64,000 nt of DNA from Xylographa opegraphella. Lineage: Eukaryota. This document shows positions 1-64,000 of this stretch, piece by piece; the stretch's first letter is position 1; every line of letters starts with the position of its first letter. The DNA lies in assembly GCA_022813865.1 (NCBI GenBank), contig JALDZX010000020.1, positions 62,001 through 126,000 of the forward strand, given 5' to 3'. The notes under the pieces are model-generated. The model saw nothing but the letters and a program-made list of their open reading frames with translations, was not told the DNA's origin and did no database searches. The position numbers were made by a program, and so were the translations under genes.

Positions 1-5
1 AGCAA

Positions 6-1586
6 GTGTCGTTGGGCCTTCTCCTTGATGCTGTGTTCGACGAGCTCATGTCTGGTAGGAGAGGTGATGCTGCCCAGGGACTCCCGGATGTTGGCGAACT
101 ATACTCATTCTTGATAACTTTGCATACCGGCATGAATGTAAATCCGCGATTCATATCTTCGAGCGAAAATCTTCCAGTCCTTATAGATATCCCGGGGTCT
201 GACACATCATCCTCAACTTCAGGGCATCGAGTACTAGGCGGATTCGAAGAAACCAGAGAGATGAAACTCTACAGCACTTTTTCCATACCGCTTATTCATG
301 GCTGGTTACCTTTACAGACCAATCCGGCATACGCTGCGCTTCAGAGATCTGCAAGTACCTATGAAGACGCCCAAAACCTCATGTTTCGAGAAGAAGAGCT
401 AGAGGACAAGCTCCAAAGAGAGGGCCTTAAGCAGGATGAGCAGATCTTGCTAGAAGACATCGCCAGTATAAAGTATTTTCTTTCGTCTTCAGCAACGCAG
501 CTTACCGAGTATGGTTTGCACACCATCACTGATATTCTCCAACCAGGTTCCATCGCAATCCTGTTTCGGAATGATCACTTCAGCACTCTGTACAAGCACC
601 CAAGAACGGGACAGATTTTCACTCTTGTGACTGACATGGGCTATGCGGGTCACGAAGAGGTTGTCTGGGAAAGCATAGTTGATGTTTCTGGAGAAGGCTC
701 CGAATTTTTCGCTGGCGACTTTAGACCTGTGGGAAACAACAACAATGAGACATATACAGATTCGCAGAATGCTAGTCAATCCAACGGGCAACCTTGGACG
801 ACCGTTTCCCGTCCCAATCATTCTTCAAGGTCTCAACCTACTCAGAAGATCTCTGGACCGTCAACCACCTTGGCCACCACTTCCAACCCTCAGCGCTTAC
901 CCACTCCTCCCCATGATCCAGACTACATACTTCCTACCTCCCCTACTACTGAACAAGAAGATCACGACCTGGCTCTTGCATTACAGTTACAGGAGGAAGA
1001 GGAAGATCGCTCTCGCCGCGAGTCCGCCGCGCGACGTCGTGAGGATGAACTCTCTCAGGCTTATCTTGATTCACAAGTATCTCCAACGCAGCGACCAAAT
1101 GCTCAACGAGGCCAGAGTCAAACGACCAGGCCTACGGTACCACCTCGCGGGGGTAGTAATGTGGTCAACACAACCCGTCGTCCGACCCCGCGCGCAGATC
1201 CAGAAGCAGGCGAGGATGCCCCACCCCCAAGCTACGAGCAGGCTGCTAAATCCCAGCCTTATCTTCCCCCGGTTGACGAACCGCCGTATACTCCACCTAC
1301 TCCTATCAACCGTACCGTCTCCGGTGCTGGGTTGCGGTCACCTCCGCAAGGTGCACAAGCAAGGCTAGTGAGCGCCTACGGCCAGCATGCATCATCTGTT
1401 GGGAACCTGCCCCCTACCCATCGGCGCAGCGTGGTTGGAAGACCATCGTCAGGGATGCCAGCGAGGGGTGGTCTGGGAGGCTCTGAAGGCGCTCCAGCAA
1501 TCGCAAGGAGGAGAAGTGCAGGTCCGAGCAACCCGTCATGGGACGTTGATACTGATAAACGCGACAAGGATTGTATTGTTATGTGA
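6..1586 (+). CDS. MINDY-family (DUF544/FAM63, Miy1-like) deubiquitinase, 5' end outside window
   Basis: LIHGWLP, TQLTEYGL, ILFRNDHFSTLYKHP (catalytic His), LVTDMGY..VVWESI motifs; MIU-like EQEDHDLALALQLQEEE; C-terminal CaaX CIVM. Confidence 0.9.
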   Translation: MSLGLLLDAVFDELMSGRRGDAAQGLPDVGELYSFLITLHTGMNVNPRFISSSENLPVLIDIPGSDTSSSTSGHRVLGGFEETREMKLYSTFSIPLIHGWLPLQTNPAYAALQRSASTYEDAQNLMFREEELEDKLQREGLKQDEQILLEDIASIKYFLSSSATQLTEYGLHTITDILQPGSIAILFRNDHFSTLYKHPRTGQIFTLVTDMGYAGHEEVVWESIVDVSGEGSEFFAGDFRPVGNNNNETYTDSQNASQSNGQPWTTVSRPNHSSRSQPTQKISGPSTTLATTSNPQRLPTPPHDPDYILPTSPTTEQEDHDLALALQLQEEEEDRSRRESAARRREDELSQAYLDSQVSPTQRPNAQRGQSQTTRPTVPPRGGSNVVNTTRRPTPRADPEAGEDAPPPSYEQAAKSQPYLPPVDEPPYTPPTPINRTVSGAGLRSPPQGAQARLVSAYGQHASSVGNLPPTHRRSVVGRPSSGMPARGGLGGSEGAPAIARRRSAGPSNPSWDVDTDKRDKDCIVM

Positions 1587-2043
1587 TTGGGGACGCGGCC
1601 ATGACTTGCTGTATTAAATGGGCGTCGGGAAACTGGAGTGAGAGGCTCGGACTTTGCGATATACCAGATTCGGAGTTCTTACAGCTGTTCGTTACGGCCG
1701 TTTCATGATTGGTACTGAAGAGATACCACCATAAGCTGAGAAAGAAGCTTTATGAAGTTCGCCAAGAATTTACGCATCATGCAGGCGAAACTTTTTGGGC
1801 AGAGACTAGCCTTAATTAGCATACCCCGTAGGACCTCATCGTAGAGCCCTCAAAACAATATTAATAATATTTAAAGCGCATTGGCTTCGAACAACTTGAA
1901 GGTCCGAAGGCCACGTCGCGTGCCACATATATAAGTCATATACTGCCCTTTATAATATACTTGCATTCGTATTATCTCGCGTTTGTTTCGAAGCACACTT
2001 GATTTACAACAGTCCATGCTCATCGAGGCATCAATCATTCGTT

Positions 2044-2992
2044 ATGGTGTCAACCAGGAACCATCCGTCCAATTTCCCTCCTCCGCCGCTTGAATCGCCC
2101 TCGAAATCTCTCACGCGAACCGCACGCCCGTCTTCTTCGCCGGCGCCCACGCCTTCGTCGGTCAAGGGGAAACCTAAAGCAAGGTCCAAACAGTCGTCGA
2201 AACACGAGCCCAATGGATGGAACCACACTCCGTCCAACCTCACGCTCGTCTGGCTCCTCGTTTCTCTCCCTCTGGTGGCGTGGGATACGGGCTACGTGCT
2301 TCTCCGGCCCTACAGCATGCCCGGCGGCTCTCTCCACTGGCCAGTTTGGACTCCTTATAAACTGTACGGTGAGGTGGACTACATATACGGCTTCCCAGCG
2401 CTGGAAGCAGGAAATGGGTTCACGTCCGCTCAGGGAGTCATGAATATCGCGGAGAGTCTGGGATACGTGGCATATCTGTGGCTGGTTTGGCGGTTCGGAC
2501 GCGCGACAGAAGAGGTGGAAGGAAGAGGCGCGCCGAGCTCGAAGTCGGTGGGCTGGTTGGGAGAAGCCCGCAGTATTGGTGGTTCGGAGGCTGGATTGGC
2601 AGTGTTGATTGCTTTTACGACCTCCGCACTGACGCTAAGCAAGACAGTGCTGTACTGTAAGCATAGCAATGTTTTCGCCGGCCGATTCAAGCTACGAGTA
2701 CACCATACTAACGCTGTTGATCCAGGGCTCAACGAGTATTTCTCCGGATTTGCCAACATAGGACAGAATGACGCGCTTTCACTTCTCTTTCTTTGGATCA
2801 TACCCAAGTAAGGAGCGCTGATTGTTCCAGTAAAAAGCCTCGCTGATTCCTTGCAGTGGCCTGTGGATGGTTTTTCCCGCCTACATGATGTACGTTTTTG
2901 GCCAAGAGCTCCTCGAAGCCCTTGCGATCGCCAGTGGAGAATCATCCAGCACGGTATCTGTCGGGAGAATCCTCGCTATCAAGGACGAGTAA
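2044..2992 (+). CDS. EXPERA/emopamil-binding-protein-like membrane protein (3 exons; introns 2657-2725, 2808-2856)
   Basis: W.HTPS.LTLVWLLVSLPLVAWDTGYVLLRP, W.PY.LYGEVDYIYG, SKTVLYW, LWIIPNGLWMVFP after splicing; several hydrophobic helices; canonical splice sites. Confidence 0.75.
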
Positions 2993-4496
2993 TTCAGGAT
3001 ATTGACTACCAGCCCGAATCTGGTGGTACCAATGCACGTACCCAACGCAACTTACTGCACTGGGGAAAAGCTACACAGCGGAATTGATTTCTGCATCGTC
3101 AGCTCAGATCCGAGCCTGATTCCTTCACCATTACCACTCCCACACACCGCTTTGCAGTTTCGGGATGGAGAGAGAGATGCGCGCCGGAGGAGCGTAACAG
3201 CGGCGCCGGACGTTGTGATATTTTTATACAATGAAGCATCTGTGGCGACTTTTTGGGCAGTCGATAGTGATCCTGGTATTTCCACCTTCGTTGCGTTGGA
3301 TCCTTCTGAGCGTTCTCGATACCCATTTCCGTAGTTGCCCTTTTCTTGTCGGTCCGAGCGGTTCTTTGATAGACCAATTCAGAATTTGAGAAAGTGCTAC
3401 AATTACATATACATACTGCCAAAGAATTGGGCAGCTTTCGCTTCCCAGGGTATGTGACACAGCGCCATCGACACCCGGTAATCCCATCATAGGGCCGGAT
3501 CGTGACACCCAGTGAGATGTTTTTTATTATGTGACCGCTGACGGCTGGGGTCCTACGTTCGTATACATTGTACGCGCAGCATCAATCGGTCCGGGACACG
3601 AGCAGACCCCAAGCTCCCTTTCTACGATGGCTCTGTCGGCACAGCTGGGCGGGGTGGCGGACTCCCCAATCAGGTCTGGTGGGACGATACCAGTTTGTTC
3701 TGTCAATCGGGAGACCCTCGCTTCTGCTCACAAAACCACTAGAGATTGATCACGTTAAGGTAAGCAGGTCTGGTAAGTAGGCTGGGGGCCAAAATAGTGC
3801 CGAGCATCACACACAGTCAACAAGAATAGTGACTTTGCTATCCACACTTTGTACCGCATGCGGTAGCTTCTGGCATTCAGGCAGAATACGTATCTTCTTC
3901 ACCTTGGTTGCCAGCAACTTTCTGAACCACCGAGGTAGGTTGTTTTAGTCCATGCATAGGCCTTGGCAACCTTTCCAGGACAACACTCTCTGCAAAGGCA
4001 GGTAGCAACACCCACTCCGCATGTACCTCCCAGCCGTTCAGCAGCCCGATAGTGTGGTTCCACCGATCCAGTCATCGAGAGTGGCAAGCAGCGATGCCGG
4101 GCTCGGGGAGTCTTGGCCGACCCATCTTCACCACTAATAACGAATACCAATCATGAGTATTACGTATGGTGAGAATGGCAAGAAATGCACCTGATCGACG
4201 TGGAGTTCCGCGAGGTTCCCCCGACGCGCTACGGCGATGCGGTCCGCAGGAAGGCTGGCGTGTGGTGGGGCGGGATGCGCTTCCCGTCCCTCCATTGCCG
4301 CTCTGGTAGCTACATGGTACATAGTAGCAGGTACACCACATCGGAACCGTCGATGATGACGACAATATCGAGTCGACGCAGACTAGAACCGTGTCACAGT
4401 AGCTGGGCGACAACCGGAATACCGGCCGCTACGTTTTAATCAATAATGGAGGGAGAGGGGCAGTGTCCAGCCACACTGGCGGTCGTTCTTTGGAGA

Positions 4497-4670
4497 GGCT
4501 AAAGCCAAGCAAATAATGCAGCGCAAGTGCTAGCGCGCACCCGCAGTAGCGGAGATATTTGGATCGTGTTTGCAAAGAGCTTTCGTTCATGCCGGAGATA
4601 TAAGAAAATAGAGGGAGTCGATATGGCGGGGTACAGGTGCCGCAGCCAATCAGCAGCGGAGTCCAGTCCG
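4497..4670 (+). promoter_or_regulatory. Putative cellulase-regulon sites upstream of beta-glucosidase: XlnR-type GGCTAAA (4497-4503), CCAAT (4646-4650), ClrB/CLR-2-type CGGN8CCG (4657-4670)
   Basis: Exact motif matches ~1.0-1.2 kb upstream of the GH3 ATG; short motifs, function untested. Confidence 0.4.
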
Positions 4671-5698
4671 CTCTAGAAAACGTTTGCAGTCTGACCGTTG
4701 CCTTCCAACTTTTCTACGCCGACGCCACGGCCGTGTCGAGTTCCGTCGGCCGTCCTCGAAGGTGGTGTGGACTATGTAGGTAGGTATCTATGATGTACTA
4801 CTGCTGACGAGGACTCTTGTCTGTGTGACGGGAGTCCACCAACGCTTTCTCTGGAAAGTGAAGGGCTTGGGGACCATGTGCCCAACCCCGCATCTGTGCT
4901 TGTTGAACTGTGGTGCGAGAGTGAGGTAGGTCAGGTATCTGCAGGTCATGGTGGCGAGGGAGGGAACGAGATCCACTCCGTGATGGCTGCAAAGTGGATA
5001 TGGGACGACATTGAAGCCCCACACGGAGCTCAAATTGGACCGCGGCCATAGAGCGCCAACAGGCATTTCCTCCCCTTCTGTGCCCCCCGTGCAGATAGCT
5101 TTGCAGCTTTGACAGTCGTGCTCAGGGACCGCGCTGTGCAGGTGCCTGCGCACGCGGTGTAGTCTGGTGCCGTAGCTGAAAGTCTCTCCAAGGTGTCCGG
5201 ACCTGTTGTGTGCGGTGTAAGGTACTTTGGTCGTCGGAGCACAGCGGGACTTTTGTGAATGCTGCACAAAAATGCTCTCGCAGTTGGTCATCACTGCTTT
5301 AGCGAGTGCCCAGCGACCAGGGTGTGCAAAGCCTCCATCCTTGCATCCCTACCCCACATGCGGGGTGCTCGCTGGCTTTTTCCAGCGCCACATCCCTGCC
5401 CGCTCTTGCGTCGTTCCTGGGATGCAACGCCCTTTCCCTTGCCCGATTCCGCAGCTATGACAACATCTAAACCTTGTTTGCGCGGGAAAGCTGTTGAAAG
5501 GCTGCGAAAAGCTCTTTATTTACCAGAGCTCCCTCGCATCTCCATTTCCACCATTGGTACTCCCACCAGCATTATTTGTGTGACTTGATAGCGTTGGCAG
5601 CTCCATCGTCGAGCTCTACAGCTATCGGTTGCACTATCCTATCACCAATCGTTTGATCGCATAGTCAAAGCTGCACAGCCGCTTGTATGATAGAAAAC

Positions 5699-8645
5699 AT
5701 GTGGACGTCCTCTCTTTTGTTACTAGCGGCGGCGGGCGCCGTGGTGAGATGTCAGGACGGGAATAATACCGCTCCCGTATGTTGGAAGCCCGTTCTTTTT
5801 CCATTGCTTTACTGTTGTTTGGTGTCAATGCTCCAGAAAGAATTTGAACTCATCCACAATCCTGCAGTTCCCATCGGCGACTTACCCCAATGGCTCTTCC
5901 CCTGATCCAGCTACCATCGCAGGAAGCGTCGAGTTCCAGAAATCTCCTCCATTCTATCCCTCACCATGGGTTTCGGGTCTTGGAGACTGGGGCGCCTCGG
6001 TTGCCAAAGCTCAAGCTCTGGTGGCGCAGATGACTCTGGCGGAGAAGGTTAACTTAACCACCGGTGTCGGGTATGTTATTCTCTAAGCTTTGACGTATGA
6101 ACCCATATTAATACCGCTATAGTTGGGAAGGAGAGCGCTGCGTTGGCCAGACTGGCACGTTGACCTTGATCCCTTTTCAGACCACGCAGAGCGCTAACAG
6201 CCTACTAGGTTCCGTTCCAAGACTGGGGATTCGATCATTGTGTCTGCAGGATTCACCTGTTGGTGTTAGAGATAGTCAGCATCCCTTTGATGCACATCGA
6301 ATCTCTGGCTGACTCCGAATAGCCGACTTCAACTCCGTCTTCCCAGCTGGTGTCAACGTAGCTGCAACATGGGACCGAGGACGGGCTTATCTTCGTGGAC
6401 AGGGTATGGGTGCCGAACATCAAGGCAAGGGTGTCGACGTCCAGCTCGGTCCCGTGTCAGGTCCAATCGGGAGAGCTCCGGAAGGCGGCCGAAACTGGGA
6501 AGGTTTCAGTCCTGATCCAGTCTTGAGCGGTATCATGATGGCGCAGAGTGTAAAAGGTATCCAAAGCCAGGGTGTGATTGCTTGCTCGAAGCATTACATC
6601 GGCAATGAGCAAGAGCACTTTCGACAGGTTCCGCAGGCTGGGTTCGACAATCTGACCGACAGCTACAGCTCCAACATCGACGATGTGACCCTGCACGAGC
6701 TCTACCTGTGGCCATTTGCCGATGCAGTCCGTGCTGGGACTGGCTCGGTCATGTGCTCGTACAACCAGGTCAACAACAGCTATGCATGCCAGAACAGCTA
6801 CCTGCTTAACAACATCCTCAAGAACGAGTTGGGCTTCCAAGGTTTCGTCGTCAGTGATTGGTCGGGTCAGCACTCTGGTATCGGCTCTGCATTTGCGGGT
6901 CTCGATATGACCATGCCTGGGGACGTTGGTTTTGACAGTGACACTTCATTCTGGGGGACCAACCTTACCATCGCGGTCCTCAACGGTACCGTCCCACAAT
7001 GGCGTGTCGACGATGCTGCCACCCGAATCCTGGCCGCGTGGTACTATGTGGGACGTGACACCAAGCAGATTCCCATTAACTTCGACTCATGGACTTTGGC
7101 GACATACGGGTACCAACACTTCTATGCCCAAGAAGATGTCAGGCTCATCAACGAACACGTGGATGTTCGCGCGGACCATGCTGCTACCATCCGCGACATT
7201 GGATCAGCCAGTACTGTACTTTTGAAGAACGTGAACAATGCCCTTCCCTTGACAGGCCACGAGAAGTTGACTGCAGTTTTCGGAAACGATGCTGGTGACA
7301 ATCCAAACGGACCCAACGGATGTTCTGACCGCGGCTGTGACAATGGTACCCTGGCTATGGGCTGGGGTTCCGGGAGTGCCAATTTCCCCTACCTTGTCAC
7401 TCCAGAGACAGCCATTCAGAATGAACTACTCGGCAATGGAGCTGTATTCGAGTCCATTACTGATAACTTCGCCTACAGTCAAATTGAGACACTTGCTATG
7501 CGCGCATCTACCGCGATTGTCTTTGTCAATGCCGATGCTGGGGAGGGCTACATTGTCGTCGACGGTAACCAGGGCGACCGAAACAACTTGACGTTGTGGC
7601 AGGGTGGAGACAACCTGATCATGAACGTCTCCTCGCTATGCAACAACACTATCGTCGTCATCCATTCCGTCGGACCAATTCTTCTTGCCAATTACTCTTC
7701 AAACCCCAACATCACTGCCATTCTTTGGGCCGGTATTCCAGGACAAGAGTCTGGTAACTCCATCGCTGACGTCCTCTATGGCCGTGTCAACCCAGGCGCT
7801 AAGCTCCCATTTACCATGGCTGCCTCTCGCGAAGATTACGGTGATGACCTCCTATATCTTCCCAACGCTCCTGTGCCGCAGCTCGACTTTGCGGAGGGAA
7901 TCTTCATCGACTACCGAGCACTAGACCGTGCAGGTATCGAGCCGGTTTACGAGTTCGGTTTCGGTCTCAGCTATACGACCTTTAACTACTCCAATCTATC
8001 CATTGTCAAGCAGAACGCTGGGCCATACGTACCAACCACTGGAATGACCACTGCTGCCCCGACCTTCGGAACCACCGACAACAACACCAGCGACTACATC
8101 TTCCCATCCAACATCACCCGTGTCCCATATTACATCTACCCATACCTCAATGTCACCGACCTCGAAGCAGCGTCGCAGGATCCTGATTATGGCGTCCCAG
8201 GATATATTCCCGCCATGGCTCAAGACGGAAGTCCCCAGCCGCTCAACCCGGCCGGCGGTGCGCCGGGAGGGAACCCACAGCTATATGACGTTCTCTACAT
8301 GGTAACTGCCACCGTCACCAACACCGGCTCCGTCGGCGGTGAGGAGGTGCCCCAACTGGTAAGTTTTCGGTTCCCCGCCGCCACAACGGCTCTGATCACT
8401 CGCTAACATAATTACAGTACCTCTCCCTCGGTGGTCCGTATGACCCTCCTGTCGTCCTCCGCGGCTTCGAGCGCCTCTCCATCGATGCCGGTATGTCCGC
8501 CACCTTCACCGTCGAGCTTACCCGTCGCGACGTTTCCAACTGGGACACCACCGCCCAGAACTGGGTCATCTCCGACTACCCCAAGACCGTCAAGGTCGGC
8601 AGTTCGTCGCGCAACACCCCGCTTTCCATGGCGCTGCCGATGTAA
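5699..8645 (+). CDS. bglA: Secreted GH3 beta-glucosidase (BglA/Bgl1 type), multi-exon
   Basis: Signal peptide MWTSSLLLLAAAGAVVRC; SPPFYPSPW, MTLAEKVNLTTG, GRNWEGF, KHYIGNEQE, GFVVSDW (nucleophile Asp), fibronectin-like C-terminus EVPQLY..LRGFER..LTRRDVSNWD. Confidence 0.95.
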
Positions 8646-9752
8646 AACCAGGGTCATTTCGCATCCTGTTTCCGGTACATAAAAAAGTTTCGCGTGATGT
8701 AATCGTTGGCTTTCGTCGCTATTCGCGAGGAAGGGGAGATGTAATTTCGGCTGAGCAGTGAGCTCGAAGGCTTCTGTTGTGTCGTTTGGTTGGGGACAGG
8801 GGGAAGGCAGACAGAGCCGGATTGAACTCGTCAGGAGTCTAAACTGCTGCTAACGCGGGATCGGGGGATCGAGGATGATTGACGATATGATAACGCTCTT
8901 TTTAACGATCAGAAGGGGTGTGAGGTGTGGGTGGTTTCTTGTACATAATTACTTGTGATGTTGAGAGGGGAGGAGGAAGAAGGTGAAGGGGTTATATATC
9001 AATCTAGTAGTTTGAATGACATACCCTGTCTGTGTCTTTGCTTGTATGAGTCTGTTTGTCAGTACGGGCTGCCCAGTTGACTGTGTCAAATGGTGTCGTT
9101 TCGCCGGAGGTTGACTTCCCTGGGCTAAGTAGGACTTTACGCAGCAGAGACACTTTGGTCTGGAGCGCGACATACGTGAGTGGCATGCCTATAAGCAGCA
9201 ATACCAGCACCATCGAAGAACACCCGGCTCGACTTCACACATTATCCAGCCAGGGAGGGAAATAGGATAGATTGAGGTAGGGAGGCAGGTAGGAGATATA
9301 GACATCCCGCCTGTCATACAGCACCGAGACTACCCTACCTACCCTAAATTCCCCATCCATCCACCCACTTAGCACACCCACGCACCTCATCCCCGAGCCA
9401 CTCGTTGAAGAGCCCCCCACACACACAGGGACCGAAAGCCCAGAGGAAGCCGCATCCCGTATCCTGCACCACAGCCGCGCGCAGGCCTGAGGCCACGGGC
9501 TGTCCCGAGAGGAGGGGGGGGGGGTGAGATAGGGTCTATACATACACACTTGGATTTACACGCTCGCTTATATACATAACATACAACGCCCCCCCAAACG
9601 CGCCCAAGTGGACGTCTGCTCCGCGATTTTCCACGCCCCCGACCCCCCCAGCGAGGCGGGCAGTTATTTTCCGAATTCGACGACACATGCTTTTTGGCCC
9701 GGGGGGGGGTCTCTAGCCCAGAGGTTACGAAGCGAGGGGTGGGGGAACGGGC

Positions 9753-10990
9753 TCAATCGTCCCACTCCTCGTCGAGCTGGTCGATCAAGCGGTTCTCGTC
9801 CTCGGCGCGGGAGGGCCCGCGGCCGCCGCGGGCGGCGGAGTGGGTGGGTAGCTGGTTGTAGCCTTTGCGGGAGGGGAGGAGGCGCGCGCAGGAGGAGGTG
9901 AGGATGATGAGCATGTCCTGCGGGGGGTTAGCGGGGAAGTAAGAGGGGGGGGGGAGGGAATCGTGTCCGACGGACCTTGACGAAACCGACCATGCCGGCC
10001 CACATGCTGTAGTTGGGCAGCTGTTTCCACCCGCGCTGGTGCAGCACTGTGCGCTGGTACGCCACGCCGCCGACGAGGTACACGGCTGCTGCTATCAGGG
10101 CTCTGTGTTTCGCCAGGGGGGTCAGCGTCCTGCCGGATGGGGGGGTTGGTTGGGGACAGAGGGGCCTCTCACATGATGCCGAAGACGCCGGCGGGGCCGA
10201 CGGCTTGCTGCGCTGCGCTGACGCCGCCACACGCGGCGGCGGAGCGGGACTCGAAGAAGTAGGTGCATTCGTCCTCGCTCGCGCCGACGAAGGCGACGGT
10301 CGCTGGGACGGTGAGCTCGCGGTCGCAGAGGAGGGAGATGATGCTGGATTTGCGGCGGGGTTTAGAGGGGCGTTTGGGGGGGCGGGGGTTGTCGTCTTCG
10401 CTGTCGTTGTCGTCGTCGTCGTCTTCTCGGTTCTTAGCGGCGTCGAGGAGGTCGATGGATCTTTTGGCGGCGGAGGAGTCGCAGGGCGATCCTCCGGTGT
10501 AGTTGAGAACGAGCTTTCGCCCGCGGAGAACGGGGGCGGTGGAGGTTTGCCTGCACGCGCATGCTCGAGTCAGTTTCTGCGATCTCGGCTTTCGCTGGCC
10601 AGCGAGTTGGCGTGAAAGTCCGCGCGTGTTCCCCTACGGCGCAACGTACCCTATCGAAAACGTTTTCCCGCCTTTGGTGTAAAAGGCGCTGACGTTCCTC
10701 CACAAGCTCTCATCCACCCCGACCACCTTCTCCAGCTCCTCGATCACCGGCGCGCAGAAGTTCAAGGTGAAGTTCGAGCCGTAGTCGTACCCGGCGGCGC
10801 GCCAGCTCTCCTCCCGGTCGCTCTTGTGGGCTTTCTTTCCGTCGTGGAGGGGTTGGACCGCAATGGCGTTCAGATCAAAGGTGAGGCCGCTCTTCGAGGT
10901 GATGGTGCATGGCTTCAGGGGTTTGGGGTCCGCGGCCTGGGCGCTGGAGAGACAAAGCGCCAGGATGAGGGTGGGGTTGAGGATTCGCAT
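9753..10990 (-). CDS. MRL1: Mannose-6-phosphate-receptor-like vacuolar sorting protein (Mrl1 type, MRH domain), multi-exon
   Basis: Signal peptide; GYDYGSNFTLNFCAPV, W.NVSAFY..GK.FSIG; TM followed by YQRTV.HQRGWKQLPNYS.W; C-terminus DENRLIDQLDEEWDD. Confidence 0.8.
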
Positions 10991-11305
10991 GGTGCGTGGG
11001 GAATGGGTGGCTTTAGATGGTTGTTACTCCGTATGATGGGTCGTTTGCGTGGGAGTTAGAGGAATGGCTTCATAGTGCATGTTCCTGAAAAGGAATTCGT
11101 AACGGTGGCACAATTCATGCACAAGTGGATAGCCCTGCGAGCCCCGGTCGGCGGGCCCACCCGAGAGGGCCCGTAGACCCCTTCCGGCGATTCATTGGCT
11201 GCAGGAATGAAATCGTCATTGAAGCTCCCCTTTGTTTACTTCCGTCCGTGTGCTCACCCTGTACGTTCATCCGTCAACGTCGTTGATACCCAGGGTGTTC
11301 GCAAT

Positions 11306-12893
11306 ATGTCTAAAAGAGAGCAAAAGTCGGTCCTACCGGCCGCGCCATTTCATGGCTACGAGTTTGGAGGGCCGTATGTTTCTCCTGCACCCTCAAGACG
11401 TACAGGTCTAACGAGTAAATACAGATTCGGAGCCTTTGCGACGTCCTTTGGTCTTCCTCTAGTCTGCTACCTCGCCAGTTTCCTCTGCAACGATCTTACC
11501 GGGTGCCCGGTACCCTCCGTGTTACATCCATACAGCCTGACGGTTGAGAAACTCAAGCAGGAAACCGGATGGCCTGGTATCGCTGCGTTAGGAAGCTTCA
11601 GGGTCACGGGCTATGTGTTGGCATATTACTTTCTGAGTTTGGTGCTGCAAACAGTACTGCCAGGGGTCAAACGTGAGGGTCTCAAATTGGCTTCCGGGGG
11701 GCGACTAAAGTACAAGTTCAATGGTATGTGGTTTGAATACATCAAAAGACCTCCCTCGCTCACGAAGTCTAGCATTCAATTCGGCCATCTTCACCGTGGC
11801 CGTGGCACTGGCTGGTACCGTGATGCAGGGAGCCGACTTCCCACTGTGGACGTTCATTTGGGACAACTACACTCAACTGATCACAGCTAACTTGGGAATC
11901 GCCTTCGTCCTGGCGACCTACGTCTACCTAAAGAGTTTCTCCGTCAAACCAGGCAATGCGGATCACCGCGAACTCGCAGCTGGTGGACATTCCGGGAACC
12001 TCATCTACGACTGGTTCATCGGGCGTGAATTAAATCCTCGGGTCACTCTGCCACTCCTTGGAGAAATTGATATCAAGGTCTTCTGTGAACTCCGACCGGG
12101 TATGTTGGGATGGGTACTGCTTGATCTAGCCTTTATGGCCCATCAATACAAGGTACATGGCTTTGTCAGCGACAGCATGATTCTCATCACGGTCTTCCAA
12201 TCGCTGTACGTCTTCGATGCATTGTGGATGGAACCGGCGATGCTCACGACAATGGACATCACCACCGACGGCTTCGGCTTCATGCTAGCCTTCGGAGATC
12301 TCGCATGGCTTCCGTTCATCTACTCGCTGCAAGCACGCTATCTGGCGGTATACCCCGTCCACCTCGGATTCTACGGTATCCAGGCCATCCTCGCCGTCCA
12401 AGGCTTCGGCTACTACATCTTCCGCAGCTCGAACAACGAGAAGAACCGCTTCCGCACGAACCCGAACGACCCCAAGGTCGCGCACCTCAAGTACATCGAA
12501 ACGGCGTCGGGCAGCAAACTGCTGGTCTCGGGCTGGTGGGGCACCGCCCGGCACATCAACTACCTGGGCGACTGGATCATGGCGTGGTCGTACTGCCTGC
12601 CCACCGGCATCGCCGGCTACCTCATCCAGCACAGCGCGCCCGCGCCGGTCGACGGCCACTTGACGCTGGATGGGAGCTCCGCCGACGGAGCGCGGGTCGG
12701 GGGGCCGACGGTCGTCCAGGGCGAGGCGCGCGGGTGGGGCATGGCCGTCACGTACTTCTACGTGCTGTACTTCGCCGTCCTGCTCGTGCACCGCGAGATG
12801 CGCGACGAGGAGAAATGCATGCGCAAGTACGGCAGGGATTGGGAGGCGTACCGGAAGCGAGTGCCGTGGCGGATCCTGCCGGGGGTGTATTAG
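11306..12893 (+). CDS. ERG24: Delta(14)-sterol reductase (ERG4/ERG24 family), 3 exons
   Basis: YEFGGP, GGHSGNLIYDWFIGRELNPR, DIKVFCELRPG, MDITTDGFGFMLAFGDLAW, LLVSGWWG.ARHINYLGD, RDEEKC.RKYG. Confidence 0.93.
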
Positions 12894-15515
12894 TCGGTGG
12901 GTGGGGGGGGGGATGGGATGGCGAGATTTTTTTAGGGGCGCAGATCTTTTGATAGTACCTTAAGCTTTTGTTTCATCGATGGGACAAGGTAGTCTCGGTT
13001 TCAGAAAATGGATCGTTGTTTAAGATACTGAGAAGGGCGCGCAGGAAGGTCGTTGAGCGTGGTCCCTTGGTAGGTTATCGATAACCCGCAAGGTAATGCA
13101 CGCGTGAGTCATATTCCAACCCCACATCGCCACGCCAGCACGCGTCCCGGATTAGCGTGTGCTATGTATGTAGCAGTAAGGTAAAGGTAGTCTACCTTGG
13201 ACTGAAAGAATCCGTTTCAGTAAACTGCAGCGCGACGTGGCGGCCGTGATGGGTCCGAGTACGGTAGGTAGGTAGGTGTTCTTTATACCTGCAATGCGAT
13301 TATTGGGGGGAGGATCAGGGTTAGCTAGGCGACTTTTAGCGGTCGGGATCCTTGCGCAGCTGAAGGGGCGGGGGAGGGGGGAGAAGGGACGGGAACGGGT
13401 GCCGCGTAGGGAGGTATCGTGTCGCGTCTGTATGGATCTACTGTGTAGGTACGGAGTATCGCGATTATGGAATTGGGGGGGGGGAGATGGGGACGCGGTT
13501 TTGGAGTCGTGGTTGTCGGGACTGCTGGTGGCGATGTTTCAATTGAGGGGGAGTCTGTATGTAAAGTAAGGTAGTCACGTGTGTGGCTATGTAAGGACTT
13601 CCGGTGCCCGCTATCACGATTATCGACAATACTTCGGATCGGGTTTCTCCTCGACGCTGCTGAGCCACAGCAGCGGGCCAACAAAAAGCGTCGGAGGGAG
13701 CCGAGACGCCACTCGCGGACTCAGCCTCGGCGCTAGAAGGAGGGATGACGCATGATGGAAAAAGGGAAAATGTATTGTTAGAACGGCGAAAGAAATCGCC
13801 CACCGACGAAGGTACCAGGCGTTGCCCCCGTCGAGTTGCATCATGTGCGCAAGACGGAGTACCTTAGCCAGACCCGATCTCGTGCCCCTTCGGTCTGCGC
13901 GCGGGCGCGTACTGCGACAAGCACTATGGAGCGGACCTTTCAGACCCGTCACATGATCTGAATACCACACCTTTAGGATCCGAGGGCCGGGTTCATCCAG
14001 CTCGGGCCAATCAGCGGACGCGGCAGGGATGGCGACGGAAGCTCATCTGAACGACGCACTTGCCCGGCAGCGAATGCTTTTGCAGAAGGCCTCCAAGTGC
14101 GGCCGACCCACTCGCTAGAGGCGGGAGGGGGACGGTGCTGAGAGGGCATCGACTGGTCATGGACGCATCATCGCTGCCAAGTGGCACTTCCCGACTCCGC
14201 ATGGGCTGGACGAGCAGGAGAGGGGAGGGGAGGGTCTGTGGGAAGTATGGAAGGATTGGAGTGGATGGCGGGATGGGGGCAGAGCGCCGGGTTTGACCAA
14301 CGACTTTGACACGGCTAGGGAGGAAAGTTGAAGCTGTCAAGCCTTTTGCTTTTGGCGCCGTCTGATGTCGCCGTTGAGGAGGGGGCAGTTGGAGGAAGAC
14401 AGGTCGCTGGATGCGTACGAGGTGAAAGACGTTGTGAGACGGGGGCCGCGTTGACGTATCGGGTCACATGCTCCCACTTCAGGTACAAGGCAATATCCGC
14501 GCTTGACATGGCCATGTATTCGCCGACTGGTAGAAGGCAGGACGACTCCAGCACATCTGGACCTGTCGCATCTGGCACGCTCCCCCTCAGATTGCAGCAC
14601 CCGCTTTCTATTCCAAGCTCTCCACCTCGATCGGGCTCGCTAGTGGAGATCCACGACCACGATACCCGGGACGGTGGACACGGTACGAAGTAGTCTCGGA
14701 GACGATGGATCTGCTGCTGTCGCTGTGGGTGGTCGACAGGTCCCAATATCTCGGAGCAGTGATTTCACCGCATTCACGAACCGGACGAGCGCTGCTCCCA
14801 GAGACTTCGTCCTAGCTACCTAGTCTGATCGGCAGCGACGCGAAGGAGGACTAAGATTTTCCCACGGCTTTGTTTTTCTGGGAGAGACGGCTATACCTTC
14901 TAGCTGCATGACAAGTGCCAGCCGTGGCATGGGCTGCACGCCGCCCTCGCGCGCACTTGAGGCCTTTTTCTTTTTTCGTGTCTCCCTTTGCCGAAACCCC
15001 CAGTCTACGGCCGGAGTCAGCGCGACGAGAAACATTCGGACCGGGGGGGTTGGCCTTTGTTCGTTTTGGCCGCGCACTGCATGTGGCCACCACCCCGGTC
15101 AGGACGTGCAGAAACGAGGGGCGCAGGAATTGAATGGGGGTTTTTTTGGGGCAGTCGGAATGCCCAGATGAGGTGTTTTGTTTGCTTGCTTTACGAAGTG
15201 GTTGGTGTCGGTGGACTGCTGTATGTACCTTAGGTGGACGCGAAGGGCTAAGTTAAGCAAGACGGTAAGGTAGACATCATGGGGACGCCGGCTTTGCCAG
15301 TTGAGGCACTTTTCACTTTTCGCTATGCCCTGCCTCTATCCAGTTCTCGTTAACGGACAGGCTTTTTCGCCATCAAACCTGACTTTATTCTCGCTGAGCG
15401 CCGAACAGCCTGCGCTGCTGATCCCTCACATAAGACAAAATGCATGCCCCGATCCCCCCCGTTGTTCTAGCACCCAACTTCGCCCTCGCTGAACCTTTTT
15501 CTACCCCTCTTACCC

Positions 15516-15535
15516 NNNNNNNNNNNNNNNNNNNN
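15516..15535. other. Assembly gap (20 N) flanked by C-runs
   Basis: Run of N in the sequence. Confidence 1.
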
Positions 15536-15850
15536 CCCCCCGCCCACACATTTCTCACCGTGCGTAGTGTGGCTCATTATTGCTCTCCTCCTCTACTTGC
15601 ACGCCTCTCATCGCTTACTTCTTCATTTTCTCCAACCCCGTCATCCTTCTTCCTCCTCCACCTCCACCTCCACCTCCACCTCTCCCCCAAAGGCGCGCAT
15701 CTTCATTCCCTCGTCTTGGGACCGCCGATACATATCTTTTCTAATTCTTTCACTTTCCTTTCTTCTCATCTTCTTTTCTTTCCTGCTGTCCTGAGTTGAC
15801 TTCATGACCGGTCGCACATAAAACTTTCAAATCCTGGGAACGCCTTCGTC

Positions 15851-16903
15851 ATGCCCATCACCTTGTTGCCCGCTTCGGCAGCCGCTTTTGCGCCACGAGC
15901 ATCACCCAACATCGTTCTCAACACCAAGGTCGATCCCTGGTTGACGGCGACGTTGAAGAGGATAAACCGCATCAAGCGACCATTGAACAGCGTGCCTCAG
16001 CACTTCCGATGTCTGACCGAGACCCTGTCGGCACCCACCGCCATCTGGACCTTGTGCTCCATCATGTTGCCCAAGGCGCCCGACTCCGAGTTACGCAAGG
16101 ACGAGAACCCTCTGATCGAAGCCCTGTTCAACTACCAGCTCATCCACGTCGAGGCCTACGTCGTCCACGTCGATATGGTTTCCCAAAACGAAGTCGCTTT
16201 CAAGCTCACGCCGGAAACGATAGAGTCGTTGGTCGAGTATCACAAGGACATCTACTCCGTCGACACGTCCGCCAGCACCTGGAACTGGTCCGAGAAGGAG
16301 GTGCAACTGAAGAAATTGCAGGAGGACTTTGTCCAGGCGGCCAATAAGTTCGTCTACCGGACGAACGCAATCGCTCTGGAAGGCTTGGAGGAGGATGGCG
16401 CGGGTGAGCTGCTGTCGGGAGGGAGCGAGGAGGTCAAATCCGCCATCATGGGTCTGTTCTTGCCCCTTCTACCTCCCCCACCAAGGGTGGTGGAAGTCGT
16501 ACGACCGGCTCCGATCCTGCCCAGCTCTACCGGGTCAGAGAACTGGTGGCAACCGTCGTTGTCGCAAGTGGCACCGGCCGATTCCTGGAGGGTGATACCG
16601 TCGAGTCCGAGCACGACGTCCTCGGTGGATTCCAATGCGAACATGTGGGCGAACATGAGCCTGAGTGAGCTCCAGCTCCCGTCGCCGGCACCTTCGTACA
16701 GCCTGCCGTACAGCCAACCGTACTGCACGTCGAGCTACAGTGCTCCCATGTACTATAGCTCGCCGATGACGTGCGCATCCTTGATGCCATCGTTACCGTT
16801 GCCCAGCATGCTCGCACAGCAGTGCAGCACGAGCCTCGGCTTTGGTGGCTTCGGCTGGGATCGATACCAGGAGTACACCACGCAGTTCGCCACCACCATG
16901 TAA
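15851..16903 (+). CDS. Conserved fungal hypothetical protein (350 aa, intronless; globular N-terminus, Ser/Pro-rich C-terminus)
   Basis: Long ORF with coding-like codon usage after a pyrimidine-rich leader; the N-terminus MPITLLPASAAAFAPR..DPWLTATLKRINRIKRPLNSV resembles a Pezizomycotina protein of unknown function, from recall. Confidence 0.8.
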   Translation: MPITLLPASAAAFAPRASPNIVLNTKVDPWLTATLKRINRIKRPLNSVPQHFRCLTETLSAPTAIWTLCSIMLPKAPDSELRKDENPLIEALFNYQLIHVEAYVVHVDMVSQNEVAFKLTPETIESLVEYHKDIYSVDTSASTWNWSEKEVQLKKLQEDFVQAANKFVYRTNAIALEGLEEDGAGELLSGGSEEVKSAIMGLFLPLLPPPPRVVEVVRPAPILPSSTGSENWWQPSLSQVAPADSWRVIPSSPSTTSSVDSNANMWANMSLSELQLPSPAPSYSLPYSQPYCTSSYSAPMYYSSPMTCASLMPSLPLPSMLAQQCSTSLGFGGFGWDRYQEYTTQFATTM

Positions 16904-17699
16904 ATACAGCCTCTGCGACAACGGTCCGCTCTCCTCCAGCATCCTCCACCCGCAGTACAGTACCTCGATCAACTTCCTTCATCAACCTCTTCCGCACCGA
17001 GTCTCCCATTGCGCTCGATACCCCCATCCACTTCCGGCGGCGTTTACGAAATATCATGCGACACGGATCAGAGCCGGCTTTCTCTCCCATCTTTTGCTTC
17101 CTTTGTACTCTTTAGCGAGCGTTGCCGTTTTTTTTCTCTTACTCTTGTTTTTCCACTGCATTGCGACAACCCGGCTGGGGCTATTGGGAAACGGTCTTTT
17201 CTTTGGCTTTTCCAACACTACAACTATACACACACACAGTCCGCCGAATCGCAGGGAGGTTTCGCATGTGCTGCATATATCTGAAGACAGGCGGCGGCCT
17301 CACGGCCAACGGGAGCGGGTTCTTTTCCACACGTCTCTAATCCACCACTACCACCACGAACGAACCGGCTTTCGTTCGTTTTTTCTGTTCTTCGCCAACC
17401 TGCTCCGTCGTCACCGCCATCAGCGGAGGTATCCTGCTCCCCGCTCTCACGCTCCCCCAGAACCTTCTGGGCGGCTAGTCCCCCGGGCCACTCTGTGCGA
17501 GTGCAGCGGACGCTTTGTGCCTCCCGCTCGGCTTCCCTTCCCCCCCCAGATCGCATGCGAGCTGGCTAGCGTGGGGAAGGGGGCCATGACGACGACGACA
17601 GCGAGGCTCGCACACCGCGCAGCAACCGGCTTGCTGCCGGTACGCGCTCCTCACCTCACGGACACCACCACTACCACCACCACCGTGAACCGGTATCAC

Positions 17700-17724
17700 G
17701 GACGGACGGACGGACGGACGGACG
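17700..17724. repeat. (GACG)n microsatellite
   Basis: gacggacggacggacggacggacgg. Confidence 0.85.
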
Positions 17725-18103
17725 GGTTGCGCACTCCGCCAGCGGCGGGGGCGCGCCCGGGGAGGGAGACCGGGTTGTCTGCCCTTCCTCGCTGCGCGGG
17801 TCGGGATTCAGGGGGGTACGGTGGTGAAGGGGAGGGGAGGAGGGGTTGCATAGTCTCATCCCGCTATGTCGCGCTGGCCTGGGGCTGGGTTGCGAGCTTT
17901 TCTTCCTGCAGGGTCGGGAGGGGAGGGGAGGGGATGCTGGATGCTGGATGTTGGATGTGGAGGGGCTGTATGTAAAATCTAATGGAGATGTTGAGATTGG
18001 TGTTTGTGGTTGTGGGGTGTGCTGTGCTGTGCTGTGCGGTGATACTTTGGGCGCGCCGATCCTTCATCTACACCCTTGCCGTAACGCCACATCCCCGCGC
18101 GTC

Positions 18104-18160
18104 TCTCTCCCTCCCTCCCTCCTTCCTTCCCTCCCTCCCTCCTTCCTTCCCTCCCTCCCC
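18104..18160. repeat. (CCTC/CCTT)n pyrimidine microsatellite
   Basis: ctctctccctccctccctccttccttccctccctccct... Confidence 0.85.
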
Positions 18161-19445
18161 GCTTTTTCATGCTTCTTGCGCTTGTGCTCAGGAACGAAGC
18201 CCACGCTTGTGTGCGCGCATCCCTCGCTCTCTTTCTTTTCTTTTATCCTCAACGTGCACTTCCGCCCTATCTCCACCGCTCCGCCAAACACCTCGCGTCT
18301 CCTGTTGTCGAACATTGCGCTTTTCGGCTTCCGGCGCTCTCGGGCTCTTTTGTTGGGTGTGGGGGCTGAGGGGTGTGAGGCGGGTGTGGGGGATGATGGG
18401 AAGGGTAGGGTAGATAAACCTGCTGGACCTTGACTGGCAGGGCTTTTATGAAATCTTTTAAGAGCGGTGGTTATGTTTGTGTTTGGGGGTTTGGGACGAG
18501 GAATCAGGGGTTTGGGGATTTGAGGTATGGGTTTTATAGAGAGAAGGGTGGATGGAATATGGGAGGGGAGGGGGAGGGATTGGATTGTGGGATTCGTTCG
18601 AGTGCGGGCTTTGGGATAGTTGGGATGGGAGAGTGTGGCGTATCGCTGTGGGAAAGGACACTTTCAGGATCTTTCTTTACAGGGGGGAAAGGGGGGGGTT
18701 ATATTCAGATTCGGAGGGTGAGTTGCTGCTTAACGTCCTCTTTTATCCTAGGCGAGCTTCGTATGTATGAAGTCTACATACTGCGTAGGAAGTGCCGTAG
18801 GTCAAAGTGGTCCGTGCGTGGTCTCTAGGCGATGCACTTCGTCGCCCCTTCTGCTGTTGATACCTCCGTATGTGGTGGCAGGCAATAACAATGCCCTCCA
18901 AGTCCTCTGAGCACCCTAAGCAGATGGCACTTTGAGCTTTTCGTGAAACGCCTTTTGCAGGTATGGAACTTTTTTTCTTGAAGGAGCGCTTCAAGTGGCG
19001 CCTTCAACGGCAGGAGCTCCAAACTGCTATGGCCTGAAAGCTCTCCACAAGTGGGTGTCTACGCCCATATCAAAAACTACGGTACAGTCTCACCAGTTAC
19101 TCCTCTGCACGGTCTTCTCAATCAACACACTTCTCAGCATGTCAGCTCCAAAACCAGCGCAGCGCAACCCCCGAGCGCATCCCGACTAAAAAAATGCATC
19201 ACGTGCGCCATTCACGCGTTAACCGCAAACCAGCCTAGCGCACCTCGACTCATATTTCCTCCTCGGATGCGAAGTCACAACACATCAACAATTACACGTC
19301 CACCGCTTCTCGCATCTCCACAAACAAAGTTGCCGTGCCACACCCTCAACCCTCATCCATCACTGCGCAAACATCTCTCAACATCGACACGCGCGTCTTT
19401 TACCGGATCGCCATCTCTTCGCAAGCATAACCCAGCATCCTCGAC

Positions 19446-20272
19446 ATGGCTGGTGGGAAAGGAAAATCAACCGGTGGCAAGGCGGGGCCGAAGGAGGTCG
19501 CTGGCAAGAGTCAGAAGTCGCATAGTGCGAAGGCTGGACTACAGGTGAGGATGCCTTTTCTTGTCGTGGATTTTCCGGGCGAGGGCCTGGTGAACGGTGG
19601 TGGCAGTTGAGATTCCGGTGACGGCGCGTCGACGGTTTTGCGAGCACGACAACTTTGCCAGAGCTTCCTTCTTTGAGGTCTATGGCGACAGTGGCTCTAT
19701 CGTACCTCGCATCGAAGAAACATTCACGGAACAACGCCCCGCTCGGATTCACGTGGCCCCGGCGCGTCCGACAGACTCGTCCATCTCACTTCGAGATCTG
19801 CTGCCTGGCATCCAAACCGCAATACAGAATACTAATCCGTGAGATCTAGTTCCCTTGCGGACGTGTCAAGCGCTTCCTCAAAAACAACACCCAAAATAAA
19901 ATGCGCGTCGGAGCAAAAGGTACATCCCTCCCTCCTTCCCTCCAACCCCCCCTTCACCCTCTCCCATCCTCCACGCCCCCCCTCCCAAAAAGCCAACCAA
20001 GCTAACTCCCATCCCCTCCCCACCCAGCCGCCGTCTATGTCACCGCCGTACTCGAGTACCTCACGGCCGAAGTGCTCGAACTGGCCGGCAACGCGGCCAA
20101 GGACCTCAAAGTCAAGCGCATCACGCCCCGCCACCTGCAGCTCGCCATCCGCGGCGACGAGGAGCTCGACACTCTGATCCGCGCGACCATCGCCTTCGGC
20201 GGCGTGCTGCCGCACATCAACCGCGCGCTGCTGCTGAAGGTGGAGCAGAAGAAGAAGGGCAAGGAGGTGTAG
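19446..20272 (+). CDS. HTZ1: Histone H2A.Z (introns 19545-19849, 19920-20027)
   Basis: [109 protein letters not shown]. Confidence 0.98.
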
Positions 20273-20840
20273 ATTGAGTGAGAGGGGGGAAGTGGGGGAG
20301 TCGCTGGTGGGCCTAGGCAGCGTGGTTTGCCTCGATTCGGGTGTTTTTATCATGTGCTGTTTTGTCTTTTGTCTAGCTTTTTTCCAAGAATGGGTCTTCT
20401 CGTTTTTATCAATCAGAGAGACGGAGGGCTTTTCTGTGGATGTGGGATGGAGATGATGCGTGCTGTTTTACAGTATTACACGTATCCATTTTCATACGTA
20501 CATGCACACGAGTGAGGCGCACGGCCGGGCAGGATATGCTCTCACAGGCATCGTGGGGGGGGAGGGGGATGGTCTGTTTCTTGCACCTGCGCAAGAAGCG
20601 GTATCCATGAAACCCATATCCATCCTCTCCCCTCCCCCCCTCCCCCAATACTTGAAACAGATTTCTAAAATTCCCCTACCCACAAAGACCCTACCTCCTT
20701 CCCGGCTCTTTACCCCCCCCTTTCGCGCTCCATAACCCTCCCTTGGACGAAGAATTCCTAGCTGGCCCGTCTGAGCCAGGTAGCTAGTCCCTACGCCAGA
20801 GGCTCTCCGGTACGAAGTGAGGAAACGCCGGCTCTCGCGC

Positions 20841-21130
20841 GTGGGGGCGGGCGGCCGGGGTGGGGTGGGGTGGGGGTGGGGTGGTGTTGGTGTTGGGGGT
20901 TGGGGGTCTTTACGGTTTTATGTGTGGAGGGGGGGCAGGGTTGGGAAGGAGCGGAGATGAATTTCGCGGGGGGAGGTGGAAGGGGGGAGGTTGTGGGGGG
21001 TGTGGAAGTGGGTGTGGGGAAGTGGGTGAGAGATGGGAGGGTGGAGATTGGGAAGGGGGGAAGAGGTGTGCACGTGGGGGGTGCGTGAGGAGGGGAGGGG
21101 TGCGTGAGGAGAGGAGAGGAGGGACGAGTT
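20841..21130 (+). repeat. G-rich low-complexity tract with many G3+ runs
   Basis: gggtggggtgggtgggggtggg etc.; strong G/C strand skew. Confidence 0.75.
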
Positions 21131-22484
21131 GCGGGTGTGTGGGATGCAGGGAATGGGGACTGGGGTGGACGGAAGTGAGGCGCGTGGGGATAGCAAGAAG
21201 GGGTTTAGGAGATGGGCCGTTGAAATGGCGAGCGCGGGTTTGGAGGGGTGGAGGTTGTGAAGGACTGGGCGGTGGGTGTGATGGAAGTGAGGGAACGGCG
21301 ACCCACGAGGGCGGGAGTCAGCGGCCGTCGAAGTGGAAGGACGAGTGCGGGTTTTTGGGAGAAGGGTAGGGATGATATACTAAGAGGTAGGGATGATAAA
21401 AGTGACGGGACAAATTGGAAATCATGAGCGCGGGTTTGGCGGGTGGAGGTGATAAGGGTAAAGGTAGGGAAAATAAAAGTGATGGAATGGGAATGAAGGA
21501 TGATACAAATACGCGGCCTTTGGCTCATTAGCGCCGTTTTAGAGCGGTGGAAGCGATGGAGACTGAGATGAGAAGAATAGGAACAAGGGCATAACAACGA
21601 AAAAAGGCGCAAGTCAGCGGCGGTCGGAGTACGAGCGCGATTTGGGAGCTGATGCGTTCGCCGACTACAAGGACACCGGGAGTGAGAAAAAACCAGCGGA
21701 TATGACCCGCGACAGCGGAACGAATATTATTGAGTGCTATATGCAGGACGCAGCGTCAAACAAATGTGATATTATTAGCTAAGGAGTATTAGTGCAAAGC
21801 AGTACTTGACAATGTGTGATCCGCAGGTAAAAGAACAAGTATGTGACACTTTGGACATGAAGTGGTAGGGTTCAAATCGGTAGCCCAACTTCGACGTGTA
21901 GCCAATCTCGCAGCGCATAGCCCTGTTGGCGCAGATACCCCAAGCCAGGACCAATAGCCAAGCAGGAGTGAGTAGCCCAGCCGGAGCAGACGGTCAAGTT
22001 CGACAAATTTAGCCAATTACCCAGATCGCAAAGCCGGAAGCAAATGGCCGAACCAAAGAGCAAAAAAAAGCCTCGAAAGTGTATGAGACTTGAGTATGAC
22101 ACACGAGTGAGTGATGGTACAGAAGACGGCCGTCAAAAAATCCGTCCTTCCCAGGTTTAACCGTAGTCAACGACAGGTGTATCCATCAAGGCTATGTGAA
22201 CATCTTCCAGCGTATCGCCGTTGTGTATCCGTCCAAGTCTTGAAAATGTTAACAGGCGTGACACCAAATGCGTCCAGGAAAATCAAAGAGACAATATCAA
22301 ACAGGTAATTAGGTAGGTAGTATGGTTCAGATATGGAAAAGTACCCAAGGTGCAATGAACCAGGCATGCAGATGGGTAGCCCCGGGGTAGTGTTCTAATG
22401 GTCGTATCGTCATCGGTCGTCGTCAGGTCATGCTTCCTATTCCGCTTGAACTCCACCTCATGTCCTTCGTTTGACTGAAAAGTC

Positions 22485-24422
22485 TTACTCCACGATGATT
22501 TCCACACTCGAGGACTGCCTCAACTCATCGCTGCCACGAGACTGGTGGGTCCCATTCTGTCGGCCCCTGGAGAAACCAGGCCCGCGCTCCATGACAGGTC
22601 CTCGAGGCTGTCTGGTGGGTATATTTTGGCTACGGTCCCTGGACTGATCATCATACGTGTTCATGCTGAAGTTTCTGTTGCTTCCAATAGGCCCGGTCGG
22701 TGGACCTTGGCTATCTTGCTCCCAAGAAAACATGCCGCGAAGCCGACGAGGGCTTCCTCCGTTTGGCCCCAGGTTGCCACCTAGCGACATGCTCCCCAAC
22801 CCGTTGGCGAGTAAATTTTCGTCACGATGCTGCTGACCAAGAGCGGTGCCAGATGCAGTAGGCGTGAGGGTGGGCGTGTTTGATGCGATACTCCCAGGGC
22901 CATATTCTTGGAACCTGGCAATGTTGGACTGCAGAGCGGCTGGAAAACTGGCGGACGAAGGCACAGGCGATGGGGTGTACGATCGTAAATCTGCAAAGGA
23001 CTTTGCGGCACGGAGATTCTGCTGAGCGCCGAAGCCGTTGGGTGAGTCGGGGATTCCGAGGAAGCCAGTGGATTGTTGACCTCGAAGAGTGTTGAAGATA
23101 CCCAGGTCCGATGCTCGAGCTTCACTGAAGTCAGTCGTCGCAGACCTGTTCAAACTGCGTCGAGAAGCATCTCCCTGTAGTGTAGAGCCCTGAAGGATGG
23201 GCGGACTGATGTTGCTTCCAGGTAAGGCTCGGAAAACATGCACCTGTCGTTGCTCTCCGCTACCACGGGAAACGTGGGCCAATTGCAGTAAATGAGCCAA
23301 GGTGTGGATAATTCTGCGCTGCGATGGTGCCAAGCTGGATGGGAAGATCAAAGCCTCTCTGCCGACGTCGGCCTTGAAGAATAGTAGCTCATTGTAGAAT
23401 TCTCTTGTTTCGGGATCATGAAGATCGTACTCTGCAGTGCACGATTAGATGATAAGCTTGACCCGTTCGAAAATAGTTACATACCAGGCTTAGTGTTGCG
23501 GGACGAAACTGGAGAAGGTGAAGCAGCAGGAATGTGGGAAGACATTGAAGACATTGACTGTTGATTGTGAAGTCCCGTATTTGCCATGGGGCGGTGTTGC
23601 TCCTCAAGTTGACCCCGACGCTCTCTTTTCTCTCGTTCGATGCGCTCTCGCTCCTGCAGGGGCAACATCTTTTTGTACTCTACTCGCAACTTTCGGCCTT
23701 GAAGTTCGAAGTGGTTCAGATGATCAATGACGACTGCAGTTTCATCAGCAGACGTGAAATTAGCAAAAGCAAGACCGCGGAAGACGCCATTATCAAAATG
23801 ATAATTAAAAGCGTAAGGAAGAGGTAAGTTCATCTGGGTCATGATGTCCACTAGTTGTTCCTTTTTTACTGCGAAAGGAATATTTTTTATAACGATCGCT
23901 GTCGGGATCAGTTCTTCATCCGGCTCGGGCCCAAAAGTATCCTGCCGATGCTGCAGTCCCGCCAATTGCGAGTGGCCGAGCCCGCCAAAGGTGTTTAAGT
24001 TGGGTAATGCAGGCACAGGGGGCACTTGAGGGTCCAGCCACGTCTGGTATGTGTTAGCATCAAGCTATGTATGTGAATATGAAACGAAGAGACCGTACAT
24101 TGGGGATCGCGGTTCGTTGGCGGGAGGTGGCTTTCAGCCTCCCTGTGGTCCCGAAGGAATTGAACGTCTGACCGCCTCCAAAGGCACCCGGATTCCAGCT
24201 TTGAGCTCCCGAGTGATCATATGCATAGCCGCCGTTCTGTAGCGACGCATTCATTCTATCGAATCTGTTCATTTCGTATCTCGGAGCATGCTCGACGGAA
24301 GGGTACATTGGTGGCGGCATGTCGCCATAGGCATCAAATTGACGCGAAGGCTGACGGTGCAGGGTCTGCTGTTGATGACGCTGGGCGCCCGGAGATCGAG
24401 AGGTGGGTTGGTCGTAATACAT
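22485..24422 (-). CDS. PIN4: RRM + R3H RNA-binding protein (Pin4/Cip2 type); introns 24044-24098, 23432-23484; in-frame upstream ATG at 24545 also possible
   Basis: IPTAIVIKNIPFAVKKEQL..LPLPYAFNYHFDNGVFRGLAFANF..GRKLRVEYKKMLP (RRM); FPSSLAPSQRRIIHTLAH.LQL.HVSRG (R3H). Confidence 0.9.
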
Positions 24423-27400
24423 TTCGTTCTGAAGTTGATGAGTGTTCAAGCCGGATGGGCCTGATGGTGGTGCAGAGTCAGCACGATATCCGTTACGCTC
24501 ACAGGGCAAGCTGGTCGAGGGAATTGAGCTGGCGGGCCGGATCATATATCACTGGAGTGCCGTTACTGGTCGGTAGCAGTCTATCCCTGAACAGATAAAA
24601 TCGTTTCCTTTCGAAGCGGACTCGAGCGCGCGCGAAAGGCCAAGGCCTACTCGAGATGGGTGCGAGCGTACAGTCCAAGGTCGGGTCGTGCGGGTCGTAC
24701 TCGTGAATCGTGAGAGCGTGGGAGTCGTGAGGAGGTATAGCGAGCGGACGACAGCAGTAATGGGTGCACCTGTAATGCCAACGACGATTGTTGCGTGAGG
24801 GAATGTCCTGACCTTGCGCAGCTCTTTGTCTGCCGTGGTGCAGTTCCCGGTCACTGCAAGCGAGCTATGAAAAGCTTCCGGGCGGAGGATGTGAAAGCAC
24901 CGGTGGCAAGGCAGCGGAGCATGCAACGCCCATGAGCTTCGCGATGGAATGATCGATAGAAAGCGAACGTGGTTGGGGGTTTTGGGGGGGAAAGGACTCT
25001 GGAGCAGATGGATCGAAAGCGTGTGGAAGAGAGACGAGGAGCTTGACGTTCGACAAATAATAGGTCGAGAAGGGCCAAGGCACGCTAAAATCACAATTTC
25101 TTCGTTAAATTCACTCGCGCACGAGGTTCAAAAGGGGCCGCATTCATCACGGATCACGTCTGCCTTTAATCTACGCAGTTGGCTGCCCGTCGAGTAGCGA
25201 CGGAGGTGTTGAAAGGCGTGGACTCGTGTTCACAAGCATGGACTGCATCGCATTCCACCAGAGCCCCAACGGTCCACTCAGACCGGCAAGCACGTCTCCT
25301 CCACTGCGATTGGTTGCATCCGCCTCCAGTGGGCTCGCGACCCGTGCTCGCCGCACTGCGACTCTCGCACCTGCCCGCCCTAGTGGCTTACAACGACCAC
25401 AGAGGGGCAAACCTGTAGCAGTCCCCAGCAGCCTCTTGCCTCGGTGAGTGGAAGGGCGATACTGTGCACAAGCAAGTGGGCGTATGGATGGGGGATCTTG
25501 GTGGGTTGGCTGCTCGTGTCGTGTCAGGGCTCGGGAGCAGCCGTGGCCTCGCTCCCTGGTTCAGTCTCTGGACGGAGCTCTTCCCTGTCACCAATAACCA
25601 TGATGAAGTAAATCAGTAGTGGAGGCCTCCTGAGTCGCCAGTAGTGCAGGACAGAGTGCATTTGCTACTCCTCATCGTGCTGTTGCTTGAAACCACTGGC
25701 CGTCAGAGGATGGATCACTCCTCCATGTGTGCTGCGCAGTCCGGTCGGACGGATGCCATCGCATCAGCGACAACTCCAGCCAAGGGAACGGAAGTAAGCT
25801 GTATACGGACCCCACTTGGGAAGCAACCACCACCCGATCAGCATCACCTCGCAGAAAGCCAAAAGCCGAAACATCGTGCCTCCGTTCACCAAGCATCGTG
25901 TCCGTAGACTAAGGTAGGTAGATACTGCTCGTGTCCTGCCCAATCGTCGCACTCTCCCATCGTGACAGTCCTCGGACCCTCCCCCAGAGTCCAGAGTCTC
26001 GCCTTTCTGTTCTGGATCGTCGACGTAGACGAGACTTACCGATCCATCTACATATCCCAGCACGATGCTAGCCGCTCCTCGACTTGGGCCATCCTCGACG
26101 AACGACTGGTCCATCTCTGTGTTCCGTCAACACCGCATCCGTCCAAGACGTTCCCGGTGTGCAGCATCGTGCATGGGCCCTCCGACGCCATCAGCGGCTT
26201 CGCTGGATCCTTTTCAGTCATGTGATCTGAGGGGGGTGCGGCCATCCGCAGTCTGTACTTCCCGACCGCTCTTCGCTGTGACTGCAGTGTGCCGCACGAG
26301 CAGAACACTCCGCCATCTAACGGCTGTCCGCGTCCTCACGGCCATCGTGTGTATTACAGATGTCCCATGCCGCGAACCATGCGCAGCATGCCTCCGCCCC
26401 CAAAAAGTCATCAAGCAAGTTGAGGGCCCGGTCCTCGTCATGGCAGAACGCCGTGGAACGAGCACAACGGTGTTTCACAACGCCCAGGAGGTAGTACAAG
26501 ATGCAGCGTTCGTCTGAAGTATGGACTTTAGCAGAAAATCGATCCGTGATTCATCGTCTCTGTCTTGATTTTCGACCCGTCTTTTCGATGCGGCGTGCAT
26601 TTCCAAGAGCTTCTTAGACATCCCAGTGATGTTTCTGTTTTTGGCTGACCGCGAGCTGGCTTCTTTCTAAAGTTAATATCACAAAGGATATGCTTGATGG
26701 CAGGCAATGCAGAGTATCTGGGCTGGACATGTCGGAGCAGACGGTCCGAGTGTGCGATATCACGTCGTCCTTTTTATGATCAGCACCAAAGCAGTTCATG
26801 AGTGTTCGTCTTGCAAGTCCAAGGCGGAATCTCCACCACCGACATGAGTGCTCTATATCGGGATCTGCCCTTTTTTTGTTTCTTTCTCGTCTCGTTGATC
26901 GACATCGGAAGCTTCTCCCAGTCGCCAGCCTACCTATACCTGCTCTCCAGGCACAACCAAGCGCCCTGTTCCACTTGTCTCATTTTGACAGAGGACCTCC
27001 GAAGCCACCAGTACAGCGCATCTGATACTTTCATGATCGAATCGAAAAGCCAGTTTCTCGCAAGGGAAATCGCATGAAAACAGAACTTTCTGCCGACCTG
27101 TTATGCCGTCATCAGCATCGTCCAAAACATGATTCCTCCTTCCAAAACCCAGAGCCCCAGCGTCCCTTCTCGCGACCTCCTTCACCATCCCTCCTTCCCA
27201 CCCTTGCATGTCTCCCACATCCTCCACCACCTCCCACCTTCCCATGCCCACACCCAGCCTCTCACTATGCGCACTACACCTTCCAGCCCTCCCGTCCACC
27301 GCAAGCTTCCTCGCATCGATTCTCGAACCCAATTCCCTCCAGCCGCACTTCCCTCCCAAAAGCACGCCCGTCACCAACAAACGCAATCACCCCACGCTCC

Positions 27401-28580
27401 TCAACCCAAACGATGTTTCTTCCACTCCGAGATGGAAATCCACACCATCGAGCCCAGCCATCGACCCACGAAACAAGGCCCTATCCCATCCATACATCCC
27501 GAACCCCCGAACGCCACAGAACACAAACGAACGCACCAACAAACCCATAGCCCGACCTCCAACAACGCAAAAAGCGAGTGTATACCGACGAAGTCACAAA
27601 CCCACTATACACGACTACCGTTTCCTAAGCATAGTTCGCTGCAGTATCGGTACGGACCACCTGTCGGGAGTCACACGAACCGTACAGACACAGCATGCGT
27701 AGCTTGGGGAAAAAGACAGGACCGCTCACAGAGCTGAGGAACTCACGTGTTCCAGATGGAGAATGCTGGCATCCCATCCGACAGCGCTGCACGGCTGGTG
27801 AGGGAAGTACTGTATACGCAAAGGCCCAGGCTGAGGCGAGGCAGGAGTATATCCATCCAGTACAGCCCAACAGGATAGCCGAGATCGACCACCACGCCGG
27901 CGAATAATGACAGGCGGAAACAACCAGAATACGAACGTGAACCACAGACTACTCTACAGCAGCGATGGAACCGCAGCACCGAAGCAGACCCCTCCAACAA
28001 AAAATCCATCGGGGTGCAAAAACTGCCAGGGCGGGATCGGTACACCTCCCTGTATAAATCAGCACGCCCGCTGCATTGAGCCATGCGCATCCTCAAGCCC
28101 CTGGCTTGGACTACCTTACCTCCCCGGAATGATCGAGGAGCAAAAAAAAGGTAGCTTGGCCAGCTATCGCTACCAGCTCCGTGGTGCTTCCTCCGCACAA
28201 AAAGCCACCATGCGTGTCCTCTACGACGATGGGTTCAATTGATCTCCCAGCCAAAAAGACTCGGGTACAAGGACGCAATGTTTTTCGTCAATGGCTACGT
28301 CCTCTACGGAGAAAAAGCCAAGCCTCGACCGCGAACCGCGAAGCGCGCGTGCCAAGCCTCCACGCAGCACGGGGGGAACAAAGAAGCCACCCCACCCCGC
28401 GACGTCCCCACCCTTTTACACAAAACCCTGCCCGACAATTACAAAGACATATCCAGCCCAGAAAAGATCCTCCGACAATATCGCTGCGTTACCGAGCATG
28501 GCTGGTTCGTTATGTTCATCAGAGCTTTTCCCCCTCCACCTATCCACAACACATCCCCGACGCATATCCACCCAGTGCCC

Positions 28581-30963
28581 CTAGTCCCTGCGCCTCCGCT
28601 TCCGAGGGCTTCGCCGTTCCTCCGGCCCATTACCATCGTCGACCGTGTTGGCCGGGCTCGTGCCCTCACTGCTATCGACCGCTTCAACCCTTCCGCCCTC
28701 CTCGTCCTCCGCGTCCAAGCCGAAGCCGTTCACGGTACCGTTGCTCAGTGGCGCGTCGAAATCGAAATCGGCCCCTCCTCCGAAGTCGACAGCATCGCTT
28801 CCGAAATTGAGGTCCGGCGCTGCGGTCGGCTCGTTGAAGTAGTCCCCGCTGTTGAACATCTGATCGAAGTCTAGCGTATCTGCCGGGCCGGCGCTGGGAC
28901 CCATATACCCTTGTGGATCGTGAAGCCCAGGTATGGTCCCAGATGGGCTGAGAGGCCGCAGCATAGTGGAGATCTTGGCGACTTTGGAGTCTTGCTCTTT
29001 GAGAGTTTTCTCGAGAAATTCAAGCTGGTCTTTGGTCTCTTTCCAACGATCCATATCTGGCACCGGCATCTCTGGTGGATTAGGAGACGTAAGCGCGTTA
29101 TTGGTATCGGTGACAAGACCGTTGGCGCTTGCTTTCGCAGTGTCATTTGCCATGAGTTGCAATACATTGTTGCGTTGATTTGTGGTTAGCGGAGTGTTCC
29201 CGTTCCCTGTCTGAAGGTGGGAAAGCACTGCTGGAAAGTCCATATGGTTGTTGCCCAGGAAGCTTGTATCATTTGCATTAGTTGAATTGATGAAGGATAA
29301 GATATCGCTCTCCGGTATTGTGCTGGGCGTGGCGTTGGTAGTTGAGAAGCGAGGGCTTTCAGAAGACCTGGCCGAGTTACTCTTGTTATACGTGTCTTGC
29401 AGAGGGTCAAGTCTAGCAGAGGTAGAGTCCGCTGGACTGTAGCCGTTTGATGGTGCTTGTCTAGCTGAAAGTCGGCTTTGTGCTTGTTGCGCCCCTACTC
29501 CTGAAGCGGCCGGCGATGCAGCGGCAGAAGTAGATACTTCACTGATAGGTGAATTTAGAGAGGCTGGACCGAGGGCTGGACCGAGGAGGAGAGGTTGTCG
29601 TCTCACAGCACGCTGCAGTTGAACAGAAGATGGCTTGGCGCCGGAATGATTATATTCGCCAACATCGACCACACTGCCCTGCCGTTGGGCGTCTGGCGGT
29701 ATGGGCGCAGGAAAGAGGTTATGAATATTCTGGGAACCGTGACCTTCCAAGCTCCGGTTGTATACGGTGGCTAGGAATGTCAGAATCGCATTGATCGAGT
29801 TCTCGTGCCTGTTGTGTAGCTCCTGAAATGCGGCAGCCTGCCCGTAGAGATTCTCGTGCTCCTGCTTTATGTTTTGTATGACACCCGATATCAGTCGCTG
29901 TTGATGGCGAATGGCTTGAAGTTCTCTGTGGACTGCTGAAAGCTCATCTTGGGGAAGAGAACTGCCGCCTTGTCCTATCAGTAATGGCTGTCGGGTATTT
30001 CTCATTGTGGAGCCATGGTCTTCCGGTCCTTGCGGGACTGGCGTTGCGTTCTCAGCTTCGTATGGCTCATCAACATCATCCTCTAGACCACCATCCTCTT
30101 GTTTAACTTTGGCATTTCCTTTGCCCTTACCAGCCGCTGGTTTAGGCTTCTGGATGAGCCACAGCAGGTTTGGCTTATGTTGCTTGAAATAAGGATTGTA
30201 GTACTCGCTTGGGCTTTTGTTTTTCCGCTCACTTGCTCGCATTGAGTTGTCCGACAGCCCAACCTTTTTGTGGAAACCATACATATTCAACTGCCTCACA
30301 AACGAAGCATAGTTGTTGTGCTTGAAAAGCTCTGGTATCAGTGTCTTCGCAAACTCGTCTTCATCAAGGACAATAAAAGAATCTCCCCTAGATGACCACC
30401 GTATAAGGTCGGTATTTCTAGATTCGTCGAGGAAGCTAATCAGACGGGGTCAGCTGGAGTTGCGTCAGAAGTCAACGGGAGAGTGAAATCTACCTGCTTA
30501 GTTTCTGCACAAATGGAGGAATTGATTTTCGTTTCGCCTGAGCTTCCTTATTGGCTATCAACGCTCTCTGTGCAAGTGCCTCATCATCGTTGTTATTCCA
30601 ACCTTCTTCCCCAATGGTCTGTGGAAATTCATCTGCCGTTCCATTCCATGTCTCGTTACCCGCACCATTGTAGACCCCACGAGCTACCACCTGTTGGCCC
30701 AGTGGTCTTCGGGTAAGTTGGTTCGAGGCATCTGGAGCATTTGGAGAAGATATGATGGAATTGTAAAGATTTGGACTAAAGCTGCCAGAAGGGTCGGGAT
30801 AGCTTTCCACTCCAGGCAGAGAATTATTTTGATTCCAATTCAGAAATTGGTCATTCGGTATCTGTGTTGAATTTGCATTGTAGTTCATTGGGAGCTGTAT
30901 CTGGGATGGGCCGACTGGCGAAGCTCCTGGTGCAGGTCTTTTTCGTGAGCCTGGTTGAGGCAT
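28581..30963 (-). CDS. HSF1: Heat shock transcription factor (intron 30436-30493)
   Basis: IPPFVQKLS|SFLDES..LIRWS..GDSFIVLDEDEFAKTLIPELFKHNNYASFVRQLNMYGFHKK; heptad coiled coil ELQAIRHQQ..FQELHNRHENSINAILTFLA; basic C-terminus. Confidence 0.95.
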
Positions 30964-31369
30964 CACTTCTTAATGACAGAGGTCGTACTATTGTCTGCGA
31001 CAGCTCCCATGCGGTGCGCAAGCTTTTTGATATGTGTTATGCTGAAGTTCGCCGAGGCCAGCTGCACCTATCCTATTGTTCGTGAACGTGGTCCTTGGCA
31101 GTAGTCAGTGCCAATGATGAGGTAGACTTGCGACGAAGGCAAGTGGCAAAAGGTTGCGAACAGAGATTTGGTGATCCACAGGTCATATATCAGGTGTATA
31201 GAGCCTTGTATAGCTTTCGGTATGGATCGGCAACCTACACATCTGAAAGAGAAGGCTGCGGTCAATGGATGGCGTTTTCAGAGGCTTCCTGCCTGATCTA
31301 TTGTCGTAGACAAGCGATATAAGACCTTTCAGCTCTCGAAAGCGCTATTGTTGATATGCACGGCGAGTG

Positions 31370-31387
31370 TTCGGGAATATGCAGGAA
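31370..31387. promoter_or_regulatory. Heat-shock-element-like site upstream of HSF1
   Basis: TTCggGAAtaTGCagGAA: four alternating nGAAn units, one mismatch. Confidence 0.45.
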
Positions 31388-32041
31388 GGAAGGTCTTGGA
31401 CTGATAGTAGGCTGCTACCATGAAACACGCTCTGCGTAGACGGAATGGTCAGGATACATGAACGCGGATGTAATAGGCAAGGAAACCTATTGACCAAAGT
31501 TTCAATGCCTTTGTGAGTATGCGACGCAGAAGTGACGCAAGTCACGGAAAGCTCCAGTGGTAGGTATCCTGAGCTCGTTGACCACTTTATTAATTCAATG
31601 TGCTGTTGATCCTCGATTCCTATTGGCCATTTCAGCCTTATGGCAGACAGAGGCGCTAGTCCTCAATAAGCTTAGTGACAACGTCTCGGCGGATTAGTCT
31701 AGAGCACTAAGGTATTGCGGAGGATAATCCAAGAGTTGATTGCGAAGCATATTGAGTGTCTGGGGAAGATCTCTATGAGCAATACCTCCTTTGAAGCTAC
31801 CAATAAGGGACGCACAGAAATAGACGCATGAACTATCCACCTTGTGTAGTTCTCAAGCACCGCGCATCGTCATTCCAACTGTAGATGGCGGACAATTTGA
31901 ACACAGCTGCAATCTCAATCATGAACAGTGAGAGGTATTGTTGATTGGCTGCAGTACGATGTATATACAAGATTCTTTCCTTATATACAAGATTCTCTGC
32001 TGTAATCTTCCTCGGTTCTGGTAGATGTTCGGAACACAACA

Positions 32042-33640
32042 CTACCCTCTTGAGCCAGCCATCGTATCTGGTAGCCTGCCTCTGTCCCGGTCACGATCCC
32101 AGGTTTTACTGCTGGTAGCCACATTCTTGGCTGCTCTCTTGGCTCTCTGCTCATCTTTGATATCCTTGGCTTTCTCGCGCGGATCGATCACAACGAGCTC
32201 TTCCTCCATTTTCCTCTTCCACGTTAGATCTTTCCCAAGGCGGTCCTTCTCGAAGCTCAGTGCATGCGACATCCATGCTCCGTCATCGTTATCCTCGTCG
32301 TCCGCAGCCTCTTCCAATGCCTTATCCCACGATCGACATGACTGGCAGTTTGTAATGAAGTGCAAATCACACAGTTGTGCTTCATCATCGTCTTCATTTA
32401 TACCATGGCTGTTCATTGCCGGCTGGTCAATTTCAACCACTTTTGCTGATGAAGAAATAAGATTGGGGTCCTCTGAAGGAGCCTTGTCGAGCTTGGCTCG
32501 GAATGCATTCAGAATTTGTAGAGCTTGTGTATCATTAGCGTTGTCTGTATTTCGGCCTTGCTTCCGCTTCCGGCCCCGGGTTGAGTTTTCGGGGATCATT
32601 TGTTCTAAAGCGGATTTCTTCCGTGCAGATCCGGAGGGCGCAGCGGGAATACTGCGTTTCATAGACGCCTTGAGCTCAGCAATTTGTGCATTGGTTCGTT
32701 CCAGTAACGTAGAGACTTTCTCGATCTGCTCCGGCTCAGGGGAGATCGATTGGCTTCGGCTGGGTCTTTCTTCATCACGGAGAGGTAGTTGAGCCTCCGG
32801 GTGCGAATTTTGTCTGGGCGGTGGAGAGACTGCTGCTGCATGCTGTGGACGTGATACCTTTCCTTCCTTCCGTTTCAGCCTGATATTCTCCTCGTGATTG
32901 TCAGTCGCACCGTTCGTCGTCTCTGTGGCGCTGACGAGTTTCGTGTTGAACTTGGCTTTCTTCGGCACCGGGGTCTCTTCCATATCTTGTCCATCCTCGC
33001 CGCCAAAGCTCAGAAGTGTTTTTCCAACTTTCTTCTTGATCTTCTTCTTATCAAGCCCCTTGTCCTCTTTTCCAGCGGGTTTAGCTTTGGTCACCCTGGC
33101 GATCATATCATCGAAAGGATTCACTAAGACATCCGTTCCTGTAATCATTGTTGGGTACAGTGGCCTCTCATTTCCTTCTCCCTCCACTAAGTCCGCCTCC
33201 CCCATTTTCATCAGGTTATAGATCGTGTCTCCCACCACTCTCCCGAACATTGTGTTCCTTCCATTTAGCTCCTCCGTTTTCCCCAATGTAAAGAAGAATT
33301 GGCTGCCATTATCATCCTTGCGCCCCGAGTTTGCCATCCCGAGTAGGCCTCTCCTATTAAACTTGAGTCGACTGTGGAACTCATCTGCAAAGAGGCCTCC
33401 ATCGTAAATAGCCTCTCCGCCTTCACCAGTGCCCGTAGGGTCGCCACCTTGCACGATAAATCCCGGCACGAGACGGTGGAAAATTGTACCATTGTAATAA
33501 CCGTCAAGGCATAGCTGCAGAAAGTTTCGAGATGTGAATGGTGTTTGCTTTGCAAAGAGCTCAAGAAGGATATCGCCCGAAGTGGTCTGCAGGAGAACCT
33601 TGGCCGTAGGTTGTGGCTCTAGGTTGTAGAGTGCGCTCAT
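32042..33640 (-). CDS. CWC27: Spliceosomal cyclophilin-like protein Cwc27
   Basis: MSALYNLEPQPTAKVLLQT..RNFLQLCLDGYY..FHRLVPGFIVQGGDPTGTG.GGE..DEFHSRLKFNRRGLLGMAN..DNGSQFFFTL; C-terminal CDLHFI.NCQSC and W.SHALSF. Confidence 0.95.
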   Translation of the reverse strand: MSALYNLEPQPTAKVLLQTTSGDILLELFAKQTPFTSRNFLQLCLDGYYNGTIFHRLVPGFIVQGGDPTGTGEGGEAIYDGGLFADEFHSRLKFNRRGLLGMANSGRKDDNGSQFFFTLGKTEELNGRNTMFGRVVGDTIYNLMKMGEADLVEGEGNERPLYPTMITGTDVLVNPFDDMIARVTKAKPAGKEDKGLDKKKIKKKVGKTLLSFGGEDGQDMEETPVPKKAKFNTKLVSATETTNGATDNHEENIRLKRKEGKVSRPQHAAAVSPPPRQNSHPEAQLPLRDEERPSRSQSISPEPEQIEKVSTLLERTNAQIAELKASMKRSIPAAPSGSARKKSALEQMIPENSTRGRKRKQGRNTDNANDTQALQILNAFRAKLDKAPSEDPNLISSSAKVVEIDQPAMNSHGINEDDDEAQLCDLHFITNCQSCRSWDKALEEAADDEDNDDGAWMSHALSFEKDRLGKDLTWKRKMEEELVVIDPREKAKDIKDEQRAKRAAKNVATSSKTWDRDRDRGRLPDTMAGSRG

Positions 33641-36441
33641 GGCTAGAGTACAACGGAGTATACCGTTCAGATACCAGCCATTAATAATTGTTCTTCGATT
33701 TCACAAAGTGAGCTAATCCTCTGTTGACGAATTAGCCGCTTTATGCGCGATTCTGGAGTAAATAAGTCCTGTTGCCAAGAAGCCAGGGATCCGCGCCGAC
33801 CTCATCATGTCGAGACGCAACACACGCTGTGGAATGATAAACTGTCATCGTTTACCGCATCTCTATAAAATTCTAGGAGTTGGTCATCATGGAGCTAAAG
33901 CGCAAGCAGACCGAAGTTATTTGCGCATTCGCGCCAAGTTATCAGAAACCAGCTGCAATCAATATCCCCAAGTTTCAGCCAGCAATGGGAAACCTATAGA
34001 GGCAATGCTTCGACACTATACAAATCCGCACAGTCCTACTTTTCTTCCTGCTGCTTCCTGGTTGGAGCAGATCATATTCTATGCAGCTTCATTCCCCTAC
34101 TGCCATATACTTTAAGCCCACGGCCACGTCTTCCATTCTTGTTCAGCAACCCCTTTATTTCAATGCGCATGTGAGCTATAAGTTCAACCCAAGCTCTATT
34201 TTATCCGTTGTTATCCTCAACCTTTCCAAATCCAATCCCTTGCGAGACTATCAGCAGAATTCGTCCCGGTTTGTCCGCACCCGTTGACCAAATTATTGTC
34301 TTCTGTCATACACCGCCGTCATACCGCTCGACGATGCCAAGGATCCTCCACTGCCACCTCCTAGCCATCTCTTTCCCCCTCCTCAACGTTGTCTCCCTCA
34401 ACCCCGCCATGCCCCATAATCTTTTCGACACATCCCAATCGTCTTCCAACACGTAGACCTCCTTGGACTCCGCCTCGGCTTCGGTCGTTTTGGCAGGACC
34501 AGCGGAGGGGAGAAACTCAGGAAATAAAGGTTCGATAAGCAAAGGTGGCCCCTGGTAGTCCCAGTGGTTCAATCTCCACAGGCAAGAAAGACACGCACGG
34601 AATCGCCACTGACGCCGCCGCCGTTTGCAAATACACTCAATACCTCTGGCCTCGGCTCCACTGCATTCCACTATACTGTCACCACCACCGGCTAGGGTCT
34701 GTTAGTCGTGGCGGAGAAGTGTGATCTAGGTCCACTGGGTGATTTAGTGGCTTTTTGAAAGGGCCCGGCCATCAGATTGTGTGGCTGAAATCATATTGAA
34801 AATGGCGTGATACGCTCGTCATAGATCACAGCGAATCCGAATGTCAATCAGTGTATGTTAACGGCGATAGGAGTGGCTTGTATGAGAAGGTGGGTGGCGT
34901 GCACTGTCACGGCCCTGGGCTTCGAAAAGCGGTTTCCACGGGACTGAAGTTGAGGCAGTAATTCCGGAGAATGGGGTGGAGGATCTTGGTGGTATCAAGG
35001 TGGGGTCTGAGGAGAGAGCGGTGGAGGAGGTTGAGCTTCGTCAGAGCAGGTTTGGTGATTGGAATTTTAATGAGCGATGGTTGGAAGAATGGGATTTTGG
35101 GTAAATAAATATTAAAGATAGCTGCATACTTTTTGAGCAAAGATTTTTGAGATGCCATAATAAAGCATCGTCACCCCGGCAGGCTAATTGTATATCGTAT
35201 TTATTTCCACGCTACCAAAGAGCGGCTCGACGAATCGTAGACTTCAGCATCATACTATAAAGGGATGAGTATTTCTGGGCAGTGGTAAATTGACAATAAG
35301 TACAAATTCAGTAGCATTCAGTATTTGAGCAGATGTCGGCTGGCCATCAGGTGTCGCTTGTGCTTCGCAACCTGAAGTGAAAGTTGACTCCAAAGGTAAG
35401 GAGTTGCAAATTGAAATTCCGATAGTCAAAAGAGACGATTTACTGAAGAAATGGAAGGATAACATGGTAACCAGAAGAATGAAAGGATAACAGATTCATC
35501 CGGCACTGCAGGAAAGTACTTGGAGAAAGTAGGGGCCAAATATCGGGCACTTGATTCAGCTGAGGGTATCGACGAACCCGATTCTGCTATATGTCCAATC
35601 GACCATAAAACTAACAGACCGGTCTGATTTAGCAACCCCCCTCAGGTGATTACTCGTCATTCTAGGCATGGTCTTTGCTCTCCGACGCATTGCTTGCAGG
35701 ATGCGCTCACTTGAGCTACTTTCCCCAAGCTCAATGTCTCATTGACTTTGTAAGCTGAGGGTGTCATCGAGACCCTTTCTGGCTTTTATTGAGTCCGAGA
35801 TTATAAGAGTCGCTTTGTAGCCAAGAAGATAATCAACAATGTGTGAATTCCCCTTTCTGGGTAGAAGGGGTCTTCAAAAACGACCATGAATACAAGACTG
35901 CCGCAAAGGAGTAAAGTAGGCAGATACATACTTTACTAAATACCGTCGCCGAGAACATCTCTGCTTCTGCGTAGTCTGAAACGTTATAAAACTTCCTCAT
36001 GGAAGGAAACTACTTGTAAGACCCTGTAGATGTCACTTTCCACGCAATTCCCATGCGGTTCCGTGAGATCCAAAGCGATCACATCCTGTGCAAACCCAAG
36101 GTGAGGTGAGATTGCGTGGTCTAGTAAATAATCGGCTCGAGGATCAATCAGCATCAAATCGAACGATTGCTTTTATGTTTTTCTGTATGTGATGATCGGC
36201 CTTGAGACCTTGTTAGCATTTTTAAACGCACGGCCACCTGTGCCACATTCTTTATCCTAGCAAGCGAAAATTAGGTACCGGGAACGGGAGCTAGACTAAG
36301 GCTCGAGCCCGGAGGCCATGACGCACGTGTTCGTACCCCATACCTATTTGCTGGTAGTGATACTAACACCGTACAATCCAGCCCATTTCTCCCAACCTTG
36401 TTCACTTGTCTATAGCGGTCATAACGCTCAAACTCACGACA

Positions 36442-37202
36442 ATGACCGAGCTCTCGTTTACCAAGACCTTCCTTTCCACCCTCGACTCCCGGCCTATCAA
36501 GCTCCCCTCAGATCATGTCTTTGATCCGAAGACCTTTGAGCCTAAGGGCCCCGTATGTCGACCCTCCAAAACATCCAGTGATCTATCTCCCAGCAACATA
36601 TCTAACAACCCTAGTACACCCTTCCCCGCATGCCCCACCCGATGCGCCGCATCAGCAAGCCCTCCGCGCCCGGATCCGCCCCTGCTCTCACACTGTCGCT
36701 GAAATCGCTACGCAATCCTCCATTAGACATTTCCTTGTCCAATAAATCAGTCATGACGAGTGTACTGGATCTAAAGCAAGCTGTGGCGGAGAACATTGGG
36801 GTCACTGGGACGGACAAGATACGGCTGTTGTACAAGAAGAAACCATGTGCGGACTCGAAGACAATTAAAGACGTGATAGGCGACGAGGTCCTGAAGGTGG
36901 TGGAATTCAGCGTGATGGTTATGGGAGGTGTGGTTACGGCCGGTACAGCGGCCTCGGAAGCAGAAAAGTACCCAGGAAGTGCGGTGGATAGCGACACGAC
37001 GATGGAGGATATATCAAGACCTCAAGATCTGAGTGCAGCAAGGGTACTAGATGCGCAAGAGCTCAGTGGTGCTCCGCTGTTGGGAACGCAGCAATTCTGG
37101 CAAGATCTGAACACTTTCTTGATACAAAGGATAGGGGATAAGAAGGTGGCAAGCGACGCGTCGGCTGTCTTCGCCCAAGCATGGAAAGGCAGAGACAGTT
37201 AA
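36442..37202 (+). CDS. GET5: Get5/Mdy2-like ubiquitin-like protein (intron ~36553-36614)
   Basis: N-terminal MTELSFTKTFLSTLDSRPIKLPSDHV.DP..PYTLPRMP (Get4-binding type), central UBL (LKSLRNPP..SVLDLKQAV..KIRLLYKKKP), C-terminal FWQDLNTFLIQRI dimerisation-type helix. Confidence 0.8.
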
Positions 37203-37599
37203 CTGATAAAGAGTAATGGTCGACGAACAAGTACCCATGCGTGTCGTAATGACTGTATCCAAGGAGTCGGTTTGACCTCTAGATTAGGCGACCTTAACAG
37301 TACACATATGGTGATGATGTGGTTAAGAAATAGCATTTTTGTATGAAGCACATTTACTCAAACTCTCTCGTTATTTCTTATTGGCTTTTCTTATTGGTAG
37401 TATTCAAGTCCATGTAATCAATATCACAGGAACGCAATGAAATAAACGAGGCTTATCGCAGGTCACATCAAGGAATACCAGTTCTACAGTTTCTATGTAG
37501 AGCCGTCGAAAGACGCTTACCGTTCATCAACCTGCTGAATGATACCAGACTCATTCAATCAAAGCGTGATCATAACCTTAGCCCCCAAGTCTGCCATTC

Positions 37600-38346
37600 C
37601 TAGCGTCTGCCTCTTGTGATATCCTTCAATATTGTAGCATATTCAATTTCGTCATCGCGGTTCGCTTGTACCTCTGCCGCAATCCCATTGAGTGCATTCT
37701 TCAAGGACTCCTTGGATGATGCATATGTCATCCGGGGCTTTGCTGAGGTCAGCTTTCCCGCCCAAGATTCGGCAGGGCTGGCACTTACAAAGACGAGTGT
37801 ACCCTCATCTGGGGACCAGGAAATAAACGTGATCTTACTCCTGATATAGAATCAGTAATACCATCCAATGCTCCAGTAGGTGTTCTCCATTACCTCTTGC
37901 CCTCACCTGCCTCGAGCTCATAGTCAAAATCATACACAGCGTATCTCGGACCCTTCCCTTCTTTGCCCTTGTGGCTAGACTTGGCGTTCATGAGCTTGGA
38001 CTGAAATTTCTCCCAATCGCCATCTGCAGACTTTTCCTCAACGACGATCTCTTTATAGTCGTCAGACAGCTTATAGATGATGTATTTGATTGTGCCTTTT
38101 CCAAGTTTGAGCTCATTGAACGAGGATATACATTCAGGCGCAACGGAGATTCTGTATGTAATCGCCCATCAGCCTAGTCCCTAGAGATACAAAACGTAGC
38201 GTAGTTTGATTTTGCAAAGCCAGCCTGGTGAAAAGAAGGTAGGCCTAGATTCTTTGAAAGCATACCCGGATTTACTCTGTAGACAACAAGTCAGCAATTG
38301 CATGTCGCGAAGGTATAATGCAGCATAAAAACGGTGTTCGTACCAT
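37600..38346 (-). CDS. COF1: Cofilin/actin-depolymerizing factor, multi-exon (first coding exon is ATG only)
   Basis: SGISVAPECISSFNELKLGK..IKYIIYKL..GPRYAVYDFDY..RSKITFISWSPD..PRMTYASSKESLKNALNGIAAEVQAN. Confidence 0.93.
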
Positions 38347-38936
38347 TTTGAAGCCCAGTGAAGAGTGTGGTTTCGAATCTGGATAGGTGAAGATTAAGTA
38401 TCTTATTCAATAGTGAGCGTTGAGCGTCGTAATCAATAGGCAGCAGGAAAACGTTTCGCGAGCTATGGAAACCTGATAACAACAGCGCCAAGCTTAAAGA
38501 TAGGAAGGAACAAATGTACCTTTAGAAGCGTATGGCAAGAAAAGGTCTCCGTGTTTGTTGTGAGTACTGCTCGCTGCGCGACAGTAGCAGGCTGTTAAGA
38601 GCCATATCCAAAACTTTGGTGGGGCTGACGACTTCCCTAGCGCCGAAGAACCATCCCTCTGAACGCATCATGAGAGCCGTCAATCATGACAAGCAGGAAG
38701 AAGGCTGGAGAGAACCTTTTTTCCCTCAGATTCATTAATGGTGTTATCGATTACCTAATAGCTACAATGGCTTTGTGAAGTATTGTACAAATAAAGAATC
38801 GCTTTTGCCCATGCAGCATAAGAAGACAAGACATGAAGCAAACCTGAGAGGAGTAGCTTAACAGAAAACCCCGCCGCTCTTAGATTGACCATGCTATGCA
38901 GAGACGCCATCAGGTACTCCAAGGAGTAGGCCTAAC

Positions 38937-40887
<1,951 letters not shown>

Positions 40888-41052
40888 TATTGGTGATCTT
40901 TACTTGATATCGGAACTCTGGGAAACAGTTGATAATGTGCACCTTCGTCTTGTGTATGAAGACAATATTTTGGAGAAGCGCGAAGAGCTCCGGTACCCTG
41001 TAGATGTTTAGCTCGAAGAAATTATTAAGTTACCTACCTTGGATATCCTAAG

Positions 41053-41065
41053 GATGATTCTAGAA
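41053..41065. promoter_or_regulatory. Heat-shock-element-like site upstream of HSP60
   Basis: GATgaTTCtaGAA ~170 bp upstream of ATG. Confidence 0.5.
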
Positions 41066-42101
41066 TCGGCATTGGGACGGGCCGGAGAAGTGCCAAGACG
41101 AGAACATGGTCTGCACGCGCAGCATTTTACGGCCATTTTCTATTCATCCGGTTCATTGCAGGAGACTGTGTGCTGCTGTAGCAATAGGAATTAGTGTCTC
41201 ATTGTTATTTGCAGAGCGTCCTAGAAATTCGAATTGCATTATTGTCGCCAATAGCTCGCCATGAAACTCATTTCGGCATGCCTTTGTCCCTGCTATCTAG
41301 CTATATGTCTGTATTGAAGACACCAACGTTATCTTGCACGACGATGACACGAGTTTTTGTGGGCTTCTCGGCATGTCTTCCGTATTCAGGTCACGGTCTC
41401 TCTGCACATGATACTCCCGGTCTGGCTCCTTCAAGCTGGCATATAGGTTCCATCTGAATAGTCCGACATCGTCCGAACAGAAAACAAGTTCTTTTCAGGA
41501 GTACCATTCACCAAGTCTTTGGATATGAAGTCTGCGGCAACTGTAGCAACCGGCTATGTGCTGGCATATCACTCAAAAACGTCATGGAATTGCAGGCCAA
41601 CATTTATCCCCGACTTACGAACGTTGAATCCATAAAACATGATACTTTCACAGCACAATGCAACAATCACACCGTGGTGCCAATTTTGGGTGAACTTTTA
41701 TCCGTCTGATTGCGAATGAGCAAAAGAGTGCTAACAATGTGAGTGAAGCCAAATGAGATGCAAGGCAGCTCGATATCGGAATATCCATCCAAGTCTGCCG
41801 GACATATCGAAGAAAGCCTTCACAATTGAAAGCAGTGAGAACAGCCCATTGATCAGGGCGTCGCATACAGCAGCAACATTAAAAAAGAATATTCTCATGA
41901 GTGGTAGATCTCACAACAGGTGAAATCAATCAAAGCCTAGTTCGAGAAGGGTAAGCATTGCAACGTCCCGAACGTTCCACCACTACCACTAGCCTCCCCT
42001 TAGTCTGATGATATCTCAAATCCACAATTGTTCATCTCACAGAGATACAACTTATCACATGCTGTGAACGATGACCGCGGTTGTATCGATCCGTTGCCAC
42101 T

Positions 42102-44084
42102 TCAAAGGTCTTCTCCATCAGGTTCGCCTACGAAGCGGTCGAAAACTGTATCGAAGGATTCAACACCAAGGAAATCAGTATTCAATGCCGTATCAAAGCC
42201 CAGAGTAGGATTCTGCTGCGCTGAAGTCGTGGATGAATATATATCGGTGAGCTTCTCCCCGTTACTAAAATCCATCTCCTTTGCTTGGTTGTTATCTTGC
42301 CCATAATTCTGAATGTATTGTTGCCCATTTGTGGTAGGGCTTGTAGACATACTGTTGGTTCTAGTATCGCTGAGGCTCGAAAAATTGCTAGACCGCAGTA
42401 TTTGCGATGGCAAGGCGTTTGGTACAAGAGCGTTTGATGGCGATACATGTGATGGCAGTGCATTACCGAAATTTCCTCCAGAAGCGTACTCACTATGTCC
42501 TGGAAAGCCGCCACCACTGACCGGAGTTTGAGGTGCTGTCATAGAATTAACACTACGGCCACCTGCATATTGATTGCCATAGAGACCACCACCCATTTCG
42601 TTGCCATAGAAATCTCTCGGAAAGACTGGAAAACCTTGACCGATAGTGCGGGGCGGGTTCATGAGTTCTGGCATAGCCGAGCTATACGGAACACCAGGGA
42701 ATGCATCGATGTATGGACTGGTGTGATATTGTGAGTGATGTCCAAACCTGAAATTCATTCCAATGGCGTTAGAATTGTATTGGTTGTTCCAATTGTTGCG
42801 AGGCATCGATCCGCCGACACCGCTCATTCCAAGGTCCATGGATGCGCGACGGTTGATGTTTGGAGGCAGATGGCCAAAAGATTCGGCGACAGCTGAGGTT
42901 GTGTAGCCTAAAGGAGCTGTCAAAGTATATGAGTTACCGAGGGCTTTCAGATATTCCAGAGAACGCTCACTTTTCCCAACATGGAGAACAGTGATGTTAT
43001 TGATGTCATCTACTTTCTGTTCTACCGACATACTGGCGTCTCTGCTGATCTCACCTCCGTAGCCAGCTACTTCTTCATTGTTCTCCGCATTCTCGCCTTC
43101 ACCGGGGTCAGTTACCGACTCTTCCTTCAATGCAATAGATTCAACTCCCTCAAGTTTTAGGAAAGACGAACCGGCAGCCACATGAGGCTCGTTGGTCTCG
43201 TCGTCTGTATCATATTCGGACCCCCCGTTGTGTAGCCGGGCATAATTTACGTTAGTACGACGTCCAGTGCGCTCGGTAACTGTCGCACGAGTCGCTTCGG
43301 GGCTGGTTTCCTTCATCGGGTTTTTCTTGGTGGCTTCGAAGGTATCTGGTCGAGTTCTCCTTGCAATTTTGCTATTCTTGTTCGACTGTCCACTTTGTGG
43401 GTTCGTCATCGTACCATGGTTATCCTCCTCGAATTCGTTTTCAACATCACGCTTGACCCTTTTCTTTCGCACTTCCCCAAAGGCTGCCTCCGGGTCAGAA
43501 GCTTTATCAACATCGAATTCCTCTTCGTCATCATCATCCTCGTTAGAGGTGATGTTGGACGAAGCTGCCAGTCTCTTCCCTTGTCGCCCTTTCCTCGTTC
43601 CTCCCGAACTATTCACAGAACCAGTGGAGAGGGTCAAGTTTCCACCGCTACCCCGCTTCAAAGGGTCTGGTACTGGAAGGCCTTGTTCGACTCTTCTGGC
43701 TCGTAGCTTCGCAAGATGTTGGATAATTGCGCCAGCAGTAATCGTGCCTCCAAGCTGTGACCCTACTTCATCCCACGGGAGCTTGATTGACTTCTGGTTG
43801 CAAATCTTCTGCAATAGCAGGAGCATTTGGATATCCATATCCTCTAAGGTGTGTTAGCAAATACACAGAGGCTGCGATATTTTGAGGCCAGAAAGAAATT
43901 ATGAAACCAAGCAGAACCTTCAGCAGCTCCAGTGGTGGCCATCATTGCGATTTCGTTATTCTCTTGGAAAGGTTACGTGAAATGCAGGGTATGTTTATAA
44001 ATATGATCTTTTCGGAGAGAGCAACGTACCGGTCCATCTGACAAGGTTTCGCGTGGGAGGACGCTTGGATCGTGGTCCTGTCAT
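42102..44084 (-). CDS. Cluster gene A: Myb/SANT-like N-terminal domain + long disordered tail (~600 aa; intron 43844-44029)
   Basis: Spliced MTGPRSKRPPTRNLVRWT|EDMDIQMLLLLQKICNQKSIKLPWDEVGSQLGGTITAGAIIQHLAKLRARR; 578-aa open exon. Confidence 0.85.
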
Positions 44085-45132
44085 TTTGTGTGATCTTCAA
44101 GACTTGGGAATATGGGTAAATCCGTGGAGTGACTAAAGAAGAGTTCTGGGTACTCTGCTAGATCTGTGATTGAGATTGGGTTTTCTTGTCAGCACGACCA
44201 ACAACGACACCGATGCCCGGAAAATAATGTATTAAGAAGAGGATGAGCAGTGACGAAACACTTCTAGTATGAAGTGTGTTTTTTGTGTATTTCAATGGAA
44301 GTGAAGACGAAGACGCTGCCATAAATGCAGCAAAGCAGTGTATAGAAGCGCAAAGACGGCTACCTTACGGCTGAGTCCAATCTCGCCCACATAAGGCGTT
44401 GTGCGTGCACATCATGGATCTCGCCAATGATCTTGGACAAGGATGGACAGGTTGGACATACCGTATTGTACGAGGAAGAAATAAAATCAGCGTTGTTGAG
44501 AGCGACACGTACTTAACAGCTCAGCAAGAGACAAAAGCAATAAGCACGAAGTGAGTGGACCGTGCAAGAAGGATCAAGCAAGGTGGTTGTGGTATATCAT
44601 GATGATGTGATCAGGTGAAGGTGATCCTGAGCTGAGGGGTTCTTACGACGCTCGCTGTTCTTTACACTATACGTCTTCTTAGGCTAGGACCCCTTTTTTG
44701 TGAATTTCGACTTCGGCGTCCAGCAGCCGATTATACCCGACAAAGAGTGTGAATATGATTACTAAGTTCACCAGAAGGACTTCTCGCCTCTCACGGAACA
44801 GCATCTACAAGTTTCAAACAACAGGTCATATGGCACGAAGACCTGAGGCGTGGCCACGCTAAGCATTTATTGGTTTCAGCATTTTTCGGCTGGGTGATAT
44901 ATTGGCTAAGATACTTAGGTGTGGCCCAGTCTTCTGTGTATCTAATGCCTGCTTTGCTCAGTGCAAAGCATCCAACAAGATTTTGCCTATCCTAGTGCTT
45001 CTGTTCTGGTGGACTATTAAGGACTTGGAGTATAGGCTCAGACATAAACTTCAAGAGCCTATGACGAAGCACTTAGAAGATTGGCAAGACATTCAGTTTG
45101 CCTCTGGTTCTGAAGGTGTTGGGATTAGCATG

Positions 45133-45776
45133 CTAAGCCGACTGTATGTTCGAACGGTTTTTCTTACTGAGAGTCGCTTCTGAATCTCCGGGCTCATCCA
45201 CTCCTAACTCATTTTCGTCTTCGCCAGCTGGATGACTGCCATCAGACTCAATCGCCTCCTCTTCAGTTTTGTTGATAGCTGTAAAGGTAATCCTCGGAGA
45301 TGTTGCTGGTTTTTGGGAAGCTGTTTTTTGTTTCTTTGGTATTGCCGTCTTTGCTGAACCGCTCTTACGCTTGGAAGTTATATGAGCTGCTACGGCTGGC
45401 TCTGACTCTGTGTCCTTGGCTGCCTTTTTGAGCTTCTTCATACGCTCTTCTACAGCACGCGGGGTGCAGCCCATCTGTGCAGCTATGGCCACGTAATCAA
45501 TAGGTACAGGGTTTTGCGCAATGACAGCAAGCAGTAGCTCCTTTTCAGCCTCGGCTATTGGTCATGTCAGCAAGCGGATTGCCGTCAGGAAGCCATGCAG
45601 AACTCCGACGCTGTGAGGGTAACAGAGCTTGAAGTTACGAGCTATGACGATTTGCACTGACGGGAGGGGAGTGTGAGCTCAAGTGAAAGGGAAGTGCAGA
45701 CTCTTGTAAGGGGTAGGTCGAGTGATTCTGGCATTCTCCACTTACCGGTCCAAGTCATCTTCCGGATTTCCGACAT
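45133..45776 (-). CDS. Cluster gene B: small Myb/SANT-like protein (intron 45555-45745)
   Basis: MSEIRKMTWT|AEAEKELLLAVIAQNPVPIDYVAIAAQMGCTPRAVEERMKKLKK + Lys-rich then acidic tail; GTAAGT donor, CTGAC branch, TAG acceptor. Confidence 0.85.
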
Positions 45777-46815
45777 GATACTCAGCATGCTATTATCTAC
45801 ATCTAAACCTTGATCGGCTAGCATTGATTGTATAGACACTACTCTTGAAGAAGTTTTATCGATGTAAGGATCAAAGTTGAGGTAAAGTTGGATTGGTTCT
45901 AAGCTCGAGGAAAAGACTTGGATGGGTGTAGAAGAAGAAGATATCGGCTCTACTAAAGTAGTCGATTAACATTGTCCAATCACGTCAAATTTCAGGTGTC
46001 CCCGGGCATGAGCCTTCACAAATTGGCTCATCTAACACACCAGAAACGAGGGGCGTTTTGATTCATCACTCACGCAGAATGGCCGGAACGTTCTTATGCT
46101 TGGGACACGACGTTACGCGGAGTAACCGGAATGTTTTATACATGGAGTACAACATTATACAGGGTAGCCAGTACGTTCCTTTACGTGAAGCACGACACTC
46201 GGAATTGAAGGGCATGTCACGCAGGCCATAGGCCAGTATAGCGATGATCAGGTATTACGTTTATCTTCGGATCATCCCAAAAGTCGACATTGTATCTTGT
46301 ATCGCAAGGCTCTCAAAAACGATGGACTCCGTTAGGCGGAAAACGCCTTGATCACAAGATTGTCCGATTGGTGGGTACTGGTAACCTCGGGAATACTGCG
46401 GAGCACGGACCAGTATTTCCCTTTAATATCGTGGATAGTTGCGGCCGGCGTTAGACGAGTATCTTGATATCAACTACAACAATGGAAAGCGTAGATTTCA
46501 AAAGTGGGTTCTGCGCTTTGAGGATTTGCAGCTGTATGCTACCTCTACGATTCAACGACATTGATACCTAAGAGAACGACTATCGTGCAATCTGCGTCGT
46601 AGAGAGTCTGCTTTTCACTATGAATGGCTAATCAAGAGTTGTGGCTACTATCTCTCATAAATGACTCTCAAATTAACGCCAAGTTTAACCCATACGGAAC
46701 CATCTTGAGCTGAAATAGCCCTAAGCATCGATAAGGGGTGGATCTTTAGACCTGTGCGTGTCGGATTCAAGACGAATCACTGGGTCTCCAAGCTGTCCTT
46801 CAATAACAGCCAACC

Positions 46816-47561
46816 CTAATCCACGATGAGAATGCTCTGCTGAGCCATATCTCCGGCTCCTGCACGACTTTCTTCTCCCCCCTGGGGTGATTGTACCGTA
46901 CCAGAAGTCTCGAAGCTCTGCGGAATGTTGATTTCCTCGAAACCCCCAGCAACGATAAATTCGTTGAAAGCACTGCTATCATCGCCAGTGCTGGATCCCG
47001 CCGTCCCAGACCCATATCGCAGCCACGGATAGTCTGTATCGGCAGATGTATCCTCCGGTACTTGTACTTCATCCTTGACGATCGTTCTATCAGAAATCGT
47101 GCAAGCTACCTCGTCTTTCACTTTTCCCAGACCTTCATCGTCATCCACTGGCTGGTTGCTACCCTCATCAAACTGATCGTGTTTACGTTTCTTGGACCCC
47201 TGGACGTTCGGGTCATCTTTGCGACGCAAAGCCGGTACTGCTGAGTCGCGGGAGCAGATGGCTTGATGGATACCGTGGGCTTTCATCATGCGCTCATAAC
47301 GTTTTGCCCTGGGTTAGAGAAAGTACCGTCAGTAGATGGCTCGAGATAAGTGGCTCGATGGTGGCACAGGGATGGTGAGAGTGGCTTACGCTGCGCCCTT
47401 GGTAACGATCGCACACTCTTTAGCTACCTCGGTGAAGTCCACCTGAGGCTTGTCAGCCTGAATATCATCGTGACTTGGGGTGGACTGACCTTTCCGTTGT
47501 TTGAATAGCGGATACATGATATCAGAAACTTGAACTGCTCGTCGTTGTTGAGTCGGGGCAT
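46816..47561 (-). CDS. Cluster gene C: small Myb-like protein (introns 47443-47489, 47309-47389)
   Basis: MPRLNNDEQFKFLISCIRYSNNGK|VDFTEVAKECAIVTKGAA|AKRYERMMKAHGI + KKRK and acidic tail. Confidence 0.88.
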
Positions 47562-47710
47562 AATGGAGAGTGCGAGTTAAGCAGTGTATCTCAGTTATTT
47601 GTGATGAAATATAGTTTGCAGCGTTGAAGCCCGAATATCGTGCTGATGACTGGTCGAGGAATGAAAGTGACGAAGGTTGTCTGTCACTTCTACTGAGAGG
47701 GACGTGAAGG

Positions 47711-47790
47711 GACTGGGTAAGTTGGGACTGGGTAAGTTGGGACTGGGTAAGTTGGGACTGGGTAAGTTGGGACTGGGTAAGTTGGGACTG
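47711..47790. repeat. Perfect 15-bp tandem repeat (GACTGGGTAAGTTGG) x5.3
   Basis: Five identical units plus a partial unit, read directly. Confidence 0.97.
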
Positions 47791-48292
47791 AAGTCAACAC
47801 TTATAGGATATGGCATCCCGCTAAGGTCAAAGACTTACGAAAGGGTCATTTGAGGCACGAATGAGGATTGCCAATAGCCATGCAAACACTGAAGAGGATA
47901 AGGAGGATGGATGCTGGAAAGGGAAGCCTGCGTCGCTACATGAAAGCTCCTCTTTTCAATGCAGCTTGTTCAACGGCACCTTGCATTTATCACCGTAAGC
48001 ATAACTCGAGATCTGCTTCGCGACGTGCTTTGTTTTTCTCGATAGAACATGCTCGCAGATGGAAGCATGTGGACTAAAGATCAGTATGGATTGAAGAATC
48101 CAACTTCCACATCTGCTTCGGTAAACGTATGGCCTTTACCACCGATTCTCTACCACCGGCAACTTACTTGCTGCACGGGCAGCATATCCAGCTTAACCAA
48201 TTTGAACATTGAAACGCCACCATTCCAAGGCCCAAAGAAGATAAACAAAAATTTGCCAGCAAATATGATTACCAGGCAATGATGGACAAAAC

Positions 48293-48924
48293 CTAGGCCT
48301 CCTCCAACTCTAGCTCCTCCTTAATCGCTTGCTCATCGTCGCTATGCTCACTATTTGCGGCTTCCTTCTTTGGCTCAAGCTTTACCTTCTTGTTGGTTTC
48401 CTCAACATCATCTTCATCCTCCTGCACTTCGATCGCTGTCAAGCCTTTCTGAGGACGTCCACGCCCTGCTTTTCCTTTGGGCGTCCCCTCAGCGTTACGC
48501 TTACGCGAAGATGTCTTGGTTGCTGATTTGGTAGGAGAAATGCCGTTGGTCGTTGCACTTGTAGTTTTGTACTTGTTCATAGCCAAACCATACTTCGCGC
48601 GTGCCATTTTGCCGTCTTTATAGCCATACTCGAGGGCGATGGCATCCCAATTACACTGTTGTGTTTATTAGTTTTTGACTTTTTGGGTGTACGACTGTAT
48701 GGTATAGGGCAGGACAAGATACTTGTGTGATAACATATGACAGACAATGGTACTGTGAGTAGTGATCGGATCAAGAGGGCATACGATTTGGGAGAGAACT
48801 AGACCGAAGCGGTAGTGAAACTTACATCGGGATAGCCCTTCATATGTTTGAAAGCGATCTGTATGAGCCTGGTTTCCGCAGGTGAGTAAGCGGGGGTCGT
48901 GGCCGGCTTTTCTGGTGACGACAT
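48293..48924 (-). CDS. Cluster gene D: small Myb-like protein with AT-hook-like motif (intron 48656-48825)
   Basis: MSSPEKPATTPAYSPAETRLIQIAFKHMKGYPD|CNWDAIALEYGYKDGKMARAKYGLAMNKYK; tail TPKGKAGRGRPQK, acidic end. Confidence 0.85.
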
Positions 48925-49870
48925 CTTTGATGGTGAATGGTAAGTGAACGATGGGTTATTTGGAAAGACTGGGCTGGATGTTGTAAGTAAAAAATGGAGG
49001 CTTCCGAATATGAGTTCTTGGCTATATATGTACTACTTACAAGCAGTTTGACGTTTGGTTGATACTAGTATGGTGTTGTGGGAGGTTGAGGATGAGTATT
49101 AACGGAAGATTGGTATCTGGTTGAAATTTAGGATGGTCACTGAGGGAGCGCTATCTGAGGTTCAGGATGAGAACAAACGCTTTAATAAAGTGGATATTGA
49201 GCCGAGGACAGAAGCAAGAAGGGAGGTGATGCTTGGTTCGAAACGTGTGCACTAGTTCAAGTTCCGTGTCGGGTATTTCGAGGGGAGAAATCCAAAATGA
49301 CAAGACAGACTTGTCTTCATTAAGCTGTGATAGGATGAGCTGAGAGCGAGTCAAGTCTTAATCGATGAGGTTTTCTTACACGAAGCTCAAGTATCGTCGT
49401 GGTGGGAAGGTGGAAGTGCAGTTAAGAGGTAGGAGAAGACATTATGCCAACTCGGCTATGGTGACTCGCTAATTTGCTACTAATAAACGTGGTCCGCAAT
49501 TGCAGATACGCTTACGGTGATGAGGGCTAAGGAAGAGACCACTCAGACCCCATCTCCGCTTGCAGGTTACCACAGGTATACCTTGCACTCCCGAGTAAAG
49601 TAGACAGAAATCGAGGAATCAAAATTGAAGGCAAATCCCGGTTCGGTTGCTCACAATACTATGCTCTCCAAACTTCAGATGAGTCCCAGAATACCAGATT
49701 GTTGCCGTGAAAGCTATCCAATGCTCAAGCAGACAAGACTTTCAAGATTTATAGTCCTGTGCTGCTGCTGCAGTAGCTTCGTTGTCCATCCCTTCCTTCC
49801 GTTGGTATAAGGGGTCACTTTCTCTGTGGCGAGTGTTGGCAAAGCTAAGCATCATCGTGCCTGGTACCAC

Positions 49871-50441
49871 TCACGAGTTTAAGAGCGTGTCGTTCTCCTC
49901 AAGCTCATAGTCTGCAGCATTTTCAACTTCATGATTATCGTCGGCTTTAACCTTTGCACATTTCTTCGCGTTTTCATCCGCGTCAACGTTGCTAGCCACT
50001 TTGGCAACGTTGCTATCTTTCCGCGCCCGCTTAGTTCGAGAGCCGGGGGTAGCAGTCGTCATTCGCTTGTTGCTCTTGGTTGTTGAAGCGTTCGGAGTAG
50101 AAGATTCGGATTCAGCTTTGCCAGAGCTGAGTCCATGCTTCTTCACAATCTGCGAGTACCGTGTGGAGGCTACTTTGGCATTCTTGAGATTGGTAGCTTC
50201 AGCCACCTTGGCCCAGTTGATCTGAACGACATTAGTCTTCTAAAATAGGGCCAGAATGAATAGACATATCTCTCGGATAGAGATGACAAAGTTTGGAGAA
50301 GTGCAAAAGGCCTTGGGAATCGGATGGGACGTTTGCAACTCAGGACGAGCTCACCTTAGGCTTACCTTCAGAGAATTTGAAGACCTGAAAGATGAACATT
50401 GCATCTTTGCTCAACGCGTCATTTGTGGGAACAGATGTCAT
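49871..50441 (-). CDS. Cluster gene E: small Myb-like protein (intron 50222-50354)
   Basis: MTSVPTNDALSKDAMFIFQVFKFSEGKPK|INWAKVAEATNLKNAKVASTRYSQIVKKHGL + basic then acidic tail. Confidence 0.85.
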
Positions 50442-51184
50442 ACTACCAGGAAGGTTATCAAGAGCTGATCCATCAAGTCTAGAAGTCTACTCACTTGGCG
50501 AGGAAACTGAGTGGTGTTCTTGTAAGATAGCTTTAGTAGCGAGTACGAAGCTCAGCTTACTGATCGAAGGTGGACAATTGCTTGTTCTTGTAGTAAGTAG
50601 ATTCGTCCAACAGCGATGATAGCTACGTTGTGAAGTTGATGAGATTGAAATAAGCTGCAAAGTTGAAGGTTGCCTTGAGATCAATCGATTGACAAGCTCA
50701 TTTCGTTTAGATTAAGCGGTCTAGCTAGGGCAACGATTATAATGGACTGGTTTGTCATTCACGCCATGAAACGGGTATTGGTCATCTGCGACTTGGAGGG
50801 GCAACGAAAATGATCTTCGAAGAATCTGATCTCTGACACGGATTCCATGTGAGGCTTCCATCAATCTGCAAGGGTGCCGTTGTGTCCGGGTCGCGCTAAG
50901 GTAGATCAAACAACTAAAGCATGCTTGTCCAGGTGTATCCTGGCCTCGACTGATGATAAATATATGTGCCATATACTCTACAGCGAGATATGCTGGAGAA
51001 CGGTGGGTGAGTCGTGGTTCGAACTAATGAGGGATATTGAGTTCGACATTGGACTAAAATCAGGAGTCCTTTTCCCAATATACATGTCTGTCATGAAGCA
51101 CGCTTGAACTCATCCTTACCAACGAGCAACACAAGCCAGCCAGCATAAACCCCCTCCATTCCCTGAAACCGCCGAGCATCCCTT

Positions 51185-51927
51185 TTAGAAGGCATCCGTA
51201 GATTCCAACTTCACATGAGAATGTGGTTCCAACTTGAGTGCTGATCGCTCGTCAGAAATCTCAGGCAGCTTAGGTAGGGCTTCGGAAGAAGTTGATGGGT
51301 CCATGATAGGCTGTTCTGCTAAGGAAGATGAACTGTTCGCAAGGACAACCGAAGAGAGCCCAGATACAGAAGGTTCCGTGTCTTCTGCGGTGTATAGCCA
51401 ATCGTCCATTGGCTCTTCTTTAACGGGATGTTCGGGCTTGATGTGAGGTTCAGGTTTGATAAGTGCCTCTGGTTCTTGAAGAAGATCTAGCTTGACAAAG
51501 GGCAATTTCTTGCCATTTGATCTATGTGTAGAGTCGTCATGGCTATTTGCGGGGGCTTGCCGATCCATAGAGCCGGATTCCAAGTTGGAATCCTCTGCCT
51601 TAGCACGCTTTCCTGCAGCCTTGGCAGTCTTCTCAATCTTCGCTTTCTTGTGCTGTCGGGGTTCAGTCCTAGGCTTGCGAGGGGTAGGTGGTATTCCTTC
51701 CATGTGCTGCTTGAAGCGCGAGAAGCGCATGCGTGCTGCATGACCATTAGTGATATCCAGCTCAGAAGCCACGGTATTCCAGTCGATCTGAGGTCTGTTA
51801 GTATTATAGTTTAGAGGTTTCTTGGGATGAATACAGATTTGTGATCGAGCTGCTTCAAGATAGTATAGAGGAACCGGGAAGTAGCGCTATCACTCGGCAA
51901 TACTGTGCTCCTACGAAGGCTTGCCAT
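51185..51927 (-). CDS. Cluster gene F: Myb-like protein (intron 51788-51834)
   Basis: MASLRRSTVLPSDSATSRFLYTILKQLDHKS|IDWNTVASELDITNGHAARMRFSRFKQHMEG; tail with IKPE/VKEE/LKLE repeats. Confidence 0.9.
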
Positions 51928-53010
51928 CTTGAGTGGAAGCACAAGACCACAGAGATGTGGCTTTTTAGCGATGTAGTGAATGATATTATCTCTCTCGATT
52001 GGTATACAAGAAGGGTTCCACACAGCATGCTATGCTTTGCAATACTAGAGATGTTCTAGGAATTCTTTGGATCAGTGACAAGGGGTGAGCGAACGCTTGA
52101 AATATCCCACATTGGAACCCACCGAACTGCCAGTGTCTACCATTATAAGATAAGAGGCCTTTGATGCAGCCATACTTTCCTTTGATTGCTCTCTGACGCA
52201 GAGCTTACAGCCAATGGCTTGCTCGACTAGCCGTGTATCAACCGCGACACTGAATGGAAAACGTTCACCAAGTGTCGCAGAACAAGAGAGAGCCTTGTGA
52301 AAGCGGGAGGTCCGTGCGTCCCACCACCGATGCCGGGCCGGCTAAATATTGTGCCTAAATCAACAACGAGTTTGCTTCCTGCAGCATGTTGCATGTCTGC
52401 CACTCCTTTGTTGAGAGACAACCTGTCACATTGCAGGTCTAGCGAGGTAGGCCTGCTGCATCTTCGCTGCAGCGCGTCAGAGTTTGAAAGAGACACCCTA
52501 AATGCAACAACTCGTTGATTTCATTAGCTATAACTTGTCACAGTGGATATCTATGATGCCTGGTAGTTTTTATAGCTGGAAATGCAAGGTACTTCTGGGC
52601 GGCAAATCAGGAGTGCTGTCTCGATGCTTGCATCTGTAGCTCTCGCCAGCGTAGATGGTTTCAATGGATCGTATTGCTTGTGGAAGTTCTTTTCCGGAGT
52701 ATTCTAGGCTCTTCAGATGCTGGATGCGAATCGAGGATGTTTGTTCTGATATTTTGTACTTCCAGCTGCAATGTGGTTTGGAGCATTTGGACTCTCGAGT
52801 TTTTTAAGCGAACATTCTTCTGCCAAGACTAGATCATAGTTGTCCGCACAACGGAAGTGAACCGAAGTCTGACCATCCAAAACACTTTCAAATCCCACAT
52901 TAGATTTCCATACTTTGAGCATATCTGGTTACACAAGTCTCATCGACAGCAAACCAAAATATCCACATCATCGCTTTACTCGATCAAAGCCAGACGCGTC
53001 CGAGTTCAAA

Positions 53011-53494
53011 ATGCCTGTCAGATGGGATTCGGATTCAGAACTTAAGCTTACAATGGCCATCATCAAGGCCACCAATGTCAAACCGAAAGCCTCGGATAAC
53101 GTGGCATCTATGCTGGGAGACACTTACACAGGGGAGGGTGTCCGGTCAGCTATTCTTCATTGCTTTTGTGGATTATCTCATCTCACTGCCGTGTAGCCAG
53201 CACTATCAAAAGATGCTCAAACGCGTGACCTTCGCCGCCAACGCATCCTCGAGCTCACAATCTGCATCTGCCATCTCACCAACGGCTTTGACCACTTCTG
53301 CCGATGACTCTGTAAAGGCACTGAAAAACCAACCCTCCTCGCGCGGTGTGAAGCCAAAGGTATCACCCATGAAGCGCAAGAAGAACGAGGAGGAAGAAGC
53401 AGAGGAGACCGAAGGGGAACAAGAAGAGGACGCAGAAGTAGCCATCAAGGCCAAAAGGATCAAGAAAGATCACCGTGGAGACGATGACGAATAG
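53011..53494 (+). CDS. Cluster gene G: small Myb/SANT-like protein (intron 53145-53196)
   Basis: MPVRWDSDSELKLTMAIIKATNVKPKASDNVASMLGDTYTGEGVR|QHYQKMLKR; tail SPMKRKK + Glu run. Confidence 0.83.
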
Positions 53495-54582
53495 TTAGTA
53501 TCGTCTCTGCTCTACTTTCTTAGTATTCTAATCGTATATAGCATCGAGGAATGAGGTCTTCGGCATTCGACTGGAGGTACGGGCGGTACTACTGGCGTCC
53601 CTTGGGGCTCGGTCGAAGTTCTCGTGTTGTCTTTATAGCATAGTAGCCACTGAATGAATACTCTACTGCTAATTCCTCCCACATCATCTGTATATGATAT
53701 ACTTATTGACAATCGCGTAATTTTGAGCACGGACTTAGGTCACGGCTCCACGTGACTCCGGAAATACGACGGTCCGTATATCCTAGGATAGGACTGGGCC
53801 TCAGTCACTAGATGACGAGGTCGTGCTGTACATAGTAATGATAGCAACAAACTCTTATGGAACACAATGTATATATCGATGGTTGGCACTTTCTAATATC
53901 TCAGTGTACTACTTTGGTTATACATCTAGGAACGACATTGTGACAAATGAACGTGTATAGTCGCCAGGACAAAATATAGAGCTTACCCTTCATGCCGTAT
54001 GCCACACTGCAAAGCTTTATTTTCTGCTTCGTTCCCTCTCTGTAAACGCTTCTTTTTGTTTTCTATATATGATAAGACGGGCATACCACCAGCTCCTAGA
54101 CCTTTGTTGATGCAAGTCATTCCGGAGTGTCCAACCAGAATCGCAAGAAATTGGCCGTCTCGTTTTGTCGATGGCTTCATAGCGCTCATGTCTCACTGGT
54201 ACCTTCGATCGACATCCTTTAAATGTGGCTGCTTGAAAGTCTTTCGTCTTTTACCCTCCTAGCATACCCACACTGCCTACGATGCACAACTCAAACACAG
54301 CACCCATACTCTCGGACTTCTAGCATACCAGTCATCGGCTTTACGGTTCTCTTGCACGTTCGACTACAGCACCAATGCATTTAACTTTCCAACACGCCAG
54401 CGTCTGCAGCTTTAAGGTGATCGTGGACGTTCTGCTAAGCCCCCAATACGGTCACGCTCCTAGCACGCCGGAATCTGCATGTATACGTCTCTCGTGAACC
54501 CTCGACACCACTAGTTTCAGACTTCTATCACACCAGCAACCTCATCTCGACAAATCTCAGACTTCCTTTTCGACCATCCAAC

Positions 54583-55165
54583 ATGCCTATGACTTGGACC
54601 GACAAAGCTCGTGCAGAGGTGCGTGTTCTCTCCTCTCCTTTCCCTTCTTTGTCACCGTCACCTTCAGTTTACCTCACTATCCTCACGATCACTTTCAGTA
54701 TTCTCGTTTTAACCCCCGTCCAGCTCTTGGCGCACATTCTACGCATTCACCCTATAAAGCTCGACTACGAGTCTCTCGCGGAAGCAATGGGTCCTGGTTC
54801 GTACTTTACATCCTTTCGGTCACCTCAATCTAACCAATGCACATCAAGAATGCACCAAGAAAGCCGTTCAGAGCCAGATTCAAAGAATCAAGAACGCTGG
54901 AAATACCACAACCACTGTGGACGACGAGCACGAGGCCAATGCAGAAGCGCAGGGGCTTGTGGCACCCAAGCAGCGCACTCGCAGCACTCCCATTGTTTCT
55001 GCTATGAAAGGGGCCAGGCGGGATGCCAAGAGAAAGTCAAAGGCTGCTGATGATGAAGCCGAGGAGACGGACGAGGAGGAGGGGATGCCCATGGGCAAGA
55101 AGAGGAAGGTCAGGTTCGAGGATGAGGATGAGGAGCTGGTGGTTGAGACAGCGGAGGCAGCCTAG
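54583..55165 (+). CDS. Cluster gene H: small Myb/SANT-like protein (introns 54619-54723, 54797-54848)
   Basis: MPMTWTDKARAE|LLAHILRIHPIKLDYESLAEAMGP|ECTKKAVQSQIQRIKNAG; tail KKRKV + acidic. Confidence 0.87.
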
Positions 55166-55516
55166 CAGGCGCTCTCGGCCCGTTGAATGTCTATGGTTCT
55201 GAAACGGAAGGATGAGTTATTTTTTGTAGCAGGGGGTAGGTGGATTGTTCTCGCTCTTGAGAAAGTTAGCACAATTGACAAGTTCTATGGCATTTGTGCA
55301 CTTGTATACTGCTTTAGGGAGCTTATTGGGAGCTTGCTTGTGCTTTACTTCTTCGGTCACAAACACATCAAAGATACTGCTGGACTGTAGACATAAGTGT
55401 CCCTGTGATTCGCCTACGGTAAGGTCTAGCAATAGCCAAAGTTTCGGCACAAAGAAAGGACTACTCATTGGTAGAGTCCTTCAACTCAGTAATCACTCGC
55501 TGTGCTCATGGTTAAG

Positions 55517-56239
55517 CTAGTCTTCCACCTCAGAGAGGTTCTCATCCTTAACAGACCCCTCATTCTCAATTTCCACATGCATCGCCCTCGTCTTCTTGAT
55601 TGGCGACTCGTCATCTCTCATAAGCCAATTGGGGTTCTCAACCTCCACCGTCTCCAGCTTTACTGTTGGCGCATTCCGCTTTTGTTTCCCACTTCCAGTA
55701 GCACACTTCTCAAGTCCGACCGTGTCTCCGTTCTCCTTCGTGCGAGGCTTTTTGGGGGCAGTCGGCGCAGTAGAGGCCTTGGGCTTCGGAGCACAGGGCG
55801 ACTTACACGGAGTGCTGTTGTTCGAGGAAGCAACATCACCAGCCGCCTTGGCCAGACTACGAATCTTTAATATGCGCTCAGTGATTGCCCGTGGGGTGGG
55901 GACTTCGCCATTGTTGGTAGGCCATGCGGCAACAATGGCTTTGGTGTCGATGGAAATTGCGTGAGTTTCCAGGACTTTGAGAAGTAGCTGCAAGTCGTTA
56001 GTTGAGAATGGAAAAGACCGGTATTGTTGGACAAGTAGAAAGCATCAAGACTCATTGAAAGCTTTGAGCGAATTTGACAGGTAAAAACCATGAGTTAGAC
56101 AAATCGCTGGGATGTACATAAAGGTATGGAATAAGACCACAATTAAAGGGAAGACAATACATGACAGAGACGGAGTAATGAACTCGAGGTGGAAGATGCT
56201 CACCAGCTGGTCATTTTCTGAGGTCCACTTGATAGGCAT
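55517..56239 (-). CDS. Cluster gene I: small Myb/SANT-like protein (intron 55988-56203)
   Basis: MPIKWTSENDQL|LLLKVLETHAISIDTKAIVAAWPTNNGEVPTPRAITERILKIRS; tail with TP/SP-K and VKLE/VKDE. Confidence 0.87.
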
Positions 56240-58162
56240 CTCGGAAATTGGGAGTGTTTAAGGTGTTTACTTGACTTGAGATCATGGGATTAGCAACTCG
56301 AGACACAAACTGACACACTTGTTGAATGATTTTTACAATTTAGGACACCTCGATGAATGCTTTGACCGACTCCAATATGCTTAGTTTTTGGCTCGAGTAT
56401 GGTTGTGTGCTCAAGTGGGGGCCCGGGAAGAAAGAATGAGAGGAGTATAGGAGTGATGGGCTTAGCGAGATACAAGGTTGAACACTTTAGGACAGAGAAT
56501 TAACATCCGAGTGCTGAAGCCGAAATTGCTGAAGTCGAAATTGCTTGAGGTCTCTTGCAGCATCATAACGTCAATTTGACAACCACACTATGACAACGGC
56601 AGACAGAGAGACTTCCTCGATACATAACATGGGTCCTCGAATAATGTTTCCCAACGATATTGAGGGGATATATTTCCTCACAAATAACATCACATGGCGG
56701 CTTCATGGTTGCAGCACAGCCTGCGACAATCGTACGCGCATACAACTGGGTTACGCTCCCCTGCAAGCCTTGTGGTAACAATCGGGATCGTCCGACCCTA
56801 CTTTGGGCATGAGATGATTAGGATCCAACCACCTTGGCTCTGCCAAAGATGATTATGTAGCTCACATGCCCCAAGCACAGCCGTGTCGTCCAGGGGTAAC
56901 CTGCATGGCGCGCGATGACGCCACCTCCGCGCTTACCTTACAGAGTTGCGTAAAAGAACCTCCTACTTGGCTCTTCTTTTACACAGACCGTTGTCCTTGA
57001 GGCATATCCTCCAAGTAAGACCGTCCAAATAGAGACCATGCACATGTATTGAGTAGCTCGGAAATAATCACAGGCCAGCTCTCTTCAACGAGCGCTGAGG
57101 AGATAACGGTGTCCTCATTCAAGCATCGGATTGCTTATGATCTCCTCTGTGCCGTTATCAATACGTGTCCATTATCATGGCTTCCAGATCTGATATCGTT
57201 TGTTTTTCCTTTCAATACACTCCCTGTTCCTTGATCCCGGACTAGATGGATGCGAGCTACATCGGAGGGTGTGACAGTCCTCGTCACATGGACATGTCAC
57301 TTTGATCGTTCAGACTTGTGTCCTCGACGTTGGCGGTCCATCGGCTGTTGAGTTGGTGACGAGCTCGCTTGTGCCTGGGCGGCTTCTTTGTGTCAGAAAT
57401 GGTTTAACAATTGTTGAGGTTTGCTCTATCCTTGGCAGTGAAACATGCCTTCCTGCCTTTGTTGCCTGCAGCGATTTGTGCATCAAGTCTCTCGTACTCG
57501 AAGAAACTTGTCGTCGAGTTCCTTTGACTTTGACATCATCAGGTAACTCAAGTTATCGATGGCAATCCTAATTGCAACATTTGTCGTTATTCATGCTGCA
57601 AACGTGCGCTGTCTTCATGATTTGCAACGTTTTCATGACGCCTGTCATTACTACTGACAAACCGGTCAGCCACCCAGCCACACAGTTTAGATAAGCTACC
57701 AGTTAACACTTAATCTCCAAACTCTTCTTTACCGCCCACAACGTCGATGCTGCTCTCCTTCGAGTCTAATGCTGAATCTGGATCTTGCACATCAACCTCA
57801 AATCTATCATAGCTGGATTCCTATCTCAAGCAAGACAGAGACACTGCCAAGGTATGTTTCTTTTGGTAAAGGTATAGTGCTCTACAGAGTCCAGATTAAT
57901 CTCGACAGCAATCGCTCGAAAATTCCACAAATATCGTAAGTCATAGCCGTCTTCATTTCTGTCACCATCTTCTCAACTAAAAATTATTCTGTGTTTCCGC
58001 ACAAGCCTGGCCTTCATTCAGATTGCGCTCTTTGAATGTGTCCCAAACATATCCCTACCATGCCTGTTTCGGATGAGCGTTACTGGTGACTCAGCGTCTC
58101 TGAACACTTTTCTGCCTATGTCGTTGAAACTAAGCTAATTCTATAGCTCATCCAGTACCAAA

Positions 58163-58897
58163 ATGCCTGGAGTCAAATCTATTGTGTGGTCCGATGCAAA
58201 CGACTCGAAGTTGCTTAGGGCACTTCTAGTATGTGGCAATGTCCAGATTACTCCCCAGGTGGCAGAACAGATCGCGGCCTACATGGGTATGTTGACCACA
58301 CCACCTGGTGAATTCATGCCGTAATTGGTAATGCATTCTCAAAGGATGATTCACATAGCTAACGGTGCGGTATTTGATATGCTAGGGCCTGGAGTACCGG
58401 GGCGAGCCATCTTGTCACGCGTAATGCTGACCAAGAAGAAATATAAAGACGAAATTGCTGCTGGTATCCCCGTAACTACAGCGAGGCCAGTTTCGAAGAA
58501 ACGCCCTGCGTCTGACACATCCCACAGTGTCGAAAAGAAAATCACGAAGACTATCAAGAACGAACCTCAGTCTGATCTAGAGGATGGAGCAGCATTTCCT
58601 TATAATCCAGCTACACCCCCGAAGACACTATCGAAGACTTGTTCGATTCGCAACTCAGCCGATGGAGCCGCAATTCTAGTCCAGGCGTCTTCTACACGCT
58701 CATCTCCTCGGGCCATAAGATCCGTGGACTATAACGTACTGCATGATTCGTTTGGGGCAATGAATGGAGCTACTGATGAAGACGGGCAGAACGTCTTCGG
58801 CGACGATGCAGGAAACTCAAGTGAAGACTCTGCTGATAGCGACGAACTTTTTGCTGGTACGAAAGAGGGATTTGGGGATGAGGATGAGGAGTATTAA
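58163..58897 (+). CDS. Cluster gene J: small Myb/SANT-like protein (intron 58287-58385)
   Basis: MPGVKSIVWSDANDSKLLRALLVCGNVQITPQVAEQIAAYM|GPGVPGRAILSRVMLTKKK; basic middle, acidic C-terminus. Confidence 0.83.
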
Positions 58898-60082
58898 CTC
58901 TGCAATGGTTCATGTAGCATTCTGCGATGGTTATCTGGTCGTGATTCGGTTGTTGTCAATGTTGATCACTTGGATGGTAGCTTGGTCAGGCTATACGGCG
59001 TATGTAGCACACTGTAAACCGAAAACAGATCTTTTGTTACGCTTCTAATAACGCCTCCAAGCCCCCATATCAGTGTAGTCTCGCGACTGGTTCAGCATAA
59101 CTCATAATCCTTCCAAATCCGTGTCAAGACAGTTTACGGCCCTCTCGAATCTGTATAAAGTGCGTGCAGCTCCTACAAGCTGGGGCCCGCGGGCTTACGC
59201 GTGTACATCCTCATCTAATTCTAATAATCATTCCCATCATACCAGCTATACCATATGCACAGACTCCTTTCTGACTTACGTAGCCATCTCCCGGACTTTA
59301 GTTCCACACGTCAGGCGTCGAACAGGTACCTTACCTATGTTGCAAAATGCAGAAACATGCACCCCTGTCTGCGCTAGCTCTAACACCTGGCAACCTCAGG
59401 GCTGCCTGATATTCTCATGCAAGTACTTTACGCGTGGCGCGCTGCACACATCGACTTGCAGATGTGATAGAGTACAGGACGAGAATGTCGGCATGTCGTG
59501 GCGAGGATAGGAGAGGGTGTGAGTCATTTGGAGGGGTCTGTGCTGGGGGAGGGGGATCAAGGTCGGAGGTGAAGATCATTGTGGAGCGTGTAGTACGTAG
59601 GTGGGAAGGGAAGTGGGAAAGGATGGTATATGGATGGGTGAGGACGCTGGTTTCTTGGTGGTCGGTATAGGAGCCAAGCTCGTCTTTGGGTACTACGACG
59701 CTGTAACTTGTGTTTTTCTTGGAAGAAAGTGTGCATCAGTGGTCCATTAGGTAAGTAGGTTCCGAGAGAAGAGGGCAGAGAGATGACCATCTTCGATTGA
59801 AATGAGGGATCATGTGTTATATGTGTTGTTTTTCAAACATCCTTCCTCGATTCTACACTGGTACTACTGTCCGCTGTCGAGGATAGAAGTTTTCTTCTTC
59901 TCTATCGTTCTCTCTTTTTCTGTGCTTAGCTAGGAACACTTCGTGACTTACCCAGCTGCACAAAGGCAGAGGACTTACCTCTCTCCAAACTAACCGCTTG
60001 CCTCAACCTCATCACAACTTCACTCACAGCTCACCACAAAACAATACCCACTTCCTACTCGACTCCTCACACCTTGCTCAGC

Positions 60083-60810
60083 ATGCCGAACTGGCAGTCC
60101 ACTGAAGCTTACAAGCGCCTCTTAGCTGCCGTCTTGGCCGCTCATCCAGACAAGAAACTTGTACGTTCTACATATCTCCACTTTGCCGCTCTTCTGTCCC
60201 TCCATGGCCCTTGTACCTACTATCTCCTTTCTCTCAACCGTTCCTCCGATTATTAGCTCAGTCAATGATCTCTATGTTGTCATGTGCGTACTGCTCTCCA
60301 TACCTCTGCTCCCGCCCCAGCTCCCGCTCCAGCTCCCGCTCACGCTGCAGACAGCTTGACTACCGTCGCATCGCTACTTACTTCGGTGATGGGGCCACGT
60401 ACGACAGTATGGAAACACAATTCCGCAAAATTCGTGGCGAAGCTGCCCGTATGAGAGAAGCAGTTGAGTCTGGCGCCCGCGCGGAGGCGCCGGCTCGTGG
60501 CAGTAAGAGAAATGTATGTGGCACTCCGAAGAATAGTCGCAAGCCGCGTAATGCTTCTAAGAAGAATGACACGGTATCGGACGGCCGTATTACTAAGAGT
60601 AAGAGCGTGACGCCGACGAAGAAGGGCGGCACGTATGGGAACGGGGTTGCGAATCCAAATGCAGTGATGGGCGTTAAGGAGGAGCTGTGTAGCAGTGCTT
60701 CGAGCATGATGGGCCTGGGTGATATGGAGGACGGAGAGCATGATGAGGAGGTGCTCGAAGAGAGTGACTTTGATCAGGATAGTAATCTTTATACCGACAA
60801 GACCGTATAG
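60083..60810 (+). CDS. Cluster gene K: small Myb/SANT-like protein (intron 60161-60354)
   Basis: MPNWQSTEAYKRLLAAVLAAHPDKKL|LDYRRIATYFGDGATYDSMETQFRKIRGEA; tail TPKNSRK, TPTKK, VKEE, acidic end. Confidence 0.87.
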
Positions 60811-61318
60811 AGAAGTGGGGACGGGCTGGTCTTGGGAGGAGCTGCGGAGGTTTGAGACAGATCAAGGGATAACCGAGAACCGAAGGTGGCGGGGAGCGTG
60901 AAAAATTCGGTGGATGGTCGGGTGAATGGCAAGTGGAAGTAAGTAGATAGCAACCACAAAGATAAGAGGTTTTCGTTAGGAGGCTTTCGTTGGTGGTAAT
61001 TTTCGAAACTGATGGAGAAATTGATCACTGCAACATGTAAGACCGACAGTTTGTGCACCAACCTGACGCAGCTACAACGCCATGAAAGCGTTCGCCTAGG
61101 TATCTAGAAACGTAACAACATGCGCGGCTTATTTGCTCTTGTGCATATCATGTTAGATTGGGATCTTCAAGACCTGATAACGCAAAGCATTCCAATCTTC
61201 CTGAACACGCAATGCAGGATTCGTTGGAACACATATACATGAAGCTACAGCACTGATATTACATGTAAAATCTCATTGATATCGTGGACATTATGGGAAG
61301 TGCTCAATACATGCCCAA

Positions 61319-61426
61319 GGAAAGACACATGTTAAGGATAGATACATGTTTGGTGAAAGATACATGTTTGAGGAAAGATACATGTTTGAGGAAAGATACA
61401 TTGCTTGAGGATAGATACATGTTAAG
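61319..61426. repeat. Degenerate ~18-bp tandem repeat (GGAAAGATACATGTTTGA) x6
   Basis: Six recurring gawagatacatgtt cores. Confidence 0.85.
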
Positions 61427-61676
61427 ACTAAAACCTGACTTGACTTAAATGCAGTCATTCAACAAATCGTACCATAAAAAGAATACTTCACAATCTATTA
61501 GCATATTTGTCCAAAGAAAGTACCTTACCACAGATCCTGTCGCTGCTAATCATCGTGTTCAACAGATTATACCACGGCAGAGATCCTTCCATAACCTATT
61601 AGCACACCCGTCTAAAGAAAGTATTTATCACAGACCCTGTCGAGGCTAGTCGTCGTAGTCGTCCTACACGTCGTTT

Positions 61677-62960
61677 CTACACGTCGTTCCTGTTTATTTC
61701 ATAAAGCTCTTCCAGTGACTCGGTGTCTGAGCCTGAAGCGTCAGGCGAAGCAGAAGAATTCAAATTAGGCTCTTTTGCGCTTTCCGTATCATCCTGAGAC
61801 GACTCTTCAGACGACTCTTCGTAGTTGAGCGGAGCTTCCAGGGAAGACCCTTGAACTGGACTACTCAATGACCGCAAGTTTGGTAATGGAGGAGCGGAGT
61901 CTTGATCCATGGGCCGACAGGCGGCCCAAGAATGCAGCGGTATCTTCCCTTTCAGTATCACAGGAACGATTCCGGCAAGCGAATCGGCCAATACGGCACT
62001 GTCGATGCGTTTGAGGCGGTCTTGCTCCAGTACTCGGTCGTACCAATGCTGAAGTCCGTTCGAATAGTATCGCTTTATGGGCATAACGTCTCTTTCAGTA
62101 GCCAGACCGTGCCTCCGGTTCAAAGCACGCCTTTCTGGCTCACTTCCGTGGCAAAGATAATGGATCACGGCTCCCAGACTCCACACGTCCGCTTCAAAGC
62201 TGATCCAAGGCTGCTCCGGTGGCCTCCAAGAATCGGTTCCAGGTGAATATATGAAAGGAAGACCGAGTATATGCTCCTCGACGATGAGGGAGAGGCCGAA
62301 ATCTCCCAGCTTAATATCCGGATAGTCTGTGTCAGGATTGGAACCAGGACGCCACTGGAGGAAAATATTCTCCGGTTTTATATCCGCGTGAATTACGGAA
62401 CGCCACATATATTTAGGGACAGCGGTCTGGCTGCGCCCATGATGTATGTAAGCTAAAGCCTCAGCGCCTTGGAAAAGGACGTGCCAAAGGAAGGATTCTG
62501 GGAAAAGCCTATTAATGTTACGGTAACGCGTTGCAAGTCTTTCCAGATCGCCATCGTTGCAGAACTTCATGAGGAATAAGTTGTCGGGAGCTGGGAAATA
62601 CTCGAGTATCGCGCAAAGCCTTTCGTTCCTGGGCAATACGTCTAGTAAAATACGGACTTCTGTCGGGACTTCTTGGTTATTTTCTCTCTGCGCAACTGCC
62701 TTGCAAACAAATAGTTCTGTTGTGTATTGGTATTTGTACACAAGTTTTACTGCAGCTGACGTTGGACCGTGGCGAAAGGATTTTTTGATGACCCATTTGT
62801 CGTTCCCTAGCAGGAAATCCTCTCCAGGGCCAAGGCTCTCAAGTCTGTCACTCAAATAATTTGTATTGAGAGGAAATGAGTCTCGTGGCATCAGGTCTGC
62901 CAATTCATTTCGCATCCAAGAATCTTCGTTCCCAGTATCAAAGTCAAATATTTTGGACAT
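61677..62960 (-). CDS. Divergent Ser/Thr protein kinase (NIMA/NEK-like fold, non-RD), intronless
   Basis: FVCKAV (subdomain II), EVRIL, MKFCNDGDL, FPESFLWHV, IHADIKPENIFL, IKLGDFGLS, GT.SWRPPE, ADVWSLGAVI; Gly-rich loop degenerate. Confidence 0.88.
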   Translation of the reverse strand: MSKIFDFDTGNEDSWMRNELADLMPRDSFPLNTNYLSDRLESLGPGEDFLLGNDKWVIKKSFRHGPTSAAVKLVYKYQYTTELFVCKAVAQRENNQEVPTEVRILLDVLPRNERLCAILEYFPAPDNLFLMKFCNDGDLERLATRYRNINRLFPESFLWHVLFQGAEALAYIHHGRSQTAVPKYMWRSVIHADIKPENIFLQWRPGSNPDTDYPDIKLGDFGLSLIVEEHILGLPFIYSPGTDSWRPPEQPWISFEADVWSLGAVIHYLCHGSEPERRALNRRHGLATERDVMPIKRYYSNGLQHWYDRVLEQDRLKRIDSAVLADSLAGIVPVILKGKIPLHSWAACRPMDQDSAPPLPNLRSLSSPVQGSSLEAPLNYEESSEESSQDDTESAKEPNLNSSASPDASGSDTESLEELYEINRNDV

Positions 62961-63607
62961 CAAGAAATGGAAAATGGGCTACAATGTTTGCAAAGGAGAC
63001 CACTTCGGTATTAAATTTATGCGAGTGCCCGTGTACCGAAGTTACAAGATAAATTGTTTAAGAGAAAGAGATAAATATAGCCTGAGAGACAAAGCATTAT
63101 TGTACGGTAACAAGGGGCAGTAGATCAATATGCTTATGTTTTGATTCTTAATGGCATAATTGAACCATTGAAATACAATAAGTAGATACTAACAAGAACA
63201 TCTGAAAGGTGCTACTGAGGAGCTGATCTAAAAGAAATTATGATTTCAAATCCAAGGGCACAATAAAAGTGAGGATATTGCTAGGCTTCCCAGCAATGGA
63301 CGATAGGAGAGTTAGTTCCTTTGCCATGAAGACAGTAAACACAAACATACAGCCATTACTTATCACAGCGTTATGCCTTCTCCAATTGGGTTATGTGCTT
63401 ATACCGTTGGAATGGCAGATTCTCTAGAGAGCTCGCACTCCCAGTCTTCAACTGAATCGAACAGCTGAAGAAGTGTAAGAATTGGTGATGAACATTTTGG
63501 CACTATAAAAGTTGCGCAAGGGGAACGGGCAAATTCTATTGTGCCAAAGTGCGTGTCGATTAAACTCCCGCCTTTCCGCCATGGCTATGCAGGAAAAATT
63601 CGAAACC

Positions 63608-64000
63608 TCATCTTGGAGTGTCTCTCAAGGTCCTCCCCCCGGGTTCATGGTCAGCGAGAACAGGGCCATTCTTTGTAGACTCTTTTGCCCTAGGCGTCGC
63701 ATTTGCAGCAGCAACAGGGTCGCCACCCTTCCTCTTTGTCCCGCCTCGCAATGTGACACCTTGTCCTTGAAACTTTGGCTTTGTTTCGTCCGCTTCCTTT
63801 TTCTCTCTCGTCTTCTTGACTGGCTTGATTTCATAGCCAAAGAATAGTTTTCCAGGAGGTAACCGAAGCGGCTGAGGTCTATTGGTTTGTCGGATAGTAG
63901 TTAGTGGAGGGTTGGTCGATGATCCGGCAACTGGTGTCGAAGCATTTGGCGTGGGTGCTTTGGTTCCTTTCCTAGCGTTCAGTTTTTGACCTCCGAGCAA
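63608..64000 (-). CDS. UFD1: Ubiquitin fusion degradation protein Ufd1, C-terminal part (continues beyond window)
   Basis: GGQKL, PQPLRLPPGKLFFGYEIKP, FQGQGVTLRG (SHP-box-like). Confidence 0.85.
   Translation of the reverse strand: MLGGQKLNARKGTKAPTPNASTPVAGSSTNPPLTTIRQTNRPQPLRLPPGKLFFGYEIKPVKKTREKKEADETKPKFQGQGVTLRGGTKRKGGDPVAAANATPRAKESTKNGPVLADHEPGGRTLRDTPR

Follow-up and report, generated by a model that had tools for sequence, protein, structure and literature searches.

Eleven diverged genes of a putative Myb-like helix-turn-helix family form an ancient array in Xylographa opegraphella

We analysed a 64-kb stretch of the Xylographa opegraphella genome (hereafter, the window) in which 11 intron-bearing genes, here called A to K, occupy positions 42102–60810, with HSP60 on one side and a protein kinase gene on the other (Table 1). 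The number, extent and orientation of these genes had been proposed in a reading made from the DNA letters alone (hereafter, the sequence-only reading), and the spliced models fit that proposal exactly: all 11 splice at GT..AG with open frames, the stops of A and K lie at 42102 and 60810, and the six minus-strand genes A–F are followed by G and H on the plus strand, I on the minus strand, and J and K on the plus strand. A profile trained on the 11 genes and run across the window matched A–K alone at E ≤ 1, and none of nine open reading frames, eight from gaps within the array and one from the gap between HSP60 and A, matched Pfam at E ≤ 0.01, in agreement with the earlier claim that no unrelated gene lies among them. 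In the NCBI annotation A has locus tag 003587 and F has 003592, with precisely four numbers between them for B–E. The HSP60 and kinase flanks named by the sequence-only reading were both recovered with Pfam; the UFD1 gene that it also named was not, as the partial open reading frame at the window end had no Pfam match.

Table 1. Array genes, their exons and the neighbouring features, in window positions.
Feature	Position	Strand	Exons	Remark
Gene A	42102..44084	-	44084-44030, 43843-42102	598 aa
Gene B	45133..45776	-	45776-45746, 45554-45133	150 aa
Gene C	46816..47561	-	47561-47490, 47442-47390, 47308-46816	205 aa
Gene D	48293..48924	-	48924-48826, 48655-48293	153 aa
Gene E	49871..50441	-	50441-50355, 50221-49871	145 aa
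Gene F	51185..51927	-	51927-51835, 51787-51185	231 aa
Gene G	53011..53494	+	53011-53144, 53197-53494	143 aa
Gene H	54583..55165	+	54583-54618, 54724-54796, 54849-55165	141 aa
Gene I	55517..56239	-	56239-56204, 55987-55517	168 aa
Gene J	58163..58897	+	58163-58286, 58386-58897	211 aa
Gene K	60083..60810	+	60083-60160, 60355-60810	177 aa
F/G intergenic region	51928..53010			1.08 kb, between head-to-head genes F (minus) and G (plus)
HSP60 main exon	38937..40520	-		Pfam Cpn60_TCP1, 190 bits; flank, outside array
Protein kinase gene	61677..62978	-		Pfam Pkinase, 75.3 bits; flank, outside array

Support for the gene models was drawn from database proteins that align over predicted exon junctions; such proteins crossed junctions in all 11 genes, in the case of D through one weak protein alone. 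The junction of G was spanned by 70 of 72 database matches, both junctions of H by 130 of 177 and that of J by 24 of 24, and an alignment to P0332 spanned both junctions of C, whose relatives in the fetched loci described below are interrupted at the same two places. The F model is identical to the NCBI protein P0001 (MMC26_003592), and B has the same length as P0141 (MMC26_003588), with 100% identity over exon 2. Gene A corresponds to MMC26_003587 (P0121), but the first exon of P0121 differs from that of our model, which is backed by the orthologues P0124, P0130, P0132 and P0138. The top database relatives of I were P0333 and P0319. Gene D is the weakest-supported of the 11 members: it is tied to the others through E alone (phmmer 8e-9, BLASTP 1e-14) and was not recovered in a leave-one-out profile test.

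Each of the encoded proteins has an N-terminal domain of ~55 residues with a disordered tail behind it; in A, the long member, the domain is followed by ~530 residues, mostly disordered, with conserved islands within. The sequence-only reading had ascribed to all 11 a common splice plan, a common helix pattern and a basic-then-acidic tail, and each of these held in part. All genes carry introns, but not at one identical position: A and B have one intron position in common, H and I another, and C, D, E, F and K a third, the K intron matching those of C–F in both place and phase, and the introns of G and J, like the second ones of H and C, occupy other positions. The helix-1 Trp was found in seven proteins (A, B, G, H, I, J and K) and is missing from C–F, the helix-2 aromatic residue was found in eight and is missing from G, I and J, and a helix-3 aromatic residue occurs in 6/11. 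Classical Myb/SANT repeats are recognized by three regularly spaced tryptophans or other aromatics, one per helix; in the alignment of A–K, no domain had three tryptophans (0/11). The domain has a net charge of +2 to +7 in all 11, and its third helix carries many Arg and Lys residues. The tail runs from basic to acidic in nine proteins and is acidic throughout in A and C, and its second half is net negative in every member.

The array falls into two subgroups, one comprising C–F, in or near the Pfam family PF22980 (Myb_DNA-bind_8), and a sister group of A, B and G–K. PF22980, a fungal 'Myb-like DNA-binding domain', resembles the array domains in its ~50-residue length, its three helices and its taxonomic range, Ascomycota; the entry describes a domain, not a gene array or a function. 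Its gathering cut-off of 27 bits was passed by F (66.7 bits, P0001) and by exon 2 of E alone (32.5 bits). B and C fell just below, B with 24.6 bits at full length and C with 25.5 and 11.8 bits for exon pieces scored separately, and precomputed database annotation lists PF22980.3 for B. For A, D and G–K, exon pieces that took in most of the domain yielded no PF22980 match at E ≤ 1 (the Pfam scan of D, G, H, J and K used exon pieces), and four full-length A orthologues matched nothing in Pfam. The seven genes A, B and G–K are all, unlike E and F, under the cut-off or undetected.

The sister group was recovered with an external profile of the B domain built from 207 database sequences, B among them (E-values at Z = 100000). 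This profile found B (4e-24), H (1.9e-18), I (1.3e-13), J (9.4e-5), K (1.4e-4), A (2.6e-4) and G (4e-4), with a best decoy of 5.4 bits; against the PF22980-side genes it gave non-significant scores of 8.5 bits for C (E 12) and 7.6 bits for F (E 23). Within the group, hhalign aligned the A and B domains with 97% probability (E 4.5e-11), and phmmer linked G to A at 8e-7. Profiles built from the window genes of either subgroup did not find the other. The two subgroups appear to be joined, if weakly, through B, because B-family proteins give PF22980 matches that for B itself lie below threshold (19 of 36 matched at E ≤ 0.01, the best at 6.4e-8), because the B and F domains show a weak profile-profile match (41% probability, P 2.7e-4, 44 columns in register) and because one intron position is common to K and C–F. 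The corresponding A-to-F comparison reached 5–7% probability. Taken together, the evidence supports the descent of all 11, now far diverged, from one family of small, Myb-like three-helix proteins. The Myb/SANT identity proposed by the sequence-only reading can be regarded as firm for E and F alone; for the seven-member subgroup it depends on the weak bridges just described. Our literature search found no paper naming the family.

AlphaFold2 models, made for B and F of the 11, have three helices at matching positions in a predicted domain of ~50 residues. These span residues 11–24, 31–38 and 42–61 in B (block-mean pLDDT 83–96 over residues 11–50) and residues 13–27, 34–40 and 46–60 in F (domain block-mean pLDDT 77–91). 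The best PDB match of the F model was 6jui_A, a Myb repeat of Cdc5 (Z 6.4, rmsd 1.6 Å, 47 residues), ahead of CDC5L (5mqf, Z 6.3); its matches also included plant RAD (2cjj, 5.9), an R2R3 Myb (6kks, 5.5) and the MTA1 SANT domain (4bkx, 4.9). The two leading Myb repeats are nevertheless within one Z unit of MntR, Lrp-type and other, unrelated helix-turn-helix domains, and the Myb matches are tied with MntR and Lrp-type domains at Z 5.6–6.0. The array proteins would share with these classical domains a three-helix helix-turn-helix bundle, but they are single-repeat rather than tandem, have no three spaced tryptophans, and gave no match when solved chains were searched by sequence. The B model resembled generic helix-turn-helix domains and region 4 of ECF sigma factors (Z 3.6–4.0 over 47–62 residues, the sigma-factor region at the top), and Foldseek returned nothing under E 0.5 for it, Myb entries appearing as weak rows at E about 2. 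Matches this weak give no ground for relating B to sigma region 4 or the other generic domains, and ECF sigma factors differ in being bacterial, multi-domain proteins. The structural check suggested by the sequence-only reading upheld a three-helix domain in B and F and gave no Myb-specific match for B.

The array is ancient and not a recent amplification, as had been argued from the sequence: no DNA-level similarity or repeats were detected between its genes, and the paralogous proteins are just ~20–33% identical. F is the most conserved member, with 142 database relatives at E ≤ 0.001, and we used it to fetch loci from metagenome contigs. The 80 loci around F relatives fell into 49 types, some of which may be close kin, and 22 of these types contained at least 8 kb. 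At least one further array member was detected by tblastn or the window profile in 13 of the 22 long types, five more had one by the external profile alone (E < 0.05), and nine of the 22 had at least three further members. Of 48 regions examined in 10 multi-member loci, 42 had one clearly best paralogue in the window (margin of at least 10 bits), and nine of the 10 loci were collinear with it. Many fetched loci have a sister-group gene on the opposite strand upstream of the F relative, and a divergent partner at this place is present in most long types. Named genomes gave a similar picture, on the presumption that locus tags are numbered along contigs: F and B-like tags differed by 2–7, and their contigs were of equal length, in six of seven genomes listing both, including Pycnora (Candelariomycetes) and Thelocarpon (Thelocarpales), and F and A tags were 4–5 apart in 4/4. 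These comparisons support the conclusion that individual members have their own counterparts in other fungi, mostly in conserved order and orientation, the point on which the sequence-only reading had proposed a synteny check.

We propose that selection has kept together, as an ancient tandem array, 11 paralogous genes for small Myb-like helix-turn-helix proteins, a reading to which we assign a probability of about 60%. A competing explanation, to which we give a smaller yet appreciable weight, treats the array as a passive relic, in which long-standing tandem duplicates would have stayed linked through slow regional rearrangement, their members being independent, ordinary sequence-specific transcription factors and their order without function. 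This would account for the comparison of promoter k-mers across the array genes, which found none in common beyond chance, for the variable content of the loci, which includes an inverted K-J-I block in L034 and a K gene turned round in L041, and for the four of 22 long types in which F stands alone (L002, L010, L025 and L033). However, a relic sits poorly with order and orientation kept in nine of 10 multi-member loci, with the divergent partner upstream of F in most long types, and with F and B-like genes 2–7 tags apart in other classes, given how quickly filamentous ascomycetes tend to lose their gene order.

In each protein the positively charged three-helix domain leads into a disordered stretch, which most members have in basic form, and the tail then ends acidic; we infer that the proteins enter the nucleus and bind DNA or chromatin there. 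The Arg/Lys-rich third helix would sit on DNA or nucleosomal DNA, and the acidic tail could modulate that binding or contact basic partners. The linkage may persist because neighbours share regulatory DNA, and the best candidates for such sharing would be G and F, whose head-to-head arrangement is widely kept.

It is also conceivable, but improbable, that the domains are SANT-like, protein-binding modules, that is, small adaptors or histone-tail binders within chromatin complexes, perhaps pairing with one another, that do not bind DNA directly. The missing classical Myb tryptophan triad, the MTA1 SANT domain among the F structure matches and the acidic tail end of every member would all suit such a role, as would the head-to-head arrangement of F and G, since histone gene pairs are likewise divergently transcribed from head to head. 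SANT domains are typically acidic, however, whereas all 11 domains here are positively charged, the third helix is rich in basic residues, and the best matches of the F model are DNA- or RNA-binding Myb repeats.

Two further explanations carry far less weight. One is that the genes, in part or altogether, are artefacts of annotation or pseudogenes in decay; it could be suspected from the thin support for D, the doubtful first exon of the public A model and the listed sequencing runs, none of which is recorded as RNA, but it is very hard to reconcile with 11 open, cleanly splicing frames, with relatives kept across classes (the B profile has 931 matches among cluster representatives at E ≤ 0.001) or with the 28 invariant columns in a 35-sequence alignment of F. 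The other, a tandem amplification of recent date confined to the Xylographa lineage, for which physical clustering and nothing further speaks, is refuted by the lack of DNA similarity among genes only ~20–33% identical in protein and by member-specific counterparts in other genera and classes.

An array held by selection may be compared with animal Hox clusters and divergent histone gene pairs, in which paralogous genes for regulators or chromatin proteins stay together in conserved arrangements. The likeness would lie in old paralogues kept in fixed order and orientation over long divergence, here with one widely kept head-to-head core, G|F; the differences are that the family is unrelated and that its members are very small, with long disordered tails. 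More ambitiously, the array could be an integrated locus of co-regulated small chromatin- or DNA-binding proteins acting together, for example as heteromers, with divergent G|F as the ancestral core and with order preserved across classes, over hundreds of millions of years, by selection on shared regulation; we regard this fuller version as unlikely. The sequence-only reading knew of no functional description of such a cluster, and our literature search found none either. An ancient Myb-like array apparently kept in the same order across fungi is unusual and so far unstudied, and should it work as an integrated locus, fungi would have in it their own parallel to the conserved clusters of regulator or histone genes.

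The eleven gene models A–K, built from coordinates after the interval had been inspected in all frames and at base level, form an array in the lichen-forming fungus Xylographa opegraphella (Lecanoromycetes, Baeomycetales). Their introns are GT..AG throughout and 47–216 bases long, and the predicted splice sites are supported by homology to database proteins, whose alignments cross the junctions in all eleven genes (for D, those of one protein only). The F protein is identical to NCBI MMC26_003592 (database protein P0001), B has the same length as MMC26_003588 (P0141) with exon 2 100% identical, and A corresponds to MMC26_003587 (P0121); the tags of A and F leave exactly four numbers between them, matching B–E. 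The models reproduce the orientation described in the sequence-only reading, with A–F on the minus strand, G and H on plus, I on minus, and J and K on plus. That reading had also reported no unrelated gene within the array, in agreement with a profile made from the domains of all eleven genes, which matches A–K only across the whole 64-kb window. None of nine open reading frames, eight in gaps within the array and one between HSP60 and A, had a Pfam match at E ≤ 0.01. Of the flanking genes it had named, HSP60 and the protein kinase are confirmed and UFD1 is unconfirmed, an incomplete ORF at the end of the window having no Pfam match.

Features of the array and other sequence elements, in window positions
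Feature	Position	Strand	Description
Paralogue array A–K	42102–60810		Stop of A to stop of K
Tail of A	42102–43650	minus	Composition mostly disordered; conserved islands
Region of A with a differing public model	43843–44084	minus	X. pallens, Lambiella and Trapelia orthologues support the first exon modelled here
First exon of A	44084–44030	minus	Fits the orthologues better than that of the public model
Tandem repeat	47709–47790		15-base perfect repeat, 5.5 copies; ~150–230 bases upstream of the C start codon
Tandem repeat	61318–61423		18-base repeat, 5.9 copies, 84% matching; between K and the kinase gene
Run of 20 N	15516–15535		Probably a scaffold gap

The paralogues fall into two subgroups, one of C, D, E, and F and the other of A, B, G, H, I, J, and K. 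The first belongs to, or is close to, the Pfam family Myb_DNA-bind_8 (PF22980), which matched F at 66.7 bits, E at 32.5 bits (one exon), and C at 25.5 plus 11.8 bits (two exon pieces), while D is tied to its subgroup through E only. B, at 24.6 bits, stayed below the cut-off of 27, and neither A, G, H, I, J, and K nor four full-length A orthologues matched this or another Pfam family; for C, D, E, G, H, I, J, and K, Pfam membership and fold were judged from exon pieces and local profiles. With a domain profile derived from 207 relatives of B in the database, all seven members of the second subgroup were recovered, with E-values from 4e-24 to 4e-4 (set for a database of 100,000; top decoy 5.4 bits), and the A-family and B-family profiles matched each other with 97% probability.

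Three observations link the subgroups: 19 of 36 B-family proteins match PF22980 at E ≤ 0.01, the B and F domains align in register over 44 columns in hhalign (41% probability), and the intron of K lies at the same place and in the same phase as those of C, D, E, and F. This bridge is weaker than the links within the second subgroup. Against a common origin, profiles made from the window sequences of either subgroup did not find the other, and A against F reached an hhalign probability of 5.5% at full length and 7.4% when trimmed. In leave-one-out tests with profiles from the window, D came back at E 410, and A, I, and J did so no better than E 0.2–0.5. A common origin of the two subgroups is likely but not proven. 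At E ≤ 0.001 the B profile matched 931 cluster representatives (50% identity), of which 340 reach E ≤ 1e-10. Among the named B-like relatives, taken from one B search that defines the taxonomic range given here, are Dothideomycetes, Geoglossomycetes, and a single Taphrinomycotina yeast.

A three-helix fold had been proposed for the family, and AlphaFold2 models of the two members folded bear it out, predicting helices at residues 11–24, 31–38, and 42–61 in B and at 13–27, 34–40, and 46–60 in F, in each case as a confident domain followed by a low-confidence tail. The top PDB matches of the F model were Myb repeats (Cdc5 6jui_A, Z 6.4, rmsd 1.6 Å over 47 residues; CDC5L, 6.3; RAD, 5.9), tied with other HTH domains. 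The B model matched generic HTH domains only (top Z 4.0, sigma region 4), and Foldseek gave it no PDB match below E 0.57. Profile searches of PDB sequences returned nothing for F and, for B, nothing beyond a match of its tail to RPC7 (E 0.41), so that no sequence relatives of either were found among solved structures. Unlike classical Myb domains, none of the eleven paralogues carries the three tryptophans as a set. The earlier label of Myb/SANT is fair as far as "Myb-like" goes, but membership of Myb/SANT is not established for most copies.

The net charge of the domain is +2 to +7 in all eleven paralogues. Their tails had been described as basic and then acidic; the second half is net negative in all eleven, but the first half is net positive in nine, A and C being the exceptions. 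The positive charge of the domain, its third helix rich in Arg and Lys, and the tails lead us to infer that the A–K products may be nuclear proteins, which would enter the nucleus and bind DNA or chromatin. Conserved gene order and the head-to-head G|F pair point to shared regulatory DNA as a candidate constraint on the locus, one that would keep the genes linked. In 600-base stretches preceding each of the 11 start codons we found no shared promoter motif beyond chance relative to shuffled sequences: the top 7-mer occurred in 6 and the top 8-mer in 5 of the 11 regions, against shuffled maxima of 7 and 5.

The absence of DNA-level repeats among A–K and their protein identities of about 20–33% bear out the earlier view of an old array rather than a recent amplification. 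We examined its order in 80 metagenome loci fetched around relatives of F, and hence all ascertained through F, which collapsed to 49 locus types, 22 of them at least 8 kb long. Thirteen of these 22 contained at least one further family member, nine contained three or more, and in five additional types a further member was seen solely with the external B profile. In ten multi-member loci, 42 of 48 regions had a single clearly best window paralogue, and nine of the ten loci kept the order K-J-I-H-G-F-E-D-C-B-A with matching orientation; an inverted K-J-I block was found in L034. The most widely kept core is a second-subgroup member head-to-head upstream of F, with C downstream. In one locus holding several family members (L018), the F copy is nearest Paecilomyces (64%), and this proximity to Eurotiomycete proteins hints that the range of the array extends further. 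F was alone in four of the 22 types (L002, L010, L025, and L033). In the first three of these, the F domain lies wholly in one open frame, intronless there, with no other member detected within 10 kb, and these types may represent lineages where F stands alone.

Named genomes gave a similar picture, with adjacency read from locus tags on the presumption that tag order follows contigs. Tags of F and B-like genes were 2–7 apart, with the two genes on contigs of equal length, in six of the seven genomes listing both: X. opegraphella, Pycnora praestabilis (Candelariomycetes), Caeruleum heppii, Thelocarpon impressellum (Thelocarpales), Dirinaria, and Stereocaulon. The exception was Pleopsidium, whose copy is on a 1.4-kb contig. 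Tags of F and A were 4–5 apart in all four genomes. Public models P0122, P0123, and P0126 from three other Xylographa species join the B and A counterparts in one protein of 713–732 aa, and P0332 joins C-like and B-like parts. These fusions are probably read-through annotation errors. They also give independent evidence of gene adjacency.

The first exon of the public A model (588 aa) also appears doubtful when compared with orthologues: it differs from ours and lacks a conserved basic stretch, bearing an Arg-Trp motif, that is present in the A orthologues P0124, P0130, P0132, and P0138. Islands in the A tail vary little or not at all among 14 orthologues and matched no Pfam family; the closest Atlas clusters bear the automatic label "Myb-like domain-containing protein" and share no Pfam family.

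Neither the name Myb_DNA-bind_8 nor the accession PF22980 was matched in the open literature searched, and the passages found in PMC8396895 have no bearing on this Myb-like family. Xylographa opegraphella is named in the literature, but not in the titles or abstracts concerned. Keyword searches of the open literature on Myb-like arrays and the protein name yielded nothing relevant among the matches listed; the sequence-only reading likewise knew of no functional description of such a cluster.

Filamentous ascomycetes are generally regarded as losing gene order quickly, and most of their known conserved clusters are metabolic or mating-type loci. Against this background, up to 11 regulator-like paralogues holding their order and orientation across Lecanoromycetes, Candelariomycetes, and Thelocarpales would stand out as unusually constrained microsynteny. 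The finding defines a large family mostly missed by Pfam. It corrects public gene models as well: A has a doubtful first exon, and some models run B into A or C into B. The locus also lends itself to direct tests of why paralogues stay in order, which relatives in tractable fungi would permit, such as the A-like protein present in an Aspergillus.
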